64,000 nucleotides of DNA from Arcobacteraceae bacterium (lineage in GTDB: Bacteria > Campylobacterota > Campylobacteria > Campylobacterales > Arcobacteraceae), in NCBI GenBank assembly GCA_963677755.1, contig OY782506.1, positions 958,137 to 1,022,136 on the forward strand, written 5' to 3'. The position numbers and the translations under genes were made by a program. The notes beneath the pieces were generated by a model. It was not told the origin of the DNA. It worked only from the letters and a program-made list of their open reading frames with translations, and did not search any database. Positions within the stretch are counted from its first letter, which is position 1. Each line of letters opens with the position of its first letter. This document shows positions 1-64,000 of the stretch, piece by piece.

Positions 1-998
1 TCTGTTATTTTTTTAGCTTGAACATCTAAAGCACCTCTGAAAATAAATGGAAAACCAAGTACATTGTTTACTTGATTTGGGTAATCACTTCTTCCTGTTC
101 CAATAATAGCATCATCTCTTACTTCAAGAATCTCTTCTGGTAAAATTTCTGGCGTAGGATTTGCTAGTACTAAAATAATAGGATTTTTCGCCATAAGTGA
201 AACCATTTTTTTAGATACTGTTCCAGCAACACTAAGACCTAATAAGACATCAGCATCTTTAATAGCATCTTCAAGTGTTTCATCTTCTGTTTGGATAATA
301 AAATCTTTTTTGTATTCATTTAAATCATCTCTTTTATGATTGATTACACCTTTACTATCACACATAAGAATATTTTTTGCACCAAGTTTTCTATACATAT
401 TTGCACAACTCATAGCAGCACCACCTGCACCACTAATAACAATTTTCATATCTTCTATTTTTTTATTTACAAGTTCACTTGCATTTATTAGTGCAGCTGT
501 TGTGATAATAGCAGTTCCATGCTGATCATCGTGCATAACAGGAATATTTACTCTTTTTTGAAGTTCTTTTTCTATTTCAAAACATTTAGGTGCTTTTATA
601 TCTTCAAGGTTAATCCCCCCAAAACTAGGAGCTAAAGCAACACAAATATCAACTATTTTTTTAGGATCAAGTTCATCTAATTCTAAATCTACTCCATCTA
701 CATTAGCAAATTTTTTAAATAATACAAGTTTCCCTTCCATTACGGGCTTTGCAGCGAGAGGTCCAATATCCCCTAAACCTAAAACGGCAGTACCATCACT
801 AATAACAGCAACCATATTCCCTTTTGCTGTATATTTATATGCTAGTTTTGGATCTTTTTCTATTTCAAGACATGGTATGGCAACGCCTGGAGAATACGCT
901 ATTGATAAGTCTTTTTGTGTATCACAACCTTTTGTAACATTAGTACTTATTTTCCCACCAATATGGTATTGAAGTACCTCTTCATCTGTAATTTTCAT
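1..998 (-). CDS. NAD(P)-dependent malic enzyme, N-terminal ~332 codons (3' end runs off the window)
   Basis: Open minus-strand frame from ATG (complement of 996-998) to the window edge. It is missing from the ORF track because no stop is reached. Hand translation MKITDEEVLQYHIGGKIS...YSPGVAIPCLEI...GLGDIGPLAAKPVMEGK...HDDQHGTAII...ISGAGGAAMSCA fits malic enzyme N-terminal and NAD-binding domains. Confidence 0.85.
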   Translation of the reverse strand, partial: MKITDEEVLQYHIGGKISTNVTKGCDTQKDLSIAYSPGVAIPCLEIEKDPKLAYKYTAKGNMVAVISDGTAVLGLGDIGPLAAKPVMEGKLVLFKKFANVDGVDLELDELDPKKIVDICVALAPSFGGINLEDIKAPKCFEIEKELQKRVNIPVMHDDQHGTAIITTAALINASELVNKKIEDMKIVISGAGGAAMSCANMYRKLGAKNILMCDSKGVINHKRDDLNEYKKDFIIQTEDETLEDAIKDADVLLGLSVAGTVSKKMVSLMAKNPIILVLANPTPEILPEEILEVRDDAIIGTGRSDYPNQVNNVLGFPFIFRGALDVQAKKIT

Positions 999-1100
999 AA
1001 TCTATCCTAATTATTATAAGTTGATTCCTCTTGGAAGTATAAAAGTATACCTGAAGAACTATCAAATAATAATTAGTTATAAATAAAAAAGTTACTATTT

Positions 1101-1685
1101 TTATTCAGTAGCTTCACTTTCCCCTTTAAGTTCGGAGATTTTTGCATCAATTAATTCAAGAGTTTTTGCTTGGGTGTCATAAGATATTTGAGGTAGTTCA
1201 CCACCCCACATCTCTTGGGCTTCTTCAAAACCTTTTACGATTCCTTCTCTCCCTTTTTCAAGTTTGTCTAAATCATCACCAGAAAAACCTAGTACAAAGT
1301 CAGCAACTCTTTGCGATGTTTGGGAAATACCAAAAAATCCCTCTTCACTTATTAAAGAAGTTGCTTCATCTACAGATAATTCAGTAATAGGTTTTCCCTC
1401 ATAACCAGTATTTGAAAGATTAAAATTTTCATTATCACTATTTCCTGAAAGAAAGTTCAATATATTTTGTTGTGCTTCAGTGTTATCTTTGATTTGATCA
1501 CTTGCATCCATAGAGAAAAGTATAATTTGTGCATTCATAGATAAAGAGACTTCAATAGCAGATTTTTCAATTTGTTCCTCTACTGATAACTCTTTTTTTG
1601 TAGAAGTTTTTGAATTATCTTGTGAACTTGTATTTTGTGTTGCTTTTTCATTAGCTTGTGTGTAGCTATTTGTAGTTATTTGCAT
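1101..1685 (-). CDS. hypothetical acidic protein, 194 aa
   Basis: Long ORF in an otherwise empty interval, same strand as its neighbours. No motif recognised. Confidence 0.55.
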   Translation of the reverse strand: MQITTNSYTQANEKATQNTSSQDNSKTSTKKELSVEEQIEKSAIEVSLSMNAQIILFSMDASDQIKDNTEAQQNILNFLSGNSDNENFNLSNTGYEGKPITELSVDEATSLISEEGFFGISQTSQRVADFVLGFSGDDLDKLEKGREGIVKGFEEAQEMWGGELPQISYDTQAKTLELIDAKISELKGESEATE

Positions 1686-1768
1686 AATTTCACCTTTAGT
1701 TTAATATATAAGTTGATTATAGAACTTATATATTTAAACTAATATTAAGAAAAGGGATTAGGTCTTAC

Positions 1769-2869
1769 TTAAACATTAAAACGAAAGTGCATAATATCTC
1801 CATCTTGCACGATATAATCTTTCCCTTCAAGTTTTAGTTTCCCTGCTTCTTTACATTTTGCCTCTCCACCAAGTGCAATAAAATCTTCATAAGCTATAAC
1901 TTCAGCTTTAATAAAACCTTTTTCAAAGTCATTGTGTATAACAGCAGCTGCTTTTGGTGCAGTACAACCTTTTGGAATAGTCCAAGCTCGCACCTCTACT
2001 TTTCCAGCTGTAAAATAGCTTTGAAGACCTAGTTTATCAAAAGCTGTGTGGATTATTTTTTCTAGTCCAGACTCTGCAACACCAAGATCTGTTAACATCT
2101 CTTTTGCTTCATCATCTTCCATACCAACTAACTCTTCCTCTATTTTTGCACAGAGCATAATCAAATCAGCATTTACAGAATCAGCATGTGCTTGTAGTTT
2201 TTGTACATATTCATTTCCATCTACGAGGCTATCTTCATCAACATTTGCACCATAGATTACATCTTTGTTTGATAGAAAGCGTAACTCTTTATCAAGTTCT
2301 AAAAAGTTTTCATCTTCTCTATCTTCAAATGTTTTCACTGGATTTAAGGCATCTAAATGTGAAGCTAAAGCTTGTGCAATTTCAAGTTTTGCAGCAGCTT
2401 TTTTATCAAATTTTGAATCTTTTTTGAGTCTATCTAGTTTTTTATCAAGTTGAGTGATATCTGCATAGATAAGTTCAGTTTCTATAATCTCCAAATCTCT
2501 AATTGGATCAATTCCACCTTCAACATGTACAACATTAGGGTCATCAAAACATCGTACCATATGTAAGATAACTTCCACTTCTCTAATATTTGATAAAAAC
2601 TGATTTCCAAGACCTTCACCTTTAGAAGCACCTTTTACTAAACCTGCAATATCAACAAAATCAATAGTTGAATGTTGTATTTTTTCAGGATTTACTATTT
2701 TTGCTAGCTCATCAAGTCTTTTGTCAGGAACTGGTACTATTGCTTTATTTGGTTCAATAGTACAAAATGGATAGTTTTGTGCCTCCGCATTTTGTGCTTT
2801 TGTTAACGCATTAAAAGTTGTACTTTTACCAACATTTGGAAGTCCTACTATACCTACACCTAATCCCAT
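1769..2869 (-). CDS. ychF: ribosome-binding ATPase YchF
   Basis: 366 aa with P-loop GIVGLPNVGKST, a typical YchF coiled-coil insert and C-terminal TGS-like end (GDIMHFRFNV). Confidence 0.95.
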   Translation of the reverse strand: MGLGVGIVGLPNVGKSTTFNALTKAQNAEAQNYPFCTIEPNKAIVPVPDKRLDELAKIVNPEKIQHSTIDFVDIAGLVKGASKGEGLGNQFLSNIREVEVILHMVRCFDDPNVVHVEGGIDPIRDLEIIETELIYADITQLDKKLDRLKKDSKFDKKAAAKLEIAQALASHLDALNPVKTFEDREDENFLELDKELRFLSNKDVIYGANVDEDSLVDGNEYVQKLQAHADSVNADLIMLCAKIEEELVGMEDDEAKEMLTDLGVAESGLEKIIHTAFDKLGLQSYFTAGKVEVRAWTIPKGCTAPKAAAVIHNDFEKGFIKAEVIAYEDFIALGGEAKCKEAGKLKLEGKDYIVQDGDIMHFRFNV

Positions 2870-2929
2870 ATCAAACCTTTTATTATAAATTATTTTCGCG
2901 ATTATAGTGTAATTTTGGTTAATAGATTA

Positions 2930-4171
2930 TTATAGTAGGTTTCCTGCTAGATATCCACTGCTAAAAGCCCATTGAAGATTATAGCCACCACATGGACCAT
3001 CAAGATCAACAAGTTCTCCTGCAAAATAAAGCCCATTGATTATTTTACTTTGCATTGTTTTAGGATTAATCTCTTTTAAGCTTATGCCCCCTCTTGTAAT
3101 CATAGCCTTATCAAAACCATCATGACCATTTATAGTAAAAGGTGTCCAAGCTAATAGTTTGACAAGTTTATTTTTAGTGATTCCTGAGATGTTTTTAAAA
3201 GTCTGTGTGGAGTCTACTTCACTAAGTATACAAAGCTCTTTTATAACGCTTAAAGGTAATAGTTTTGATAGTTGTTCTTCTATAGAACTTTGAAGATTTT
3301 TTGTGGTTTCATTTTTGATATGTTGTAAAATAGCATCTTCATTCATCCCTTTTGTTAGGTTGATTAAAATAGGAACTTCCTTAAAAGTATCAAGATGTGG
3401 TGTTATCTCTCTTGCAAAATCTAGTATTACTGGACCTCTTAAACCTTTTTTTGTAAAGATTAAATCTCCAGTTGCTTTAAGTTTTTTGATTTTATTTTTT
3501 TTAGAATCTACTTTGATAGTTACTTTTGCAATAGTATCGGCAGTACAATGAGCTTGCCAACTCTCTACTGTATGAAGTGGCATCATTGCTGGATAGATAT
3601 TTGTTATGCTATGACCTAAATTTTTTACAACTTCATAACCATCTCCTGTTGCACCCAAAGTAGGGTAGCCTAAACCACCAGTTGCTAAAATAACCTTGTT
3701 TGTGTTGTAGATTGAGTTTAGAGTTTTTACTGCTTTTATTTTATTATTGTTTAGAACTATCTCTTGCAGTTTTTGATTTGTTTTTATCTCTACATGAAGT
3801 TCAAGCAATTTATTCTTTAGTGCTTCTATAATAGTATTTGAACTATGCGTTGTGGGGAAAATACGAAAACCATCTGGAATGTGGGTATCAACTCCAATTG
3901 ATTTAAAAAACTCCATAAGTTTTTTGTGATCAAGTACCTCTAATGCATCCCTCATAAATCTTCCATTTTTTCCAAATGATTTCATAAAGGTTTCATTGTC
4001 AAGAGTATTACTTAAGTTGCATCTTCCTCCCCCTGTTGCTTTGAGTTTTGAAGCTAATTGGGGAAGTTTTTCTAAAAGTAGGGTAGAGTTACCCTTTTGT
4101 GCAGATTGTATTGCTGCAATGAGTCCTGCTGCTCCTGAACCTATAACTACAACATCATAGTTTTTATCCAT
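2930..4171 (-). CDS. HI0933/BaiN-family FAD-dependent oxidoreductase
   Basis: 413 aa. N-terminal GSGAAGLIAA dinucleotide fold, TGGGRCN motif and C-terminal GELVDLDGPCGGYNLQWA, all typical of this family. Confidence 0.85.
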   Translation of the reverse strand: MDKNYDVVVIGSGAAGLIAAIQSAQKGNSTLLLEKLPQLASKLKATGGGRCNLSNTLDNETFMKSFGKNGRFMRDALEVLDHKKLMEFFKSIGVDTHIPDGFRIFPTTHSSNTIIEALKNKLLELHVEIKTNQKLQEIVLNNNKIKAVKTLNSIYNTNKVILATGGLGYPTLGATGDGYEVVKNLGHSITNIYPAMMPLHTVESWQAHCTADTIAKVTIKVDSKKNKIKKLKATGDLIFTKKGLRGPVILDFAREITPHLDTFKEVPILINLTKGMNEDAILQHIKNETTKNLQSSIEEQLSKLLPLSVIKELCILSEVDSTQTFKNISGITKNKLVKLLAWTPFTINGHDGFDKAMITRGGISLKEINPKTMQSKIINGLYFAGELVDLDGPCGGYNLQWAFSSGYLAGNLL

Positions 4172-5079
4172 TATTTTTTTCTAGCCTTTAGATAAGCTCG
4201 TTTAGGAGCAGGGTAGCCTTCTATAGTTTTATCTGGATCATTTGTATCTCTAAAATCATCCAAACTCATACCAAAAGTCCATGGGGTTACACGCTGTTCT
4301 TTTTCATCAGTTTTGGTTATTTCTATAAGCTCTATATCTGTAAATCCAGCACGATGAAGCCAGTTTTTAAAGCAATTTACTGTTGGGATAAAATAGATAT
4401 TTGGTATCATCGCGTATCGCTCTTTAGGAACTAAACACACTTCATTCTCCCCATCAATCATAAAACTATCTACAATAATCTCTCCACCACTATTTAAAGC
4501 TCTATTTAAAGATTTTAGTGAAGCTATAGGATCACTTCTATGATATAAAACACCAAGCATAAAAATGAAATCGAATTTATGCTCATAAAATTCTAGATGC
4601 TCAACACCTAAGAGTTCATAGTGTATATCACTTTGAATAAAATGATTGACTATATCAAATTGTGTTTTAAATATAGCAGAAGGGTCAAATCCTATAAGTT
4701 TTTTTGGATTTTGAGATAACATTCTAAACATATAGTATCCGTTGTTACAACCTACATCAGCTACAATTTTATCTTTTAAATCAAAATGTTTTTCAAGTAG
4801 ATTATATTTAAGATTACTTTGCCATTCGCTATCAACTTCTATACCACAAATATTAAAAGGACCTTTTCGCCATGGTATAAGTTTTTTAAGATTTTTTTCT
4901 AATTGTTCTGTTTCTTTTTGAGATATGTTCTTTGTAGCACTTACCCAATCTTCATTGATATTAATATTTATATTAGTAGTATCTATTTTTTTTATATTTT
5001 CTAATGCTTCTCTCATTGGAATTATATTTTTCCATTGAAGCCATTTTTCTCTTTCTTGTCGTATATTATTTAAATTCAT
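4171..5079 (-). CDS. cmoB: tRNA U34 carboxymethyltransferase CmoB
   Basis: 302 aa. PWRKGPF...EWQSNLKY signature and SAM-MTase motif VADVGCNNGYY. Confidence 0.9.
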   Translation of the reverse strand: MNLNNIRQEREKWLQWKNIIPMREALENIKKIDTTNINININEDWVSATKNISQKETEQLEKNLKKLIPWRKGPFNICGIEVDSEWQSNLKYNLLEKHFDLKDKIVADVGCNNGYYMFRMLSQNPKKLIGFDPSAIFKTQFDIVNHFIQSDIHYELLGVEHLEFYEHKFDFIFMLGVLYHRSDPIASLKSLNRALNSGGEIIVDSFMIDGENEVCLVPKERYAMIPNIYFIPTVNCFKNWLHRAGFTDIELIEITKTDEKEQRVTPWTFGMSLDDFRDTNDPDKTIEGYPAPKRAYLKARKK

Positions 5080-5173
5080 TTTGTAATTCTACTTTAATTT
5101 TACTTTAAAGTGATATATCAACTAATGATGTTAAAATAAATTCTTATAATAAATATAACTTCAAGGATAAATA

Positions 5174-6400
5174 TTGAAACCACAAGATTTAAAATCAGAT
5201 CACAAAAAAAATATTTTACATGGATTTTTTCTCACAATTGGAACAACAATAGCTGAACCACATACAATTTTACCATTGATTATTAGTCATTTTGGCGGTG
5301 GGGCTATATTGATTGGTTTTTTCTCTTCTCTTCTTAGAGGTGGAGCTATTCTTGTGCAACTTTATGCTGCTTTTCATGCACAGAGTTATCCTAAAATGTT
5401 ACCTTATTTTAGAAGAGTTTTAGTAACACGATTTTTTGCTTGGTTGTTTATTGGTATAGCAATACTGATGATTGGAGATTCAAATCCTACTCTAACTTTA
5501 TGGTGTATTGGAGTTGGACTTTTTGTTTTTTCATTTGCTGCTGGGTTTGGTGCTATATATTTTAAAGAGATTATTGCAAAAGTATTTACCCATAAATTTA
5601 GAGGCAAAAGTATGTCGATACGCCAGTTCTTTTCAGGTGCTGGTGCAATTATGAGTGGAGCCGTTGCTGGGGTTATCTTAGCAAATTATGAAGCACCTTT
5701 AAGTTTTGGGATACTTTTTGTTGCATCTACTTTTATAATGGGATTTGGTTATTTAGCTGCTGGGACATTATCTGAACCTATAAAAGAAAATGTCGCTGTA
5801 AAAGAGAAGTCCTTTAAAGAATTTTTGAAAAATGCTTATAAAATCTTACAAAATGATTCTCAACTCAAAGTACAAGTTTTTACTTTTCTTTTAGCTTATT
5901 CATATTTGTTTGCTTTACCTTTTATAATTATTGATGCAAGTGATAAGATAGATCTTCACGGAACAGCAATCGGGATGCTTATAACTGCACAAATGGTAGG
6001 AGCAATGTTTAGTAATATTTTATGGGGAAAACTAAGTTCTCATGGGAAAAACAAACTCATAGCCCAAATTACAATTGCAACAACAATTTTTGCTATATTG
6101 TTAGCTTATATAAATAGTTCACTTTACGGTTATATGTTTCTATTTTTCCTTGTAGGAACAGCGATGGATGGAAATAGAATAGCTTCTGGAAATCTTATTT
6201 TAATTTTAGCACCAGAAGATAAAAGACCTGTATATACTGCTTTGCAAACAAATATTGTATCATTTGGATTGTTTTTTTCTATAATAGGAGGAGTTGTCTT
6301 AACTGTATCTTCTTATACTTTTTTATATAGTTTTACAGTTGCTTTTTTAGTTTTAGCAATGATTTTATCATTTAAATTGGAAGATGAAAAAAAATTATAA
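5174..6400 (+). CDS. MFS-type transporter
   Basis: 408 aa and highly hydrophobic, with about 12 predicted helices by eye. TTG start as given by the track. Confidence 0.75.
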   Translation: MKPQDLKSDHKKNILHGFFLTIGTTIAEPHTILPLIISHFGGGAILIGFFSSLLRGGAILVQLYAAFHAQSYPKMLPYFRRVLVTRFFAWLFIGIAILMIGDSNPTLTLWCIGVGLFVFSFAAGFGAIYFKEIIAKVFTHKFRGKSMSIRQFFSGAGAIMSGAVAGVILANYEAPLSFGILFVASTFIMGFGYLAAGTLSEPIKENVAVKEKSFKEFLKNAYKILQNDSQLKVQVFTFLLAYSYLFALPFIIIDASDKIDLHGTAIGMLITAQMVGAMFSNILWGKLSSHGKNKLIAQITIATTIFAILLAYINSSLYGYMFLFFLVGTAMDGNRIASGNLILILAPEDKRPVYTALQTNIVSFGLFFSIIGGVVLTVSSYTFLYSFTVAFLVLAMILSFKLEDEKKL

Positions 6401-6512
6401 ATTTAATATGTATACTTGTATATAAAATTTAAATTAGAAATGTAAGGTTACTTTAATATTCTTAAAGTTGCTTTTAACTATAATTATTCAAATAATAAAA
6501 TAAGGTTGGTTT

Positions 6513-8396
6513 TTGAATAAAATAAGATTTTCTTATATAGTTATTACTGCAGTTTTTTCTTTTCTTTTACTTACATTTATTTATCATCAAAATACACATG
6601 CTACAGCTGTAGATAATGCAAAAGCAAAAATAAATGAGCTGCTTCTTAATTATGAGGCAGTTCGTGCTTATGTTGGAAAAGTACAAAAAGAGGAGATATA
6701 TCATCTTCAACAAAAAGGTGTAGTAGATAAGGAATATTTTAGTCCAGCTTTATTATCGTCAACATTTAGTGCAAAAAACATTAATAATTTTTATAATGAG
6801 TTTAAAGGAAAACTACAACAAAGTCCTGTAACTATAAGATTTGCCAGTGATAATCCTAGAAATACCTCAAATAAAGCAACAAAAAAAGAATCAGAAATTT
6901 TACATAAGTTTAATACCCAAGAGATTAATGAATATAGTGAAATTATTGAGAAAAATGGCGAGCCTATTTTATACTATGTTTTACCTACAAAACCAACTGA
7001 TGAGAAATGTATGAGATGTCATTCAGACCCTAAGTTAGCACCAAAAGGATTAATAGAAATCTATGGAGATACAAATGGCTTTTATGAAAAAGTTGGAGAT
7101 ATTAGAGCAGTTTTATCTACAACTTACCCTTTAAGTAAAGACTTTAAGAGTGCCGATAAAACATTTATTATATTAACTTTAGTTACTTTTGTAGTTTTTG
7201 TAGGATTGTTAGTTTTAGTTTATTTTTTTACAAAAAAAATAAATGAGGCAAATGTTACACTAGATAAAAAAGTGGTTCAAAGAACAAAAGAATTAAAAGA
7301 GGAAAAAGAGCATATTAAAGCTATTTTAGATATTAATCCAAATATTATTATAGTTATACAAAATGACAGTATTATAAGTGCGAATAGACAATTTTTTAAA
7401 TTTTTTGATTGTAATTCAATCGAAGAATTTAAGGAAAAAAATAAAACAATTAGTAATTTAATTGTTGAGATTGATAAAAAAGCTCTCCCTAAAAACAATC
7501 AAATAAATGACTTACCTTGGTATGAGTATCTAGCAAATGTTAAAAAGAAAGTACACCATATCTTAATTGACTTTAACAATACACAAAGTTGTTTTCTCAC
7601 AAGTGCAACGCATTTTCATAATCAAGGAGATATTTTACTCACTTTTAATGATATTACAGAACAAATTAAAAAAGATAAACTTCTTGAAGAACAGACAAAA
7701 TTAGCTGCAATGGGAGAGATGATAGGAAATATTGCTCATCAATGGCGACAACCATTATCCGTAATATCTACAAGTTCTACAGGTATGCAAATACAAAAAG
7801 AGCATAATATGTTAGAAGATGATAAGTTTAATGAATACTGTAATATTATCAATGAAAATGTACAGTATCTCTCAAAAACTATAGATGATTTTAGAGATTT
7901 TATAAAAGCAGACAAAGAGAAGATGAATTTTCAACTTAATGATACAGTTAATAGTTTTTTAAAACTTGTAGATGGTTCTATTAAAAGTGAACATATAAAT
8001 ATTGTATTGGATATTGAAGAAGATATTACTTTGTACGGATACCCAAATGAATTAGTACAATGTTTTATGAATCTTTTTAATAATTCAAAAGATGCTTTAC
8101 AAACAATAGATGAAGAAAATAGATATATATTTATCTCAATTAAAAAAGAAAGTAGTGGTACTTTAATATCTTTTAAAGATAGTGCAAATGGGATTGATCC
8201 AAAAATTCAATCAAAAATTTTCGAACCATATTTCACCACAAAACATCAATCTCAAGGTACTGGACTGGGACTTCACATGGTTTATTCCATGATTGTTGAT
8301 AGTATGAGAGGTTCTATAGAGGTGAGAAATGTAGGGTTTACATACGAAAATAAATTTTTAAAAGGTACTGAATTTAAAATATTATTTACAAACTAA
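6513..8396 (+). CDS. sensor histidine kinase with periplasmic haem-c (DUF3365-like) domain and a PAS-like region
   Basis: 627 aa. N-terminal TM helix, CMRCH haem-c motif in the periplasmic part, second TM helix, H-box NIAHQWRQPL, and ATPase G-boxes (DSANGID, GTGLGLH). Confidence 0.8.
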   Translation: MNKIRFSYIVITAVFSFLLLTFIYHQNTHATAVDNAKAKINELLLNYEAVRAYVGKVQKEEIYHLQQKGVVDKEYFSPALLSSTFSAKNINNFYNEFKGKLQQSPVTIRFASDNPRNTSNKATKKESEILHKFNTQEINEYSEIIEKNGEPILYYVLPTKPTDEKCMRCHSDPKLAPKGLIEIYGDTNGFYEKVGDIRAVLSTTYPLSKDFKSADKTFIILTLVTFVVFVGLLVLVYFFTKKINEANVTLDKKVVQRTKELKEEKEHIKAILDINPNIIIVIQNDSIISANRQFFKFFDCNSIEEFKEKNKTISNLIVEIDKKALPKNNQINDLPWYEYLANVKKKVHHILIDFNNTQSCFLTSATHFHNQGDILLTFNDITEQIKKDKLLEEQTKLAAMGEMIGNIAHQWRQPLSVISTSSTGMQIQKEHNMLEDDKFNEYCNIINENVQYLSKTIDDFRDFIKADKEKMNFQLNDTVNSFLKLVDGSIKSEHINIVLDIEEDITLYGYPNELVQCFMNLFNNSKDALQTIDEENRYIFISIKKESSGTLISFKDSANGIDPKIQSKIFEPYFTTKHQSQGTGLGLHMVYSMIVDSMRGSIEVRNVGFTYENKFLKGTEFKILFTN

Positions 8397-8402
8397 TATC
8401 TC

Positions 8403-8432
8403 ATAGAATTTCTCATTCTATCTTTTTCTTTT
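8403..8432 (+). terminator. putative rho-independent terminator after the kinase gene
   Basis: ATAGAAT-ttctc-ATTCTAT hairpin followed by a T-rich tract. Confidence 0.4.
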
Positions 8433-8469
8433 CTCTTTGACTCAAATACCATTTCATTTCATGAATTTT

Positions 8470-8485
8470 CTTGACTTAGGTCAAG
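8470..8485. promoter_or_regulatory. Crp/Fnr-family-type palindromic operator candidate
   Basis: Perfect palindrome CTTGAC-TTAG-GTCAAG (TTGAC-N4-GTCAA class) about 75 nt upstream of the ATG at 8561. Confidence 0.45.
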
Positions 8486-8560
8486 GAAATTTTATTAGAA
8501 TAGTTATAAACTTTAAAACTATATTTATTTATTAAGTATTGATTAAAGAAAGGAGACTTT

Positions 8561-9094
8561 ATGAGTGGACCGAATCAATTTTGGATTAGAGTTGTACTAG
8601 TATTTATTGCAATTATTGGTATAGTTTTATTAGGACGAGCCATTATGCTACCAGATAGTTGGGGTCAGTATGGTTATTACAGAGGTGGATTTATAGACCA
8701 AGAAGCTCATAAAGATATGAAGTATGGTACCAATGAATCTTGTAAAGAATGTCATATTGAGGTTCTTGAATTAAAAGAACACTCATCTCACAAAAGGCTT
8801 GCCTGTGAAGCCTGTCACGCGCCCATTGCGGAGCATATAAAAAATAACAAGAAGTTTGTAGATATGCCAACTAAAAAAGGGGAACGACAAATTTCTCTTT
8901 GTTTAAATTGTCACCAAAAAGCTATCGGTAGACCTGAAAAATTTCCTATGATAGATCATAAAACTCATTTAAGTGAGCAAAATGTTAAGTCAACACATAC
9001 TTGTGATCAATGTCATACCGTTCATGCACCTCTAGAAAATATCAATCATGTTAAAAAACAAAGATCGTTAAAGGAGGCACTCAATGAAAAATAA
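8561..9094 (+). CDS. membrane-anchored tetrahaem cytochrome c
   Basis: 177 aa with an N-terminal TM helix and four CXXCH motifs (CKECH, CEACH, CLNCH, CDQCH). The architecture resembles NapC/NrfH or anchored c3-type cytochromes. Confidence 0.8.
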   Translation: MSGPNQFWIRVVLVFIAIIGIVLLGRAIMLPDSWGQYGYYRGGFIDQEAHKDMKYGTNESCKECHIEVLELKEHSSHKRLACEACHAPIAEHIKNNKKFVDMPTKKGERQISLCLNCHQKAIGRPEKFPMIDHKTHLSEQNVKSTHTCDQCHTVHAPLENINHVKKQRSLKEALNEK

Positions 9095-9899
9095 AATTAC
9101 TCAAGAGTTTATTGATAATGATAGAAGATCATTTATTGATAAAGTTGTAAAAGGTACGATTACTGGTTCATTAATGGTTATGATACCAATGAGTTCTAAA
9201 CTTTTTAGTGAAGTTTTAGGTGAAGAAAAAGAGGCACAAAGTGAAATAAATCCTATGGATTTAAATGCTAATTATTGTTTTATAGTGGATGTTACAGCTT
9301 GTATTGGCTGTGGCAATTGTTGTGTTGCCGATAGAAAAGAGAATAATGTTCCCCAAGGTCAGTATCGAACTTGGGTTGAAAGATATGTTATAGATATGGT
9401 AAATAAAGTGTATGTAGATTCACCAGATGGTGGAGAACATGGTTACAGTAATATACCAATTAATAAAACTATAAAAGAGATAAAAGAAGCATTTTTTGTA
9501 CCAAAGCTTTGTAATATGTGTGATGAACCTTCATGTACTCAAGTTTGTCCAGTAGCTGCTACATTTACGACACCTGATGGCTTTGTACTGGTTGATAGCG
9601 AGCATTGTGTTGCCTGTGGATATTGCATTCAAGCTTGCCCTTATGGTGTAAGATATATAAATAAAGATACGAAAACGGCTGATAAATGTACTTGGTGTTA
9701 CCATCGTGTGAGAAAAGGTAAATTACCTGCATGTGTAAATGCTTGTCCTACGGGAGCAAGAAAATTTGGTGACTTAAATGACCCATCTAGTGAAGTATCT
9801 AAAATTTATAATTCAAAATCTAGACTTAAAGTTCTTAAAAAAGATTTAGGAAATGAACCAAGCCTTTATTATATTGATCTACATGAGGAGGTAGTGTAA
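9084..9899 (+). CDS. Tat-exported 4Fe-4S protein, NrfC/PsrB/DmsB family
   Basis: 271 aa. Twin-arginine motif DRRSFIDK and four ferredoxin-type Cys groups (CIGCGNCC, CNMCDEPSCTQVCP, CVACGYCIQACP, CTWC...CVNACP). Overlaps the upstream gene by 11 nt. Confidence 0.85.
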   Translation: MKNKITQEFIDNDRRSFIDKVVKGTITGSLMVMIPMSSKLFSEVLGEEKEAQSEINPMDLNANYCFIVDVTACIGCGNCCVADRKENNVPQGQYRTWVERYVIDMVNKVYVDSPDGGEHGYSNIPINKTIKEIKEAFFVPKLCNMCDEPSCTQVCPVAATFTTPDGFVLVDSEHCVACGYCIQACPYGVRYINKDTKTADKCTWCYHRVRKGKLPACVNACPTGARKFGDLNDPSSEVSKIYNSKSRLKVLKKDLGNEPSLYYIDLHEEVV

Positions 9900-11092
9900 T
9901 GGAACATTTAGCTGTAGAAGCCTTAAACTTTGTATTTCCAAATGATACACATGCGCATTGGACTTTAATGATTGTAATTTACCCATATATTACAGGAGTA
10001 GTTGCTGGAGCCTTTATAGTATCTGCTTTGGCTCATGTATTTCATGTGCAGTCACTTATGCCAGTTGCAAAATTTGCATTAATATTTGCACTTGCTTGGT
10101 TGTTGTTTGTAACAGCACCACTTCTAAATCATTTAGGGCATCCTGAAAGAGCTTTGAGTATGCTTTTTACCCCAAACTTTGGTGGACCATCTATGATGGC
10201 AGGGTTTGGTTATATCTATATGACATATTCTATTCTTTTAATTTTCGAGATTTTATTTGTATTTAGATACGAAATGATTTTATTAAAAGAGAAATCAACT
10301 GGAGTTAAAAAAACAATTTACAATATATTAACTTTAGGTACAAATGACAAATCTATTGAAGGTAGAAAGATAGATAGAAAGGTTGCTTTTATATTAGCAG
10401 CTATTGGTATTCCACTTGCTTGTAGTTTACATGGGTATGTTGGATTTATCTTTGGTGCTGTTAAAACTGTAGAGTGGTGGTTTACTCCACTTATGCCAAT
10501 TATTTTTTTACTTTCTGCTTCTGTTTCTGGAATTGCAGGTATGATTTTATTTTATATTTTGATAAAAAAATTTACAGGTAAAATAAGTGAGATAAAAACA
10601 GAAACAATTAAAACACTAGTAAAACTTCTTTGGGCATTTTTTATATTAGATTTTTTGTTTGAAATGATAGAAATATCTGTTCATGCTTATGGTGGTACGG
10701 AGGGTTGGCATCATGTTAGTTCTGCTTTAAATGGTCCATTAAGCTGGTCGTTTTGGACTATGCAAGTTGAAATATTATCAATTATACCATTTATAGTACT
10801 TGGATTTTTGTCATTGAAAAATGTAAGTAGAAATACATTGATGATACTCTCTCCCATCATATCTTTTATGCTTTTAGCACAGGTTTTATTTATGAGATGG
10901 AATGTTGTAATAGGTGGGCAGATAATGGCAAAAAGTGAGAGAGGTTTTGCAGTATATCATCCAACAATGTTTGAAAAAGAAGGTATTTTAGTAACTATTA
11001 TCATGCTTGTGGCTCCCATAGTTACATTGTGGTTGTTAAGTAAAATATTCCCACTTTGGGAAACTCAAGTTGATAAAGAACCTTTAGTTTAA
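9899..11092 (+). CDS. NrfD/PsrC-family integral membrane quinone-interacting subunit
   Basis: 397 aa polytopic membrane protein. Its start codon overlaps the stop of the FeS gene (TAATG). Gene order is typical of NrfCD-type modules. Confidence 0.8.
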   Translation: MEHLAVEALNFVFPNDTHAHWTLMIVIYPYITGVVAGAFIVSALAHVFHVQSLMPVAKFALIFALAWLLFVTAPLLNHLGHPERALSMLFTPNFGGPSMMAGFGYIYMTYSILLIFEILFVFRYEMILLKEKSTGVKKTIYNILTLGTNDKSIEGRKIDRKVAFILAAIGIPLACSLHGYVGFIFGAVKTVEWWFTPLMPIIFLLSASVSGIAGMILFYILIKKFTGKISEIKTETIKTLVKLLWAFFILDFLFEMIEISVHAYGGTEGWHHVSSALNGPLSWSFWTMQVEILSIIPFIVLGFLSLKNVSRNTLMILSPIISFMLLAQVLFMRWNVVIGGQIMAKSERGFAVYHPTMFEKEGILVTIIMLVAPIVTLWLLSKIFPLWETQVDKEPLV

Positions 11093-11213
11093 AGTAGAAG
11101 TTGTTTATATGTACTAGTGTGCAGTGAAGAGTAAATATCATGTCGTTTATTGTTCATTGTACACTAGGAACTGATTTGTGGTAGGATGGTCGGATTTTAC
11201 AAAGGAGAATCTC

Positions 11214-12794
11214 ATGAAATTAAGCAAATTGTTAATTGCTATGGTATTAGTTGTTGGTTTGGGGAGTAGCTTATATGCTACGACAAAGGCTTCTTCAAAG
11301 GTAAGACATGAAAGTGTTAAAGATGCAAATGATAAGTGTGTTACATGTCACCTGAAAGAAAACAGGTCATTAGTTGATCATTATGAAAACTCAGCACATG
11401 CTGTATCAGATGTTGGATGTTTTACCTGTCATGCAGCAGATAAAAAAGATCCTTTAGGTTATGAACACGAAGGTGCTTTTATTAAAACAATTCAAACACC
11501 TAATGACTGTAATTTTTGTCATGTAAAAGAGGTGAAAGAGATGACAAACTCTCACCATGCAACTGCGGGTCAGATTATGGCATCTTTAGATAATATGCTT
11601 GCAGAAGTTATAGCATCTTTCCCAGATAGTAAAGCAGATGCTGTAAGTGGTTGTTGGCAATGTCATGGTGGAATTATTAAACCTGAAAAAGACAAACACG
11701 GTAAAATTATTTATAATGAGGCTGGTGCACCAGTTATGGATTGGATGACTTGGCCAAATTCAGGTATTGGTAGAATTAATCACGATGGAACAAGAGGCTC
11801 TTGTAATGCTTGTCACTCAAGACATGACTTTAGTTCTAGTCGGGCAAGACAACCAGAAAATTGTGGTAAATGTCACTTAGGTCCTGATCATCCTCAAAAA
11901 GAGATTTATGAAGAGTCTAAACACGGTATTGCCTATTATGCTGCACCAAAAGGTGATGTTCCAGGTGGTATGAATATTCATAAACAAGGTTCTTGGGTAT
12001 TAGGTAAAGATTATAACGCTGCACCTACTTGTGCTACTTGTCATATGGGTAGTTATAAAAAATCAAATGGTTCTATTGTAAAAGGAACACATAATGTTGG
12101 AGATAGAATTTCATGGACTTTGAGACCAGCTGTATCAGTTAAGTTGAATAGAGTAGTTTTTGAAGATGGTACTGTTCAAGATATTCCCGGTGAAAAAGCT
12201 CCAGCAATAGGTTCAATGCAAACTTTTAAAGATTATGAGAGAGTTGGAGATAAACTTAGCAAAATCATGAAAAAGAAAAAAGTTAAAGAGGTAATTTCTT
12301 GGGAAAAAAGAAGAGATAATATGAAACAAGTTTGTTCATCTTGTCACTCTGACCACCATGTGGATAACTTCTATAAACAATTTGATTCTTTAGTGAATAC
12401 ATATAATGATAAATTTGCAAAACCTGGTGTTGAACTAGTAAAACAAATGAAAAAAGATGGTGTTTGGAAGAAATCTGGGTTCCAACAAGATGATATAGGG
12501 TATATTTGGTTTGAGATATGGCATCATGAAGGGCGTCGAGCTAGACATGGAGCTGCAATGCAAGCACCAGATTTTACTCATTGGCATGGTATGTATGAAG
12601 TATCAAGACACTTTTATAATAAGTTTTTACCAAAAGTATTAAAACTTGCTAAAAAGGCTGGTATGGAAGATAAGTATAAAAAACTTATTAGTGATTTACT
12701 AGATAAACCTGAGCATGAATGGTATAAAACTGGTGGTAATCCTGCAACTCTTAAAATGATTGAAGAAGAGAATAAAGCAAGATACAAACAATAA
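11214..12794 (+). CDS. octahaem cytochrome c, hydroxylamine oxidoreductase (HAO) family
   Basis: Eight CXXCH motifs (CVTCH, CFTCH, CNFCH, CWQCH, CNACH, CGKCH, CATCH, CSSCH). HAO-like block CNACHSRHDFS...CGKCHLGPDHPQKEIYEESKHG. Signal peptide MKLSKLLIAMVLVVGLGSSLYA. ATG 11214 follows AAGGAG and is preferred over the track GTG at 11178. Confidence 0.8.
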   Translation: MKLSKLLIAMVLVVGLGSSLYATTKASSKVRHESVKDANDKCVTCHLKENRSLVDHYENSAHAVSDVGCFTCHAADKKDPLGYEHEGAFIKTIQTPNDCNFCHVKEVKEMTNSHHATAGQIMASLDNMLAEVIASFPDSKADAVSGCWQCHGGIIKPEKDKHGKIIYNEAGAPVMDWMTWPNSGIGRINHDGTRGSCNACHSRHDFSSSRARQPENCGKCHLGPDHPQKEIYEESKHGIAYYAAPKGDVPGGMNIHKQGSWVLGKDYNAAPTCATCHMGSYKKSNGSIVKGTHNVGDRISWTLRPAVSVKLNRVVFEDGTVQDIPGEKAPAIGSMQTFKDYERVGDKLSKIMKKKKVKEVISWEKRRDNMKQVCSSCHSDHHVDNFYKQFDSLVNTYNDKFAKPGVELVKQMKKDGVWKKSGFQQDDIGYIWFEIWHHEGRRARHGAAMQAPDFTHWHGMYEVSRHFYNKFLPKVLKLAKKAGMEDKYKKLISDLLDKPEHEWYKTGGNPATLKMIEEENKARYKQ

Positions 12795-12796
12795 TT

Positions 12797-12831
12797 TATA
12801 AAATCTTTGGGCTTTTGCCCAAGATTTTATA
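12797..12831 (+). terminator. rho-independent terminator after the octahaem gene
   Basis: AAAATCTTTGGGC-tttt-GCCCAAGATTTT hairpin followed by a T/A-rich tail. Confidence 0.6.
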
Positions 12832-12899
12832 ATATTAAATATTAAGTATTGAGTGTCAATATTTAAGATTTAATATTAAAATAAGAAATAGGAGAAATT

Positions 12900-13514
12900 A
12901 TGAAAGCTATAGTGAAAGTATTGTTGGTTGTATCTATATTTGGTACAGGTTTATTAAGTGCGAATGGTATTTATGAAAAAGTAGAAAATATGAAAAAAGG
13001 ACTTGATGGCTATATTCTGGGTTCAACTTTAAAAAAAGAACAGCAGAGCAATAGCATACCAAGTGATAATGATAAAGTAAAAAAGTATCTTATAAATGAT
13101 GATTTATTAATCGCTATAAATGTAAAAAATAACAAGATTTTAGCAATAAATAAAAGATTTAATGCGGTAAAACAATTAGAAATAAAATCAATGATTGGTT
13201 CATTAATACATGATTATGATGAACCAACAGCAATGGCACATGATAAAATGATATATTGGGTATATGATAAAAATGGTAAAAAATTAACAGAAGATGATTT
13301 AAAAAATTGGAAAGATTCATTAAAAGTTGCAAAAACAAAGTTACCTTTAGTAGAAGCAATTAAAGTAGATACTAAACAAGTTGATTTTGACCCTTATGTA
13401 TCAATAAAAATGACTTCAGACCAACCAATGATGACAAAAGTAAAAGATGAAAAGTTAGCTAATGTATACTTAATGGTTTCATCAGAAAAATTAATACAAA
13501 ATACAATGAAATAA
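12900..13514 (+). CDS. secreted hypothetical protein, 204 aa
   Basis: N-terminal signal peptide (MKAIVKVLLVVSIFGTGLLSA) and an RBS (AGGAG) upstream. No recognisable domain. Confidence 0.6.
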   Translation: MKAIVKVLLVVSIFGTGLLSANGIYEKVENMKKGLDGYILGSTLKKEQQSNSIPSDNDKVKKYLINDDLLIAINVKNNKILAINKRFNAVKQLEIKSMIGSLIHDYDEPTAMAHDKMIYWVYDKNGKKLTEDDLKNWKDSLKVAKTKLPLVEAIKVDTKQVDFDPYVSIKMTSDQPMMTKVKDEKLANVYLMVSSEKLIQNTMK

Positions 13515-13522
13515 AATAAATA

Positions 13523-14089
13523 ATGAAAACAATTTCACTATATACTAAAATACTATATATAGTTTTATTATTATCAATCAATAGTTTTGCTTCATCAAAA
13601 ATTGATTTATTAATTGAAAAAAAAGAGTTTGAGAAAATAGCAGACTTGATTAGTGAGACAAAAATTATTTATAGTGATACTAATCTTCCAGATAATTCGA
13701 ATGATGGTGATTTGATTATTATTAGTAATGAGTATGAAATAAAGCAATTTTTCGAATTTTACAATGGTATTTGGAATGAAAAAGTTACTGAAGAGATAGC
13801 TAAATTACTTGGCAATGATAGTGGGACAACATATGGAAATCTTTTTAATTATAAAGTGAATTCAAAAGAGTTTAATGCTTATGAAACAGATGATTTTAAA
13901 TATGAAAAAAGTGAAGTAAGTTCTGTTGTCGTGAAGATAATAAATTCAAAAAATAGTGAATATGACATTAATAATAATATTAATATATATTTAAAAGAGC
14001 ATACAATTGATATTGATAATATAATCAATATACAAATAAGTGATACAAATTTAAAAAATTGCAAAATAATAATTATTTATGAATTATAA
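13523..14089 (+). CDS. secreted hypothetical protein, 188 aa
   Basis: Signal peptide (LLLSINSFASS). Closely follows the previous ORF. Confidence 0.55.
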   Translation: MKTISLYTKILYIVLLLSINSFASSKIDLLIEKKEFEKIADLISETKIIYSDTNLPDNSNDGDLIIISNEYEIKQFFEFYNGIWNEKVTEEIAKLLGNDSGTTYGNLFNYKVNSKEFNAYETDDFKYEKSEVSSVVVKIINSKNSEYDINNNINIYLKEHTIDIDNIINIQISDTNLKNCKIIIIYEL

Positions 14090-14231
14090 TAAATGTAAAA
14101 CAAACCTTATAGGATATTATTAAGTACAATTAATTACTGTTATAATATTTACATTGTTAGGCTAGTTCTGTTATAATCTTTCATTATTTTTAAGAAGGAT
14201 ATTTTACAATGATTATCAAAAGGATTTCTTT

Positions 14232-16967
14232 ATGCAAGAGCAGAGTATAGTTAAAAAGTTTGCAGATATATTATTTTCATATTGGACAATGTTAATTTTA
14301 TTATTTTTATTAGGTGCAGGTGCAGGTGTTGCTACATTTATAGAAAATGATTTTGGTACATCAACGGCACGAGTTTTAGTTTATAATAACATATGGTATG
14401 AAGTAGTTATGGTGCTTACTTGTATTAACTTGCTTGGTATTATTTATAGAAGAAAAATGTGGAAGCAAAAAGCTAAGTTTATTTTTCATATCTCATTTGT
14501 AGTAATGTTAATTGGTGCTGGGATAACTCGATATGCAGGTTATGAAGGTATTATGCATATTAAAGAGGGACAAACACAAAATGAGATGATCTCTTTAGAG
14601 CCTTATTTACAAGTTACAATTATTGATAATGGAAAAACTTATTATGCAGAATTTCAAAAAGAATTTAGTGCAATAGGAAGTAATTATTTTAATCATGATA
14701 TTGAGTTTGGTGATAAAATTTTAAATATTGAATTAGATAATTACAAGTTTGCAAAAAAAGCAAAAGCTACTATGAATTTAATTGGAGTAAAGTTTACAAT
14801 TGATGATGAGGAAAAAGTAGAAAAACTTGTGGGACAAAGAGGAAATTCAGGTCTTGTAAGAGATATGAGTTTTCAAGAAAATGTTAGAGTAATAGTAACT
14901 TATGGTTCTAAACCTTTAACTGTACCATTTTCTATTAAATTAAATGATTTTCAACTAGATCGTTATCCAGGAAGTATGTCTCCATCTTCTTACGCAAGTG
15001 AAGTAACACTTATAGATGTGGAAAATGATGTTAAATTTGACTATAGGATATTTATGAATTCAACTTTAAAATATGGTGGTTTCCAATTTTTCCAAAGTTC
15101 ATATGACCCAGATGAAACTGGAACTGTACTTTCTGTAAATAAAGACCCAGGAACAATCCCTACATATATAGGATACTTTTTACTGGCACTTGGGCTTTTA
15201 ATGAATATGTTTGATAAAAAATCAAGATTTACAAAACTTCTTCAGTATACAAAACAGTTTAATAGTATAGCAATTATTCTTGTTGCAACAGCAATTTTTA
15301 CAAATACCTCTTATGCAAATGATACGGTAGAGTATCTTGAAAAGTATAAAGTAGAGTCAAAAGAAACTGCTAAATTGTTTGGTAAGTTAGTAACCCAATC
15401 AAGTATGGGAAGAATGAAACCTATTGATTCTTTAAATCGTGAAATACTTAATAAACTCTCAAGAAAAAGTTCATTTTTAGGTATGAATCCAGATCAAGTT
15501 GTATTAGGTATGATTACTCGTCCAGAGGTTTGGCGAGAGTTAAAAATGTTGAAAATAACAACTCCAAAACTTAAAAGAGAATTAGGACTTGAAGATAGTA
15601 GAAAGTATGTTGCTTTTTCTGAAATGTTTACACCACAAGGTGAATATAAACTAAAAGAACTTATTAACAGTGTAAATGCAATGAATCCAAATCAAAGAGG
15701 TACTTTTGAAAAGGATATTTTAAAACTTGATGAGCGATTAAATATTGCATATATGGTTTATTTTGGAAATTTATTTAATATTTTTCCACGACCTGATGAT
15801 GGGCATAACCACGACAATACCAAATGGTACACACCAATTGATGCAATGGATCAATTTCATGATAAAGATAAACAAATTGTACAGCTTATGGTTAGAGGAT
15901 TTATTGACAATGTGGTTGCTGCTAAATATGAAGATGCAAATAAATATATTGGTTTAATTGCACAGTTTCAAAGAAAAATAGGAAAAGATGTAATTCCATC
16001 AGAAGATGTTATTAATAGTGAGATACTTTTTAATGAATTATCAATATTTGGAAAGTTAACAATAGCATATATGCTACTTGGTATTATCTTATTTGTAGTG
16101 TCATTTTTAACTGTTTTCAATAAAAAGTGGACTTCAAAAAAACTTAATACAGCAATATTTGTAATACTAGCAGTGTTGTTTGCAATACACACTTTTGGTA
16201 TGGGACATAGATGGTATATAAGTGGACATGCTCCTTGGAGTGATACTTATGAGTCTTTAGTCTATATCGCTTGGTCTGTAATGTTTGCAGGGGTTATCTT
16301 CTTTAGAAAATCACTTATGGCACTAAGTGCTACAGTGGTTATGGCTGGAGTGTTTATGTTTACAGCACATCTTACAGGGATAGATCCACAAATAACAAAT
16401 CTTGTACCAGTTTTAAAATCATATTGGCTTACAATTCATGTATCTATTATTACAGGTTCTTATGGTTTCTTAGCAATAGGTGCTATGCTTGGATTTATGT
16501 CAATGGTTTTATTTATCTTTAGAGATCCAAATAAACCACATATTGATGACAATATTAAACATATAACGGCTATTAATGAAGCTGCACTTATATTAGGTTT
16601 AGCTGCTTTAGTTGTAGGAAACTTCTTAGGTGGAGTTTGGGCAAATGAGTCTTGGGGAAGATACTGGGGATGGGATCCTAAAGAGACTTGGGCTTATGTA
16701 GCTATTGTATTTTATGCATTGGTTATTCATCTTAGATTTATACCAAAACTTAATACACCTTATGTATTTGCAGTAGCTTCAACTTGGGCTTTTTCAACTA
16801 TATTGATGACATATTTTGGAGTAAACTTTTATCTTAGTGGAATGCACTCATATGCAACAGGTGATCCTGTACCAATTCCTACATGGGCTTATGTTCTGAC
16901 TTCATTAGTATTGGTTGTGACACTACTTGCTAGTAGAAAAAGGGATTTATCTAAATTAAAAGTATAA
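14232..16967 (+). CDS. ccsBA: fused system II cytochrome c synthase CcsBA (ResB-CcsA)
   Basis: 911 aa. N-terminal ResB-like region with a large periplasmic loop. C-terminal CcsA with the WWD motif WGRYWGWDPKETW and conserved His residues. Confidence 0.9.
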   Translation: MQEQSIVKKFADILFSYWTMLILLFLLGAGAGVATFIENDFGTSTARVLVYNNIWYEVVMVLTCINLLGIIYRRKMWKQKAKFIFHISFVVMLIGAGITRYAGYEGIMHIKEGQTQNEMISLEPYLQVTIIDNGKTYYAEFQKEFSAIGSNYFNHDIEFGDKILNIELDNYKFAKKAKATMNLIGVKFTIDDEEKVEKLVGQRGNSGLVRDMSFQENVRVIVTYGSKPLTVPFSIKLNDFQLDRYPGSMSPSSYASEVTLIDVENDVKFDYRIFMNSTLKYGGFQFFQSSYDPDETGTVLSVNKDPGTIPTYIGYFLLALGLLMNMFDKKSRFTKLLQYTKQFNSIAIILVATAIFTNTSYANDTVEYLEKYKVESKETAKLFGKLVTQSSMGRMKPIDSLNREILNKLSRKSSFLGMNPDQVVLGMITRPEVWRELKMLKITTPKLKRELGLEDSRKYVAFSEMFTPQGEYKLKELINSVNAMNPNQRGTFEKDILKLDERLNIAYMVYFGNLFNIFPRPDDGHNHDNTKWYTPIDAMDQFHDKDKQIVQLMVRGFIDNVVAAKYEDANKYIGLIAQFQRKIGKDVIPSEDVINSEILFNELSIFGKLTIAYMLLGIILFVVSFLTVFNKKWTSKKLNTAIFVILAVLFAIHTFGMGHRWYISGHAPWSDTYESLVYIAWSVMFAGVIFFRKSLMALSATVVMAGVFMFTAHLTGIDPQITNLVPVLKSYWLTIHVSIITGSYGFLAIGAMLGFMSMVLFIFRDPNKPHIDDNIKHITAINEAALILGLAALVVGNFLGGVWANESWGRYWGWDPKETWAYVAIVFYALVIHLRFIPKLNTPYVFAVASTWAFSTILMTYFGVNFYLSGMHSYATGDPVPIPTWAYVLTSLVLVVTLLASRKRDLSKLKV

Positions 16968-16998
16968 AAAAAGGTTGCTTTTTAGCAACCTTTTTTAT
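16966..16998. terminator. bidirectional terminator between convergent genes
   Basis: AAAAAAGGTTGCT-tttt-AGCAACCTTTTTT. Confidence 0.6.
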
Positions 16999-17861
16999 TT
17001 TCCAATTTTTATAACACTTTTAAGAAGTTGGTATAATAAAAATAAAAAAACAAGTGGAAAAAATATGGTTTTAAAACTAAATGCTACAATAAGATTTAAA
17101 ATATAATCACTTGTTTTTTCTGTCGTTTTTTGATACTCATTTACTTTGTTTTTGTAGTAGTTTAGATTAAAAATATTATTTGTGACACTATTAAAAGTTT
17201 GTGTTATGGAGTCAACTAAACTATTGTCTTTTTCAGATATAGTTTGTTTATCTTCTATTGTTTGTTGTGTGATATTATTAATATTTTCAGCTGATTTATT
17301 AATCAAGTTTTGATTTATCTCTATATTGTAATCATTTTTTACATAATGTTCATAAACAAAACTATTTAACATTGACATAATAGGTATACTAAATCGTAAA
17401 AATATCAAAACGATAGTTACCCTAAAAAAAATATCTCTAATTTTTATATCATTTGAAAATCTTATAAACATCCAAATATTTAAAATAACAATAAAGACTA
17501 TAACAATGATTGTAAATATATCCCCAGAAACAAAGTTTAAAAGTATTTTTTGAATACCAAGAGAGGTTATACTTGCTAACATAATCCACGAAAACTGTTC
17601 AACTAAATCATTAATAGGGTCAAGTACTTCACCTACACTAATAGTTAAAATTGCTGCATTTATTTCTGTTCCTTGTGCTAAAGAAATAGCACCATTGAGA
17701 CCTTTTGCTACAGCAAACACTTTTATAGCACTACTAAGTGAATCTGTAACGATAGATTCGCCTTTAGTATCTATTTGAACTGTATATGATATTGTGATGA
17801 TGAAAAAAGAAAAAAGAACAATCAGTATTTTGTTAAAATTTATTTTTACTAGGTGTAGCAT
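16995..17861 (-). CDS. hypothetical membrane protein, 288 aa
   Basis: Several hydrophobic helices. No recognised motif. Confidence 0.55.
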   Translation of the reverse strand: MLHLVKINFNKILIVLFSFFIITISYTVQIDTKGESIVTDSLSSAIKVFAVAKGLNGAISLAQGTEINAAILTISVGEVLDPINDLVEQFSWIMLASITSLGIQKILLNFVSGDIFTIIVIVFIVILNIWMFIRFSNDIKIRDIFFRVTIVLIFLRFSIPIMSMLNSFVYEHYVKNDYNIEINQNLINKSAENINNITQQTIEDKQTISEKDNSLVDSITQTFNSVTNNIFNLNYYKNKVNEYQKTTEKTSDYILNLIVAFSFKTIFFPLVFLFLLYQLLKSVIKIGK

Positions 17862-17908
17862 ATTATTTCCTATATATGAAGTATTGTATACATTATACAG
17901 AAATTAAG

Positions 17909-19735
17909 TTAGATTATTAAATACCTTTTTCCCTCTTTATTTTCTATACTACTTGTTTGGTCTAGATAATCTAAATAGGCTATCATATATTTTCTACTCA
18001 TATTATATTTTTGTTTAAAGTTTTTAATATCTATATATCCCTCTTCTTTGATAATATTTTTCATAGAGGTTATTAAGTTAGAGAGTACTTGTACCTCTAC
18101 AAATAAGTTGTGTTGTATCCTTATTAGAAGTTTTTTCTTTGTAAGTGATTTTAAAACATTATCGCCAAGTTTTCTATCAATATCTAAATCATCATATATA
18201 TTATATGGAGCTGTTGGGGTAAACCCCTCATTTTTTAATCTTTGTAATATGATATTAGATAACTTATCTTCAATATTCTCTTTTATATTACTATTTTTAT
18301 ATAGATTTCCCTCTTGGGTAAGTATATTTTCGTTGCACAGTTCTTGTAATGCAAGCTCTATAAAAGTATCACTTGCCCAAACAAGTCTTAGTCCAATAGA
18401 GCTATTTGATAGTAATGCATATTTATTTTTTGTGTAGATATTTTTAATAATATTTTTAATAGTCTCTTTAGTCTCTATTGGATAGATAACTAAAGATTTT
18501 TCATCTATAAAACAGTTCACCATATTATTTGCAAATCGTAAAGCTTCTTCGTGACTAAGGGCAAATCTTTGAGCAGAAGATACCAAACCTAAACCTTTTT
18601 TATGTACTTGCAATAATATTTTGTAAGCATCTGAAATATTGTTTTTTTCCAACACTTTTAAAAGTTCTAATTTTTGTGATTTTTTCATTGGGTCTATAAT
18701 TGGGTTTAAAATAATTCCACCAGCAATAGTGGTATTCCCTTGTCTAATAATTAACTTCTCACCATAAATTGAAAAAATATCTTCATTTGCTTTAATTGTT
18801 GCAAAACCATTTTCTAATATTAAAACTCTTGCTTCGATTTTTTTTGAACCTATGTAGATTGAATATACTACATTATGAGAAAGCTCTTTCCCTTTTAATA
18901 TACTATACGAAATATCTACTTGATTAAAACCTCTTAAAAAGCCTTTTTTACTAATTACAAAACCTTTTTTGATAAGTTTTGTGTCAATACTTTGTAGATT
19001 TAACGCTGCTCTATTTGAGATATTTGCAGTTTTTGTATCTTCTCCATGTACTTGAATTGCTTTTAATTTTACCTCTTTTTTTATATCACAGATAAAAACT
19101 TTCTCATCTTGCGATATAGGGTTTCCAAGAACTGTACCTGTTACAATAGTACCACTTCCTTTTGTATTAAAAACTCTATCTACATAATATCTAAAAAAGT
19201 TTTCAGATGGTTTTGTATCTGCTTGAAGTTCAAAAAGTCCCTCTTTTAATTCTTCAATAGAATCTTCATCAAATATAGAGACACTTTTTGATAAAACAAT
19301 ATCAAAATCATAAGAGTTGATAAACTCAATTATCTCATCTGTATTTTTTTGAAGCTCTTGTGGTGAAACTAAATCTTTTTTTGTGATAACTACAATTGCT
19401 TTTTTTAATCCTAGTATATTTAATATATCAAGATGCTCTATAGTTTGAGGCATAATTTTCTCTTTTGCACTGACAACTATCATAACAACATCAAAACTAA
19501 ATGCACCAGCAATCATATTTTTTACCAGTTTTTCATGTCCTGGAACATCTATAAAAGCGATATTCTTTTCACCTTGTGTAAGGTTAGAAAAAGATAAGTC
19601 TATGGTGATACCTCTTTGTTTTTCCTCATTTGTAGTATCACCCTCATAGCCATTAAGTGCTTTAACTAAAGCTGTTTTACCATGGTCAATATGTCCACAA
19701 GTTCCTACTATATAATTATACATCGCAAATTTCAC
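17909..19735 (-). CDS. selB: selenocysteine-specific elongation factor SelB
   Basis: 608 aa. GTPase motifs GHIDHGKT and DVPGHE, long C-terminal winged-helix extension, and a 20-nt overlap with selA. Confidence 0.92.
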   Translation of the reverse strand: MKFAMYNYIVGTCGHIDHGKTALVKALNGYEGDTTNEEKQRGITIDLSFSNLTQGEKNIAFIDVPGHEKLVKNMIAGAFSFDVVMIVVSAKEKIMPQTIEHLDILNILGLKKAIVVITKKDLVSPQELQKNTDEIIEFINSYDFDIVLSKSVSIFDEDSIEELKEGLFELQADTKPSENFFRYYVDRVFNTKGSGTIVTGTVLGNPISQDEKVFICDIKKEVKLKAIQVHGEDTKTANISNRAALNLQSIDTKLIKKGFVISKKGFLRGFNQVDISYSILKGKELSHNVVYSIYIGSKKIEARVLILENGFATIKANEDIFSIYGEKLIIRQGNTTIAGGIILNPIIDPMKKSQKLELLKVLEKNNISDAYKILLQVHKKGLGLVSSAQRFALSHEEALRFANNMVNCFIDEKSLVIYPIETKETIKNIIKNIYTKNKYALLSNSSIGLRLVWASDTFIELALQELCNENILTQEGNLYKNSNIKENIEDKLSNIILQRLKNEGFTPTAPYNIYDDLDIDRKLGDNVLKSLTKKKLLIRIQHNLFVEVQVLSNLITSMKNIIKEEGYIDIKNFKQKYNMSRKYMIAYLDYLDQTSSIENKEGKRYLII

Positions 19736-21065
19736 TTACTATAGCTATAACAGTGTTTAGTTCTGATTCTTGAATAGTTCTAAAATCTAATAAAAATTTA
19801 TCATCTTCAATCCGTCCTATCACTTTTTTATCTCTAAAAAGTTTTTCAATTTTACTTGGTTTGTAATTTTTAAACTCTATAGTTAAAGCAATAGTTGGTA
19901 TTTTTCTATTAGGGGTTGTCCCTCCACCAATCAATGTTTGAGTCTCAATAATAGTAGATTTACAAATATCTTTTATTTTATTTTCTACTTTAGTTGCCCT
20001 TTGTTTTAAAGTATCTATAGGGGTAAAAAGCATATTAAGTGTAGGGATTTTCTCTTTTTTATCAAGTAAAAGTGAAATGATATTATCTTCTAAAATTGCT
20101 AGAGTGATTTTATCAACACGCAACATTCTTAGTAGTTGATTTTTTTTCAGTTGCTCAATATACTTTTTTTTACCTACAATAATCCCTGCTTGTACTGACC
20201 CTAGTAGTTTATCTCCTGAAAAACTTACCAAACTTGGATTAGATCTCATTATCTCTTTAACACTAGGCTCTGTTTGATTTAGATTGTATGGTAGATCAAT
20301 CATATGTCCACTACCCATATCAAAATAATCTATAAGATTGTTTTTTGTAGCTACTTCAACTATCTCTTCATGGGAAACTTCACTTGTAAAACCCTCAATA
20401 GAGTAGTTTGACTTATGAACTTTCATCAATATAGCACTATTCTCATTACAAGCGTTTTCATAGTCTTTTAGATGTGTTTTATTTGTAGTTCCTATCTCTT
20501 TTAAAATAGCACCACTACTAGACATAACATCAGGAACTCTAAAACTACCACCAATCTCCACAAGTTCTCCTCGACTTACTACTGCTTCTTTATTTTGAGC
20601 AAAAGTGTTAAGGACTAAAAATACAGCACTCGCGTTATTATTCACTATTAAAACATCTTCACACTCTAAAAGTTCACATAAGGCTTTTGATATATGTGAG
20701 TATCTTTCTCCCCGTTTCCCTTTATCTAGGTCATATTCTAAATTATTGTATGAGGTAACAATATCTTTTACTTTTTCAAAACTCTCTGGAGCTATAAGGC
20801 TTCTGCCTAAGTTTGTATGGACTATGATACCTGTTGCATTTATAACTTTTTTTAAAGATGGTGAGATGATATCTTGATACTCATTTATCACTTTTAGAGT
20901 AAGAAGCTCCTCATCTATAGTAGTTATATCTTTGTTTATAATACCTATTCGTAAATCATCAATAATCTTTTTTGATATTTTGGTAACAAGTTTTGTTGAT
21001 AGATTATCAAATGCACTATTTTGTACAAATTTATCTACTTTTGGGATAGACTTAAGTAAAAGCAT
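19716..21065 (-). CDS. selA: L-seryl-tRNA(Sec) selenium transferase SelA
   Basis: 449 aa. PLP-lysine motif FSGDKLLGSVQAGIIVG. Sits next to selB and tRNA-Sec. Confidence 0.93.
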   Translation of the reverse strand: MLLLKSIPKVDKFVQNSAFDNLSTKLVTKISKKIIDDLRIGIINKDITTIDEELLTLKVINEYQDIISPSLKKVINATGIIVHTNLGRSLIAPESFEKVKDIVTSYNNLEYDLDKGKRGERYSHISKALCELLECEDVLIVNNNASAVFLVLNTFAQNKEAVVSRGELVEIGGSFRVPDVMSSSGAILKEIGTTNKTHLKDYENACNENSAILMKVHKSNYSIEGFTSEVSHEEIVEVATKNNLIDYFDMGSGHMIDLPYNLNQTEPSVKEIMRSNPSLVSFSGDKLLGSVQAGIIVGKKKYIEQLKKNQLLRMLRVDKITLAILEDNIISLLLDKKEKIPTLNMLFTPIDTLKQRATKVENKIKDICKSTIIETQTLIGGGTTPNRKIPTIALTIEFKNYKPSKIEKLFRDKKVIGRIEDDKFLLDFRTIQESELNTVIAIVSEICDV

Positions 21066-21117
21066 TTTTACCCTTTCAGTTTAATTTAATCTTTATAGTG
21101 TAAAATTTCTCTGTTAG

Positions 21118-21217
21118 TGGGGGGTATGTGATCCTGGTGGACACCACAGGTTTCAACCCTGATTGGAGGTATTTGTGTAAACGCCTCGGTAGGTTCGATT
21201 CCTACACCTTCTCACCA
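21118..21217 (+). tRNA. selC: tRNA-Sec (anticodon UCA)
   Basis: Canonical T arm GTAGG-TTCGATT-CCTAC (21189-21205). 7-nt loop TT-TCA-AC with TCA at 21153-21155. 6-bp D stem with one bulge and a 4-nt loop (TGGT). Long extra arm (21166-21187) and encoded CCA (21215-21217). The acceptor pairs the G-run 21119-21125 with 21206-21212 using several G-U pairs, so the exact 5' end is uncertain. Confidence 0.7.
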
Positions 21218-21298
21218 AAATATTTTGGACCCTCACGAACTCTTATACAATATCATTTAAACTTCTTGATTTTATCAAATCTAATGTATTATTTTACT

Positions 21299-21322
21299 TA
21301 AAAAGTCAAATCTATTTGACCT
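21299..21322 (-). terminator. putative terminator of the chemoreceptor gene
   Basis: GTCAAA-tcta-TTTGAC hairpin followed by a T-run on the minus strand. Confidence 0.4.
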
Positions 21323-21379
21323 TAATTTATAAGATAGAAGTGGAACTTTTGTGGAAAGAGAAAGAGGTGATATAAACTA

Positions 21380-23653
21380 TCATACCTCTATTTTATTTTC
21401 AAACTCTTTATCTTCAGTGTTTGCTACAGCTTCTTTTGCTAAAAGGTCTGTTTCTATAGCTACTTGTTTTGCTTTGTGTGCTATTTGTGCATTATTTTGT
21501 GTTTTTTGATCTAAAGCATTGACAGCACTATTTATTTGTTGGATACCTTCAAGTTGCTCTTTTGAACTGTTTTCAACATCGTTAATGAGTTCAATAGTGT
21601 TAAAAATATTTTTGTTGAGTGTTGTATATCCGTTTGTCATCTCATCTGCAATACTTTTCCCATAATTTGCTCGTGTTGTAGCTTTTTCAACAAGATTTTT
21701 AATCTCATTTGCAGCTTCTGCACTTCTACTAGCTAAGTTTCTTACCTCTTGTGCAACAACGGCAAAACCTTTTCCAGCTTCTCCCGCAGTTGCTGCTTCA
21801 ACAGCTGCATTTAAAGATAGAATATTTGTTTGAAATGCTATTTGGTCTATAACTGTAATAGCTTCATTAATTGCAGTTACCTCTTGATTGATCTCGTCCA
21901 TTGCAGTTGTTGTTTTTGTAGCGAGATTTTGACCTTGATTAACAGAAGTTGTTACCTCTTCTGCAAAAGCAGCCATTTTTGATATATTGTGTGTATTGTT
22001 TGAGATATTTGTTGTGATCTCTTCAAGTGCTGCAGCTGTTTGTTCTAAAGATGATGCAGCTTCTGTTGAGTTCTGATTTAAAGTATCAACATTATTTAAA
22101 AGAATATCACTACTTTTGTCCAAAGTAATTCCTAATTTTCTATTTTCAATTAAAATATTTGTAATAGAGTCTCTTAAACTATTTACACCAATACAAAGTT
22201 TGAGTTGGTGTGCTTTTATCCCTTGTGTATCAACTGTATTGAGGTAGTTGTTTTTTGTATATTGGTCTAATACTGTTAGTACATTATTGATATTTATCTC
22301 TATTTTTTCGCCCATTTGATTAAGAAGTTTGGTAAGTTCTTGTAAGATAGGATTATCACTTTTTGTCATTACTCGTTGTGATAGATTGCCTTGTTCAAAT
22401 TCAGCTAAAACAGCAATACTTTCCTGAATGAGTTGATTGTCAAGCTCAATTGTTTTTTGTGTTTTTTTAATATTATGGTTAATTAGATGACTCATAATTC
22501 CTATCTCATCATCTGATTTTACTTCCATGATTTCTATCTTATCTTTCTCTTTATTTATATATGCAAAAAAATCTATAAGTCCAGATTGAAGTTTGTTTAG
22601 TGGAGATATTATTAATCTTTTTGTTACTAAAAATATAGCAAGAGAGATAACCAAAAGTATACTAATGCTTATTGCATAAAGGATATTTCTCATAATATAA
22701 CTTTCCACTAAAAATTCATCAATTTCAGATGTTAAAAGAAGTTTCCATTTTCTCTCTTTGTAGTCTAGATATACAATGTGTTTTAAATTATTTTTATTTG
22801 TATAATTTAGTGACCCGTAGTTATTTTTGTATAAAGTTTCTATAAAATTAAATCCATTATCATCTTGTAGTTTATAGATATTTTCTTTACTATGAATAGG
22901 GTCTAAAATCACATCCCCTTTTGTTTTTGTACTTAAGATAGAAAGATACCCTTTTGTTCCAATTTTAATTTGTTTTAGTGTTTCTAAAAGTTTATTCATA
23001 CTTTTAGTGTAGTTATACCCAACATATAAGATACCAATAAGTTCTCCATCTTTTATAATTGGATTGTATACAGCCATATAATCATTTCCAAAAAGTTTTG
23101 CAGTACCAAAATATCTCTCTTTATTCATTATATGTTTATATGCAGGAGATTTTTTCCCTAAAAATGTACCCAAAGTTCGAGTTCCATCACCTCTTTTTAA
23201 TGAGGTAGTAACCCGCACAAAATCATCTCCTTGTTTTGCAAATACAGTTGCTGTTGAACCTTTGATTTTTGTATAGTTATCCACAAAGTCAAAGTTAAGG
23301 TTAAGTTGCTCCCCGTTATTAGTTATAAGGGGTGTTTGGACATTATTTACTAAAATAGTTTTAGAATAATCTATCTCAATATTAGAAAATTGAGACTCAA
23401 AAACTTCAAAAAGTTTATTTGCTATCCCTTTTAATGAATCATCATACACCTCCAAAGTGTTTTTAATAGAAAAAATTCTTTTTTCTAATTGTGTATGAAC
23501 TTGATCTTTGATAATTGATTGTGAGTAGGAGATTGAAAGTGTTGTTAAGCCTATAAAGCCAATGCAAAGTAATGAGATGAGTGTAACATTAATCTTTTTG
23601 ACCAACGAATCCATTTTGAACATAAAGTACCCTTTGAAAATTATTTTATACAA
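21380..23653 (-). CDS. methyl-accepting chemotaxis protein with Cache-type periplasmic sensor
   Basis: 757 aa. Cache-like region ([18 protein letters not shown]...GTFLG...[19 protein letters not shown]), TM helix, HAMP, and the conserved signalling hairpin [37 protein letters not shown]. The true start may be an internal Met (MFKMDSL). Confidence 0.9.
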
Positions 23654-23770
23654 AATAAAGTTTTATTTGGGATTATAAAGAAATAATTATTAAAAAATGG
23701 TAAATTAAAATTTACCATTTTAAAAAAGAAGATTAAATGTAGAGTAAAATATTTTTATATAGTATATTAT

Positions 23771-24808
23771 CTATTGTACAACAATTGGTGTTTCTTTTCT
23801 TGAAACTATCTCTCCAACTATTGTTGCATAACCAAAAGTGAAATCTTCAATTCTTTTTAAATATTCCTCTGCATCTTTTGGGTCAATAGCGATTAGAAGT
23901 CCTCCAGAAGTTTGTGCATCACAAAGAATTTGCTTTTGTATTTCAGATATATGTGAAGCATAAGAGACTTTATCTTCTAGGTATTTTTTATTTTTTTTAC
24001 TACCACCTGGAACTACATCTTGCTTTATGAGCTCTTCTACTTTATTAAATACAGGTATATTATCATTGTATAGTTTATAAGTAATATCCTCTCTTGTAGA
24101 TTCTAAACTATGTCCTAACAGACTAAATCCTGTAATATCAGTACATGCATCTACACGGTACTCTTTAAGGATTTTTGATGTTTCATAGTTTAAACACTCC
24201 ATAACCTTTATCGCCTCTTTTGTTGTCTCAATATCTAATAAGTCTCTTTTTATAGCAGTGGTTAATACCCCTAATCCAATTGGTTTTGTAAGTATTAAAA
24301 GGTCTCCTATTTTTCCACTATTATTTTTTAAGATATTAGTTGGGTGTATCATACCTGTCACACTAAGTCCATAATACATCTCAGGTGTTTCAATAGTGTG
24401 TCCACCCATTAAAACTCCATTACACTCTTTTATCTTATCATTTCCACCACGCAACATCTCATTTAAAACTTCACGATTAAAGTTTTTAGCATCAAACCCA
24501 ACTATATTCATAGCAGTTTTTACATCGGCACCCATTGCAAATATATCTGACAATGAGTTAGCTGCAGCAATTTTCCCATAAATATAAGGATCATCAACAA
24601 CAGGTGTTATAAAATCAAGTGTTTGTACTAAAGCTTCATTTTCATTTATTTTAAAAACAGAGGCATCTTCACTATTCTCAAATCCTACAAGTATATTTTC
24701 ATTATCTGGTTTAAGTTGGCAAATTGTTTGTTTTAGATCCTCCGGACCCATTTTTGCCGCGCAACCAGCTGCTTGTACAAATTTGGTTAATTTATATTGA
24801 CTATTCAT
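23771..24808 (-). CDS. selD: selenide, water dikinase SelD (Cys-type)
   Basis: 345 aa. N-terminal AAGCAAKMGP loop corresponding to the catalytic Cys/Lys loop, and an AIR-synthase-like fold. Confidence 0.9.
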   Translation of the reverse strand: MNSQYKLTKFVQAAGCAAKMGPEDLKQTICQLKPDNENILVGFENSEDASVFKINENEALVQTLDFITPVVDDPYIYGKIAAANSLSDIFAMGADVKTAMNIVGFDAKNFNREVLNEMLRGGNDKIKECNGVLMGGHTIETPEMYYGLSVTGMIHPTNILKNNSGKIGDLLILTKPIGLGVLTTAIKRDLLDIETTKEAIKVMECLNYETSKILKEYRVDACTDITGFSLLGHSLESTREDITYKLYNDNIPVFNKVEELIKQDVVPGGSKKNKKYLEDKVSYASHISEIQKQILCDAQTSGGLLIAIDPKDAEEYLKRIEDFTFGYATIVGEIVSRKETPIVVQ

Positions 24809-25122
24809 TAAAACTCTTTATTTGTATATTATTATAAGAATATTAGAGATTATATCCCTATATCCTACAACTTACGCTAATTATCTTATTAGTATAGTAT
24901 AAATAAAATTAAAGTTTGCAAAATAAAAAGGTTAATAAAATTTTACTCATTAAGCTCAAATTTATTAATATTATTTTATAGTTTTATTTTATAAGAATAA
25001 AATAAGTTATAACTTACTTTATTATTTGAAAGGTCTAAGGTTTAGATATCCATGTATTAAAGATAGAATTACTAACATTCCTTCTTTCTCATGTAAAATA
25101 AAATTATAATTAAGGAAATATA

Positions 25123-26445
25123 ATGGGTGTAGAACAACATAAAGAGCTACTTTCAGATATTGGTGTAGATGTAGAGAGACATGCAAAAATGATGACAATG
25201 GGTTTAGAGTCTTATAAAAACCAATTTATGTCTCAACAAAATAGACCAGAGGGGATGAAATATTTTGATTGGTTTATGAGTGAGATTCAAGGTGATAGAA
25301 TTGCTGAGATAAATGAACTAAAAAAGAAGAAAAAACCTGCTGTTGGAACATTTTGTATATTTGTTCCTGAAGAGATTATCGTTGGTGCTGGTGGGGCCTG
25401 TTTTGGTCTTTGTGGAGGAAGCCCTGCTACTATAGCTGATGCAGAAACAGAACTTCCACGAAATATTTGCCCATTGATCAAATCAGCACATGGTTTTAAG
25501 TTACAAAAGACATGTGCTTATACACAAAGTTCAGATTTTATTTACGGGGAAACAACTTGTGAAGCAAAAAAGAAAACATGGGAGATTTTAAATAAACATC
25601 ATCCTGTTCACGTGATGAATATACCACACATGAAAAGGGAAAAAGATTTAAAGATGTGGAAAGAGGAGATTGTTGAGTTTAAAGAACATATTGAAGAAGT
25701 TACAGGGGAAAAACTCTCTTTAGAAGAGATGCTTAACGGAACTAAAATTATCAATGAAAAAAGAAAAGCTATGAATAGATTGGATTCATTGAGAGGTTTA
25801 AATCCTGATGTTGTTCCTATTAGTGGAAAAGATGCATTATTTGTAAATCAAATGGGATTTTTAGATGAGCCAGTAAGATATACTGAAAAAGTAAATGAAC
25901 TTTGTGATGAGTTAGAAAAAAGAGTTGAGGAAAAAGTTTCAGTATTTGAAGAAAATACACCAAGAATCATGGTACTTGGAACTCCAATTGCCCCACCAAA
26001 CTGGAAACTCCATACAGCAGTTGAGGGTTCAGGTGGAGCTATTATCAATGAAGAATCATGTATTGGTCATAGATACTATAAAGATAATGTAGATTTAGAT
26101 AATATAGAAACAGAAGATGATTTAATGGGTGAATTGATGAAAAGATATAGTGCAGTTGATTGTGCTTGTTTTACACCTAATACACCTAGAATTGATAAAA
26201 TATTAGAGATGTATAAAGATAGAAAAGCTGATGGAGTTATCTACTATACTTTATCTTTTTGTCATACATATAATGTGGAATCTCATTTAGTAACAGAAGC
26301 TTTAGAAGCGGCAGGAATACCATGTTTAGTTATAGAATCTGATTATTCTCCTGAAGATGCTGGACAAATTAAAACTAGAGTTGAAGCATTCTTAGAAAGT
26401 ATATCTTTTAAAAATAAAGCCTTGAAATTTAAATCAAATAGTTAA
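25123..26445 (+). CDS. HgdB/BcrC-family protein of the double-cubane-cluster (DCCP-like) reductase type
   Basis: 440 aa with many conserved Cys (FCIFVPEE, CFGLCGG, NICPLIK, ETTCEAKK, ESCIGH, DCACFTP, SFCHTYN) and the C-terminal ...VIESDYSPEDAGQIKTRVEAFLE typical of 2-hydroxyacyl-CoA dehydratase-like proteins. A cognate activase gene follows. Confidence 0.75.
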   Translation: MGVEQHKELLSDIGVDVERHAKMMTMGLESYKNQFMSQQNRPEGMKYFDWFMSEIQGDRIAEINELKKKKKPAVGTFCIFVPEEIIVGAGGACFGLCGGSPATIADAETELPRNICPLIKSAHGFKLQKTCAYTQSSDFIYGETTCEAKKKTWEILNKHHPVHVMNIPHMKREKDLKMWKEEIVEFKEHIEEVTGEKLSLEEMLNGTKIINEKRKAMNRLDSLRGLNPDVVPISGKDALFVNQMGFLDEPVRYTEKVNELCDELEKRVEEKVSVFEENTPRIMVLGTPIAPPNWKLHTAVEGSGGAIINEESCIGHRYYKDNVDLDNIETEDDLMGELMKRYSAVDCACFTPNTPRIDKILEMYKDRKADGVIYYTLSFCHTYNVESHLVTEALEAAGIPCLVIESDYSPEDAGQIKTRVEAFLESISFKNKALKFKSNS

Positions 26446-26446
26446 T

Positions 26447-27208
26447 ATGTATTGGGGCGTTGATGTTGGTTCCACATATACTAAAATATGTGGAATTAAC
26501 GAAAAAAAAGAGATTATAGATACACAAGTGATACCAACAATTGTAAATCAAGATGAGATAGTAAAAGAGTATCTAAAAGATAAAAATGTACAGATGCTTG
26601 TATCAACAGGATATGGAAGACATATGATTGAAGATACTTTCTCTTGCCCTATAATCAGTGAGATAAAAGCACATGCAAAAGGGGCACATTTTTTTCAAGA
26701 GGAAGCTCAAATGGTTGTTGATTTAGGTGGTCAAGATAGTAAAGTGATTTTACTAGATAAAACAGGTGGATTTATAGACTTCAAAATGAATGATAAATGT
26801 GCAGCAGGAACTGGAAAGTTTTTAGAGATAGCATCAAGTAGAATGGGGTTGGGTTTAGAAGAATTTTCTAAAATTGGGTTTGAGGCAGATAAAGAGCTTA
26901 CTATCTCTAGTATGTGTGCAGTCTTTGCTGAATCAGAAGTTATCTCTTTAATAGCAAAGAAAGAGAGTGCTGCAAATATATGTTTTGCTGTTCATGAGTC
27001 AATAGCTTCAAGATTGGCTTCAATGGCAAGAAAGTTTGCAATAAAAAGTGAATATATTGTATTTACAGGTGGTGGAGCATTAAATGGTTTTTTAGTAGAC
27101 CTTTTATCGAAGAAGTTAGAAAAAAGTGTAGTTGCAGCTTCTCATCCACAGCTTGTAGGTGCTATAGGTGCAGCACTAAGTGGTTATGAAGTTTTTCATG
27201 AGATTTAA
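26447..27208 (+). CDS. BcrA/BadF/HgdC-type ATPase activase (electron-transferring ATPase)
   Basis: 253 aa. ASKHA-fold motifs GVDVGSTYTKI and DLGGQDSKV. Cluster-bridging Cys in NDKCAAGTGKFLE and SSMCAVFAESEVI. Confidence 0.85.
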   Translation: MYWGVDVGSTYTKICGINEKKEIIDTQVIPTIVNQDEIVKEYLKDKNVQMLVSTGYGRHMIEDTFSCPIISEIKAHAKGAHFFQEEAQMVVDLGGQDSKVILLDKTGGFIDFKMNDKCAAGTGKFLEIASSRMGLGLEEFSKIGFEADKELTISSMCAVFAESEVISLIAKKESAANICFAVHESIASRLASMARKFAIKSEYIVFTGGGALNGFLVDLLSKKLEKSVVAASHPQLVGAIGAALSGYEVFHEI

Positions 27209-27213
27209 AATCA

Positions 27214-27245
27214 AAAAAAATAGACTTTTTAAGTCTATTTTTTAT
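27214..27245. terminator. bidirectional terminator
   Basis: AAAAATAGACTT-ttt-AAGTCTATTTTT between convergent genes. Confidence 0.55.
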
Positions 27246-27583
27246 TAAAGAGTTACAATATTTTCTGTAAGAAACATTTTTGCAGTATCCATAGCATTTC
27301 CAACAACACCAACTTTTAGATCATCTCTTTTATTATAAAAATCCAAACAAGTACCACAAGAATAGATATCTATACCTTTTGCTTCTAGTTGCTTTAAAGT
27401 TGCTAAAACTTCATTAGCTTCACTTGCAGTTGTTAATAAAACAGCACTATTAATACATACAATTGCTTTTGGTTTTTCTTCTTGTTCTAGAATAGCTTTT
27501 AAAAATCCCTTTATTAAAATTGATCCAAGTTCACCCTCACCAACTTTATCTGACTTTAGAAGTATTGTATTTTTTCTTTCCAT
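27245..27583 (-). CDS. DsrE-like protein equivalent to the C-terminal half of selenium-metabolism protein YedF
   Basis: 112 aa. LLKSDKVGEGELGSILIKGFL...IVCINSAVLL...YSCGTCLDFY. No TusA/SirA CPxP domain is present. Confidence 0.7.
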   Translation of the reverse strand: MERKNTILLKSDKVGEGELGSILIKGFLKAILEQEEKPKAIVCINSAVLLTTASEANEVLATLKQLEAKGIDIYSCGTCLDFYNKRDDLKVGVVGNAMDTAKMFLTENIVTL

Positions 27584-27769
27584 AATTTCCCTTTTTTATT
27601 AGATAAATAATTTTACTTTATTAATTATTAATTAAAGGTAAAATATTTTTTACTATTTAAGTTTATTTTTATTCTAAATCTAATATGATTCCTATTAGAA
27701 GTTCAAGCCATAGGTTATGGTGTTAAGTTGAAGTATATTTTACTTTACCTTTTGTTTAGGAGGTTTCCT

Positions 27770-28912
27770 ATGAACAAAATAGAAGAACAAAAAGTTTTTT
27801 ACAAAGGGAAAAGAATGGAAAGAAGATTATTTTTAAAAGGTGCAACATTGCTTGCAAGTTCAGCAGTTATTGCACCTAATTTATTAGTTGCTAATTCAAA
27901 TATGTATAGATTTGGTATCACAAAAGATACAAGAGTATTTAGTGTAGAAAACACTTTTAATTTAGAGCTTAACGATAAAGTAGCACAGTTATGGGTTCCA
28001 CTACCTTTAAATAGTGATTATCAAAAAGTTTTAGATATCTCTTATGAGGGTGATTTTGATGAAGGTTTTATATCAAACGATAATCCATATAATACAAGAT
28101 TAGTTTATGCAAAATGGGATAAAAATAGCAAATCAAGAAAAATGAAAGTAAAGTTTACAGTAAGTATGAGTGAAAGAAGTGTTAATCTTGACTTAGCAAC
28201 TAAAAGTACTAACTTCCCATCTGAGGTTCAAGAGTTTATAAAAGGGACTGCACATACACCAATTTCAAAAACAATTACTAATTTTGTTTATACATTAGTA
28301 GATAAAAATGATACACCATTGGAAAAAAGTCAAAAAATATTTGATTGGACTGTTGCTAATATGTATAGAGATGAGAAAGTTTTAGGTTGTGGAGTAGGGG
28401 ATGCTACTAGAATTTTAACAGAAAAACTTTTTGGTGGAAAATGTACAGATGTAAGTTCTATTTTTGTAGCACTTTTAAGAAATGCAGGAATTCCAGCACG
28501 AGAAGTTTTTGGTATAAGAGCAGGAAGTTCAAAAATATCAAAATCTTGTGGTAAATCAGATGAAAAAGGTTTTGCTAAAATCACTGGTGGACAACATTGT
28601 CGAGCAGAATTTTATCTAAATGGAATAGGTTGGGTACCAGCAGATCCAGCAGATGTAACAAAAGTTATGAAACAAGAAAAAAGAGATCTAAATGATAAAA
28701 AAATCCAAAATCTTAAAAAATATTTCTTTGGAAATTGGGAGATGAACTGGGTTGCATTTAATTATGCTAGAGATTTTGTATTAAATCCAAAACCGGCACA
28801 GTATCCATTAAATATGTTTGGTTACCCTTATGCTGAGATGGATGATGAAGTTGTAGATTATTACGATGCTAAAAACTTCTCTTATAAATACAGTTCACAA
28901 GAAAGATTATAA
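27770..28912 (+). CDS. Tat-exported transglutaminase-like (cysteine peptidase fold) protein
   Basis: RBS AGGAGG before ATG 27770, preferred over the track TTG at 27728. Twin-arginine signal ERRLFLKGATLLA. Transglutaminase core GGKCTDVSSIFVALLRNAGIPAR with downstream H (GGQHCRAEFY) and D (WVPADP). Confidence 0.75.
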   Translation: MNKIEEQKVFYKGKRMERRLFLKGATLLASSAVIAPNLLVANSNMYRFGITKDTRVFSVENTFNLELNDKVAQLWVPLPLNSDYQKVLDISYEGDFDEGFISNDNPYNTRLVYAKWDKNSKSRKMKVKFTVSMSERSVNLDLATKSTNFPSEVQEFIKGTAHTPISKTITNFVYTLVDKNDTPLEKSQKIFDWTVANMYRDEKVLGCGVGDATRILTEKLFGGKCTDVSSIFVALLRNAGIPAREVFGIRAGSSKISKSCGKSDEKGFAKITGGQHCRAEFYLNGIGWVPADPADVTKVMKQEKRDLNDKKIQNLKKYFFGNWEMNWVAFNYARDFVLNPKPAQYPLNMFGYPYAEMDDEVVDYYDAKNFSYKYSSQERL

Positions 28913-29234
28913 GATTAGTAATTATAAAGTTATAGTAACAGCTGTTATTGCAGCGTTACTTTCAACTAGTTGTTGTTTACCAGCATTTTTATTTCTGTTT
29001 TTTGGTATATCTATAGGCTCATTATCTTTTTTAACACAATTAGATTTTTTAAGAATCCCACTTGGGATTCTCTCTATTGTTTTTTTTATAATATATTTTT
29101 TAACAAAAAGAAAAAAAGTACTATGTGAGTGCAACGGTAAAAAAATAAAAACATATATTGGTTTGTTTTTATTGTGTTTAGGATTATTAGCTTTACTATT
29201 TTATCCTGAATTTTCAGTTTATTTTGTGGAGTAA
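28866..29234 (+). CDS. MerT-like small membrane protein
   Basis: Three TM helices, a CC pair in TM1 (LSTSCCLPAF) and a second Cys pair in the TM2-TM3 loop (LCEC). The start is uncertain: the only ATG overlaps the upstream gene by 47 nt. Confidence 0.55.
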   Translation: MLKTSLINTVHKKDYKISNYKVIVTAVIAALLSTSCCLPAFLFLFFGISIGSLSFLTQLDFLRIPLGILSIVFFIIYFLTKRKKVLCECNGKKIKTYIGLFLLCLGLLALLFYPEFSVYFVE

Positions 29235-29237
29235 AAA

Positions 29238-29513
29238 ATGAAAAAATTATTTATAGTGTGTGTAGTATATTTTTTAATAAACATAGCTACCTTTGCCCAA
29301 ACTATTAATATCAAAATTGATAAGATGCATTGTCCATTATGTACAACAATGGTTAAAAAAGCTATAGCTAAAGTTGATGGAGTAGAGAAGGTAAAAGTAA
29401 CTTTACACACAAAAACAGCAAAAGTAAAGTATGATGAATCAAAAATAAAGCAAAGTGATATTTTAGAAGCTATTAAAACAACAACATATACGGGTGTAGT
29501 GATAAAAGAATAA
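29238..29513 (+). CDS. periplasmic heavy-metal-associated (MerP-like) protein
   Basis: 91 aa. Signal peptide followed by an HMA fold with the MHCPLC metal-binding motif. Confidence 0.75.
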   Translation: MKKLFIVCVVYFLINIATFAQTINIKIDKMHCPLCTTMVKKAIAKVDGVEKVKVTLHTKTAKVKYDESKIKQSDILEAIKTTTYTGVVIKE

Positions 29514-29524
29514 AGGGAAATTAG

Positions 29525-30562
29525 ATGTTTGAAGATTATCTAGAAGTTTATGAAGTTGTGAATATTTTAGCATTAATTGTTGGGATATTATTTGGAGCAA
29601 TTGCTCAAAAAAGTCAATTTTGTTTTGGTGGTGGTTTGAGAGACTATATAGAAACAAACTCTACAAAAAGAGCATCTTCAGTTGTAATGGCTATGATTAG
29701 TGCAGTTGTAACAACATATTTTGTAACAACATATTTTGAAGTAGATTTAACCCAAACTCCATATTTAAAAGAGAGTGTCAACTATTTTACTATTGTATTT
29801 GGTGGTGTTTTATTTGGTATAGGTATGATTGTATCAGATGGTTGTAGTGCAAGACATATGGTGAAGTCTTCCCAAGGGGATATCTATTCTATTATTGCAC
29901 TTTTATTTATTGCAATATCAGCTTATGCAACTATAAAAGGGGTGTTAAACCCTGTGATTTTTCCATTAATACAAAACACTTTTTTACTTGAACTCTCATC
30001 ATATATTTCAAATTTTGCTTTAAATATATATTTTGTTGTAGTTGTTTTGACAATGCTTTTACTCTTTTTAATTAAAGGTGATTTCAAAAAGATTTTAGGA
30101 CTTTATGATGGGATACTTATAGGTATTTTGGTTGGTGTAATGTGGTATGTTACAGGTTATATAGGAGCTGAAAGTATGGAGAAAACAATCTCATTAAGTG
30201 CTTTGTCTTTTATATATTCTAGTGGTGAAACACTTCAAACAATCACTGATTACAATCTTATAGGGATGAGAAACTCCGTTGTTCTTATCATTGGTATTTT
30301 TATTGGTGCTTTTTTGATGAGTTTGGTAAATAAGAGCTATACTAAAGCGTGTAATATAACTCCTCAACCAAATAAATTAAGATCTAAAATAGTTGGTGGA
30401 ACTTTAATGGGAGTTGGTGGTGTTATGGCTATTGGTTGTACTATGGGGCAAGGATTAAGTGGTCTTTCTACACTTGCATTAGCTTCTACTGTTGCAATAA
30501 GCTCAATTTTAGTATCTGCTTATTTTAGTATCATAATTTTAAAAAAATATAATAAAAATTAA
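29525..30562 (+). CDS. YedE/YeeE-family membrane protein (FdhT-like putative selenium/sulfur compound transporter)
   Basis: 345 aa polytopic protein with two repeated halves carrying conserved Cys motifs (SQFCFGGGLRD, DGCSARH, IGCTMGQGLSG). Confidence 0.8.
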   Translation: MFEDYLEVYEVVNILALIVGILFGAIAQKSQFCFGGGLRDYIETNSTKRASSVVMAMISAVVTTYFVTTYFEVDLTQTPYLKESVNYFTIVFGGVLFGIGMIVSDGCSARHMVKSSQGDIYSIIALLFIAISAYATIKGVLNPVIFPLIQNTFLLELSSYISNFALNIYFVVVVLTMLLLFLIKGDFKKILGLYDGILIGILVGVMWYVTGYIGAESMEKTISLSALSFIYSSGETLQTITDYNLIGMRNSVVLIIGIFIGAFLMSLVNKSYTKACNITPQPNKLRSKIVGGTLMGVGGVMAIGCTMGQGLSGLSTLALASTVAISSILVSAYFSIIILKKYNKN

Positions 30563-30595
30563 AAAAGGTTCACAATGTTTTGTGAACCTTTTTTA
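30561..30595. terminator. bidirectional terminator
   Basis: AAAAAAGGTTCACA-atgttt-TGTGAACCTTTTTT. Confidence 0.6.
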
Positions 30596-30613
30596 ATTGG
30601 AAATAACTAACTT

Positions 30614-31276
30614 TTATATCTCATTTAACGCAATCTCATTAAATTTATAAGTTTTATAAGCTGTTTTAACTAAAATATCTTTTTGTGCTAACTCTTTAAA
30701 AAGTTTTATAAGGGTTGGTTTTGATATTGAAATTTTATCTATTATTTCACTATAGGAAGTGATGAGTATATTTTCTTTATCAAGATTGTTCATAATGTAT
30801 TTTATCACATCAACTTGTTTACTATCAGTTATTGCAGATATAGTTTTAATAATATTAATATTTTTTTGTATCTGTTTTTTTTGTACAATTGGTAGTAAAA
30901 CATCATGAAGGGTATTAAGCAACTCTTTTATATTAATTGGTTTTATAATATAGTTTTCTACTTTTAGTTGTATAGCATCAAGGAGATATTTTGTATCTGT
31001 ATGTGCTGTTGTTAAAATAGCAGGTATTGAGATGTTTTTAACTTTTAAATCTCTTAAAAAGTCAATACCATTTTCATTTTCAAGTAGAATATCTGATATA
31101 ATAAGATCAACTTTTTTTGTTTCAATCACCTCTAAAGCGTCTGCTATTGTCTCTACACTATAAATTTTATGAACAAAATCTTCTAAAATATCAGTGGTAT
31201 GTTTTGATAAATCAATATCATCCTCTAAGTATAAAATATTTGCATCAAGCAATATATTTAAATTTCTACTTTCCAT
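30614..31276 (-). CDS. response regulator (receiver plus C-terminal HTH-like domain)
   Basis: 220 aa. Receiver with LYLEDD and DLIISDILL Asp pocket. C-terminal ISKPTLIKLFKELAQKDIL helix-turn-helix-like segment. Confidence 0.8.
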   Translation of the reverse strand: MESRNLNILLDANILYLEDDIDLSKHTTDILEDFVHKIYSVETIADALEVIETKKVDLIISDILLENENGIDFLRDLKVKNISIPAILTTAHTDTKYLLDAIQLKVENYIIKPINIKELLNTLHDVLLPIVQKKQIQKNINIIKTISAITDSKQVDVIKYIMNNLDKENILITSYSEIIDKISISKPTLIKLFKELAQKDILVKTAYKTYKFNEIALNEI

Positions 31277-31284
31277 AAATTTAT

Positions 31285-32850
31285 CTATCCTTGTATTGGA
31301 ATTTTAATTATAAATAAAGAACACTTATCGTTATGAACATCATCTATTTTGTGGTAAATATTTTTGCAACTTATAAAACCATTCATATGTTTTTCAATAA
31401 TTTGTTTTGACATATAAAGTCCTATACCTGTACCCGCACTTTTGTACTTAGTTGTATAGTACGGTTCAAATATTTGCTCTATAATATTCTCATCTATTCC
31501 ACCACCATTGTCTATAAAATGGATAACTGCATATTCTTTGTATTTGCTTATAATTATTTTTATCATTTTATCATGTTTTATAGTAGTTGTTGCTAAAGCA
31601 TCTTTAGAATTAGAGATAATATTTAAAAAAACATGTGAGAGTTCGTTATAATATGTGTTTAATTCAATGTCACATCGTATCTCAAGTTTTAAACAAATTT
31701 TTTGTTTATCAAGTAAGTATTTTGATAATTCTACAGCATGTTCAGCACAATCATGTAAATAAAAGACACTTTTTGCTTTGTCAGGACTAAAAAAGTTTTT
31801 AAAATCATCAAGAGTATTGGACATGTTATTTGCTAAAAGAAGTGCATCTTGAACCTTAGTTTCCATATATTCATGGGTTAATTTTCCCATAGACATTTTT
31901 GTTTGAAACCCTTGTATTATCATAATTATAGAACTTAAAGGTTGTCTCCATTGATGAGCAATGTTATTAAGCATCTCTCCTAAACTTGCAAGTTTTGCTT
32001 GTTGAAACATAATAATATCTTTTTTTCTATTATTTGTTACCTCTTGAATTACCCTTTTTTCTAAAGAATTATTGAGTTTTTTCAGCTCTTTTGTTTTGTT
32101 TTCTATATTAACTTCTAATATCTTATGGAGGTTTTTAAAATTATTAATTAAAATCATTGATAGAGCAATTGAAAAAATAAATACCAAAATTATTGAGATG
32201 ACTGAACCTATAATTATAATATTAAAAACTTGTTGAGTTTCTATTTTTTCTTTTATAGCTAAAGATAAATCATAATTAATTAAACTTGTAATATATATGT
32301 TTATGGCATTAATTTCTAAATAAAGCTTTGTAAAATCATCTTTATTGTTGTTCTCTTTTATTTGTGAAAGAATGGTATTAATTAATACAATTTTTTTATC
32401 AATATTATTGATGACATTGATTTTTAAAACTTGGTCTTTTTTATGTGAAATATTTGGTTGTAAAAATTTTTTTATAAATTGAGTAAGATAAATTAATGGA
32501 GTATTTGTATTATTAGTTTCATGTTTATATTCATACCAATTTGATTTTATCAATTGCTTTGCTAATGTAATCACCTCTTTAGAATCTTCTAATGTAATAC
32601 TCTTATTTTCTACATCAATAAGAGTATCTTGTATATTTACTTTATAAGCATCTTTCATATTTTCTAGTTTAACAAACAGCGTTGTTCTTTGCTCAAATAA
32701 TTTATCAAAATCTTGCTTTATTGAAAATGTAGATATAAGTGAAAGGATTACAATTGTGAACATTCCTCCAGATATAACAAAAATAAGAAATTTTGTTTTA
32801 ATTTCAAAGTTTAATTGATTAAAATATGTAAAAATATCATTTAATTTCAT
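31285..32850 (-). CDS. sensor histidine kinase
   Basis: 521 aa. Two TM helices flanking a periplasmic domain, H-box NIAHQWRQPL, and ATPase motifs DNGGGID and GTGIGLY. Confidence 0.85.
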   Translation of the reverse strand: MKLNDIFTYFNQLNFEIKTKFLIFVISGGMFTIVILSLISTFSIKQDFDKLFEQRTTLFVKLENMKDAYKVNIQDTLIDVENKSITLEDSKEVITLAKQLIKSNWYEYKHETNNTNTPLIYLTQFIKKFLQPNISHKKDQVLKINVINNIDKKIVLINTILSQIKENNNKDDFTKLYLEINAINIYITSLINYDLSLAIKEKIETQQVFNIIIIGSVISIILVFIFSIALSMILINNFKNLHKILEVNIENKTKELKKLNNSLEKRVIQEVTNNRKKDIIMFQQAKLASLGEMLNNIAHQWRQPLSSIIMIIQGFQTKMSMGKLTHEYMETKVQDALLLANNMSNTLDDFKNFFSPDKAKSVFYLHDCAEHAVELSKYLLDKQKICLKLEIRCDIELNTYYNELSHVFLNIISNSKDALATTTIKHDKMIKIIISKYKEYAVIHFIDNGGGIDENIIEQIFEPYYTTKYKSAGTGIGLYMSKQIIEKHMNGFISCKNIYHKIDDVHNDKCSLFIIKIPIQG

Positions 32851-33989
32851 TCTTCAACCTTTATGAAGTTGTTATTTTCATATTTAAAAAGATACACTTT
32901 ATTAAAAAGTTGCTGGTTTTTATATTCAATTTTTAATCCTTTTAAAGTGTTTTGTGGAATTTTTTTTAATTCTTCAATAAACTTACTTCTAGTGATACTC
33001 CCTTTAATATTCTTTAGTGCTGTTACAACAATTTTTGCATTTAGAAATGCTTCAAGAGATATAAACCCAGCTTCATAGTTGGAATCATACGCTTTTAAAA
33101 TTTTGTGATACTCTTTAATGATAGGTATATCTAAATTATTATAGCTAGGTACAACCTGTGAAAATAAAATATTTTTTGTATGACCATCAAGCTTTTTTAT
33201 CATAGCACTTGCATCACCAAAAGAAATATTACAAAAGATAGTATTTTTAAAATTCTTATTTTTTTTAGCTTTTTTGATAAAAAGGGTATTCGCTTTATTT
33301 GCACCAACCATTATTATTGCCTCTGGTTTAGCATTATTAATTGCATGAAATGCATGCCTAATTGATAGTGTATTTCGCTTATAACTTCCTTCTGCTACCA
33401 ATGATAAATTATATTTTTTTAAAGTGTTGACAACACTTATATATCCATCTTCACCATATTCATCATTTTGATAAAATACTGCAATTTTCGTAAACCCTTT
33501 TTTATTATGAAGATATTTGATTTGCTCTTCTATCTCTTGCTGGTAAGAGCTTCTAAAATTAATTATATTTTCATAATAATCATCTCTTAAAAATGAAGCA
33601 CCAGTAAAAGCAGCAATAAATGGTATATCAGTTTGTCTTAATATTGGTAATATATTTTTTACCGTAGGAGTTCCTACAAATCCATATAATGCAAAAATTT
33701 TGTCATCTTTTATGAGCTTCTTTATGTTTTGTAATGTTAATTGAGGTTCATATTTGTCTTCATATGCTACAAGTTTTATTTTTTTATTATTTAATAGATT
33801 GTTAGTATTGATATGATGAAAATAAGCATTTGTACCTAGTTCAACGGCATTCCCAAGTTCCTTTATAGTCCCTGTTTTAGGCAATGAACTTCCTATATAG
33901 ATAATGTTATTATCAAAACTTTTTTCTTTAAAAAAAAGAAATCCAATAGCTACAGCAACAATAAGAATTAGTAATATAAGTTTTTTCAT
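32847..33989 (-). CDS. periplasmic binding protein, type 1 (Leu/Ile/Val-binding-like), probable sensor partner
   Basis: 380 aa. Signal peptide, a PBP1-like pattern (IYIGSSLPKTG...GFVGTPT...FTGAS), and a 4-nt overlap with the kinase gene. Confidence 0.75.
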   Translation of the reverse strand: MKKLILLILIVAVAIGFLFFKEKSFDNNIIYIGSSLPKTGTIKELGNAVELGTNAYFHHINTNNLLNNKKIKLVAYEDKYEPQLTLQNIKKLIKDDKIFALYGFVGTPTVKNILPILRQTDIPFIAAFTGASFLRDDYYENIINFRSSYQQEIEEQIKYLHNKKGFTKIAVFYQNDEYGEDGYISVVNTLKKYNLSLVAEGSYKRNTLSIRHAFHAINNAKPEAIIMVGANKANTLFIKKAKKNKNFKNTIFCNISFGDASAMIKKLDGHTKNILFSQVVPSYNNLDIPIIKEYHKILKAYDSNYEAGFISLEAFLNAKIVVTALKNIKGSITRSKFIEELKKIPQNTLKGLKIEYKNQQLFNKVYLFKYENNNFIKVEE

Positions 33990-34211
33990 AGGGAGATTTT
34001 ATCTAAATTACCTAAATTTTTAAATAAAGTGTTTAATTTAAGTAAACATTAAGAGTTTGAGTTATAAAATTGGTCAAATATTTTTTACCAAAATGAATTT
34101 TTTATATATTTTATTATTCAACTGAATAATTGGTTTTCCAATAAAATGATTACTAAATTATATAAAAAGATTTTGATTTTAGTTTAAATATTAAAAATGG
34201 TGTGAAAGTTG

Positions 34212-34238
34212 CCTTAAGAATTTCTATAATTTTTAAGG
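34212..34238 (+). promoter_or_regulatory. conserved leader: 9-bp inverted repeat bracketing a TATAAT box (copy 1)
   Basis: CCTTAAGAA-tttctataa-TTTTTAAGG with TATAAT at 34225-34230, 43 nt before ATG 34273. The same element is found at 42247-42273. Confidence 0.4.
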
Positions 34239-34272
34239 GGGCTTTTACCCATATAAATCTAAAGGAGTGAAG

Positions 34273-34497
34273 ATGGCTGAAGAGTTAAACGGTAGACGAA
34301 ATTTTATCAAACGAGCTGGTGTTGCTACGGCAGTGTTAGCTGGTTCAGTTGCTGCAGTTGCTGCAACATCAGAGGAGCATCACAGAGGAGCTGGGAGTGA
34401 AGTTGGTAACGGTGTTGTTACAGGAACTTCAAAAAAGAAAGAGATTTTATACGATAAAACTCAAGCTTGGCATCAATTTTATCAAGCTGCTAAATAA
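34273..34497 (+). CDS. small twin-arginine-signal protein of the formate-dehydrogenase-region TAT target type
   Basis: 74 aa from the ATG after AGGAG (the track starts 2 codons earlier at GTG 34267). NGRRNFIKRAGVATAVLAG Tat signal. Lies immediately upstream of fdhA. Confidence 0.75.
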   Translation: MAEELNGRRNFIKRAGVATAVLAGSVAAVAATSEEHHRGAGSEVGNGVVTGTSKKKEILYDKTQAWHQFYQAAK

Positions 34498-34512
34498 TTA
34501 AAAAGGGAAACA

Positions 34513-37311
34513 ATGAAATTAATTAAAAGTTTTAAGAGAAGAAATTTTTTAAAAATGGCTTCACTTGCAACAGCTGTAACAGCAACATCTGGCTTTGCTA
34601 GTACAAATGTTTTAAGAAGTGCAACTGAAGAAGAGATTAAAAACCCATTTCCAGGTTCTAAACTTGTTAAAACTATCTGTTCTTACTGTTCAGTAGGTTG
34701 TGGTGTAGTTGCTGAAGTTCAAAATGGTGTATGGGTAAGACAAGAGGTAGCTTCTGATCACCCTATAAGTCATGGAGGTCACTGTTGTAAAGGTGCTGAT
34801 ATGATTGATAAGGCACGAGCAACAAATAGACTTAAATATCCAATGGAAAAAGTTGATGGTAAATGGACTAGAGTATCTTGGGATAATGCAATGGGAAAAA
34901 TATCTGATAAATTGCAACAGTTAAAAGATGATTTCGGTCCAGATGCAGTACAGTTTATAGGTTCTTCAAAAGTTGGTAATGAGCAAGCATATTATATAAG
35001 AAAGTTTGCTTCTATGTTTGGAACAAATAATATTGACCAACAAGCTAGAATTTGTCACAGTCCAACAGTTGCAGGTGTTGCTAACACTTGGGGTTATGGA
35101 GCTATGACAAATCATATAGGTGACATGCAAAACTCAAAAGCGATTATTATATTCGGAGCAAATCCAGCTTCAAATCATCCAGTAGCTATGCAGCATATTT
35201 TAAAAGCAAAAGAACAAAATGGAGCAAAAATCATTGTTGTAGATCCAAGATATACTAAAACAGCTGCAAAAAGTGATCTTTTTTGTCGTGTAAGACCAGG
35301 TTCTGATATTGCTTTTATGTACGGTATGATTCGTCTTATCAAACATAATGGTTGGTTAGATAAGTCTTTTATTGCTGATAGAGTTTATGGTATGGAAGAG
35401 ATTTTAGAAGAGTGTGAAGCTTATACACCTGAACATGTTGAAGATGTAACAGGTTGTCCTAAAGAAGATCTTATTCAAGCTACTACAGTATTTGCTAAAG
35501 CTGAACCAGGTTCACTTATTTGGAACCAAGGGTTAACTCAACATACTATAGGTTCTTCAAATACAAGACTTGCAACAATCGTTCAATTAGCACTTGGAAA
35601 TATGGGTAAAACTGGTGGTGGATGTAATATCTTAAGAGGTCATGATAATGTTCAAGGTGCTACAGACTTAGGTTGTCTATCACATACACTTCCAGGATAT
35701 TATGGATTAAGTGAAGGTTCATGGAAATATTTTGCAAAACAGTGGAATGTAGATTATGAATGGCTTAAAGGGCAATTTAAATCTAAAGAACTTATGGAAA
35801 AAGAGGGATTTAGTTTAAGTTTATGGTTACATGGTGTTTTAGAAAAAAATAATGCTAAAAATAATGGTGGTACACCAATTAAAGCTTTAGTAGTTATAGG
35901 AAATGGTATCTCAACTATTACACAAACACATAAAGTAAAAGAAGCTTTAGATAAATTAGAGTTAGTTGTATTTATTGACCCTTTTGTTAATGATTCAGCT
36001 GTATTAACTACAAGAGACAACAACTTATTTATGTTGCCTGTTGCAACACAGATGGAAACTTCAGGGAGTATTGTTAATACATCAAGAAGTATCCAATGGC
36101 GTTCTAAAGTTATGGACCCAATGTATGAAACAAGACCAGATCATGAAATTTTATTTGATTTTGCTAAACGGTTGGGATTTTATGATCAACTTGTTGCTGG
36201 TATGGGTAAAGGTGATAAATATAATTGGCCAGAAGATGCTACAGATGAGATAGCAAAAGCTCTTAAAACTATTGGTATGCAAGGTAGAACAGCCAAGCGT
36301 ATTAAAAAACATACTGAAAATTGGCACTTATTTGATAGTGTATCACTAAAAGGTAAAGGTGCACTTTCAAAAGAGTATTATGGTTTACCATGGCCTTGTT
36401 GGACAGAACAACATCCTGGAAGTCCTGTATTATATAATACTAATTTACCAGTAAACCAAGGTGGTATGGGATTTAGAGCTAGATTTGGACTTCAAAGAGA
36501 TGGAAAAAATCTTCTTGCTGCACAAGGGAGTGCTCCTAAAGGTTCTAAAATAAAAGGTGGATATGCAGAAATTACATATAAAAATGTTGAAGAACTTACA
36601 GGTATTAAGCTAACTGCTGCTGAGAAAAAAGCGGTTGAGGGTAAAAACTGGAAAACAGATGATAGTGGTATTTTAAATAAATATGCAATTGAAGCTGGAC
36701 TTGCTCCTTATGGAAATGCAAGAGCTAGAACTATTGTTTGGAACTTTACAGATCAAATCCCTAAACATAGAGAGCCTTTACACTCACCAAGACCAGATTT
36801 AGTAAAACAATACCCATCAGTTCGAGATAAAAAGAACTATTATAGAACAGATGTACGGTATGAATCTGAACAAAAAGCTCAAGAGTGGGTAAAAGATTAT
36901 CCTACAAGTATAGTTTCAGGAAGAATTGTTGAACACTTTGGTTCAGGGACAGAAACAAGAGCATCAAAATATCTTGCAGAGTTATCTGGTGAGATGTATG
37001 GTGAAGTACATCCTAATTTTGCAGCCTCTTTAGGGATTAAAGATGGTGATATGATGTGGGTTTATGGAACTGCTGAAGGAAAAATAAAAGTAAAATGTAA
37101 ATATAGCTACACAGTTGCAGAAAACTATGTATTTTTACCACAAAACTTCTCAGGAGTATTTAGTGGAGAGAGCTTGGAAAGTAAATATCCAGAGGGTACA
37201 AAACCATATATGTATGGTGAGTCGTCAAATTCAATTACAAGTTATGGATTTGATCAAGAAACAGGTTGTCCAGAGACTAAATGTTCTTTGGTAAGACTAG
37301 AAAGAGCATAG
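34513..37311 (+). CDS. fdhA: formate dehydrogenase catalytic subunit, Cys-type (Mo/W-bisPGD enzyme)
   Basis: 932 aa. Tat signal KRRNFLKMASLA, N-terminal FeS motif CSYCSVGCG, and active-site context QQARICHSPTVAG with Cys where copy 2 has TGA. Confidence 0.9.
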   Translation: MKLIKSFKRRNFLKMASLATAVTATSGFASTNVLRSATEEEIKNPFPGSKLVKTICSYCSVGCGVVAEVQNGVWVRQEVASDHPISHGGHCCKGADMIDKARATNRLKYPMEKVDGKWTRVSWDNAMGKISDKLQQLKDDFGPDAVQFIGSSKVGNEQAYYIRKFASMFGTNNIDQQARICHSPTVAGVANTWGYGAMTNHIGDMQNSKAIIIFGANPASNHPVAMQHILKAKEQNGAKIIVVDPRYTKTAAKSDLFCRVRPGSDIAFMYGMIRLIKHNGWLDKSFIADRVYGMEEILEECEAYTPEHVEDVTGCPKEDLIQATTVFAKAEPGSLIWNQGLTQHTIGSSNTRLATIVQLALGNMGKTGGGCNILRGHDNVQGATDLGCLSHTLPGYYGLSEGSWKYFAKQWNVDYEWLKGQFKSKELMEKEGFSLSLWLHGVLEKNNAKNNGGTPIKALVVIGNGISTITQTHKVKEALDKLELVVFIDPFVNDSAVLTTRDNNLFMLPVATQMETSGSIVNTSRSIQWRSKVMDPMYETRPDHEILFDFAKRLGFYDQLVAGMGKGDKYNWPEDATDEIAKALKTIGMQGRTAKRIKKHTENWHLFDSVSLKGKGALSKEYYGLPWPCWTEQHPGSPVLYNTNLPVNQGGMGFRARFGLQRDGKNLLAAQGSAPKGSKIKGGYAEITYKNVEELTGIKLTAAEKKAVEGKNWKTDDSGILNKYAIEAGLAPYGNARARTIVWNFTDQIPKHREPLHSPRPDLVKQYPSVRDKKNYYRTDVRYESEQKAQEWVKDYPTSIVSGRIVEHFGSGTETRASKYLAELSGEMYGEVHPNFAASLGIKDGDMMWVYGTAEGKIKVKCKYSYTVAENYVFLPQNFSGVFSGESLESKYPEGTKPYMYGESSNSITSYGFDQETGCPETKCSLVRLERA

Positions 37312-37320
37312 GAGTAAGAT

Positions 37321-37914
37321 ATGAATAATAAACCAGATTTTGCAAGAATGAAGTTCTATTGTGATGAAAACCTATGTATCGATTGTAATGGTTGTGTAGT
37401 AGCTTGTAAAGAAGCACATGAAGTTCCAGTTGGTGTAAATAGAAGAAAAGTAGTTACAGTAAACGAAGGTATAGTAGGGCAAGAGATATCAGTATCAATG
37501 GCGTGTATGCATTGTGCTGATGCACCATGTCAACAAGTATGTCCAACAGACTGTTTTTATATAAGAGCAGATGGAATTGTTTTACATGATAAAGATAAAT
37601 GTATAGGTTGTGGATATTGTCTATTTGCTTGTCCTTTTGGAGCTCCACAGTTTCCAAAAGATGGTGCTTTTGGTACTAAAGGGAAAATGGATAAATGTAC
37701 AATGTGTGCAGGGGGACCTGAAGAGACTAATTCACACGAAGAGTTCGAGAAATATGGACAAAACAGAATTAGTGAAGGGAAAGTTCCTATGTGTGCATCA
37801 ATGTGTTCAACAAAAGCTTTACTTGTAGGTGATGCAGATGAAGTAGCACTTATTAAAACATATAGAGCTACAACAAAAGGGAAAGGTATAGCTACTGAAC
37901 CTATGGGATGGTAG
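37321..37914 (+). CDS. fdhB: formate dehydrogenase iron-sulfur subunit
   Basis: 197 aa with four ferredoxin-type Cys clusters (CIDCNGCVVACK, CMHCADAPCQQVCP, CIGCGYCLFACP, CTMC...CASMCS). Confidence 0.9.
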   Translation: MNNKPDFARMKFYCDENLCIDCNGCVVACKEAHEVPVGVNRRKVVTVNEGIVGQEISVSMACMHCADAPCQQVCPTDCFYIRADGIVLHDKDKCIGCGYCLFACPFGAPQFPKDGAFGTKGKMDKCTMCAGGPEETNSHEEFEKYGQNRISEGKVPMCASMCSTKALLVGDADEVALIKTYRATTKGKGIATEPMGW

Positions 37915-37923
37915 GAGATAATT

Positions 37924-38880
37924 ATGGAAAATACTAACACATTTTTTAGTAGAAATAAAGCCTATATCTTTACTCTATTAGGACTTACTATAGCTGCTAT
38001 TATTATGGGTGGTTTTATGATGATCTTTGATTGGGGATATTTAGTAAAATATATCCTTGATATGATCACAGGAGCAGGGGTAAGTGGAGTTGTAACTCCA
38101 CCTACTTCAAACTATGAAACTATGGTAAATGCAGCCTTTGGACCAAACTATAATACAATTGCACCTGAGATTATCCGTGCTAGTAACGAGAGACAAGAAT
38201 ATATTTGGTGGGTATTTGTAGCGGAGATTGCAATATTTTGTTTTATGTATGCAAAATATGGTAGAAAAACTGCAATAGTAACAAACCCAGATGATCAAGT
38301 GCAAGTGTTCTCTTTATTTCATAGAACTGTGATGTGGTTAAATGTAATCATTATCATTACACTTATAATATCAGGATTTAATATCACATGGTCATTGCGT
38401 TCAGGTGGTGGTGAGATCCCATTTCTTTTACGTGGATTACATGAAGTGACAGGATTAGTATGGTTTCCATTTTGGTTACTCCTTACTATTATAGCTTTTA
38501 AAGATGCAAAATTACTTTCAAGTAATAGTGTACTGAAAAAGATTATATTACCTGGAAAATTTAAACCAATGAAAAGAGTGATTTATATTGTATTTGTAGC
38601 TATGGGAACTGGTCTTTTAGCAAGTGGTTTTCTTATTTGGTTTTTACATCCAGATACTTTTACCCATGCTAGTTTAATACAGTTTAAAAGAGTGTTACTT
38701 TATGTTCACTTCGCTTCTAGTGTTTTAATTATGTTCTTTATTATGGACTTTGTATATTCTATTTTAATATCAATAAAAGGGAATTTAAAAGGGTTAATTA
38801 CAGGAAAGTATCCAAGAGAACATTTAGAACAATTAGCACCAGATGTTTTAGCTGATATTGATAGTATAAAAGGAAACTAA
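37924..38880 (+). CDS. fdhC: formate dehydrogenase membrane cytochrome b subunit
   Basis: 318 aa polytopic membrane protein with conserved His residues, in the canonical fdhABC position. Confidence 0.8.
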   Translation: MENTNTFFSRNKAYIFTLLGLTIAAIIMGGFMMIFDWGYLVKYILDMITGAGVSGVVTPPTSNYETMVNAAFGPNYNTIAPEIIRASNERQEYIWWVFVAEIAIFCFMYAKYGRKTAIVTNPDDQVQVFSLFHRTVMWLNVIIIITLIISGFNITWSLRSGGGEIPFLLRGLHEVTGLVWFPFWLLLTIIAFKDAKLLSSNSVLKKIILPGKFKPMKRVIYIVFVAMGTGLLASGFLIWFLHPDTFTHASLIQFKRVLLYVHFASSVLIMFFIMDFVYSILISIKGNLKGLITGKYPREHLEQLAPDVLADIDSIKGN

Positions 38881-38881
38881 G

Positions 38882-39709
38882 ATGACTAAGCCTATGAGAA
38901 GTGAGAACTTCTCCCTTCTAAAAACTAAACTCAATGATTACTGTAAAGAGATAATTATTGAAAAAGTTTATGAAGATGAGATTGAAACACTTGAAGATTA
39001 TGTAATTAAAGAAGACAAAATAGAATTTTACCTTAATGGTAAAAGATTTTTGTCTGTTATGAGTATTGCTCAGTATCAAGATGCACATATTATTGGTTTC
39101 TTACTTTCAGAAGCTGTTATTAAAAGTTATGATGATATAAAATCAGTAAAAATTGATGAAGATGGATTAAAAGTTCGTATCAAAGCAAATGTAAGTAAAG
39201 TAGGGTACCAAAATCTTTTTAAAGAGAAAACATTAACTTCAGGTTGTTGTGTTGGTGTAACTGGTAATGCAGAGAAAACATTTAATTGTTCATTTGTAAA
39301 TACAGATTATACTATTGACTCAAAAGAGATTTTACATCATATGAAAGAGTTTAATAGCCCTAGTGTATTGTTTGATAATACAGGTTGTGTACATAAAGCA
39401 GAACTTGTATTAGAAGATGGTACTTTTTATGTAGCTGAAGATATAGGGAGACACAACGCAATAGATAAAGTTGTTGGTCTTGCATCTATGGATAGAAAAG
39501 ATATTAAAAAATCTATTTTATACGCTAGTGGTAGATTGTCTATGGAGATGGTAGTAAAATGTGTAATGCATAGAATACCAATAGTAGTTTCAAAAGCTGC
39601 TGTTACCTTACAAGGTATTAAATCTGCAAACGAACATGGTATAACTCTTATTGGGTTTGCTAGAGATAGAAAAATGAATGTTTATACACATTCTGGAAGA
39701 ATAGCTTAA
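38882..39709 (+). CDS. fdhD: formate dehydrogenase accessory sulfurtransferase FdhD
   Basis: 275 aa. FdhD motifs TSGCCVG and EDIGRHNAIDKV. Confidence 0.9.
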   Translation: MTKPMRSENFSLLKTKLNDYCKEIIIEKVYEDEIETLEDYVIKEDKIEFYLNGKRFLSVMSIAQYQDAHIIGFLLSEAVIKSYDDIKSVKIDEDGLKVRIKANVSKVGYQNLFKEKTLTSGCCVGVTGNAEKTFNCSFVNTDYTIDSKEILHHMKEFNSPSVLFDNTGCVHKAELVLEDGTFYVAEDIGRHNAIDKVVGLASMDRKDIKKSILYASGRLSMEMVVKCVMHRIPIVVSKAAVTLQGIKSANEHGITLIGFARDRKMNVYTHSGRIA

Positions 39710-39966
39710 ATAATTAAATAGTATAAGTACATTGGTATGAAATAAAAAATTATTTCTATCGTACTTAGACTATAATAACAATAAAAAAATAATTAAAAAC
39801 TCCCCTATTTACAAGCACTTTTTATAATATGACCAATAAAAATTATTAATACAGATAACCTTCACGAGAATAGATAAAATATTTAAATAAATTTTACTAT
39901 TTAAGGGTAAGTTAAGAGGTTGAATAATAAAATATAGTCAAATATGTTTTACCAAAAAGGAAAAAG

Positions 39967-41637
39967 ATGCAAGAGTTTATATATTATAACCCAAATGGTT
40001 TAGAGTTTCCTCTAAGTGAAGCCATAAATGTTGTTTCATCTACTGTAGATAATGAGGACAATAAATATATTGTATCAAACTCAAAAGAGACAAATAGTGA
40101 AGTGGTTGCAAAAGAGATAGATTTTTATATTAAAAATAGTAGAGATGCTTTAACTGAAAAAATGACTAATGTTCCAAAGTTATATGATATAGCTGTAACA
40201 AAATATGATAATGCTCAAGATTTAGATTATACACAAAAAGTAGAAAATAAACTTTTAGCAGTTGGTAATGCTGAACAATTAAAAGAATTCGCAAAACAAA
40301 TAGAAATAGAAGAGTTTGATTTATATGTTATTAATGAAGATAATATTAAGTCAATAAGTGGACATATTGGAAATTTAGATGTTATTGTTATTTCAAATGA
40401 AAAAGAAGTTTTACTACAAGTTGATCAAATAGTTTGGTTTGACGCTAAAGAGGAAGGACTTAAACAAAGTGGTACTTTTGATCCATTGGCAACATCGATT
40501 GAAGATACTGTTGCAACTTTAAGAGAAAATATTAAAAACTATAACTATAAAAAATATATCACATACAACTCATCGTTTTGTCAATATCATGAAAGAAGAG
40601 ATGAAACCTGTGCAAAATGTGTAGAGGTTTGTCCTACAACAGCTATTACAAAAATAGATGAACTTAAACATTTAGAATTTTCAGATATAGATTGTGTAGG
40701 GTGTGGTGGATGTGTGAGTGTTTGTCCAACAGCTGCAATTGATTATGCAATGTTTAATAAAGATTCAATATATGAGGTGAGCTATTTTTATACAGATACA
40801 CACCCTTTGATTATTCCAAATAAAATGGATATAGAAAATCTTACTGTTGATTTAAAAGAGGGAGTTTTACCACTTTGTATTGAAGGTGAAAAGTTTTTAG
40901 ATGAAGCATCATTTATTACATTAACTCAAATGTCTGGTTCTCAAGTGATTTTTTATAGTGACTTTTTATCAAAAGGTACAAAAGATTCAATAGATATTTT
41001 AAATGCAATCTATCAAAAAAAGTATTCAAAAGATGCTATTTTAGTAGCTGCTACAGTTGAAGAACTAGAAGCCTGTATAAATGAAGTTTCTTTTATAGAA
41101 AATTCAAAGTTTAATACAAACCAAAAAAACCAAAGAAAAAGAGAAACTTTTTCATTTAGATTACAACATTTAGTTGGTGATGAGGATTTAGGTGTTGTAA
41201 AAACAGGTGAACATATTCATTATTCAAAAGTTGAAGTTAATGAGTCAAACTGTACTTTATGTTTATCATGTGTTGGGGCTTGTAATGTAGATGCACTTGT
41301 GGCAGACCCAAGAGATAATACTTTACGAATCAATCCAAGTCTTTGTACCTCATGTGGGTATTGTGAAGTGTCTTGTCCAGAGAAAGATTGTTTAACAATC
41401 AAACGAGATGAGATAGAGCTAAATCCAATGTGGTTTAAAGAAAATATTATAGCAAAAGATACACTGTTTGCTTGTGTAGAGTGTGGAAAAGAGTTTGCAC
41501 CTAAAAAAGCAGTTGAAAAAATAGCAGATATGATGGCACCACTTTTTGCATCAGACCCAGTAAAACAAAGAACACTTTACTGTTGTGAAGATTGTAAAGC
41601 AAAATTAATGATAAAACAAGGATTATTAAATGGATAA
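39967..41637 (+). CDS. multi-[4Fe-4S] ferredoxin-domain protein, FDH-associated
   Basis: 556 aa. Motifs CAKCVEVCP, CVGCGGCVSVCP, CTLCLSCVGACN and CTSCGYCEVSCP, plus a C-terminal CVECG...CCEDCK Zn-ribbon-like end. The N-terminal ~200 aa carry no recognised domain. Confidence 0.75.
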   Translation: MQEFIYYNPNGLEFPLSEAINVVSSTVDNEDNKYIVSNSKETNSEVVAKEIDFYIKNSRDALTEKMTNVPKLYDIAVTKYDNAQDLDYTQKVENKLLAVGNAEQLKEFAKQIEIEEFDLYVINEDNIKSISGHIGNLDVIVISNEKEVLLQVDQIVWFDAKEEGLKQSGTFDPLATSIEDTVATLRENIKNYNYKKYITYNSSFCQYHERRDETCAKCVEVCPTTAITKIDELKHLEFSDIDCVGCGGCVSVCPTAAIDYAMFNKDSIYEVSYFYTDTHPLIIPNKMDIENLTVDLKEGVLPLCIEGEKFLDEASFITLTQMSGSQVIFYSDFLSKGTKDSIDILNAIYQKKYSKDAILVAATVEELEACINEVSFIENSKFNTNQKNQRKRETFSFRLQHLVGDEDLGVVKTGEHIHYSKVEVNESNCTLCLSCVGACNVDALVADPRDNTLRINPSLCTSCGYCEVSCPEKDCLTIKRDEIELNPMWFKENIIAKDTLFACVECGKEFAPKKAVEKIADMMAPLFASDPVKQRTLYCCEDCKAKLMIKQGLLNG

Positions 41638-42226
41638 TAAAAGTATAGATAAAGCAAGATGCTTTTTATATGAAACACTAGCACTTCTTTTTGTAGAGGA
41701 ACATACAAAAAATAGTAAAAAACATATAATTGAGAATTTAAAACAAATTGCATTAAACCCTTTTGATGAAGAAGTTGGTGATGTTTCAAAACAGATTGTT
41801 GAACTTCTTGAAAATGGTGAAGAGGATATACTTTATAAAGAGTATCAAGATCTATTTCTAGTCCCTTTTGGTGCAAATATATCACTAAGTGCTTCTTGGT
41901 ATTATGAGGAGAGAGAATGTGGTGAGATGTTGGTAAAAGTAAGAGATATTTTAGCGAATACTCAAATCAGAAAAGATGAAAACTTATTTAAAGCACCAGA
42001 AGATAACTTTGGGTTTATTTTTACTTTATCTTCATATTTACTTGAAGAGAGTAACGATGATACAAATAAAGAGTTACAAAAAAAATTATTTGAAGAGGTT
42101 GTTAATCCTTACTTTGAAAGACTTTATATCTCTTTATTATCAAGTAAATCACCTATTTATTCTTTAGTAGGGATTATTCTTGGTGATTTTTTAAGTATGG
42201 AGAGAACCTATTTAAATTTAGGATAG
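41630..42226 (+). CDS. TorD/DmsD-family redox enzyme maturation chaperone
   Basis: 198 aa and all-helical, with the YQDLFLVPFG motif typical of the TorD family. 8-nt overlap with the ferredoxin gene. Confidence 0.7.
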   Translation: MDNKSIDKARCFLYETLALLFVEEHTKNSKKHIIENLKQIALNPFDEEVGDVSKQIVELLENGEEDILYKEYQDLFLVPFGANISLSASWYYEERECGEMLVKVRDILANTQIRKDENLFKAPEDNFGFIFTLSSYLLEESNDDTNKELQKKLFEEVVNPYFERLYISLLSSKSPIYSLVGIILGDFLSMERTYLNLG

Positions 42227-42246
42227 AAGAATGGTGGTGAAAGTCG

Positions 42247-42273
42247 CCTTAAGAATTTCTATAATTTTTAAGG
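42247..42273 (+). promoter_or_regulatory. conserved leader: inverted repeat bracketing TATAAT (copy 2)
   Basis: Same CCTTAAGAA-N9-TTTTTAAGG element, with TATAAT at 42260-42265. Confidence 0.4.
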
Positions 42274-42307
42274 GGGCTTTGACCCACATAAATTTAAAGG
42301 AGTGAAG

Positions 42308-42532
42308 ATGGCTGAAGAGTTAAACGGTAGACGAAATTTTATCAAACGAGCTGGTGTTGCTACGGCGGTGTTAGCTGGTTCTGTTGCTGCAGTTGCTGCA
42401 ACCTCAGAAGATCACCATCGAGGAGATGGAGGTGAAGTTGGTAACGGTGTTGTTACTGGAACTTCAACAAAGAAAGAGATTTTATACGATAAAACTCAAG
42501 CTTGGCATGAATTTTATCAAGCTGCTAAATAA
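42308..42532 (+). CDS. small twin-arginine-signal protein (FDH-region TAT target), paralog 2
   Basis: 74 aa and near-identical to the 34273 product, differing at a handful of residues. Confidence 0.75.
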   Translation: MAEELNGRRNFIKRAGVATAVLAGSVAAVAATSEDHHRGDGGEVGNGVVTGTSTKKEILYDKTQAWHEFYQAAK

Positions 42533-42548
42533 ATAAAAAGGAAAAAAC

Positions 42549-45347
42549 ATGAAACTGTTAAAAAGTTTTGGAAGAAGAAGTTTTTTAAAAATGGCTTCAC
42601 TTGCAACAGCTGTAACAGCAACATCTGGCTTTGCTAGTACAAATGTTTTAAGAAGTGCAACTGAAGAAGAGATTAAAAATCCATTCCCAGGTTCTAAACT
42701 TGTTAAAACTATATGTACACATTGTTCAGTAGGTTGTGGTGTTGTAGCTGAAGTTCAAAATGGTGTATGGGTAAGACAAGAAGTTGCTCAAGATCACCCT
42801 ATAAGTCATGGAGGTCACTGTTGTAAAGGTGCTGATATGATTGATAAGGTAAGAGGAACAAACAGACTTAAATATCCTATTGAAAAAGCTAACGGAAGTT
42901 GGAATAGATTAAGCTGGGATGATGCTATGAGTAAAGTAACTGATAAGTTAACAGCTCTTAGAGATCAATTTGGTCCAGATGCAATCCAATTTTTAGGATC
43001 AGCTAAAGTAAGTAATGAGCAAGCTTTCTATATAAGAAAATTTGCAGCTATGTTTGGAACAAACAACATAGATCACCAAGCTAGAATTTGACATAGTCCA
43101 ACAGTTGCCGGTGTGGCAAATACATGGGGTTATGGAGCTATGACAAATCATATAGGTGACATGCAAAACTCAAAAGCGATTATTATATTCGGAGCAAATC
43201 CAGCTTCAAATCATCCAATAGCGATGCAACATATATTAAAAGCAAAAGAACAAAATGGTGCAAAAATTATTGTAATTGATCCAAGATATACAAAAACTGC
43301 TGCGAAATCAGATGTGTACTGTAGAATTAGAACAGGTACTGATATTGCGTTTATGTATGGAATGATTAGACTTATTAGAGATAATAACTGGGTTGATAAA
43401 TCATTTATTGCAGATAGAGTTTATGGAATGGAAGATATTTTCACAGAATGTGAAAAATTTACACCAGAGCATGTAGAAGATGTGACAGGTTGTCCAAAAG
43501 AGTTATTGATTCAAGCTACAACTGCATTTGCAACAGCAGATCCAGGATGTTTAATTTGGAATCAAGGATGGACTCAACACACAATCGGTTCTTCAAATAC
43601 AAGATTAGGTTCTATTTTACAACTTACATTAGGAAACATGGGTAAACCAGGTGGAGGATGTAATATTTTAAGAGGACATGATAATGTACAAGCATCAACA
43701 GATTTAGGTTGTCTAGCTGATACACTACCAGGGTATTATGGTTTAAGTGAAGGTTCGTGGAAATACTTCTCGAAACAATGGAATGTAGATTATGATTGGT
43801 TAAAAGGTCGATTTAAATCTAAAAAAATGATGGAATCAAAAGGATTTAGTCTAGGGCTTTGGATACATGGTGTTTTAGAAAAAGAAAATGCCGCAAATAA
43901 TGCTGACACTCCTTTAAAAGCTTTAGTATGTATAGGGAATGGTATTTCAACTATTACACAAACACATAAAGTAAAAGAAGCATTAGATAAGCTAGACTTA
44001 GTTGTCTTTATTGATCCATATGTAAATGATGCTGCTGTTATTACAACAAGAGGTGACAATATGTTCCTTTTACCAGCTGCTTCACAAGTTGAAACAAGTG
44101 GTACAGTTGTAAATACTGCTCGTAGTGCACAATGGAGAACAAAAGTTGTAGATCCACTTTATGAGGCAAGACCAGATCAAGAGATATTATTTGACTTTGC
44201 TAAAAGAATGGGATTTTATGATGAGTATATTGCAGGTATGGGTAAAGGTGATAAATTTACTTGGCCAGAAGATGCTACAAATGAGATTGCAAGAAGTTTA
44301 AAAACTATTGGTTTCCAAGGTAGAACAGCTGAGCGTATTAAAAAACATACTGAAAATTGGCACTTATTTGATAGTGTATCACTTAAAGGTAAAGGTGTTA
44401 CCCAAAAAGAGTACTATGGTTTACCATGGCCTTGTTGGACAGAAGAACATCCAGGAAGTCCTGTTTTATATAATATTAATTTACCAGTATCACAAGGTGG
44501 TATGGGATTTAGAAATAGATTTGGAACAGAACGAAATGGAGCTGATTTACTTTCTGCAAAAGGAAGTGCACCAGTTGGTTCTAAAGTTGATGGTGGATAT
44601 GCTGAAATTACATATAAAAATATTGAAGAGTTAGCTGGTATAACTTTAACTGCTGCTGAGAAAAAAGCGGTTGAGGGTAAAAACTGGAAAACAGATGATA
44701 GTGGTATTTTAAATAAATATGCAATTGAAGCTGGACTTGCTCCTTATGGAAATGCAAGAGCTAGAACTATTGTTTGGAACTTTATTGATAATATTCCTAA
44801 ACATAGAGAGCCATTGCATTCATTTAGACCAGATTTAGTGAAAAAATATCCAGCAGTAAAAGATAGAAAAAATCACTACAGAACAAATGTACGATATGAA
44901 ACTGAACAAAATGCACAAAATTGGGTAAAAGATTATCCAGTAAATATTGTTTCAGGAAGAATTGTTGAGCATATGGGAACAGGAACAGAAACAAGAGCAT
45001 CAAAATATCTTGCAGAGTTATCTGGTGAGATGTATGGTGAAGTGCATCCTAATCTTGCAGCTAAACTTGGTATCAAAGATAATGAGATGATGTGGGTTTA
45101 TGGAACAGGTGAAGGTAAGATTAAAATCAGATGTAAACACTCTTTTAGAGTTGATGAAAATTCTGTATTTTTACCACAAAACTTCTCAGGAATGTGGAGT
45201 GGAGAGAGCTTAGAAAGTAAATATCCAGAGGGTACTGCACCACATAGTTTCGGTGAAAGTTCAAACCAAGTTACAAGTTATGGTTATGACCAACAAACAT
45301 CTTGTCCAGAGACTAAATGTTCTTTGGTAAGACTAGAAAGAGCATAG
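42549..45347 (+). CDS. fdhA: formate dehydrogenase catalytic subunit, selenocysteine-type (TGA 43089-43091 read as Sec)
   Basis: Track ORFs 42549-43091 and 43113-45347 are in the same frame. The sequence across the TGA reads HQARI-U-HSPTVAGVANTWGYGAMTNH and is collinear with QQARICHSPTVAG of copy 1. selA, selB, selC and selD are all in this window. Confidence 0.88.
43103..43121 (+). promoter_or_regulatory. candidate bacterial SECIS hairpin
   Basis: TTGCC-GGTGT-GGCAA stem-loop (43105-43119, extendable by A43103-T43121) beginning 11-13 nt after the UGA. The equivalent segment of the Cys paralog (GTTGCAGGTGTTGCTAAC) does not form this stem. Confidence 0.55.
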
Positions 45348-45356
45348 GAGTAAGAT

Positions 45357-45950
45357 ATGAATAATAAACCAGATTTTGCAAGAATGAAGTTCTATTGTGA
45401 TGAAAACCTATGTATCGATTGTAATGGTTGTGTAGTAGCTTGTAAAGAAGCACATGAAGTTCCAGTTGGTGTAAATAGAAGAAAAGTAGTTACAGTAAAC
45501 GAAGGTATAGTAGGGCAAGAGATATCAGTATCAATGGCGTGTATGCATTGTGCTGATGCACCATGTCAACAAGTATGTCCAACAGACTGTTTTTATATAA
45601 GAGCAGATGGAATTGTTTTACATGATAAAGATAAATGTATAGGTTGTGGATATTGTCTATTTGCTTGTCCTTTTGGAGCTCCACAGTTTCCAAAAGATGG
45701 TGCTTTTGGTACTAAAGGGAAAATGGATAAATGTACAATGTGTGCAGGGGGACCTGAAGAGACTAATTCACACGAAGAGTTCGAGAAATATGGACAAAAC
45801 AGAATTAGTGAAGGGAAAGTTCCTATGTGTGCATCAATGTGTTCAACAAAAGCTTTACTTGTAGGTGATGCAGATGAAGTAGCACTTATTAAAACATATA
45901 GAGCTACAACAAAAGGGAAAGGTATAGCTACTGAACCTATGGGATGGTAG
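45357..45950 (+). CDS. fdhB: formate dehydrogenase iron-sulfur subunit, copy 2
   Basis: 197 aa, identical to the 37321 product. Confidence 0.9.
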   Translation: MNNKPDFARMKFYCDENLCIDCNGCVVACKEAHEVPVGVNRRKVVTVNEGIVGQEISVSMACMHCADAPCQQVCPTDCFYIRADGIVLHDKDKCIGCGYCLFACPFGAPQFPKDGAFGTKGKMDKCTMCAGGPEETNSHEEFEKYGQNRISEGKVPMCASMCSTKALLVGDADEVALIKTYRATTKGKGIATEPMGW

Positions 45951-45959
45951 GAGATAATT

Positions 45960-46916
45960 ATGGAAAATACTAACACATTTTTTAGTAGAAATAAAGCCTA
46001 TATCTTTACTCTATTAGGACTTACTATAGCTGCTATTATTATGGGTGGTTTTATGATGATCTTTGATTGGGGATATTTAGTAAAATATATCCTTGATATG
46101 ATCACAGGAGCAGGGGTAAGTGGAGTTGTAACTCCACCTACTTCAAACTATGAAACTATGGTAAATGCAGCCTTTGGACCAAACTATAATACAATTGCAC
46201 CTGAGATTATCCGTGCTAGTAACGAGAGACAAGAATATATTTGGTGGGTATTTGTAGCGGAGATTGCAATATTTTGTTTTATGTATGCAAAATATGGTAG
46301 AAAAACTGCAATAGTAACAAACCCAGATGATCAAGTGCAAGTGTTCTCTTTATTTCATAGAACTGTGATGTGGTTAAATGTAATCATTATCATTACACTT
46401 ATAATATCAGGATTTAATATCACATGGTCATTGCGTTCAGGTGGTGGTGAGATCCCATTTCTTTTACGTGGATTACATGAAGTGACAGGATTAGTATGGT
46501 TTCCATTTTGGTTACTCCTTACTATTATAGCTTTTAAAGATGCAAAATTACTTTCAAGTAATAGTGTACTGAAAAAGATTATATTACCTGGAAAATTTAA
46601 ACCAATGAAAAGAGTGATTTATATTGTATTTGTAGCTATGGGAACTGGTCTTTTAGCAAGTGGTTTTCTTATTTGGTTTTTACATCCAGATACTTTTACC
46701 CATGCTAGTTTAATACAGTTTAAAAGAGTGTTACTTTATGTTCACTTCGCTTCTAGTGTTTTAATTATGTTCTTTATTATGGACTTTGTATATTCTATTT
46801 TAATATCAATAAAAGGGAATTTAAAAGGGTTAATTACAGGAAAGTATCCAAGAGAACATTTAGAACAATTAGCACCAGATGTTTTAGCTGATATTGATAG
46901 TATAAAAGGAAACTAA
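45960..46916 (+). CDS. fdhC: formate dehydrogenase cytochrome b subunit, copy 2
   Basis: 318 aa, identical to the 37924 product. Confidence 0.8.
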   Translation: MENTNTFFSRNKAYIFTLLGLTIAAIIMGGFMMIFDWGYLVKYILDMITGAGVSGVVTPPTSNYETMVNAAFGPNYNTIAPEIIRASNERQEYIWWVFVAEIAIFCFMYAKYGRKTAIVTNPDDQVQVFSLFHRTVMWLNVIIIITLIISGFNITWSLRSGGGEIPFLLRGLHEVTGLVWFPFWLLLTIIAFKDAKLLSSNSVLKKIILPGKFKPMKRVIYIVFVAMGTGLLASGFLIWFLHPDTFTHASLIQFKRVLLYVHFASSVLIMFFIMDFVYSILISIKGNLKGLITGKYPREHLEQLAPDVLADIDSIKGN

Positions 46917-46917
46917 G

Positions 46918-47745
46918 ATGACTAAGCCTATGAGAAGTGAGAACTTCTCCCTTCTAAAAACTAAACTCAATGATTACTGTAAAGAGATAATTATTGAAAA
47001 AGTTTATGAAGATGAGATTGAAACACTTGAAGATTATGTAATTAAAGAAGACAAAATAGAATTTTACCTTAATGGTAAAAGATTTTTGTCTGTTATGAGT
47101 ATTGCTCAGTATCAAGATGCACATATTATTGGTTTCTTACTTTCAGAAGCTGTTATTAAAAGTTATGATGATATAAAATCAGTAAAAATTGATGAAGATG
47201 GATTAAAAGTTCGTATCAAAGCAAATGTAAGTAAAGTAGGGTACCAAAATCTTTTTAAAGAGAAAACATTAACTTCAGGTTGTTGTGTTGGTGTAACTGG
47301 TAATGCAGAGAAAACATTTAATTGTTCATTTGTAAATACAGATTATACTATTGACTCAAAAGAGATTTTACATCATATGAAAGAGTTTAATAGCCCTAGT
47401 GTATTGTTTGATAATACAGGTTGTGTACATAAAGCAGAACTTGTATTAGAAGATGGTACTTTTTATGTAGCTGAAGATATAGGGAGACACAACGCAATAG
47501 ATAAAGTTGTTGGTCTTGCATCTATGGATAGAAAAGATATTAAAAAATCTATTTTATACGCTAGTGGTAGATTGTCTATGGAGATGGTAGTAAAATGTGT
47601 AATGCATAGAATACCAATAGTAGTTTCAAAAGCTGCTGTTACTTTACAAGGTATTAAATCTGCAAATGAACATGGTATAACTCTTATTGGGTTTGCTAGA
47701 GATAGAAAAATGAATGTTTATACACATTCTGGAAGAATTAATTAG
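46918..47745 (+). CDS. fdhD: FdhD sulfurtransferase, copy 2
   Basis: 275 aa, identical to copy 1 except the last residue (N versus A). Confidence 0.9.
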   Translation: MTKPMRSENFSLLKTKLNDYCKEIIIEKVYEDEIETLEDYVIKEDKIEFYLNGKRFLSVMSIAQYQDAHIIGFLLSEAVIKSYDDIKSVKIDEDGLKVRIKANVSKVGYQNLFKEKTLTSGCCVGVTGNAEKTFNCSFVNTDYTIDSKEILHHMKEFNSPSVLFDNTGCVHKAELVLEDGTFYVAEDIGRHNAIDKVVGLASMDRKDIKKSILYASGRLSMEMVVKCVMHRIPIVVSKAAVTLQGIKSANEHGITLIGFARDRKMNVYTHSGRIN

Positions 47746-48726
47746 ATGGTTAAGTTAAATTGTTTACAATACAAACGAGCTGACCATTTAACTATTACAA
47801 ATGATTATAGTGTAAGTGCTTTAGTATCAAATGAGGAATTTGATGCTTTGTGCTTACGTTATTATAAAAAGTTTGAATATCCAAGTTTAAAAACATTTTC
47901 TCTATTAAAAGAGGGTTTTTTAGGATTGTTTTTAGAGTTAGAGGGAAAAATTGCTGTCAGTGTTGGAGAAACACAAGCGGTAATTGATGGTGCAAAATTA
48001 TACGAGAAATTGGGTTTTGAAATTCAATGGGTTAATTTAAAAAAAGATGGAACAGTAAATCTCTATGATTTAAAAGATAAAAATATAGATTTCTTGTTCT
48101 TATCTTCTTATGTGATGGATACTTTTGCAAAAATAGATTTAAAAAGAATTAAAAGATATACAAAAGCAAAAATCATCTCAAATGGAACAGCACATAAAGA
48201 TACTTTAAGTGATGCAATTTATTTTGATAATTATAAGTTAACAGGTTTCTCTGTCTCAGCAGTATTGTTATTTAAAAATGATTTATTTGAACTTTTACCT
48301 GTTGGACAAATAGATTCAGTTGCTTTAAAAATATGTTATGATGCATTGGAAAAGCAAAATTTTAATAATAATATGAAACCATTATTTATTGAACACCTTC
48401 TTGAAATATTTAATGATGATATTTGTTTTTTTGTGAATCATAAAAGAACATTGCCATACTCTTTACATTTTGGTTTAAAGTATATAAAAGCAAGAGAGTT
48501 AATACGAACAATGGCTTTAAATAAAATATATATAACAAATGGGGAAGGGTGTTCTTTAGGTTTTTCAAAACCATCTAGAATAGTACAAGAAATGGGATAT
48601 GATGAAACTAGAAGTAGATGTGCAATATCATTATCTTTTGATCAAGAGCTAACTCCTGAAGAGATAAAAAAAGTAGTAGAAACTATGTATAAAAAATATA
48701 AACAAATACGAGCATTAAATAATTAA
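47746..48726 (+). CDS. short NifS/IscS-like (class V aminotransferase fold) protein
   Basis: 326 aa. GTAHKDTLSDAIYF resembles the SAHK PLP-lysine motif, ITNGEGCSLG resembles the active-site Cys loop, and RCAISLSF resembles the C-terminal IRFSL motif. ATG directly abuts the fdhD stop (TAGATG). Confidence 0.55.
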   Translation: MVKLNCLQYKRADHLTITNDYSVSALVSNEEFDALCLRYYKKFEYPSLKTFSLLKEGFLGLFLELEGKIAVSVGETQAVIDGAKLYEKLGFEIQWVNLKKDGTVNLYDLKDKNIDFLFLSSYVMDTFAKIDLKRIKRYTKAKIISNGTAHKDTLSDAIYFDNYKLTGFSVSAVLLFKNDLFELLPVGQIDSVALKICYDALEKQNFNNNMKPLFIEHLLEIFNDDICFFVNHKRTLPYSLHFGLKYIKARELIRTMALNKIYITNGEGCSLGFSKPSRIVQEMGYDETRSRCAISLSFDQELTPEEIKKVVETMYKKYKQIRALNN

Positions 48727-48744
48727 TATTTTCTAAGTGTTATT

Positions 48745-48780
48745 AAAAAAGGGTTGCTAAATTTAGCAACCCTTTTTTTA
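48745..48780. terminator. bidirectional terminator
   Basis: AAAAAAGGGTTGCTAAATTTAGCAACCCTTTTTTT between convergent genes. Confidence 0.65.
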
Positions 48781-48799
48781 ATAGAAAAGTAATAGTAGA

Positions 48800-49672
48800 T
48801 TATTTAGTTAAAACCTCTTTTACAGCTTTCCCTATTTCTGCTGGAGAAACAACAACTTTAACCCCTGCATCTTCAAGTGCAGCCATTTTTTCAGCAGCCG
48901 TACCAGCTCCACCAGATACAATAGCACCAGCGTGACCCATTCTTTTCCCAGCAGGTGCAGTTTGACCAGCAATAAATGCTACAACAGGTTTCGTAATATT
49001 TTCTTTGATATACGCAGCAGCTTGAATCTCTAAATCTCCACCAATTTCACCAATCATAACAATTGCTTCAGTTTCTGGATCTGCTTCAAACATTGGTAAT
49101 AATTGTTTGTATGAAAGTCCAATAATTGGGTCTCCACCAATACCAACAGCTGTTGTGATACCAAATCCTTCTTTACACACTTGGTTTGCACCTTCATATG
49201 TTAATGTTCCAGATTTAGATATAAGCCCTACATTTCCTTTTTTGAAAATATTTCCTGGCATAATACCTATTTTACATTCTTGGGCAGTTATAATTCCTGG
49301 ACAGTTTGGTCCAATAGTCATCATCCCATGTTTTACAGCGTAAGCTTTTGCAGCTTGCATATCTCTTACAGGCGCACCTTCTGTAATAATAACAGCAAGT
49401 TTAATCCCAGCCTCAGCAGCTTCCATAACAGCATCTGCTACAAAAACAGGTGGAACAAATATCATTGATACTGTTGCATTCGTAGCATTTACAGCACATT
49501 GCACAGTATTAAAAACAGGTTTTCCTAAATGTTCTTGACCACCTTTATTTGGAGTGACACCACCTACTATATTTGTCCCATAAGCTATACATTGTTCAGA
49601 ATGAAAAGTACCTTCTTTCCCTGTGAAACCTTGAACGATTACTTTTGTATCTTTATTTACTAAAATTGACAT
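48800..49672 (-). CDS. sucD: succinyl-CoA synthetase alpha subunit
   Basis: 290 aa. Motifs [19 protein letters not shown] and the phosphohistidine loop MGHAGAI. Confidence 0.95.
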
Positions 49673-49684
49673 CTATAATACTCC

Positions 49685-50857
49685 TTACTGTGCCGCTGCA
49701 GCTTCAACTGCTTTTTTTGCACCATCACCTAAATCTGTTGCACTTATAACATTGTCTATACCCGCACTTTTCAATATTTCTGCAGCTTCCGGTGCATTTG
49801 TTCCATCAAGTCTTACAATAATAGGGACTCTTACATCTACCATTTTTGTAGCTTCTAAAATACCATTTGCAATTCTATCACATCTTACAATACCACCAAA
49901 AATATTAACAAATATCGCTTTTACTTTTGGATTTTTTAAAATTATTTCAAAACCTTTTGCAACTGTTTCAGCATTTGCTTTTCCACCTACATCAAGGAAA
50001 TTTGCAGGAGTTCCACCCATATAATTAATAGTATCCATAGTACCCATAGCAAGTCCTGCTCCATTTACCATACAACCAATTTCACCATCTAGTGAAATGT
50101 ATGATAATCCATACTGACTAGCTTCTCTTTCATCAGCATCTTCTTCACTTATATCCCTCATATCTTCTATATCAGGATGACGTGCTAATGCAGAATCATC
50201 AAATCCCATTTTTCCATCAAGAGCTAAAAAGTCCCCTGATTTTGTTTTAATAAGTGGATTTATTTCGATAAGTTCTGCATCATTTTCCATATATAGAGTA
50301 TAAAGTTTTTTTGCAAAATCAATAAATTTTCTTTGTTCATTTTTATCTGTAATTCCTAGTTCAAAAACAAGTCTTCTTCCATGAAAACCATGAAAACCTA
50401 TTGCTGGGTCAACTGGTACTTTGATGATTTTTTCAGGAGTTTTTTCAGCTACTTTTTCTATCTCCATTCCACCTTCATTTGAAGCCATAATAACAGGCAT
50501 CTCTCTAGCTCTATCTAAAACAATACCAAGATATAATTCATCTTGAATATCTGCTCCCTCTTCAATATATACTTTATTTACAGTTTTTCCCTCAGGTCCT
50601 GTTTGGTGAGTAACAAGTTGCATATGAAGAATTTCACTTGCTAGTTCTTCTACTTCAGTAACAGATTTAGCAATTTTAACTCCTCCACCTAGTCCTCTTC
50701 CTCCTGCGTGTATCTGAGCTTTTACAACCCAAATGTTTCCACCAAGTTCATGTGCATTTGCCACAGCTTGTGCTGGGGTATTTGCAACGATACCTCGTGG
50801 TGTTGGTACACCATATTTTGCAAAAATTTGTTTTGCTTGATATTCGTGAATATTCAT
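49685..50857 (-). CDS. sucC: succinyl-CoA synthetase beta subunit
   Basis: 390 aa. MNIHEYQAKQIF start, ATP-grasp motifs and GCMVNGAGLAMGTMD. Confidence 0.95.
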   Translation of the reverse strand: MNIHEYQAKQIFAKYGVPTPRGIVANTPAQAVANAHELGGNIWVVKAQIHAGGRGLGGGVKIAKSVTEVEELASEILHMQLVTHQTGPEGKTVNKVYIEEGADIQDELYLGIVLDRAREMPVIMASNEGGMEIEKVAEKTPEKIIKVPVDPAIGFHGFHGRRLVFELGITDKNEQRKFIDFAKKLYTLYMENDAELIEINPLIKTKSGDFLALDGKMGFDDSALARHPDIEDMRDISEEDADEREASQYGLSYISLDGEIGCMVNGAGLAMGTMDTINYMGGTPANFLDVGGKANAETVAKGFEIILKNPKVKAIFVNIFGGIVRCDRIANGILEATKMVDVRVPIIVRLDGTNAPEAAEILKSAGIDNVISATDLGDGAKKAVEAAAAQ

Positions 50858-50987
50858 TATTTCTCCTATGTAAGATTTGAATTTAAAAAATTATAGCAAT
50901 ATAGTGATTTAACTATTTTTACATTTTTATAAAAAATGTATTTTCAGGTAAGATTAGTTACGAATTGTATCAAAAGTTACAAAAATA

Positions 50988-51293
50988 CTACTTTTTTAAC
51001 TTATAATATGTTTCGTTTAGATACTTTGTTACTTTCTCTTGTTCTTCTGGAAACCATCCGATATGTAGAGAATTGTCACATGTACTTACCCATGAGGCTA
51101 AATTATTAACATTTTGAACTTTTTTATTCATTTTGTCAAATTCACCATCTACTATGTGACATTTCTGACAGTTTGCTTCTTTAAATAGTTCTTCACCCTC
51201 TTGGATAGTTTCATCTAAAGGTTGAGAATATAAAGGTAAACTACAAACTGCAACTAAAAGTGACTTATAAATTATTTTTGTAAAAGTAATCAT
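50988..51293 (-). CDS. small periplasmic monohaem cytochrome c-like protein
   Basis: 101 aa with a signal peptide and a single CQKCH motif. Confidence 0.6.
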   Translation of the reverse strand: MITFTKIIYKSLLVAVCSLPLYSQPLDETIQEGEELFKEANCQKCHIVDGEFDKMNKKVQNVNNLASWVSTCDNSLHIGWFPEEQEKVTKYLNETYYKLKK

Positions 51294-51409
51294 TTGAAAT
51301 CCTTTCTACTAATACTTTAGTGTATAAGAATTTACGTTAAATAATGGTTAACTTGAGAATGTAGCTGCTACTTTAGTTGAAAATTCATCTAAAGTAAAGC
51401 AAAGGTAAC

Positions 51410-51967
51410 TTACTTTACCTCGTACTGTTCTCGTCCCATTTGGTATAAATCTGCACCATAGGTATCATTGATTACTGTTACTGGGAAATTTTCTACAGTA
51501 AGTTTTCTAACTGCTTCTGGTCCAAGTTCTGGATATGCAATTATCTCTGCACTTTTGATTTGTTTTCCTAGAAGAGCTCCAGCACCACCTGTTGCACCAA
51601 AATATATTCCGCCGTATTCTTTACAAGCATCTTTTACTTCTTGGTTTCTTTTCCCTTTTCCTATCATCCCTTTTGAACCATTTTTCAACATAGTTGGTGA
51701 GTAGCTATCCATTCTATATGATGTAGTGGGTCCCGCACTTCCTATTGGATCACCCGGTTTTGGGGGAGTTGGTCCTACAAAGTATATTACACTTCCTTCT
51801 AAGTCAAAAGGAAGTTCTTCCCCAGCTTCTATTAAATCAACAAGTCTTTTATGTGCAGCATCTCTTGCTGTAAAAATAACACCACTAAGATATACTATAT
51901 CACCAGCTTTTAATTCTCTTGTTTGCTCTTCTGTCAATGGAGTTGTTAAATTATATGTTTTACTCAT
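51410..51967 (-). CDS. class I (Fe-S) fumarate hydratase, beta (C-terminal) subunit
   Basis: 185 aa. GVIFTARDAAHKR...GPTTSYRMD...GKGKR motifs of the Fe-S hydro-lyase beta family, in a TCA gene context. Confidence 0.85.
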   Translation of the reverse strand: MSKTYNLTTPLTEEQTRELKAGDIVYLSGVIFTARDAAHKRLVDLIEAGEELPFDLEGSVIYFVGPTPPKPGDPIGSAGPTTSYRMDSYSPTMLKNGSKGMIGKGKRNQEVKDACKEYGGIYFGATGGAGALLGKQIKSAEIIAYPELGPEAVRKLTVENFPVTVINDTYGADLYQMGREQYEVK

Positions 51968-51979
51968 TTTATTTACCCT

Positions 51980-52831
51980 TTATATAGTGATATGTGTATG
52001 TCGAGAACTATGACATTGTACATTTACAGAAACTGGTAAACTAGCTATATGACATGGATTTGCTTCAATATGAACAGCAAGTGCAGTTTTAGTTCCACCC
52101 ATACCCATAGCTCCAATTCCTAGATTGTTTAGCTCTACTAAAATTCTTTGCTCTAGTTCATCCATCTCTGGGTCTTCATTTTTTGTCCCTAATGTTCTAA
52201 ATAGTGCATGTTTTGAACTAATTGCAGCTTTTTCAAAAGTACCACCAATTCCAACACCAACTGTAATAGGTGGACATGGGTTTGGTCCCGCATTAGAAAT
52301 AACTTCTTTAACATATTCTACAATTCCATCTTTTCCAGCAGCTGGAGGAAATACAGTAGCTCTTGATACATTTTCACTTCCTCCACCTTTTGCTGCATAT
52401 TCGATATCTATTTTATCTCCAGCAACTATATCAAAATGGATAATAGCAGGGAGGTTATAACCAACTGTATCTTTTAGATTTGCTCTACTAAATGGTTCAC
52501 AGGTTGAAGCTCTTAAATATGCATCTTTATATCCCTGTTCAGTTCCTTTATTAATGGCATCTTTTAAAAGACCACCATCAATTTTTACTTCATCTCCAAC
52601 TTTTACAAAAAATACTGCAAGTCCTGTATCTTGACATAAAGGTCTTTTTTCGTTTTTTGCAATGTCAGCATTTTCAAGTATCTGTTTCAATACCTCTTTA
52701 GATACAGGTGATTTTTCCTCTTCCATAGCTTGTTTTAGTGCATCATAAGCATCTTGTGGTAAATCTGTACCACAATGTACTATGATGTCCCTAACCGCTT
52801 TAACTACATCATTAAATTGTATTACTCTCAT
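51980..52831 (-). CDS. class I (Fe-S) fumarate hydratase, alpha (N-terminal) subunit
   Basis: 283 aa. PLCQDTGLAVFF and GPNPCPPITVGVGIGG motifs. Confidence 0.85.
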   Translation of the reverse strand: MRVIQFNDVVKAVRDIIVHCGTDLPQDAYDALKQAMEEEKSPVSKEVLKQILENADIAKNEKRPLCQDTGLAVFFVKVGDEVKIDGGLLKDAINKGTEQGYKDAYLRASTCEPFSRANLKDTVGYNLPAIIHFDIVAGDKIDIEYAAKGGGSENVSRATVFPPAAGKDGIVEYVKEVISNAGPNPCPPITVGVGIGGTFEKAAISSKHALFRTLGTKNEDPEMDELEQRILVELNNLGIGAMGMGGTKTALAVHIEANPCHIASLPVSVNVQCHSSRHTHITI

Positions 52832-52948
52832 ATAAACTCCATTACTAAAATTCTTTTATAACTTTATATTATCATCAAACTAGTTAATAAACTCTAAAAA
52901 AAAAGACAAGCAATTGTGCTTATCTTTTTTTGTGTAGTTTTGCTACTT

Positions 52949-53902
52949 TTATCTAAGTGTATCAAAAAAATTATTTTTCGTTAACACATCAATCCCTTTT
53001 TTTATTGTTGCTACAGATTGATCAAATTTTCCTTGAAGTTCATCATCAAATTCTAATTCAATAATTTTTTCTATACCATTTTTCCCTACAATGATTGGAA
53101 CACCTACTGATACATCTTTGTGTCCATACTCACCATCAAGTAAAACAGAAGAGGGGATAACTATTTGACTATCATTTAAAATTGCTTCTACCATAACTGC
53201 AACACATCGTCCAGGTGCATAATATGCACTAGTACCAAGATGTTTTACTATTTCAGCACCGCCTGTTTTTGTTCTTGCAATGATTTGTTCCATATTTTCT
53301 TTTGAAATTATTTCAGTAATAGGAACTCCCCCAATAGAAGAAAGTGAAGGTACAGGTATCATATTTTCACCATGGTCACCTAAAACCATAGCTTTAGTTT
53401 GTGCTCTTCCATAACCTAACTGATGGTTTATTTGATAAGCCATTCGTGAACTATCTAAAGCCCCTGCCATACCAATAATTCTGTTTCTATCCCAGTGTGT
53501 AATTTTATGACAAACATAACACATTACATCAAGTGGATTTGATACACAGATTATAATTGCATTTGGTGAATGAATTTTAACATTTTCAACTACTTCTTTT
53601 GTGATTCTTGCATTGATAAGAAGTAAATCTTCTCTTGTCATATCTCTAGTTCTAGGAACACCTGCTGTTATAACAACAATATCACAATCTGTTATTTCTG
53701 ATGGTGTTTCAACAGCAGTTATTTTTGTACCTATTGGTGAATAGTTAGTTGCTTGTTCTATATCTATTGCTTTTCCAATAGCTATATTTGTATCTATATC
53801 ATAAAGGATTATTTCGTTGCAAGTACCTGTCATACTTAGGCTAAATGCAGCTGTTGCTCCAACAGCACCAGCACCAATAATTCCCACTTTTCTATTTGTC
53901 AT
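52949..53902 (-). CDS. mdh: malate dehydrogenase (LDH-like family)
   Basis: 317 aa. GIIGAGAVG Rossmann motif, ITAGVPR and catalytic DHGENM. Confidence 0.9.
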   Translation of the reverse strand: MTNRKVGIIGAGAVGATAAFSLSMTGTCNEIILYDIDTNIAIGKAIDIEQATNYSPIGTKITAVETPSEITDCDIVVITAGVPRTRDMTREDLLLINARITKEVVENVKIHSPNAIIICVSNPLDVMCYVCHKITHWDRNRIIGMAGALDSSRMAYQINHQLGYGRAQTKAMVLGDHGENMIPVPSLSSIGGVPITEIISKENMEQIIARTKTGGAEIVKHLGTSAYYAPGRCVAVMVEAILNDSQIVIPSSVLLDGEYGHKDVSVGVPIIVGKNGIEKIIELEFDDELQGKFDQSVATIKKGIDVLTKNNFFDTLR

Positions 53903-54119
53903 TTTTTTTCCTAAAATTTATTCAATCGTTATTATCTATTCAAATTAACATAATAAACATTATAAAATTTATTTGATTTGTTTCTTTTTGCAGAAAGTGC
54001 TTAAAATGTAACTTTTTAACACTTTTTTGAATAATCTACAATTTATAGTTTTTGTTACTTTAAATTATATCTATTGTATATAAACTCTTCTTAAAACATA
54101 TTTAATTATAATATAAGCT

Positions 54120-54296
54120 ATGGATAAAAGAATTATATGTCAACGATGTAAATCCTATTATGTGACTTGGGAAAAAAATAAGCCACATGGGTGTCGAGCT
54201 TATGGTTTCAAATCACAAGCTTTACCAGCTGCTGTAGTCAAACAAAGTAGTGGTGTAGAGTGTAGTTTTTATGAACCAAAGAATAAAAAAGTATAA
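54120..54296 (+). CDS. small Cys-rich conserved hypothetical protein (58 aa)
   Basis: Below the ORF-track size cutoff. Hand translation MDKRIICQRCKSYYVTWEKNKPHGCRAYGFKSQALPAAVVKQSSGVECSFYEPKNKKV. The four Cys form a zinc-ribbon-like spacing. Confidence 0.45.
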   Translation: MDKRIICQRCKSYYVTWEKNKPHGCRAYGFKSQALPAAVVKQSSGVECSFYEPKNKKV

Positions 54297-54369
54297 ATAG
54301 CGTTATAAATCAAATAATTTAAACAAAATAATTGTATCATAATTAATGAAGAATATATAGGAGAATGAA

Positions 54370-55308
54370 TTGTTATATGAAGAGTTAAAAACAACTGTTA
54401 AAAATCTAGGTTTTTCTACAATTGAAAGTTTTGCTAACTATGTAGGTGTTACACCTAGTGATATATTAGAGTGGGAACAAAAAGATGAGATACCTTACAC
54501 AATAGCTCTTATAGTACATCTACTTCAAGGTGATCAAAGTGTACCAGGAGACAACAACTCTCTAGACCTTTTGGTTGAAGAGTGTTTACCACTTGCTGCA
54601 TTGTTAGAAGAGTCTTCAAGCTTTCCTGCAAAACTAGAAGAGATGTTCGTACTACAAAAGAAACTCAATGATGATACAAATGGTACAAATTGGGAATTAG
54701 GTGTCAATAAATATGATAAAGAGATTAATTGGTTAAGATGTATCCATATGGAGGTAGCTGAACTTATAGATTCTACACCTTGGAAACATTGGAAAAATAT
54801 TGGTGATCAACCTGATTTAAATAATCTTCATGTAGAACTTGTAGATGTATGGCATTTTTTAATGAGTTATATTTTACAAGAAACAAATATCCCAAAAGCT
54901 GTATCTTTAGTAAATACCCATTGTATTTATGAAGCAGTAGAGATAGAAGAGATAGATGTAAAACTTATCGTTAAAGAGGCCGAAAAGCTTTCATATATCG
55001 CTTTTGCTATAGAAACTGGAAATATGCCACAGTTTAGTGGAGTTGAAAGATTTATTGATCAATTCTTTAGATGCTGTAAACTCTCAGGTCTAAGTTTCTC
55101 TTGGCTACAAAAACTGTATATTGGAAAAAATTCTCTTAATAAATTTAGACAAGACAATGGCTATAAAGAGGGTACTTATATAAAAGAGTGGAATGGTCAA
55201 GAAGATAATGTGGTTATGATTGAAGTATTAAAAGAGTTGAAAAATGCTTCTTATAATACTGTATATAAAGAGTTACAAATAAAATATGATGTGTTAATAA
55301 ACTCTTAA
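54370..55308 (+). CDS. dut: dimeric all-alpha dUTPase-family protein with an N-terminal HTH-like extension
   Basis: 312 aa. NWLRCIHMEVAELIDSTPWKHWK...ELVDVWHFLMSY matches dimeric dUTPase motifs. The first ~60 aa resemble an Xre-type HTH. TTG start. Confidence 0.7.
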   Translation: MLYEELKTTVKNLGFSTIESFANYVGVTPSDILEWEQKDEIPYTIALIVHLLQGDQSVPGDNNSLDLLVEECLPLAALLEESSSFPAKLEEMFVLQKKLNDDTNGTNWELGVNKYDKEINWLRCIHMEVAELIDSTPWKHWKNIGDQPDLNNLHVELVDVWHFLMSYILQETNIPKAVSLVNTHCIYEAVEIEEIDVKLIVKEAEKLSYIAFAIETGNMPQFSGVERFIDQFFRCCKLSGLSFSWLQKLYIGKNSLNKFRQDNGYKEGTYIKEWNGQEDNVVMIEVLKELKNASYNTVYKELQIKYDVLINS

Positions 55309-55730
55309 GGGTTTACAAAAAACTTATAACTAATAATTACAAAAAGGTATCTACTACCTTTTGCAATTACAACTAAGAGTATAAACTTTTTGAAGTTGTA
55401 TTGTAACATACCAGCTACAAATGTTATGGGATCACCAATTATTGGTACCCAAGACAGAAGAATTGAATATCCTCCAAACTTATCAAAATACTTTTTCCCT
55501 TTTATAATATATTTTTCTTGAAGTAATTTATGATTTACTAAATACTCTTCCCCTTTTAATCCTAGCCAATAGTTAATAATTGAACCTATTGAGTTACCAA
55601 AAGTAACAATAATAAAAAGAAAATAGATATTTAAATTAATAGAAATGGTATATAAGAGGAAAGCTTCACTCCCCATGGGAAAAATAGTTGCAGATATTAA
55701 TGCAATAAAAAATAAGTATATATAATTCAT
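55305..55730 (-). CDS. YqaA/DedA-related small membrane protein
   Basis: 141 aa with four hydrophobic helices and FPMGSEAFLLY near the N-terminus. Confidence 0.65.
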   Translation of the reverse strand: MNYIYLFFIALISATIFPMGSEAFLLYTISINLNIYFLFIIVTFGNSIGSIINYWLGLKGEEYLVNHKLLQEKYIIKGKKYFDKFGGYSILLSWVPIIGDPITFVAGMLQYNFKKFILLVVIAKGSRYLFVIISYKFFVNP

Positions 55731-55801
55731 ATAACATAATAACTAATTAATATTTAAGTAGGGTATAACTATAATTAACTTATATACACAAAGGTTTTTT
55801 T

Positions 55802-56275
55802 ATGAATAATATTATGTTTGTACTATTTCTTAGTTTTAGTTCTTTGATGGCTCTTGATATAGATAATGATTTAGTTCAAGATGAAGTAGATGTTTGTTTA
55901 GATACACCAGCAGGCGTATTTGTAGATAAGCAAGGATGTACTAAAGAGATAAGAAGAGTTGTGAACTTTGATCATAACTTATTTATCTTAGATATGACTA
56001 ATATGCAACTCTTACAAGAGTATGCCCAAATTGCCAGTGAAGCATTTGGTTATAACATTATATTAAAAGGTCATACAGACTCAAGAGCTGATTATAAAAC
56101 AAACTTAATTCTTTCAAAAAAAAGAGTGTATACAGTTTTAAAACATTTGGAAAGTTTAGGGATAAATAGTGATAGAATATCTGTTAAATGGTATGGGGAA
56201 ACTAGACCAATTGCTACAAATGTAACACCAGAGGGTAGAGCACTCAATAGAAGAGTTGAGATAATCTTAAAATAA
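55802..56275 (+). CDS. OmpA-family peptidoglycan-binding protein
   Basis: 157 aa. Signal peptide, a thrombospondin-type-3-like Asp-rich repeat, and OmpA_C motifs GHTDSRAD...NLILSKKR...NRRVEI. Confidence 0.8.
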   Translation: MNNIMFVLFLSFSSLMALDIDNDLVQDEVDVCLDTPAGVFVDKQGCTKEIRRVVNFDHNLFILDMTNMQLLQEYAQIASEAFGYNIILKGHTDSRADYKTNLILSKKRVYTVLKHLESLGINSDRISVKWYGETRPIATNVTPEGRALNRRVEIILK

Positions 56276-56436
56276 AAAAATATTGAATAGTATATATGCT
56301 TCAAATAGTAACATTTAATAATAATATAGAAAAATCTTTATAAATATTAAAACTAATTAAACATTATACGATATGATACTTCTAGTAATGTATGAAAATC
56401 ATATATTCTATTTAATTGAATAATGAAGGGGAAAAT

Positions 56437-56769
56437 ATGTCTTTAATGAAAGCACCTGAAAATACTCAAGTATGGGTTGATACTAGCAGATGTAAAGCCT
56501 GTGATATATGTGTTTCAGTTTGTCCAGCGGGAGTGTTGTCAATGAAAGCAGAGCCAACATCTACTTTAGGAGCAATGATTGATATTGTTGCAATTGATAG
56601 CTGTATAGGTTGTAATGACTGTGAGTTAAATTGTCCAGATTTTGCAATATATGTTGCAGACAAAAAAGCAGATCATGTTAAATTTGCAAAACTAACAGAT
56701 GAAGCAAAAGCACGAGCTGCAGCAATTGTAGAAAATAATTATAGATTACCTGAAAATTACGGGAAATAA
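56437..56769 (+). CDS. oorD: 2-oxoglutarate:acceptor oxidoreductase delta (ferredoxin) subunit
   Basis: Two 4Fe-4S motifs (CKACDICVSVCP, CIGCNDCELNCP). ATG 56437 after GAAGGGGA is preferred over the track TTG at 56416. Confidence 0.85.
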   Translation: MSLMKAPENTQVWVDTSRCKACDICVSVCPAGVLSMKAEPTSTLGAMIDIVAIDSCIGCNDCELNCPDFAIYVADKKADHVKFAKLTDEAKARAAAIVENNYRLPENYGK

Positions 56770-56780
56770 GGAGAAATTTA

Positions 56781-57926
56781 ATGTCAACGAGAGAAATAAT
56801 ATCTACTGGTAATGACCTGTCAGCTAGAGCAGCTGTAGATGCAGGATGTGAGTTTTTTGGTGGATATCCACTAACTCCATCAAGTGAGGTGATGCATACA
56901 ATTTCAGATCTTTTACCAAAGGTTGGTGGTGTTGCAATCCAAATGGAAGACGAGATAGCAGGTATCTGTTGTGTAATAGGTGCTGCAATGTCAGGGAAAA
57001 GAGCATTAACAGCTACATCAGGTCCTGGTATGAGTTTAAAAGCTGAAAACTTAGGTCTTGCTCAAATGGCAGAAACACCACTAGTTTGTGTGAATGTTAT
57101 GAGAGGTGGTCCATCAACAGGACTTCCAACTAGAGTTTCACAAGGTGATGTACTTCAAGCAAAAAATCCTTCACATGGTGATTATAAATCAATCACATTG
57201 TGTGCAGGGTCATTAGCTGAGTGTTATACAGAAGTAGTACGTGCTTTTAATTTAGCAGATAGATTTATGCAACCTGTTATTGTTCTTACTGATGAAACTT
57301 TAGGTCATATGCATGGAAAAGCGATCATACCAACTGTAGAAGAAGTTAAAGCAGGAATTGTACCTAGAAAGAAATTTGAAGGTGCACCTGAAGATTATTT
57401 TCCATATGAGTGTGAGGGTGATCAACCTGCAGTTTTAAATCCTATGTTCGAAGGGTATAGATATCACTTTACAGGTCTTCATCATGATAAAAATGGTTTT
57501 CCAACTGAAGAGATTAATACATGTAGAGACTTGATTCAAAGACTTGAAGATAAAGTTGAATTACATAGAGATGAATTAGAATTAAATGAAGAATTTATGT
57601 GTGATGATTTAGAAGAAAATGATGTTTTAATTATAGCTTATGGTTCTGTATCACTTGCAGCAAAAGAAGCTATAAGACATTTAAGAAAAGATGGAATTAA
57701 AGCTGGTTTATTTAGACCAATTACTTTATGGCCATCACCAGCTGAAAGAATTAAACATTTCACTGATAAAATTAAAAATGTACTTTGTGTAGAATTAAAT
57801 ATCAAACAATATACAGCTGAAATAGAAAGAGTTTCTAGTAGATTAGATCTTGAAGGTTTGTATAAAGTAAATGGTAGAGCTATCTCTCCTCATGAGATTG
57901 TAGCAAAAGTTAAGGAGGTATTTTAA
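56781..57926 (+). CDS. oorA: 2-oxoglutarate:acceptor oxidoreductase alpha subunit
   Basis: 381 aa of the 2-oxoacid:ferredoxin oxidoreductase alpha family, in the canonical oorDABC order. Confidence 0.9.
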   Translation: MSTREIISTGNDLSARAAVDAGCEFFGGYPLTPSSEVMHTISDLLPKVGGVAIQMEDEIAGICCVIGAAMSGKRALTATSGPGMSLKAENLGLAQMAETPLVCVNVMRGGPSTGLPTRVSQGDVLQAKNPSHGDYKSITLCAGSLAECYTEVVRAFNLADRFMQPVIVLTDETLGHMHGKAIIPTVEEVKAGIVPRKKFEGAPEDYFPYECEGDQPAVLNPMFEGYRYHFTGLHHDKNGFPTEEINTCRDLIQRLEDKVELHRDELELNEEFMCDDLEENDVLIIAYGSVSLAAKEAIRHLRKDGIKAGLFRPITLWPSPAERIKHFTDKIKNVLCVELNIKQYTAEIERVSSRLDLEGLYKVNGRAISPHEIVAKVKEVF

Positions 57927-57927
57927 A

Positions 57928-58785
57928 ATGGCATTTAATTATGATAAATACTTAAGATTAGAAAAAATGCCAACACTATGGTGTTGGGGATGTGGTGATG
58001 GTGTTATACTAAAAGCTACAATTAGAGCTATTGATAAAATGGGTTGGAAACAAGATGATGTTTGTGTAGTTTCTGGTATTGGATGTTCAGGAAGATTTTC
58101 TTCTTATGTTGATTTTAATACAGTACATACAACACATGGTAGAACAGTTGCATATGCTACAGGTATAAAGCTTGCAAATCCAGATAAACATGTAATATGT
58201 GTTGCTGGAGATGGAGATGCACTAGCTATCGGTGGAAATCATACAATTCATGGTTGTAGAAGAAATATTGATATTAACTTTATTATGATCAATAACTTTA
58301 TCTATGGTCTTACAAATTCACAAACAAGTCCTACTACACCTCAAGGTATGTGGACAGTATCTCAAAAAGCTGGTAATATTGACCCAACTTTTGATGCTTG
58401 TAAGTTAGCTATTGCTGCTGGTGCTTCATTTGTAGGAAGAGAAACTATGTTAGATCCTAAAAAACTTGAAAGACTTTTAGTAAAAGGTTTTGAACATAAA
58501 GGTTTTAGTTTCTTTGATGTTATGTCAAACTGTCATATTAACCTTGGTAGAAAAAATAAAATGCAATCAGCTATGGAAAACTTAGACTGGATTGATTCTA
58601 TTACTACTCCATTATCTAAGTTTGAAAAATTATCTGAAGAGGAGCAATTAAATAAGTTCCCAACAGGTGTATTAAAACAAGATACTGAAGCTAGAGAATA
58701 TTGTGATATGTACCAAGAGATTAAAGATGTACATCAAGGTAAACGAAAAGTTATCACTCAAGATGACTTTGAGAAAAAGATATAA
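57928..58785 (+). CDS. oorB: 2-oxoglutarate:acceptor oxidoreductase beta (TPP-binding) subunit
   Basis: 285 aa. WCWGCGDG FeS/TPP motifs and GDGDALAIGGNH. Confidence 0.9.
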   Translation: MAFNYDKYLRLEKMPTLWCWGCGDGVILKATIRAIDKMGWKQDDVCVVSGIGCSGRFSSYVDFNTVHTTHGRTVAYATGIKLANPDKHVICVAGDGDALAIGGNHTIHGCRRNIDINFIMINNFIYGLTNSQTSPTTPQGMWTVSQKAGNIDPTFDACKLAIAAGASFVGRETMLDPKKLERLLVKGFEHKGFSFFDVMSNCHINLGRKNKMQSAMENLDWIDSITTPLSKFEKLSEEEQLNKFPTGVLKQDTEAREYCDMYQEIKDVHQGKRKVITQDDFEKKI

Positions 58786-58794
58786 GGAGACACT

Positions 58795-59358
58795 ATGGCT
58801 AGAAAACTAATGAGATTTACAGGTGTTGGTGGACAAGGTGTTCTTCTTGCTGGTGAGATTTTTGCAGCTGCAAAAATTAAAGCTGGTGGATATGGATTAA
58901 AAACAGCAACTTATACTTCACAAGTAAGAGGTGGTCCAACTGTTGTTGATATTACTCTAGATGATGAAGAGATTTTTTACCCTTATGCAAATGATGGTGA
59001 GATTGACTTTATGTTATCTGTTGCACAAGTGAGTTATAACTCATTTAAAGATGGTGTTACACCAGGTGGAACAATTGTTATTGAGCCAAATCTTGTGGAA
59101 GCAACTGAAGAAGATAGAAAAAAATGGAATATCGTAGAGATACCTATTATTACTATAGCTAAAGAGGAGGTTGGGAATGTTATTACTCAATCTGTTGTTG
59201 CACTTGCTATTGCTAATAACTATATGGATGCTATTGATAAAGAGTTACTTAAAGAGGTAATGCTTTCAAAAGTTCCTGCAAAAGTTCATGAAATAAACTT
59301 AAAAGCGTATGATTTAGGATATAAATATTCTGATGAAGCTAAAGCTGCAATGAAATAA
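58795..59358 (+). CDS. oorC: 2-oxoglutarate:acceptor oxidoreductase gamma subunit
   Basis: 187 aa. GVGGQGVLLAGEI motif. Confidence 0.9.
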   Translation: MARKLMRFTGVGGQGVLLAGEIFAAAKIKAGGYGLKTATYTSQVRGGPTVVDITLDDEEIFYPYANDGEIDFMLSVAQVSYNSFKDGVTPGGTIVIEPNLVEATEEDRKKWNIVEIPIITIAKEEVGNVITQSVVALAIANNYMDAIDKELLKEVMLSKVPAKVHEINLKAYDLGYKYSDEAKAAMK

Positions 59359-59374
59359 TTTTTTTTGTAGATAT

Positions 59375-59410
59375 AAAAAAAGGGTGCTACTTTGGTAGTA
59401 CCCTTTTTTA
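59375..59410 (+). terminator. rho-independent terminator of oorDABC
   Basis: AAAAAAGGGTGCTAC-tttg-GTAGTACCCTTTTTT. Confidence 0.7.
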
Positions 59411-59431
59411 TTGTAAATTATATATTAATAT

Positions 59432-59590
59432 TTAAACATCACTAGTTGTAATTACCAGTAAATTATTTTCTTTTAAATATATTATTCTATAGTTTCCTTC
59501 TCTTTTTCTAAACTTACCTTTATGTTTTCCTTTAAGTGATTTATCAAGTGCTACAACTTTAGTTAAATTATTTAAGTTGTTTTGGTTTTT
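59432..59590 (-). pseudogene. 5'-truncated RelE/ParE-type toxin remnant at the distal end of the array
   Basis: Minus-strand frame with no start codon reads ...LDKSLKGKHKGKFRKREGNYRIIYLKENNLLVITTSDV*. The GxYRIIY block is typical of RelE/ParE toxins. The frame is open right up to attC A, and no attC follows it. Confidence 0.4.
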
Positions 59591-59591
59591 T

Positions 59592-59662
59592 AGGTAACGT
59601 TTGACTTGAGAAATAGTTTTGCCCGCTAGGGTAAACTATTTCTCTCCAAGGTTTTGTTAAAC
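59592..59662 (-). repeat. attC site A (belongs to the VOC cassette)
   Basis: Minus strand: R'' GTTTAAC ... GAGAAATAGTT/AACTATTTCTC stems ... R' GTTACCT. About 70 nt and a close relative of attC B and C. Confidence 0.8.
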
Positions 59663-59680
59663 TTGCCATTACTGAGAAAT

Positions 59681-60121
59681 TCAATTCCAAGATTGAATTT
59701 CTATAATATTTCCTTCTATATCTCGTAAATATGTAAATTTTAATATTCCTACACCTTCAACTTCATTTTCAATAACTTCACCTAATTTTGTTGCGCCATG
59801 TTCTAAAGCTTTTGATAGTATTGCATCTACATCATCCACTTCAAAAGCGATATGTGTAAAGCCAATTTGGTTTGCCATCATAGGAATTGTATCAACAAAT
59901 TTTTCATAACTAAATATTTCTAATGTTGGAGGATTATCATATCCAGGTAATGATAAATGAACTCCAGTCTGTCTAGCATTTTTAATCCCGATAGCTTTAT
60001 CTAACCAATCACCTTTTAGATCTCTTTCAGGTGGTTTTATTTTACATTCAAAAACTTTAATATAAAAATCTGCTAATATTTTCCAATCTCTTGCAGCTAT
60101 GTTTGTATGTGCAAATCGCAT
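59681..60121 (-). CDS. VOC (glyoxalase/bleomycin-resistance/dioxygenase) family protein, cassette 5
   Basis: 146 aa. HTNIAARD...FTHIAFEVDD...RDIEGNIIEI pattern of paired beta-alpha-beta-beta-beta modules. Confidence 0.75.
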   Translation of the reverse strand: MRFAHTNIAARDWKILADFYIKVFECKIKPPERDLKGDWLDKAIGIKNARQTGVHLSLPGYDNPPTLEIFSYEKFVDTIPMMANQIGFTHIAFEVDDVDAILSKALEHGATKLGEVIENEVEGVGILKFTYLRDIEGNIIEIQSWN

Positions 60122-60141
60122 ATGTATGTTTCCTTTTTATA

Positions 60142-60211
60142 GTTTAACGTTTGAGTTGAGAAATAAAATTAGCCGCAGGGTAATTTATTTCTCTCCAATG
60201 ATTTGTTAAAC
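60142..60211 (-). repeat. attC site B
   Basis: Minus strand R'' GTTTAAC (abuts the stop codon of the 100-aa ORF) ... R' GTTAAAC. Confidence 0.85.
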
Positions 60212-60212
60212 A

Positions 60213-60515
60213 TTAATTGATACCCCAATTTTTTTTATCCTGAGGCGTTAATGTTGAATAAACATCTTGTAAAACACTATTTAATTCTGAACTCACATTA
60301 CCAAAACTACGGTAATTCGTAAGAATATACCTTCTTACTGTATTTGGATATAACCCTGAATCATGAGCATCAGATATAATACCTTTTGCATCATGATAGC
60401 TAGTATTTTTTCTAACTTCTTTTAACCTTTGTTCAAAGTGACCAAAAGTCCAATCATCAGTTCTTTGTTCAAATTCATCTAAAAGTTTTTCTTTATATTG
60501 TGCTAGTTTTGCCAT
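60213..60515 (-). CDS. hypothetical protein, cassette 4 (100 aa)
   Basis: The single ORF filling the cassette between attC C and attC B. Confidence 0.65.
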   Translation of the reverse strand: MAKLAQYKEKLLDEFEQRTDDWTFGHFEQRLKEVRKNTSYHDAKGIISDAHDSGLYPNTVRRYILTNYRSFGNVSSELNSVLQDVYSTLTPQDKKNWGIN

Positions 60516-60534
60516 TGTTACATTTTCCTTTATT

Positions 60535-60604
60535 GTTTAACGGTTGAGTTGAGAAATAAGTTTGCCCGTAGGGTAACTTATTTCTCTCCAAAGTTTTGTT
60601 AGAT
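60535..60604 (-). repeat. attC site C
   Basis: Minus strand ATCTAAC-aaaactttgg-AGAGAAATAAGTTACCC-tac-GGGCAAACTTATTTCTC-aactcaacc-GTTAAAC, with bulged bases in the stem. Confidence 0.85.
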
Positions 60605-60613
60605 ACTTTAAAA

Positions 60614-60865
60614 CTATTCGGTAGCTTCATGTGATAAAACTTCAATCTCTCCAGAAATCTTTTGAATAAGTTCCTTTAAAGCTTCATCACCATTTACATG
60701 TGATGCGACATTTTGTCCTTCCCTGAGAAGTACATTTACAGCTTGTATCCTCATCAATGTTTCTTTTAATTCAGATGTTGTAATCTTTAGAACACCTTCT
60801 GGTGAATTCACTTTTATAACGCCTCTTACGCCAACGCCATAATCTTCATAATTTATGTTACTCAT
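60614..60865 (-). CDS. hypothetical protein, cassette 3 (83 aa)
   Basis: The single ORF filling the cassette between attC D and attC C. Confidence 0.65.
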   Translation of the reverse strand: MSNINYEDYGVGVRGVIKVNSPEGVLKITTSELKETLMRIQAVNVLLREGQNVASHVNGDEALKELIQKISGEIEVLSHEATE

Positions 60866-60899
60866 TTTTATGCTCCTTATACATTATAAAACATTCTTT

Positions 60900-60967
60900 A
60901 TCTAACGACTGAATAGAGCGAATAAGTCGCCGCTAGGCTACTTATTCGTTCCTATGTTTTGTTAGGT
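60900..60967 (-). repeat. attC site D
   Basis: Minus strand R'' ACCTAAC ... CGAATAAGT/ACTTATTCG stems ... R' GTTAGAT. The 474-aa ORF runs 26 nt into it. Confidence 0.8.
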
Positions 60968-62366
60968 TTTTAATGTCAATTATAGTTCCTTCTTCTAAAG
61001 ACAAACATCTTAGTTTACCCATTTTCTGATACAATTTAAACTGTTCAACTGACTTTATTTCAATATTTTTTTCAAGTGAAAAAGTTATTAAAAATCTTTC
61101 TTTCTCTTTAACTTCATACTCTTGAAATTTTTCATTAGTAAATCCTATTGTAAATTCAATATTATCATCTAACTCGTTAAATAAAACTTCAAAGCTTTTT
61201 TCATCATTAACTAACTCAATAGCTTCTATAACTTCTGCAAATATAAAAACTAAATCTGGGTTAAAGTTTTCAACAATTTGATAAATTGAATTTTTAAAAA
61301 ATTGTTCACCAGCGAATAAGTTTAATCTTGAAACAATTGGTAAATTATTTCCTTCAAAAGTTTTAATACCTGTATCAGCATTGAAGTTTATATTAACTAT
61401 ATTTGTATCTTTAAATAAAGTCTTATCTATCGGATTTTTAGCAAAAGGATTATGAAATATAAATAATCCATCTGATAAAAACTCTGGATTATTTGAAGAT
61501 ACAATTTGAGGTTTAAAATGAGGTGGTTCTGTATCATGTCTCATACACAAGACTGTATTTAAATTTAAATTAGATTTACTTTGTGAAATTGATAATGATG
61601 TTAATTTTCCTAAAGTCACGGTAGAACTAAAAATTACAGCTGATATATGTTTCATTTTTTCATTTAAAAATAATCCAATAGGTATATCAGATGTACTATT
61701 TGGTTTTCTAATATTTTCTTTCTTGGTATATTTATCATTTAAATTATCATAATATAATCCATAAAGTAATGCAAACATGGCATAATAAAAGTTGTTACCA
61801 TAATTAATTTGTTCATAGCCACTTAAAGCTATTAAATATGGAGCAGTTATATCATAGTCTTCATCTTCTGAATAACCTTTGTGATATTTTCCTTTTTTTG
61901 AATATCCCGTATATTTTTCACTTTTTGATAAAATTGCATTTGAATACCTTACAATTGATTCTTTTAAATTTTCATCAAAGTTTTCTTGCATATGTACGGG
62001 TTCTATCATAGATATAATATCGTCTAAAGTTCTTTGTTCTTCTTGTGAGCCATCTTGCTTTATGTTTGCGACAACTGCTTCCACATAAATTTTTTGTGGT
62101 TTATTTATAATAAAGTCAGGTCTGTTTTTTGTAAAATCTATTTCAAATCCAGCTTCTTTAAATACGGCAAACAAATAAAATTCCCAAAATGATGAATGAA
62201 ATGTTGTTTGAAATTCTTTAACAATTTTATTATCTCTATCTTCAAACCCATCAATCCAGTCTTTTAAAATATCATGTTCTCCAGTTAAGAATAAATTATT
62301 TTTAATAGTTTCATATTTAGGATGTAATTTTTCTTTTTCTGTAGTTATTGAAAATAAATCTATCAT
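60942..62366 (-). CDS. hypothetical 474-aa protein, cassette 2 (possible N-terminal PD-(D/E)xK-like nuclease fold)
   Basis: The single long ORF filling a 1489-bp cassette. N-terminal segment FWEFYLFAVFKEAGFEIDFTKNRPDFIINKPQKIYVEAVVANIK has the helix / PD / hydrophobic-E pattern of restriction-endonuclease-like folds. That reading is weak and made by eye only. Confidence 0.7.
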   Translation of the reverse strand: MIDLFSITTEKEKLHPKYETIKNNLFLTGEHDILKDWIDGFEDRDNKIVKEFQTTFHSSFWEFYLFAVFKEAGFEIDFTKNRPDFIINKPQKIYVEAVVANIKQDGSQEEQRTLDDIISMIEPVHMQENFDENLKESIVRYSNAILSKSEKYTGYSKKGKYHKGYSEDEDYDITAPYLIALSGYEQINYGNNFYYAMFALLYGLYYDNLNDKYTKKENIRKPNSTSDIPIGLFLNEKMKHISAVIFSSTVTLGKLTSLSISQSKSNLNLNTVLCMRHDTEPPHFKPQIVSSNNPEFLSDGLFIFHNPFAKNPIDKTLFKDTNIVNINFNADTGIKTFEGNNLPIVSRLNLFAGEQFFKNSIYQIVENFNPDLVFIFAEVIEAIELVNDEKSFEVLFNELDDNIEFTIGFTNEKFQEYEVKEKERFLITFSLEKNIEIKSVEQFKLYQKMGKLRCLSLEEGTIIDIKNLTKHRNE

Positions 62367-62388
62367 TTTTATGCCTTTATGTTTGTGA

Positions 62389-62519
62389 ACCTAACGCCTA
62401 AAGCAAAAAACAAGGGGATATTTTACTTGGATGTTTGCTTTGTCTTTTTGGTTGCTTTACAAAATAAAACTTTAAATTATCGCAAGTATACCCTTGTTTT
62501 TTTCGGTGTATTGTTATCA
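62389..62519 (-). repeat. attC site E (long, divergent; belongs to the TA cassette)
   Basis: 131 nt. Minus strand R'' TGATAAC ... AAAAAACAAGGG/CCCTTGTTTTTT stems with a large central loop ... R' GTTAGGT. Confidence 0.7.
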
Positions 62520-62523
62520 TATC

Positions 62524-62850
62524 TTAATATTCAAATATCTCCGTAAGCATTTTTGATATTTCTTTTGATTTATTTTTTTCTACTGTACCAATTTTTTTAA
62601 CTACTCTAGTTTTATCAACTGCTCTGATTTGGTCTAATAATACTAAACCATTTTTATCTTCAAATTCTATTTTTGGTCTAAAAATAAAATTAAACCCTTT
62701 GCTTGTCATTGGAGCAATAATAATTGTTTTTAAAACATTCATTTCATTTGGTGATATTATAATACAAGGTCTAGTTTTTTGAATTTCTGAACCAACAGTT
62801 GGATTTAATTTTACTAAAACTATATCAAATCTATTTATTTCATCTACCAT
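62524..62850 (-). CDS. mazF: PemK/MazF-family toxin, cassette 1
   Basis: 108 aa. FDIVLVKLNPTVGSEIQKTRPCIIISP motif. 7-nt overlap with the antitoxin gene. Confidence 0.85.
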   Translation of the reverse strand: MVDEINRFDIVLVKLNPTVGSEIQKTRPCIIISPNEMNVLKTIIIAPMTSKGFNFIFRPKIEFEDKNGLVLLDQIRAVDKTRVVKKIGTVEKNKSKEISKMLTEIFEY

Positions 62851-63104
62851 TGATAATCTTCTAAATCATTATCATTTAATAACTCATCAATTATAGCTTC
62901 GTCTTCAATATTTTTATTTTGTAATAAAATATTTTCAATGTTATCTTTCCAATTTTCTCTTCTTGAAGTTAAAATTGGTTTTAACAATAATCCATTTTCA
63001 ACAACTTCTAAATCAATTTGAACATTTTCAAGATGTGCTTGTGCAATTAATGGCTTTGGTATTCTTATACCTTGTGAATTTCCTATTCTTGTTAACATTG
63101 TCAT
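62844..63104 (-). CDS. mazE: AbrB/MazE/SpoVT-family antitoxin, cassette 1
   Basis: 86 aa. IGNSQGIRIPKPLI swapped-hairpin motif and an acidic C-terminus. Confidence 0.8.
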   Translation of the reverse strand: MTMLTRIGNSQGIRIPKPLIAQAHLENVQIDLEVVENGLLLKPILTSRRENWKDNIENILLQNKNIEDEAIIDELLNDNDLEDYQW

Positions 63105-63136
63105 TTAATACTCCAATATAATTCATTTATATAGTA

Positions 63137-63165
63137 ATTATATTGTAATAACATATAATTGTCAA
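63137..63165 (-). promoter_or_regulatory. consensus sigma70-type promoter inside cassette 1
   Basis: Minus strand TTGACA (63165-63160), 17-nt spacer, TATAAT (63142-63137), about 33 nt upstream of the mazE ATG, which has a GGAG RBS. Confidence 0.65.
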
Positions 63166-63187
63166 GACTTTTAAAATTTATTTCTTA

Positions 63188-63194
63188 TGATAAC
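63188..63194 (-). other. probable attI crossover core (G|TTATCA)
   Basis: Minus-strand GTTATCA is the exact complement of R'' (TGATAAC) of the first cassette's attC E. It lies between the first cassette ORF and intI. Confidence 0.5.
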
Positions 63195-63485
63195 TCTTTA
63201 TTGAACATACATTATATATAAAACAGCCTGAAAATCAACAAATAACATACATAAAAAATGTCGTATATCAAAATAACGACAAACACCTTAAATAAGGTGT
63301 TCTTGCATATTTAACTATAAAAAATATTGCAATATGTCATATTTTTTAAATATATTTTAAGTTTACGATATAGTTTTCATGTATGTTTATTATCGATATT
63401 TCGATGATAATAGTACATTATGTATGTATATTATGACAATATCGTAATAAACCTGCATTTTGTTAAATTGATTTGGAGGTGTGTT

Positions 63486-64000
63486 ATGGGTAAAAAATTA
63501 TTAGAAATTATGGCTGATAAAATTAGATTTAAACACTATAGTATTAGTACAGAAAAAACTTATGTGCATTGGGCTAAGCGATATATACTTTTTCACAATA
63601 AACGACATCCAAAAGATATGGGAAAAATTGAGATAGAACAGTTCTTAACTCATCTGGCCACTAAGTTAAATGTATCTCCAACCACTCAAAATCAAGCGTT
63701 CAATGCAATATTATTTTTGTATGAGCAAGTTTTAAACATATCGTTAAAAGATCAGAATATTCAAGCTTTAAGAGCACAAGAGAGAAAACATATTCCAGTA
63801 GTGCTTACAATAGATGAAGTAAAAAGTATTATATTAAATATGTCAGGTATTTACCAACTGATGGTTAAGCTTATGTATGGTTGTGGTTTAAGGATGAAAG
63901 AAGTACAAAATATTCGTATAAAAGACATTGACTTTGGATTTGATAAAATCTATATTTGGGATAGTAAATCTTTAAAAGACAGAACTTTACCACTTCCTTT
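63486..64000 (+). CDS. intI: integron integrase IntI, N-terminal 171 codons (continues beyond the window)
   Basis: GGAGG RBS then ATG 63486, with the frame open to the window end. IRFKHYSISTEKTYVHWAKRYILFHNKRHPKDMG..VSPTTQNQAFNAILFLYEQVL...PVVLTIDEV...LMYGCGLRMKEVQNIRIKDIDF is collinear with IntI1 ([30 protein letters not shown]...STHRQALAALLFFYGKVL...[22 protein letters not shown]). Confidence 0.85.
   Translation, partial: MGKKLLEIMADKIRFKHYSISTEKTYVHWAKRYILFHNKRHPKDMGKIEIEQFLTHLATKLNVSPTTQNQAFNAILFLYEQVLNISLKDQNIQALRAQERKHIPVVLTIDEVKSIILNMSGIYQLMVKLMYGCGLRMKEVQNIRIKDIDFGFDKIYIWDSKSLKDRTLPLP

What the first reader, a model, noticed from the sequence alone, without database searches (positions are those of the whole stretch)
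59432..64000. Complete chromosomal integron in a Campylobacterota-like genome, wedged against core TCA genes
An IntI-type recombinase gene starts at 63486 and is transcribed away from a minus-strand array of five ORF-plus-attC units. Each attC is an imperfect palindrome bounded on the minus strand by RYYYAAC and GTTRRRY. The strongest evidence is the insertion footprint. The TTRRRY that opens each cassette is the exact complement of R'' in that cassette's own attC. The pairs are GTTAGGT/ACCTAAC (cassette 2), GTTAGAT/ATCTAAC (cassette 3), GTTAAAC/GTTTAAC (cassettes 4 and 5), and GTTATCA at 63188-63194 versus TGATAAC for cassette 1, which also locates attI. The inferred cassettes span 63193-62395, 62394-60906, 60905-60541, 60540-60148 and 60147-59598. 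The array ends at a truncated cassette abutting the oorC terminator, so it is embedded in housekeeping DNA rather than in a transposon. As far as I recall, integrons are poorly documented in this phylum. Four of the five cassettes carry a product of unknown function or only a generic family assignment.
Basis: partly seen in the sequence, partly recalled or inferred. Interest (0 to 1): 0.85.

Follow-up and report, generated by a model that had tools for sequence, protein, structure and literature searches.

The report
Chromosomal integron in an Arcobacter-like genome
This is a real but ordinary chromosomal integron, a gene-capture platform holding five mobile gene cassettes, in an Arcobacter-like bacterium; the same integron lineage is common in that phylum's genomes, and the window ends before showing whether its integrase gene is intact.

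Summary
An IntI-type integrase gene starts at 63486 (+) and runs off the window at residue 171. A truncated sixth cassette abuts the oorC terminator.

Independent support:
- A covariance model built only from attC sites of two other genomes finds four of the five sites at the predicted coordinates (E 3e-16 to 8.5e-8). Nothing else in the 64 kb scores better than E=0.33.
- Homology of the intI-attI platform to about 20 related integrons stops at 63189-63194.
- The mazEF cassette recurs, 98% identical, in other arrays and starts at the same G|TTATCA.
- The R'/R'' footprint rule holds in 48 of 71 neighbouring attC pairs across relatives, against 5% for random pairing.

Corrections:
- "Complete" is unproven. 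The IntI-specific insertion lies beyond 64000. Most relatives have an intact 320-aa IntI, but about a fifth are truncated.
- The lineage is not rare. At least 403 species-level Campylobacterota genomes encode relatives, and IntegronFinder 2.0 tables already list Arcobacter and Sulfurimonas elements.
- Cassette 2 is a PD-T7-5-like anti-phage protein.

Verdict: a new member of a known kind, of modest interest.

The parts
63486..64000 (+). 5' part of intI (residues 1-171 of an expected ~320). It contains the SAM-like N-terminal domain and the first catalytic Arg (..GCGLRMKE..). The gene runs off the window.
   Evidence: PF13495 1.6e-29 and PF00589 6.4e-10. TIGR02249 194.8 bits over model 2-166/315, against XerC/D at 42-45 bits. 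94% identical to L009, whose full ORF scores 406 bits.
63195..63485 (.). Conserved integron platform between intI and the crossover point: the attI region plus promoters.
   Evidence: Alignment A3 of 8 integrons is conserved up to ..AATGTATGTTCAATAAA[T/G]AGTTA and unrelated after it. blastn homology to ~20 loci ends at 63170-63206, mostly at 63189-63192.
63188..63194 (-). attI core site GTTATCA, with the crossover between G 63194 and T 63193.
   Evidence: It is the reverse complement of R'' TGATAAC of cassette 1. The 98%-identical mazEF cassette in L004 begins at the same G|TTATCA behind a different attC.
63211..63238 (-). Candidate cassette promoter Pc (TTGATT-16-TATAAT), pointing into the array.
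   Evidence: 10/12 consensus match. The -10 block TATATATAATGTAT is invariant in A3. Function is inferred.
63204..63212 (-). ATGTATGTT repeat 1, next to the crossover; a candidate IntI-binding repeat of attI.
   Evidence: 3 of the 4 copies in the 64-kb window lie in this 300-bp platform. Conserved in A3. The binding role is inferred.
63244..63252 (-). ATGTATGTT repeat 2, a direct repeat 40 nt from repeat 1.
63379..63387 (+). ATGTATGTT repeat 3, an inverted copy near the intI start.
62395..63193 (-). Cassette 1: mazE-like antitoxin (62844-63104), mazF/pemK-like toxin (62524-62850), its own promoter TTGACA-17-TATAAT (63165-63137), and attC1.
   Evidence: PF04014 1.1e-5 and PF02452 1.1e-28. 12/12 promoter match. 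98% identical copies in L003, L004 and L005, and 76% in the Sulfurimonas locus L055.
62389..62519 (-). attC1: 131 nt, long variable loop, R'' TGATAAC, R' GTTAGGT.
   Evidence: Fold z-score -2.5, with a 12-bp AAAAAACAAGGG/CCCTTGTTTTTT stem. It belongs to the long-attC subfamily ..ACAAGGGTATACTTGCGAT.. seen in L001 and L002. The short-attC model R1 does not find it.
60906..62394 (-). Cassette 2: 474-aa PD-T7-5-like anti-phage protein (ORF 60942-62366).
   Evidence: PADLOC PDLC04110, E 3.2e-79, residues 2-348. phrog_8571, 1.2e-67. A 33%-identical homologue sits in the L011 array. No Pfam or PDB hit.
60900..60967 (-). attC2 (ACCTAAC ... GTTAGAT).
   Evidence: R1 42.8 bits, E 8.5e-8. Fold z-score -4.5.
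60541..60905 (-). Cassette 3: 83-aa ORF (60614-60865), function unknown.
   Evidence: No hit in Pfam, NCBIfam, PADLOC, PHROGs or PDB.
60535..60604 (-). attC3 (ATCTAAC ... GTTAAAC).
   Evidence: R1 76.8 bits, E 3.1e-16. Fold z-score -5.0.
60148..60540 (-). Cassette 4: 100-aa ORF (60213-60515), function unknown.
   Evidence: No hit in any library.
60142..60211 (-). attC4 (GTTTAAC ... GTTAAAC).
   Evidence: R1 68.5 bits, E 3.4e-14. Fold z-score -4.0.
59598..60147 (-). Cassette 5: 146-aa VOC/glyoxalase-family protein (ORF 59681-60121).
   Evidence: PF18029 and PF00903. An 88%-identical protein sits in the array of Sulfurimonas MAG L065.
59592..59662 (-). attC5 (GTTTAAC ... GTTACCT).
   Evidence: R1 65.1 bits, E 2.5e-13. 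Fold z-score -4.2.
59441..59597 (-). Truncated sixth cassette. It starts with TTACCT, holds only the last ~43 codons of a RelE-like toxin (stop at 59432-59434), and has no attC.
   Evidence: phrog_1213 RelE-like toxin, E 0.0011, weak. No R1 hit. Backbone homology to L006-L008 ends at 59440.
59376..59409 (+). oorC terminator hairpin, marking the chromosomal backbone edge of the array.
   Evidence: Inverted repeat I22, 15-nt arms, followed by a T-run. It is conserved in L006-L008.

Best explanation
The region is a small sedentary chromosomal integron of a lineage that is widespread in Campylobacterota. It lies in an Arcobacter-like chromosome, directly downstream of oorDABC.

Proposed mechanism:
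1. intI (63486 onward) encodes an integron-type tyrosine recombinase.
2. IntI binds attI (candidate ATGTATGTT repeats) and the folded single-stranded attC hairpins.
3. It exchanges strands at G|TT, so circular cassettes are inserted at 63193/63194 and excised between attCs.
4. A conserved Pc-like promoter at 63238-63211 reads into the array.
5. The first cassette is a mazEF toxin-antitoxin pair with its own consensus promoter. It probably stabilises the array.
6. Downstream cassettes carry a PD-T7-5-like anti-phage gene, two unknown small ORFs and a VOC-family enzyme. A decayed RelE-type cassette ends the array.

Shown here: the sequence anatomy, the family membership of the N-terminal half of IntI, attC family membership, the exact crossover positions, and the presence of the same cassettes in other arrays.

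Inferred: that intI is intact beyond 64000 (about 0.75-0.8), that it is currently active, the function of Pc, and the binding role of the repeats.
For: - IntI family. TIGR02249 gives 194.8 bits on the half-protein, against XerC/D at 42-45 bits. Relatives 91-94% identical score 404-406 bits (cut-off 265) in one stretch. One of them (L009, 94% identical) also aligns essentially end to end with VchIntIA (2a3v), including the IntI-specific insertion.
- attC detection. An independent covariance model finds 4 of 5 sites at exact coordinates and nothing else in 64 kb.
- Relatives. 104 attC hits in 85 loci; every hit in a locus fetched by its intI lies upstream of and divergent from that intI.
- Stem conservation. 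95.9% of cells pair, against 24-42% in slid controls; covariation is 0.242 against 0.054 for shuffles.
- Crossover position. Platform homology ends at the predicted crossover.
- Cassette mobility. mazEF, VOC and PD-T7-5-like cassettes recur in other arrays.
- Footprint rule. 48/71 pairs, against 5.5% for random pairing.
- Left flank. The backbone is 95-97% identical to L006-L008 up to 59440, and those contigs carry a different cassette at the same site.
- Not a mobile class. No plasmid IntI exceeds 52% identity.
Against: - The C-terminal 150 residues of IntI, including the defining insertion and most catalytic residues, are outside the window.
- 8 of 37 relatives, plus L001 and L002, have truncated intI.
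- The closest same-backbone contigs (L006-L008) have no intI at all.
- The array has only 5 attCs, below the >10 threshold used to call an integron sedentary.
- Canonical extrahelical bases could not be assigned unambiguously from the minimum-energy folds.
- The right-hand flank is unseen.
Confidence: 0.9

Rival explanations
1. Decaying integron. The array and attI are real, but intI is truncated or frameshifted beyond 64000. Cassettes would then be frozen, or moved only by an integrase supplied in trans.
For: - Truncated intI is common in this lineage: 196-aa stumps in L001 and L002 (and P0003), and 137-279 aa in L020, L032, L035, L065, L079 and L085.
- L006-L008, the contigs with the same backbone, keep one attC and no intI.
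- The array is short and ends in a decayed cassette.
Against: - The three closest platforms by nucleotide identity (L010 86%, L011 85%, L009 85%) all have intact 320-aa ORFs.
- The window ORF is open through residue 171, past the points where L032, L065 and L085 break.
- 29 of 37 relatives are intact.
Confidence: 0.2
2. Mobile integron. The platform would be carried on a transposon, ICE or genomic island that happened to land next to oorC.
For: - The right flank is not visible.
- In other Arcobacteraceae the same integron lineage sits at a different site, next to guaA, so the platform has moved during evolution.
Against: - The array abuts the oorC terminator directly, with no IS, Tn or inverted-repeat remnant.
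- Related contigs carry a cassette array at the same site.
- L089 has intI directly followed by ubiD, the gene that also lies beyond the array remnant in L006.
- IntI is at most 52% identical to any plasmid-borne IntI and 46% to IntI3.
Confidence: 0.04
3. Not an integron. The repeats would be REP/MITE-like palindromes or terminators between unrelated genes, next to a XerC/D-type recombinase.
For: The genome is AT-rich, so hairpins and promoter-like motifs are frequent (38 promoter-like sites against 31 expected). Two attC stems are also picked up as terminator-like.
Against: - XerC/D models score 42-45 bits against cut-offs of about 330, while IntI scores 194.8 bits on half a protein.
- Repeat ends coincide with homology breakpoints of mobile cassettes.
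- The footprint rule holds.
- The repeats occur only upstream of intI and on one strand.
Confidence: 0.01

Closest known systems
Sedentary chromosomal integrons of Vibrio (VchIntIA/IntI4 with VCR-type attC arrays)
   Same: - The IntI relatives are 320 aa; the closest (L009) aligns essentially end to end with VchIntIA (2a3v, 267.8 bits), including the IntI-specific insertion.
- intI and the array are divergent.
- The attC sites are similar within the array (86-89% among three).
- The array holds toxin-antitoxin cassettes with their own promoters and anti-phage cassettes, as reported for SCIs in bioRxiv 10.1101/2024.07.02.601686.
- Both lie in a chromosomal housekeeping context.
   Different: - Only 5 cassettes plus a remnant, against tens to hundreds.
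- Two attC subfamilies occur in one array (about 70 nt and 131 nt).
- The host phylum is Campylobacterota.
- The chromosomal site differs between genera: oorC/ubiD here, guaA elsewhere.
Integrons, In0 and CALIN elements catalogued by IntegronFinder in Arcobacter, Sulfurimonas and Sulfurovum
   Same: Same phylum and the same kind of element. Listed examples are Ca. Sulfurimonas marisnigri (complete integron, 3 attC), A. nitrofigilis (CALIN, 8 attC), and A. anaerophilus and A. cryaerophilus (CALINs), plus S. autotrophica (In0 + CALIN) and Sulfurovum NBC37-1 (CALINs).
   Different: - Those entries appear only in tables, without description.
- The Arcobacter entries shown in the excerpts retrieved (the stored supplementary files are cut) were CALINs, with no integrase called.
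- Here the integrase start, attI and array are contiguous.
Mobile integron classes 1-5 (IntI1-IntI5 on plasmids and transposons)
   Same: Same recombinase family and the same attI/attC logic. From memory, the L'-R' motif AACTCAA(A/C)C-GTTA resembles attC of aadA7.
   Different: - At most 46% identity to IntI3 and at most 52% to any plasmid IntI over the visible 171 residues.
- No resistance cassettes.
- Chromosomal housekeeping flank.

Membership tests
Integron (intI + attI + attC cassette array) | Tyrosine recombinase of the IntI subfamily (N-terminal half) | tested here: met
   TIGR02249 gives 194.8 bits over model 2-166/315. XerC/D models give 42-45 bits.
Integron (intI + attI + attC cassette array) | IntI-specific additional domain near patch III, and the full catalytic set (R-K-H-R-H-Y) | not testable with these tools
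   These features lie beyond residue 171, outside the window, and the source contig was not retrievable. They are met in relatives 91-94% identical: 404-406 bits against a cut-off of 265, and the closest (L009) aligns essentially end to end with 2a3v. They are not met in about a fifth of relatives, which are truncated.
Integron (intI + attI + attC cassette array) | attC sites: imperfect palindromes with inverse core sites R'' (..AAC) and R' (GTT..), detectable by a structure-aware model | tested here: met
   R1, built from other genomes, finds 4 of 5 sites at E 3e-16 to 8.5e-8 with no false hit below E=0.33. attC1 is matched only by similarity to long attCs of L001/L002 and by its fold. IntegronFinder's own model was not available.
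Integron (intI + attI + attC cassette array) | Extrahelical bases on the folded bottom strand that set strand choice | tested here: inconclusive
   Minimum-energy folds show bulges and asymmetric loops next to the main stem. Alternative pairings place the extra bases on either arm.
Integron (intI + attI + attC cassette array) | attI next to intI, with the crossover at G|TT | tested here: met
   Conservation across 8 platforms ends at ..AGTTA. blastn breakpoints fall at 63189-63194. The mazEF cassette in L004 starts at the same position.
Integron (intI + attI + attC cassette array) | The cassette start is the complement of the cassette's own R'', the signature of circular-intermediate insertion | tested here: met
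   5/5 in the window. 48/71 in relatives, against 5.5% for random pairing and 7.5% within the same site.
Integron (intI + attI + attC cassette array) | Cassette promoter Pc in or next to intI/attI | tested here: inconclusive
   TTGATT-16-TATAAT at 63238-63211, conserved in relatives. This is a consensus match only, with no expression data.
Sedentary chromosomal integron (SCI) | Chromosomal, non-mobile context shared by related strains | tested here: met
   The left flank is oorDABC. L006-L008 have an array at the same junction. The right flank is unseen.
Sedentary chromosomal integron (SCI) | Large array (>10 attC in IntegronFinder 2.0; previously >19) | tested here: not met
   There are 5 attC sites. 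The threshold is taken from PMC9024848.
Mobile integron classes 1-5 | High IntI identity to IntI1-5 and carriage on a transposon or plasmid | tested here: not met
   Best plasmid hit is 52%; IntI3 is 45.7%.
XerC/XerD chromosome dimer resolvases | Score above the equivalog cut-offs | tested here: not met
   42.5 and 44.5 bits, against cut-offs of 335 and 330.
PD-T7-5 anti-phage system (cassette 2) | Match to the PADLOC profile across its length | tested here: met
   E 3.2e-79, profile positions 1-337 of 346. The defence activity of this homologue, and the role of its extra 125 C-terminal residues, were not tested.

The most novel reading that the evidence does not exclude
The mazEF cassette exists with two unrelated attC sites. 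Both versions share the same R'' (TGATAAC-AA) and the same cassette start, and the homology breaks immediately after R''. This is what a strand exchange at the R'' box would produce: a top-strand or 'wrong-side' IntI reaction, or an R''-R'' fusion of two neighbouring cassettes. Genes and attC bodies would then assort independently in this integron lineage. More broadly, this would be a largely undescribed, phylum-wide family of chromosomal integrons with a conserved attI platform that has relocated between chromosomal sites.
Probability: 0.2. Interest if true: 0.55.

Novelty: new member of a known kind. Interest (0 to 1): 0.33.

Why it matters
This adds a cleanly delimited example of a chromosomal integron outside Gamma- and Betaproteobacteria, which the surveys report as holding nearly all integrons (93% of complete integrons are gammaproteobacterial, PMC9024848). 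The related loci show that Arcobacteraceae, Sulfurimonas, Sulfurovum and Sulfurospirillum share one IntI/attI/attC lineage. That lineage has rapidly changing arrays, frequent integrase decay, toxin-antitoxin cassettes and anti-phage cassettes. It could therefore serve as a second natural system, besides Vibrio, for studying sedentary integrons as defence and accessory-gene banks. The element itself works as textbook integrons do, so it does not change the concept.

Tried and rejected
- **Rfam:** the gathering search over the whole window gave only tRNA-Sec. No curated family covers the attC sites.
- **Source contig beyond 64000:** exact-protein look-ups of MazE, MazF and OorC gave either no record or only other contigs. 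The >1 Mb record was not returned. P0118/L089 looked like a possible same-strain contig but is only 83.5% identical in DNA.
- **RNAalifold on the 80-sequence model-fitted alignment:** it predicted no structure, because two attC subfamilies are misaligned internally. I used pair counts on the model structure instead.
- **Extrahelical bases:** the assignment is ambiguous.
- **Cassette proteins 2, 3 and 4 against PDB sequences:** nothing significant.
- **Base composition:** the array is only slightly more AT-rich (0.23-0.31 GC) than the backbone (0.29-0.37), which is not diagnostic.
- **Literature searches for Arcobacter, Epsilonproteobacteria or Campylobacterota chromosomal integrons:** they returned wastewater class-1 studies and two IntegronFinder tables, with no dedicated description.
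- **XerC/D-like recombinase and REP-like repeat readings:** rejected on scores and on the homology breakpoints.

Full report
**1. What is in the sequence**

An ORF preceded by GGAGG starts at 63486 (+) and is still open at 63998, giving 171 residues.

On the minus strand there are five ORF-plus-palindrome units:
- mazE and mazF, 86 and 108 aa
- a 474-aa ORF
- an 83-aa ORF
- a 100-aa ORF
- a 146-aa VOC-family ORF

The palindromes lie at 62519-62389, 60967-60900, 60604-60535, 60211-60142 and 59662-59592. Each begins with ..AAC and ends with GTTA... The last three are 86-89% identical to each other.

In all five cassettes, the first six bases plus the preceding G are the exact reverse complement of that cassette's own 5' box. 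For cassette 1 the preceding G belongs to GTTATCA at 63194-63188, which therefore marks attI. Three boxes (TGATAAC, GTTATCA, GTTACCT) do not fit the strict RYYYAAC/GTTRRRY consensus. Only AAC and GTTA are invariant.

**2. The recombinase**

- The 171-residue fragment has the SAM-like N-terminal domain and the start of the catalytic domain.
- It scores 194.8 bits on the integron-integrase model TIGR02249 over model positions 2-166 of 315. XerC and XerD models give 42-45 bits.
- The gene leaves the window before the IntI-specific insertion and before most catalytic residues. "Complete" therefore cannot be shown here.
- A scan of one genome per GTDB species found 403 stretches encoding relatives. 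All 80 listed loci come from Campylobacterota records (Arcobacteraceae, Sulfurimonas, Sulfurovum, Sulfurospirillum and others), apart from a few vaguely or differently labelled MAG contigs. The best is Arcobacter iocasae at 94% identity.
- In 29 of 37 loci examined, the ORF is 318-324 aa and ends ..GHKSxETTMIYTHV..SPLDF. Eight are truncated. Two further Mb-scale contigs (L001, L002) carry a 196-aa stump followed by guaA.
- Full-length relatives score 404-406 bits on TIGR02249 (cut-off 265) in a single stretch. The closest, L009, aligns essentially end to end with VchIntIA (PDB 2a3v), including the insertion, whereas XerA and XerD align only outside it.
- No plasmid-borne IntI is more than 52% identical; IntI3 is 45.7%.

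**3. The attC sites**

- I built a covariance model (R1) from eight attC sites read out of the arrays of L001 and L002 only. Searched with filters off over the whole window, it finds 60604-60535, 60211-60142, 59662-59592 and 60967-60900 on the minus strand, at E 3.1e-16 to 8.5e-8. The next best hit has E=0.33.
- The 131-nt attC1 is not found by this short model. It shares the ..ACAAGGGTATACTTGCGAT.. arm with long attCs in L001 and L002, and it folds with a 12-bp stem.
- Single-strand DNA folds of all five sites have z-scores of -2.2 to -5.0.
- On 85 related loci, R1 gives 104 hits. Every hit in a locus fetched by its intI lies upstream of that intI on the opposite strand. The two hits in L003 and L004, which were fetched by mazF and hold no intI, follow mazF.
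- On 80 aligned sites, 95.9% of cells in the two helices pair, against 24-42% when partners are slid. The covariation score is 0.242 against 0.054 for shuffles. That alignment is fitted to the model, so this figure is supportive only.
- I could not assign canonical extrahelical bases. Alternative pairings put the extra bases on either arm.

**4. Crossover points and cassette mobility**

- blastn of the window against all fetched loci shows that homology of the intI-attI platform to about 20 integrons stops at 63170-63206, mostly at 63189-63192.
- An alignment of eight platforms is conserved up to ..AATGTATGTTCAATAAA[T/G]AGTTA and unrelated afterwards.
- The mazEF cassette (63194-62511) is 98% identical to three metagenome contigs. 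In L004 it follows another attC and begins at the same G|TTATCA.
- The VOC cassette recurs at 85% DNA and 88% protein identity in a Sulfurimonas array. mazEF recurs at 76% DNA in another Sulfurimonas array. A 33%-identical PD-T7-5-like gene sits in the L011 array.
- Across relatives, the rule "R' of one attC is the complement of R'' of the next" holds in 48 of 71 consecutive detected pairs, and in 43 of 55 pairs less than 1.5 kb apart. Random pairing gives 5.5% and the same site gives 7.5%.

Together these results show cassette insertion and excision at G|TT. That is the integron mechanism.

**5. Context**

- The backbone left of 59440 (sucCD, fumarase, mdh, oorDABC) is 95-97% identical to contigs L006-L008, which encode an identical OorC.
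- In those contigs the oorC terminator is followed by a different remnant (a mazF tail), one attC and a DUF4145 cassette. trx and ubiD come next, and there is no intI. This looks like a decayed, CALIN-like version at the same site.
- In L089 an intact intI is directly followed by a ubiD that is 80% identical to that of L006. The integron therefore probably sits between oorC and ubiD.
- In other Arcobacteraceae, the same lineage lies next to guaA.
- The window's terminal remnant (59441-59597) starts like a cassette (TTACCT). It keeps only the last ~43 codons of a RelE-like toxin (weak PHROG hit) and has no attC.

**6. Platform features (inferred functions)**

- TTGATT-16-TATAAT at 63238-63211 points into the array and is conserved in relatives. 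It is a candidate Pc.
- Three of the four ATGTATGTT copies in the 64-kb window lie in the 300-bp platform: two direct repeats next to the crossover and one inverted copy near intI. They are candidate IntI-binding sites.
- A perfect TTGACA-17-TATAAT lies inside cassette 1, upstream of mazE. Toxin-antitoxin cassettes in Vibrio integrons are known to carry their own promoters.

**7. Cassette content**

| Cassette | Content | Evidence |
|---|---|---|
| 1 | MazE/MazF toxin-antitoxin pair | |
| 2 | PD-T7-5-like: PADLOC E 3.2e-79 over residues 2-348, plus a 125-residue C-terminal extension | |
| 3 | Unknown, 83 aa | |
| 4 | Unknown, 100 aa | |
| 5 | VOC/glyoxalase family | |

A defence cassette fits the report that sedentary integrons are banks of anti-phage systems (bioRxiv 10.1101/2024.07.02.601686).

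**8. Comparison with what is known, and novelty**

The element is an integron in every testable respect. It works like the Vibrio sedentary integrons, but it is small: 5 attCs, below the >10 threshold of PMC9024848.

The main texts of the two IntegronFinder surveys do not discuss this phylum. The supplementary tables of IntegronFinder 2.0 already list CALINs in several Arcobacter species and a complete integron in Ca. Sulfurimonas marisnigri. Another paper lists In0 and CALIN elements in Sulfurimonas autotrophica and Sulfurovum. Source annotations also name homologues 'integron integrase'.

This is therefore a new member of a known kind. The lineage is under-described rather than unknown.

**9. 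An unexplained detail worth recording**

The window's mazEF cassette and its 98%-identical copies in L003 and L004 share the cassette start and the R'' box (TGATAAC-AA). Their attC bodies are unrelated: 131 nt here and 57 nt there. Homology breaks immediately after R''. Normal IntI exchange occurs at R', not R''. Possible causes are an R''-side exchange, an R''-R'' fusion of adjacent cassettes, or microhomology-mediated deletion. I could not discriminate between them.

**10. Verdict**

| Claim | Assessment |
|---|---|
| Observation | Confirmed |
| Integron interpretation | Supported, confidence about 0.9 |
| "Complete" | Likely (about 0.75-0.8) but not shown |
| "Poorly documented phylum" | True of the prose literature, not of the genome data |
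| Interest | Modest |

Noticed in passing
window 62389-62519 versus L003:613-669 and L004:4060-4116: The same mazEF genes (98% identical), the same cassette start and the same R'' box occur with two unrelated attC bodies (131 nt here, 57 nt there). Homology breaks right after TGATAACAA. This suggests an attC swap or a cassette fusion at R''.
   Followed up: partly
window 60942-62366 (-): The 474-aa protein of cassette 2 matches the PD-T7-5 anti-phage profile (E 3e-79) over residues 2-348 and has an unmatched ~125-residue C-terminal extension. A 33%-identical homologue sits in the array of L011.
   Followed up: partly
window 63137-63165 (-): A perfect sigma-70 consensus promoter (TTGACA-17-TATAAT) lies inside cassette 1, upstream of mazE. 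It is the only 12/12 match in the 4.3-kb region scanned.
   Followed up: no
L006:10565-12540, also L007 and L008: Contigs with an identical OorC and a 95-97% identical backbone carry, at the same junction, only a mazF-tail remnant, one attC and a DUF4145 cassette. trx and ubiD follow, with no intI. This is a decayed, CALIN-like version of the same integron site.
   Followed up: partly
L001:9700-10600 and L002:9700-10600: Two Mb-scale contigs share an almost identical 196-aa intI stump next to guaA, yet their first cassettes differ, and each obeys the footprint rule at attI. Either the cassettes changed after or despite the truncation (an integrase supplied in trans?), or the truncation spread by recombination.
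   Followed up: no
L032:6129-6662: This intI has an internal deletion of about 230 bp and the same ..EVVNKGDIIF* tail as the L001/L002 stumps, which suggests a shared decay history.
   Followed up: no
window 21117-21213 (+): A tRNA-Sec gene (Rfam RF01852, 48.8 bits) is present, so the host uses selenocysteine.
   Followed up: no
window 63204-63212, 63244-63252, 63379-63387: Three of the four ATGTATGTT copies in the 64-kb window cluster in the attI platform and are conserved in relatives. They are candidate IntI-binding repeats.
   Followed up: partly

Follow-up and report, generated by a model that had tools for sequence, protein, structure and literature searches.

The second cassette of a small chromosomal integron in an Arcobacteraceae bacterium encodes a 474-aa protein that, on sequence comparison, is almost certainly a member of the PD-T7-5 family of anti-phage proteins. 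We consider the gene best explained as a stand-alone anti-phage gene of this family, and probably as one whose product works through a nuclease. A defence role in its present host is likewise likely. PD-T7-5 (from E. coli UMB0934, RRM82777.1) and PD-T7-1 (from E. coli ECOR46, RCQ85672.1) each consist of one gene and came out of a functional selection against phage T7; after cloning, both protected E. coli, and both are labelled 'Nuclease' (Vassallo 2022, PMC9519451, Tables S1-S3). The phenotype of the PD-T7-5 founder is phage resistance without loss of adsorption (PMC9519451). Throughout, the window is the whole stretch of DNA analysed, 64,000 nt of contig OY782506.1.

Membership of the PD-T7-5 family

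The protein covered 97% of the PADLOC profile for PD-T7-5 (PDLC04110; E = 3.2e-79, 264.5 bits, aa 2-348 on positions 1-337 of 346). It also matched the profile for PD-T7-1 (PDLC04073; E = 2.8e-42, aa 2-346 on positions 108-442 of 452) and PHROG 8571, a group of unknown function (1e-67). The PD-T7-5 model gave the window protein 264 bits, against 236 for a genuine family copy from an E. coli IncF plasmid, with which it shares 32% identity over aa 3-347. The homologs numbered 689 (best E = 4e-287), and 49 species-level genomic loci were spread over many phyla; the nearest homologs were 91% and 89% identical. Relative to these two the ORF is full length, and all family-invariant residues are kept.

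Searches of Pfam, NCBIfam and PDB sequences gave nothing meaningful, whether made with the single protein, with an 88-sequence profile, with the isolated middle domain, with the isolated tail or with a tail profile; the PDB sequence searches found no solved structure among members of the PD-T7-5 family. The gene had been read from sequence alone as a novel orphan with no assignable motif, a possible nuclease-like N-terminus and a candidate single-gene defence function. No motif can indeed be assigned from Pfam, NCBIfam or PDB sequences, but PADLOC names PD-T7-5 and PHROGs has group 8571. With 689 homologs and a family name that a standard defence annotator would attach to the gene, 'orphan' and 'novel' have to be given up, whereas the proposed defence function gains from the match to an experimentally validated anti-phage family, and the nuclease-like core also stands as a probable one.

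The cassette and its array

The elements of the array that bear on the gene are as follows.

60942..62366, minus strand: complete ORF for the PD-T7-5-family protein, 474 aa plus stop (ORF list, PADLOC, homolog search)
60906..62394, minus strand: target cassette, 1489 bp (R' cores and repeat analysis)
60900..60968, minus strand: attC of the target cassette itself (R'' ACCTAAC ... R' GTTAGAT in the minus-strand reading)
62389..62519, minus strand: 131-nt attC of the preceding MazEF cassette, with its R' core as the target's 5' border (62394)
62524..63104, minus strand: first cassette, context only, with mazE at 62844-63104 and mazF/pemK at 62524-62850
63165 to 63137, minus strand: consensus sigma-70 promoter-like site, TTGACA-17-TATAAT, in cassette 1 upstream of mazE
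63486..64000, plus strand: intI (integron integrase), 5' part, cut by the end of the window (Pfam)

The ORF begins with ATG and lies exactly where the sequence-only reading had placed it. By our estimate an ORF of 474 aa would arise by chance with a probability of ~1e-17 in DNA of ~25-30% GC, taking ~8% stop codons per codon. Its GC3 (13.1%) falls within the range of host genes (12.6-14.0%). The cassette is bounded by R' cores that read, on the plus strand, ACCTAAC at 62389-62395 and TCTAAC at 60900-60906; its size from core to core, 1489 bp, is the figure given earlier and is large for an integron cassette. The cassette's own attC folds into an imperfect hairpin (-13.2 kcal/mol, z = -4.4), contains the last 8 codons and the stop of the ORF, and can be aligned to the array's other three attC sites of ~70 nt, from which it differs in the inner arms. 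The 131-nt attC upstream also forms an imperfect hairpin (z = -2.2). There is no companion ORF between the two attC sites; the 474-aa gene is alone in its cassette.

The array as a whole comprises five minus-strand cassettes downstream of the divergent intI fragment, which matches Pfam Phage_int_SAM_4 at 1.6e-29 and Phage_integrase at 6e-10. The cassettes carry, in order, MazE/MazF, the 474-aa target, an 83-aa ORF, a 100-aa ORF and a glyoxalase-fold protein, so that the gene is indeed second in the array; the far end adjoins a 2-oxoglutarate:ferredoxin oxidoreductase operon. The 'strong promoter' of the sequence-only reading is sound as a statement about sequence, the site upstream of mazE matching the consensus at 12 of 12 positions; transcription that reads through from this site may reach the target cassette.

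Predicted architecture and the nuclease question

An AlphaFold2 model of the whole chain, built on an 88-sequence alignment, had a pLDDT of 92.1 and a pTM of 0.90 and predicted a three-part architecture; aa 1-210 modelled alone gave a pLDDT of 90.7. Conservation and the models together delimit the following regions.

61323..62363, minus strand: conserved PD-T7-5 core, aa 2-348 (PADLOC PDLC04110, PHROG 8571)
61737..62366, minus strand: predicted N-terminal restriction-endonuclease-like domain, aa 1-210 (AlphaFold, Foldseek)
62070..62198, minus strand: candidate catalytic segment, aa 57-99, with E62, P83-D84 and E96 (conservation and HHpred of the founder)
60945..61259, minus strand: family-specific tail, aa 370-474, predicted small OB-like beta-barrel (AlphaFold, Foldseek, tail comparisons)

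The motif strings that had suggested a PD-(D/E)xK-like N-terminus are where they were said to be (WEFYLF at aa 61-66, RPDFII at 82-87, IYVEAVV at 93-99). The N-terminal elements predicted with pLDDT above 90 are a helix at 57-71, strands at 75-77, 85-89 and 93-99, a helical stretch at 114-153 with the long helix at 130-153, and a strand at 177-182. In the model this is the order of the PD-(D/E)xK core, the agreement being one of element order only. E62 is placed on the first helix, D84 where strand 85-89 begins and E96 within strand 93-99, which are the acidic positions of that superfamily (helix-1 Glu, strand-2 PD and strand 3, respectively). None of the three varies among 44 relatives, which reach down to 29% identity, and the same is true of R140, K148, K254, E295 and N306; D45, K47, P83 and R347 are kept in 43 and K103 in 32. 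The canonical (D/E)xK lysine would fall at position 98, which holds V in 37 of the same relatives, T in the other 7 and K in none; the predicted site is therefore non-canonical. A literal '(D/E)xK' can be read in D45-N-K47, which we treat as no more than a candidate; it lies in the loop before helix 1, not on strand 3.

Structural comparison of aa 1-210 by Foldseek gave no significant match (best E = 0.6). The list of weak matches held only 24 entries, of which ~20 were PD-(D/E)xK enzymes; the weak matches included the nuclease domain of DdmD (the top one, E = 0.6, probability 0.15), Hjc, PvuII, CdiA-CT, Eco15I-N, Bax1, EndA/tRNA-splicing endonucleases, NhoI and SPARDA. It is the consistency of this list that speaks for the fold. 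Whole-chain Foldseek against PDB and BFVD found nothing below E = 0.001, the best PDB match having E = 0.02. The earlier suggestion of a PD-(D/E)xK-like N-terminus is supported by the invariant E62, D84 and E96 and by the helix-strand-strand-strand core of a confident model, but not by the lysine position, V or T in every member, or by any significant Foldseek or sequence match to a solved nuclease. Nucleases of the Hjc, PvuII and DdmD kind, which head both the weak Foldseek list (E-values 0.6-9, TM-scores 0.15-0.3) and the founder's HHpred list, resemble the domain in element order and in acidic residues at equivalent positions; it differs from them in the V or T that replaces the lysine and in large insertions peculiar to the family, namely a helical N-terminus with a conserved D-R-D-x-K motif and a 24-residue helix.

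For the founder itself, HHpred reported FokI_C (63%), BsuBI/PstI (60%), Vsr (59%), AHJR-like (47%), PDDEXK_5 (43%) and RmuC (41%), all on aa ~49-107, the stretch that holds E...PD...E (PMC9519451). Its authors described such similarities as 'restricted to a small region or motif' and the way in which orphan DNase-like proteins sense phage as unclear (PMC9519451). The founder's 'nuclease' label is no stronger than the case made here: HHpred probabilities of ~40-63% over ~50 residues are weak grounds. Going by the model and the conserved carboxylates, we hold a restriction-endonuclease-like nuclease with a relocated lysine to be the most likely mechanism, with a confidence somewhat above even.

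The middle region and the C-terminal tail

The C-terminal ~350 aa, earlier left unassigned, belong for the most part to the family: aa 111-348 are conserved PD-T7-5 core, and only aa ~370-474 are extra. The beta-rich middle (aa ~204-350) has invariant polar residues of its own (K254, E295, D299, H305-N306 and R347). For this domain no relatives or known fold were detected by Pfam, NCBIfam and PDB sequence searches or by whole-chain Foldseek. Reading 'TLGKLTS' (aa 250-257) as a P-loop was rejected, since it does not fit GxxxxGK[ST].

The tail is modelled as strands at 372-384, 391-398 and 404-410, a helix, a strand at 424-430, a helical insert at 440-455 and a strand at 461-467, a predicted succession (three strands, helix, strand, insert, strand) compatible with an OB-like barrel. 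Almost every entry that Foldseek returned for the whole chain was an OB fold (Teb1 OB-B, RPA, ModE/ModG Mop, SSB, MetRS-C/EMAP) at E = 0.02-0.2, several with a probability of ~1.0; the output does not report which query residues were aligned, and these matches were absent when the query was aa 1-210 only. An OB-type fold for aa 370-474 is accordingly a probable assignment from the model.

Among 164 family proteins, 81 stop right after the core (~350-380 aa) and 78 carry one homologous tail of 68-115 aa; a few carry unrelated tails, and the E. coli copies have none. The homologous tail comes in two versions, of which the Aliarcobacter type (type B) lacks the helical insert of ~20 aa that precedes the last strand in the window type. 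Searched alone against 1.84 billion representative proteins, the tail returned only family members or fragments and TPR repeat proteins. The matches to TPR_12 and TPR_10 (E down to 6e-17) were rejected as a repeat-summed artefact, a single stretch of ~35 aa matching 5-10 repeats; that stretch is the helical insert missing from type B tails. With the TPR matches set aside, the search found only the family itself, and the tail is therefore specific to PD-T7-5 at the level of sequence.

Genomic context of relatives

Whether homologs recur in integron cassettes or defence islands had been proposed as a check, and they do: three other integron arrays were found, together with mobile and defence islands. 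Most of the more than 15 contexts examined were mobile or defence-like. The Vreelandella homolog lies in a prophage and adjoins a HEPN gene; that of Aliarcobacter butzleri is in an island with an integrase, a KAP-NTPase, a PIN gene and a resolvase; that of Chromobacterium is in a region with Bro-N and a transposase; and a Bacteroidota homolog is on an ICE. Others occur in a transposase/REase/NACHT region and on a plasmid-like contig with ParAB and DnaB, the E. coli IncF-plasmid copy adjoins a RelE/ParE toxin gene, and homologs are present on 8 IMG/VR viral contigs, on one of which the gene is broken into two ORFs. No neighbouring gene was conserved among the contexts examined, the neighbours being different in every one, which fits a single-gene system.

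Two further contexts were of another kind. On 13 contigs a 63% identical homolog (P0019) was found inside a surface-polysaccharide cluster, flanked by DegT and a pyruvyl-transferase/flippase/Wzy block; its gene overlaps the DegT gene by 7 nt. The 89% identical homolog (P0002) stands at the end of an operon-like run, overlaps an MFS transporter gene and has no cassette borders.

Only individually verified integron arrays were counted. An Arcobacter sp. MAG (L044) has an IntI 92% identical to that of the window and, as the third ORF of its array, a different family member (33% identical, 406 aa) behind a clear attC; an orthologous IntI with different cassette content gives indirect, sequence-level support for an IntI-mobile cassette. 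The IntI match, together with AT-rich Kor genes, also points to an Arcobacter-like origin of the window. In Photobacterium carnosum the homolog comes after a truncated intI-like ORF and before an acyltransferase; attC sites of ~115 nt, almost identical to each other, accompany the homolog and the acyltransferase. In Endozoicomonas the homolog is in an array with at least 4 attC repeats that are 89-91% identical. We discarded a systematic scan for attC sites across 51 homolog loci, in which a strict pattern missed known cases and a relaxed one had a background of ~10%. The 103-nt attC-like hairpins after two Aliarcobacter homologs (L003 and L011) were not counted, as no repeated attC family was found in L003.

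Discussion

In the mechanism that we propose, the N-terminal domain would be a divergent restriction-endonuclease-like nuclease of the PD-(D/E)xK type, in which three carboxylates of the model, E62 on helix 1, D84 where strand 2 begins and E96 on strand 3, may bind the metal and the missing strand-3 lysine would be supplied from elsewhere, with K47, K148 and K254 as candidates. The beta-rich middle (aa ~204-350) and the OB-like tail (370-474) may bind nucleic acid or a phage-derived trigger and so gate the nuclease. Once infection has occurred, the enzyme would cut the DNA of the phage or, if the response is abortive, all of the DNA. Transcription may start at the integron Pc, at the consensus promoter in the MazEF cassette upstream with read-through, or at both.

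The closest known system is the PD-T7-5 founder, which shares with the window protein its single-gene organization, the E...PD...E segment that is the source of the 'nuclease' label, and mobile carriage. As judged from sequence, the window protein departs from it in host clade (an AT-rich member of the Campylobacterota), in identity (~32%), in the OB-like tail, a C-terminal domain of ~105 aa added to a protein that has ~387-390 aa in E. coli, and in its integron-cassette packaging. PD-T7-1, also a validated single-gene defence, has a core of ~335 aa in common with it and protects better against T-even phages than against T7; it belongs to a more distant clade and has an N-terminal extension of ~107 aa in place of the C-terminal tail. 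A looser analogy is with Shedu (SduA) and other single-protein PD-(D/E)xK defence nucleases, in which a restriction-endonuclease-fold core is combined with variable accessory or sensor domains (bioRxiv 10.1101/2023.08.10.552793). Shedu differs in having a DUF4263 core with a canonical active site, and we detected no sequence relation and no significant structural relation to it, so that no membership is claimed.

Integron cassettes as stores of defence systems are already in the literature, for sedentary chromosomal integrons (Darracq et al. 2024, bioRxiv 10.1101/2024.07.02.601686) and for mobile integrons (Kieffer et al.), and the arrangement seen here, a compact single-gene system beside a toxin-antitoxin cassette, resembles those reports. 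The main text of the former names PfiAT, Shedu, AbiV and PD-T7-4, not PD-T7-5, and the word 'Arcobacter' was not found in that main text. Given the published defence cassettes, a PD-T7-5 gene in an integron cassette is an expected kind of result.

Several points speak against nuclease-based defence: the (D/E)xK lysine is absent in every member, no structural match is significant, Pfam and NCBIfam give nothing, two close homologs sit in the unusual places described above, and protection has been seen only for the tail-less E. coli relative at ~32% identity, from which it would extend to the window protein by analogy. A first alternative is a PD-T7-5 defence protein whose endonuclease-like fold is a DNA-binding or sensor module, with the effector in the central cluster, or with binding or blocking instead of cutting. 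We think this rather unlikely, although it would account for a position 98 that is never lysine and for nuclease similarities that are all sub-threshold, and the central domain, which matches no known fold or family, equals the N-terminal one in its number of invariant polar residues. However, E62, D84 and E96 are PD-(D/E)xK carboxylate positions, and their retention in 44 of 44 relatives is hard to explain as purely structural. Active members of the PD-(D/E)xK superfamily with a relocated or absent lysine are well known (BamHI, BglII, Vsr). An improbable alternative is that the main task of the protein is conflict among mobile elements (anti-plasmid, anti-transformation or carrier stabilization) rather than action against phages. 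Plasmids, ICEs, prophages and integrons all carry family members, the copy on the E. coli plasmid sits beside its RelE/ParE toxin gene much as the window gene follows MazEF, and DdmD, the top weak structural match, is an anti-plasmid nuclease. Yet that match has only E = 0.6 and a probability of 0.15, mobile carriage is equally typical of anti-phage genes, and both the selection and the validation of the founder used phage challenge (PMC9519451).

There is very little probability that the cassette is carried along silently or in decay and currently does nothing in its present host, as might be argued from the 131-nt attC hairpin that separates promoter from gene, from the often poor expression of cassettes far from Pc and from the homolog split into two ORFs on a viral contig. 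The ORF is intact, with every family-invariant residue and a host-like GC3, and it holds second place in the array behind a consensus promoter. Least probable by far is a non-defence role for the family, for example one tied to surface-polysaccharide biosynthesis. It is suggested by P0019, whose position within a glycan cluster on 13 contigs and overlap with DegT are described above; this is a single context among more than 15, the others being mobile or defence-like, glycan loci are themselves hypervariable insertion sites, and the founder confers resistance without adsorption loss (PMC9519451). Nuclease-based defence by a stand-alone PD-T7-5 protein is the reading that we retain.

A further step, which we regard as possible but doubtful, would be to see the tail-bearing proteins as an undescribed sub-type of PD-T7-5, in which an OB-like barrel acts as the infection sensor for an atypical E-D-E nuclease with a relocated lysine, and which has been recruited recurrently to chromosomal integrons.

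The immediate consequence of the analysis is that a large cassette previously without explanation is now annotated as a defence-family gene, and nothing in this finding would surprise specialists in phage defence or integrons. The analysis also exposes a gap, in that the 'nuclease' label of PD-T7-5 and PD-T7-1 is thinly supported. The list of residues (E62, D84 and E96; K47, K148 and K254; E295, D299, H305, N306 and R347) makes the mechanism directly testable, as does the removable C-terminal domain. PD-T7-5 can now be added to the defence families known from integron cassettes. Four independent arrays carry it, and in two of them different family members accompany an orthologous integrase. 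If the tail-bearing proteins do form a sub-type, the barrel could bind phage ssDNA or replication intermediates and so switch on the nuclease, and recruitment to integrons would extend across marine and host-associated Proteobacteria and Campylobacterota.

Cassettes and attC sites of the window array

The first cassette after attI carries a MazE/MazF (PemK) toxin-antitoxin pair, together with a promoter of its own that matches the sigma-70 consensus perfectly (63165 to 63137, minus strand). Comparison with an Arcobacter sp. integron (L044, below) placed the attI crossover at ...CAATAAA(G/T)AGTTA, near position 63190. The attC that follows this cassette is unusually long compared with the remaining sites in the array, which measure ~70 nt.

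Features of the window array
62524-63190, minus strand: MazE/MazF (PemK) pair, first cassette after attI
62389-62519: attC after the MazE/MazF cassette, 131 nt
60535-60604: ~70-nt attC
60142-60211: ~70-nt attC
59593-59662: ~70-nt attC

The three ~70-nt sites, all within 59590-60606, share 86-89% pairwise identity, and the attC of the cassette encoding the 474-aa PD-T7-5-family protein is of the same type, with inner arms that differ yet still pair. Small open reading frames of 83, 100, and 146 aa precede these three sites; the longest encodes a glyoxalase-fold protein, and neither of the other two products matched any family. The innermost R' core (GGTAAC), at the junction between the array and the 2-oxoglutarate:ferredoxin oxidoreductase operon, looks degenerate.

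An orthologous integron with different cassettes

The integron at L044 (Arcobacter sp. BM102 MAG, PKUJ01000027, 6970-12500) is orthologous to that in the window, having an IntI 92% identical and a homologous attI region; its cassette content is entirely different. In this AT-rich genome, the open reading frame of the integron's first cassette is visibly GC-rich and the associated attC is GC-rich as well, suggesting that the cassette was imported from a distant donor. Just downstream of the PD-T7-5 homolog in this integron, positions 11250-11400 contain a short reading frame that is interrupted and has motifs rich in Cys and His (CIFCFEKG..., EHIIPESL..., CDKCQNYFG), apparently the remnant of an HNH-type gene.

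Homologs in other contexts

Among homologs on viral contigs, only that of IMG/VR UViG 2775507011_000002 (L065, 5639-7193; 67% identical) bears the family-specific C-terminal tail. It is split into 320-aa and 160-aa reading frames by either a frameshift or a sequencing error, and the locus layout is similar to that of a Vreelandella prophage (L002), in which the homolog is followed by a HEPN gene. Another tail-bearing homolog, P0019 (63% identical), lies within a surface-polysaccharide cluster on 13 contigs (L057-L059), an unusual location for a defence gene. Its gene follows those for WbqC, NeuB, CMP-sugar transferase, PIG-L, and DegT, overlapping the last by 7 nt, and precedes those for pyruvyl transferase, flippase, Wzy, and glycosyltransferase.

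In four Bacteroidota genomes (L007, L019, L021, L041), a conserved 74-nt hairpin (CGTAAACAGGAAATCCG...CGGTTTACA) lies ~45 nt downstream of a core-only homolog; it may serve as a terminator or a recombination site, or belong to the following gene. Two Aliarcobacter genomes have an attC-like palindrome directly 3' of the homolog and no recognisable integron array; this element may be an orphan attC.

Homolog and attC-like elements outside recognisable arrays
L003 9394-9496: palindromic element (GTTCAAC...GTTGAAC), 103 nt, Aliarcobacter
L011 11376-11478: the same element, 103 nt, Aliarcobacter
L001 6185-7612: P0002, second-closest relative of the window protein (89% identical)

The P0002 gene has neither cassette borders nor an R' core after it, and there is overlap between its start and the stop of a gene for an MFS transporter; an R''-like CTAACAAA is retained within its coding sequence. 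P0002 may be a pre-cassette or a de-cassetted copy, a possibility that bears on the origin of cassettes.
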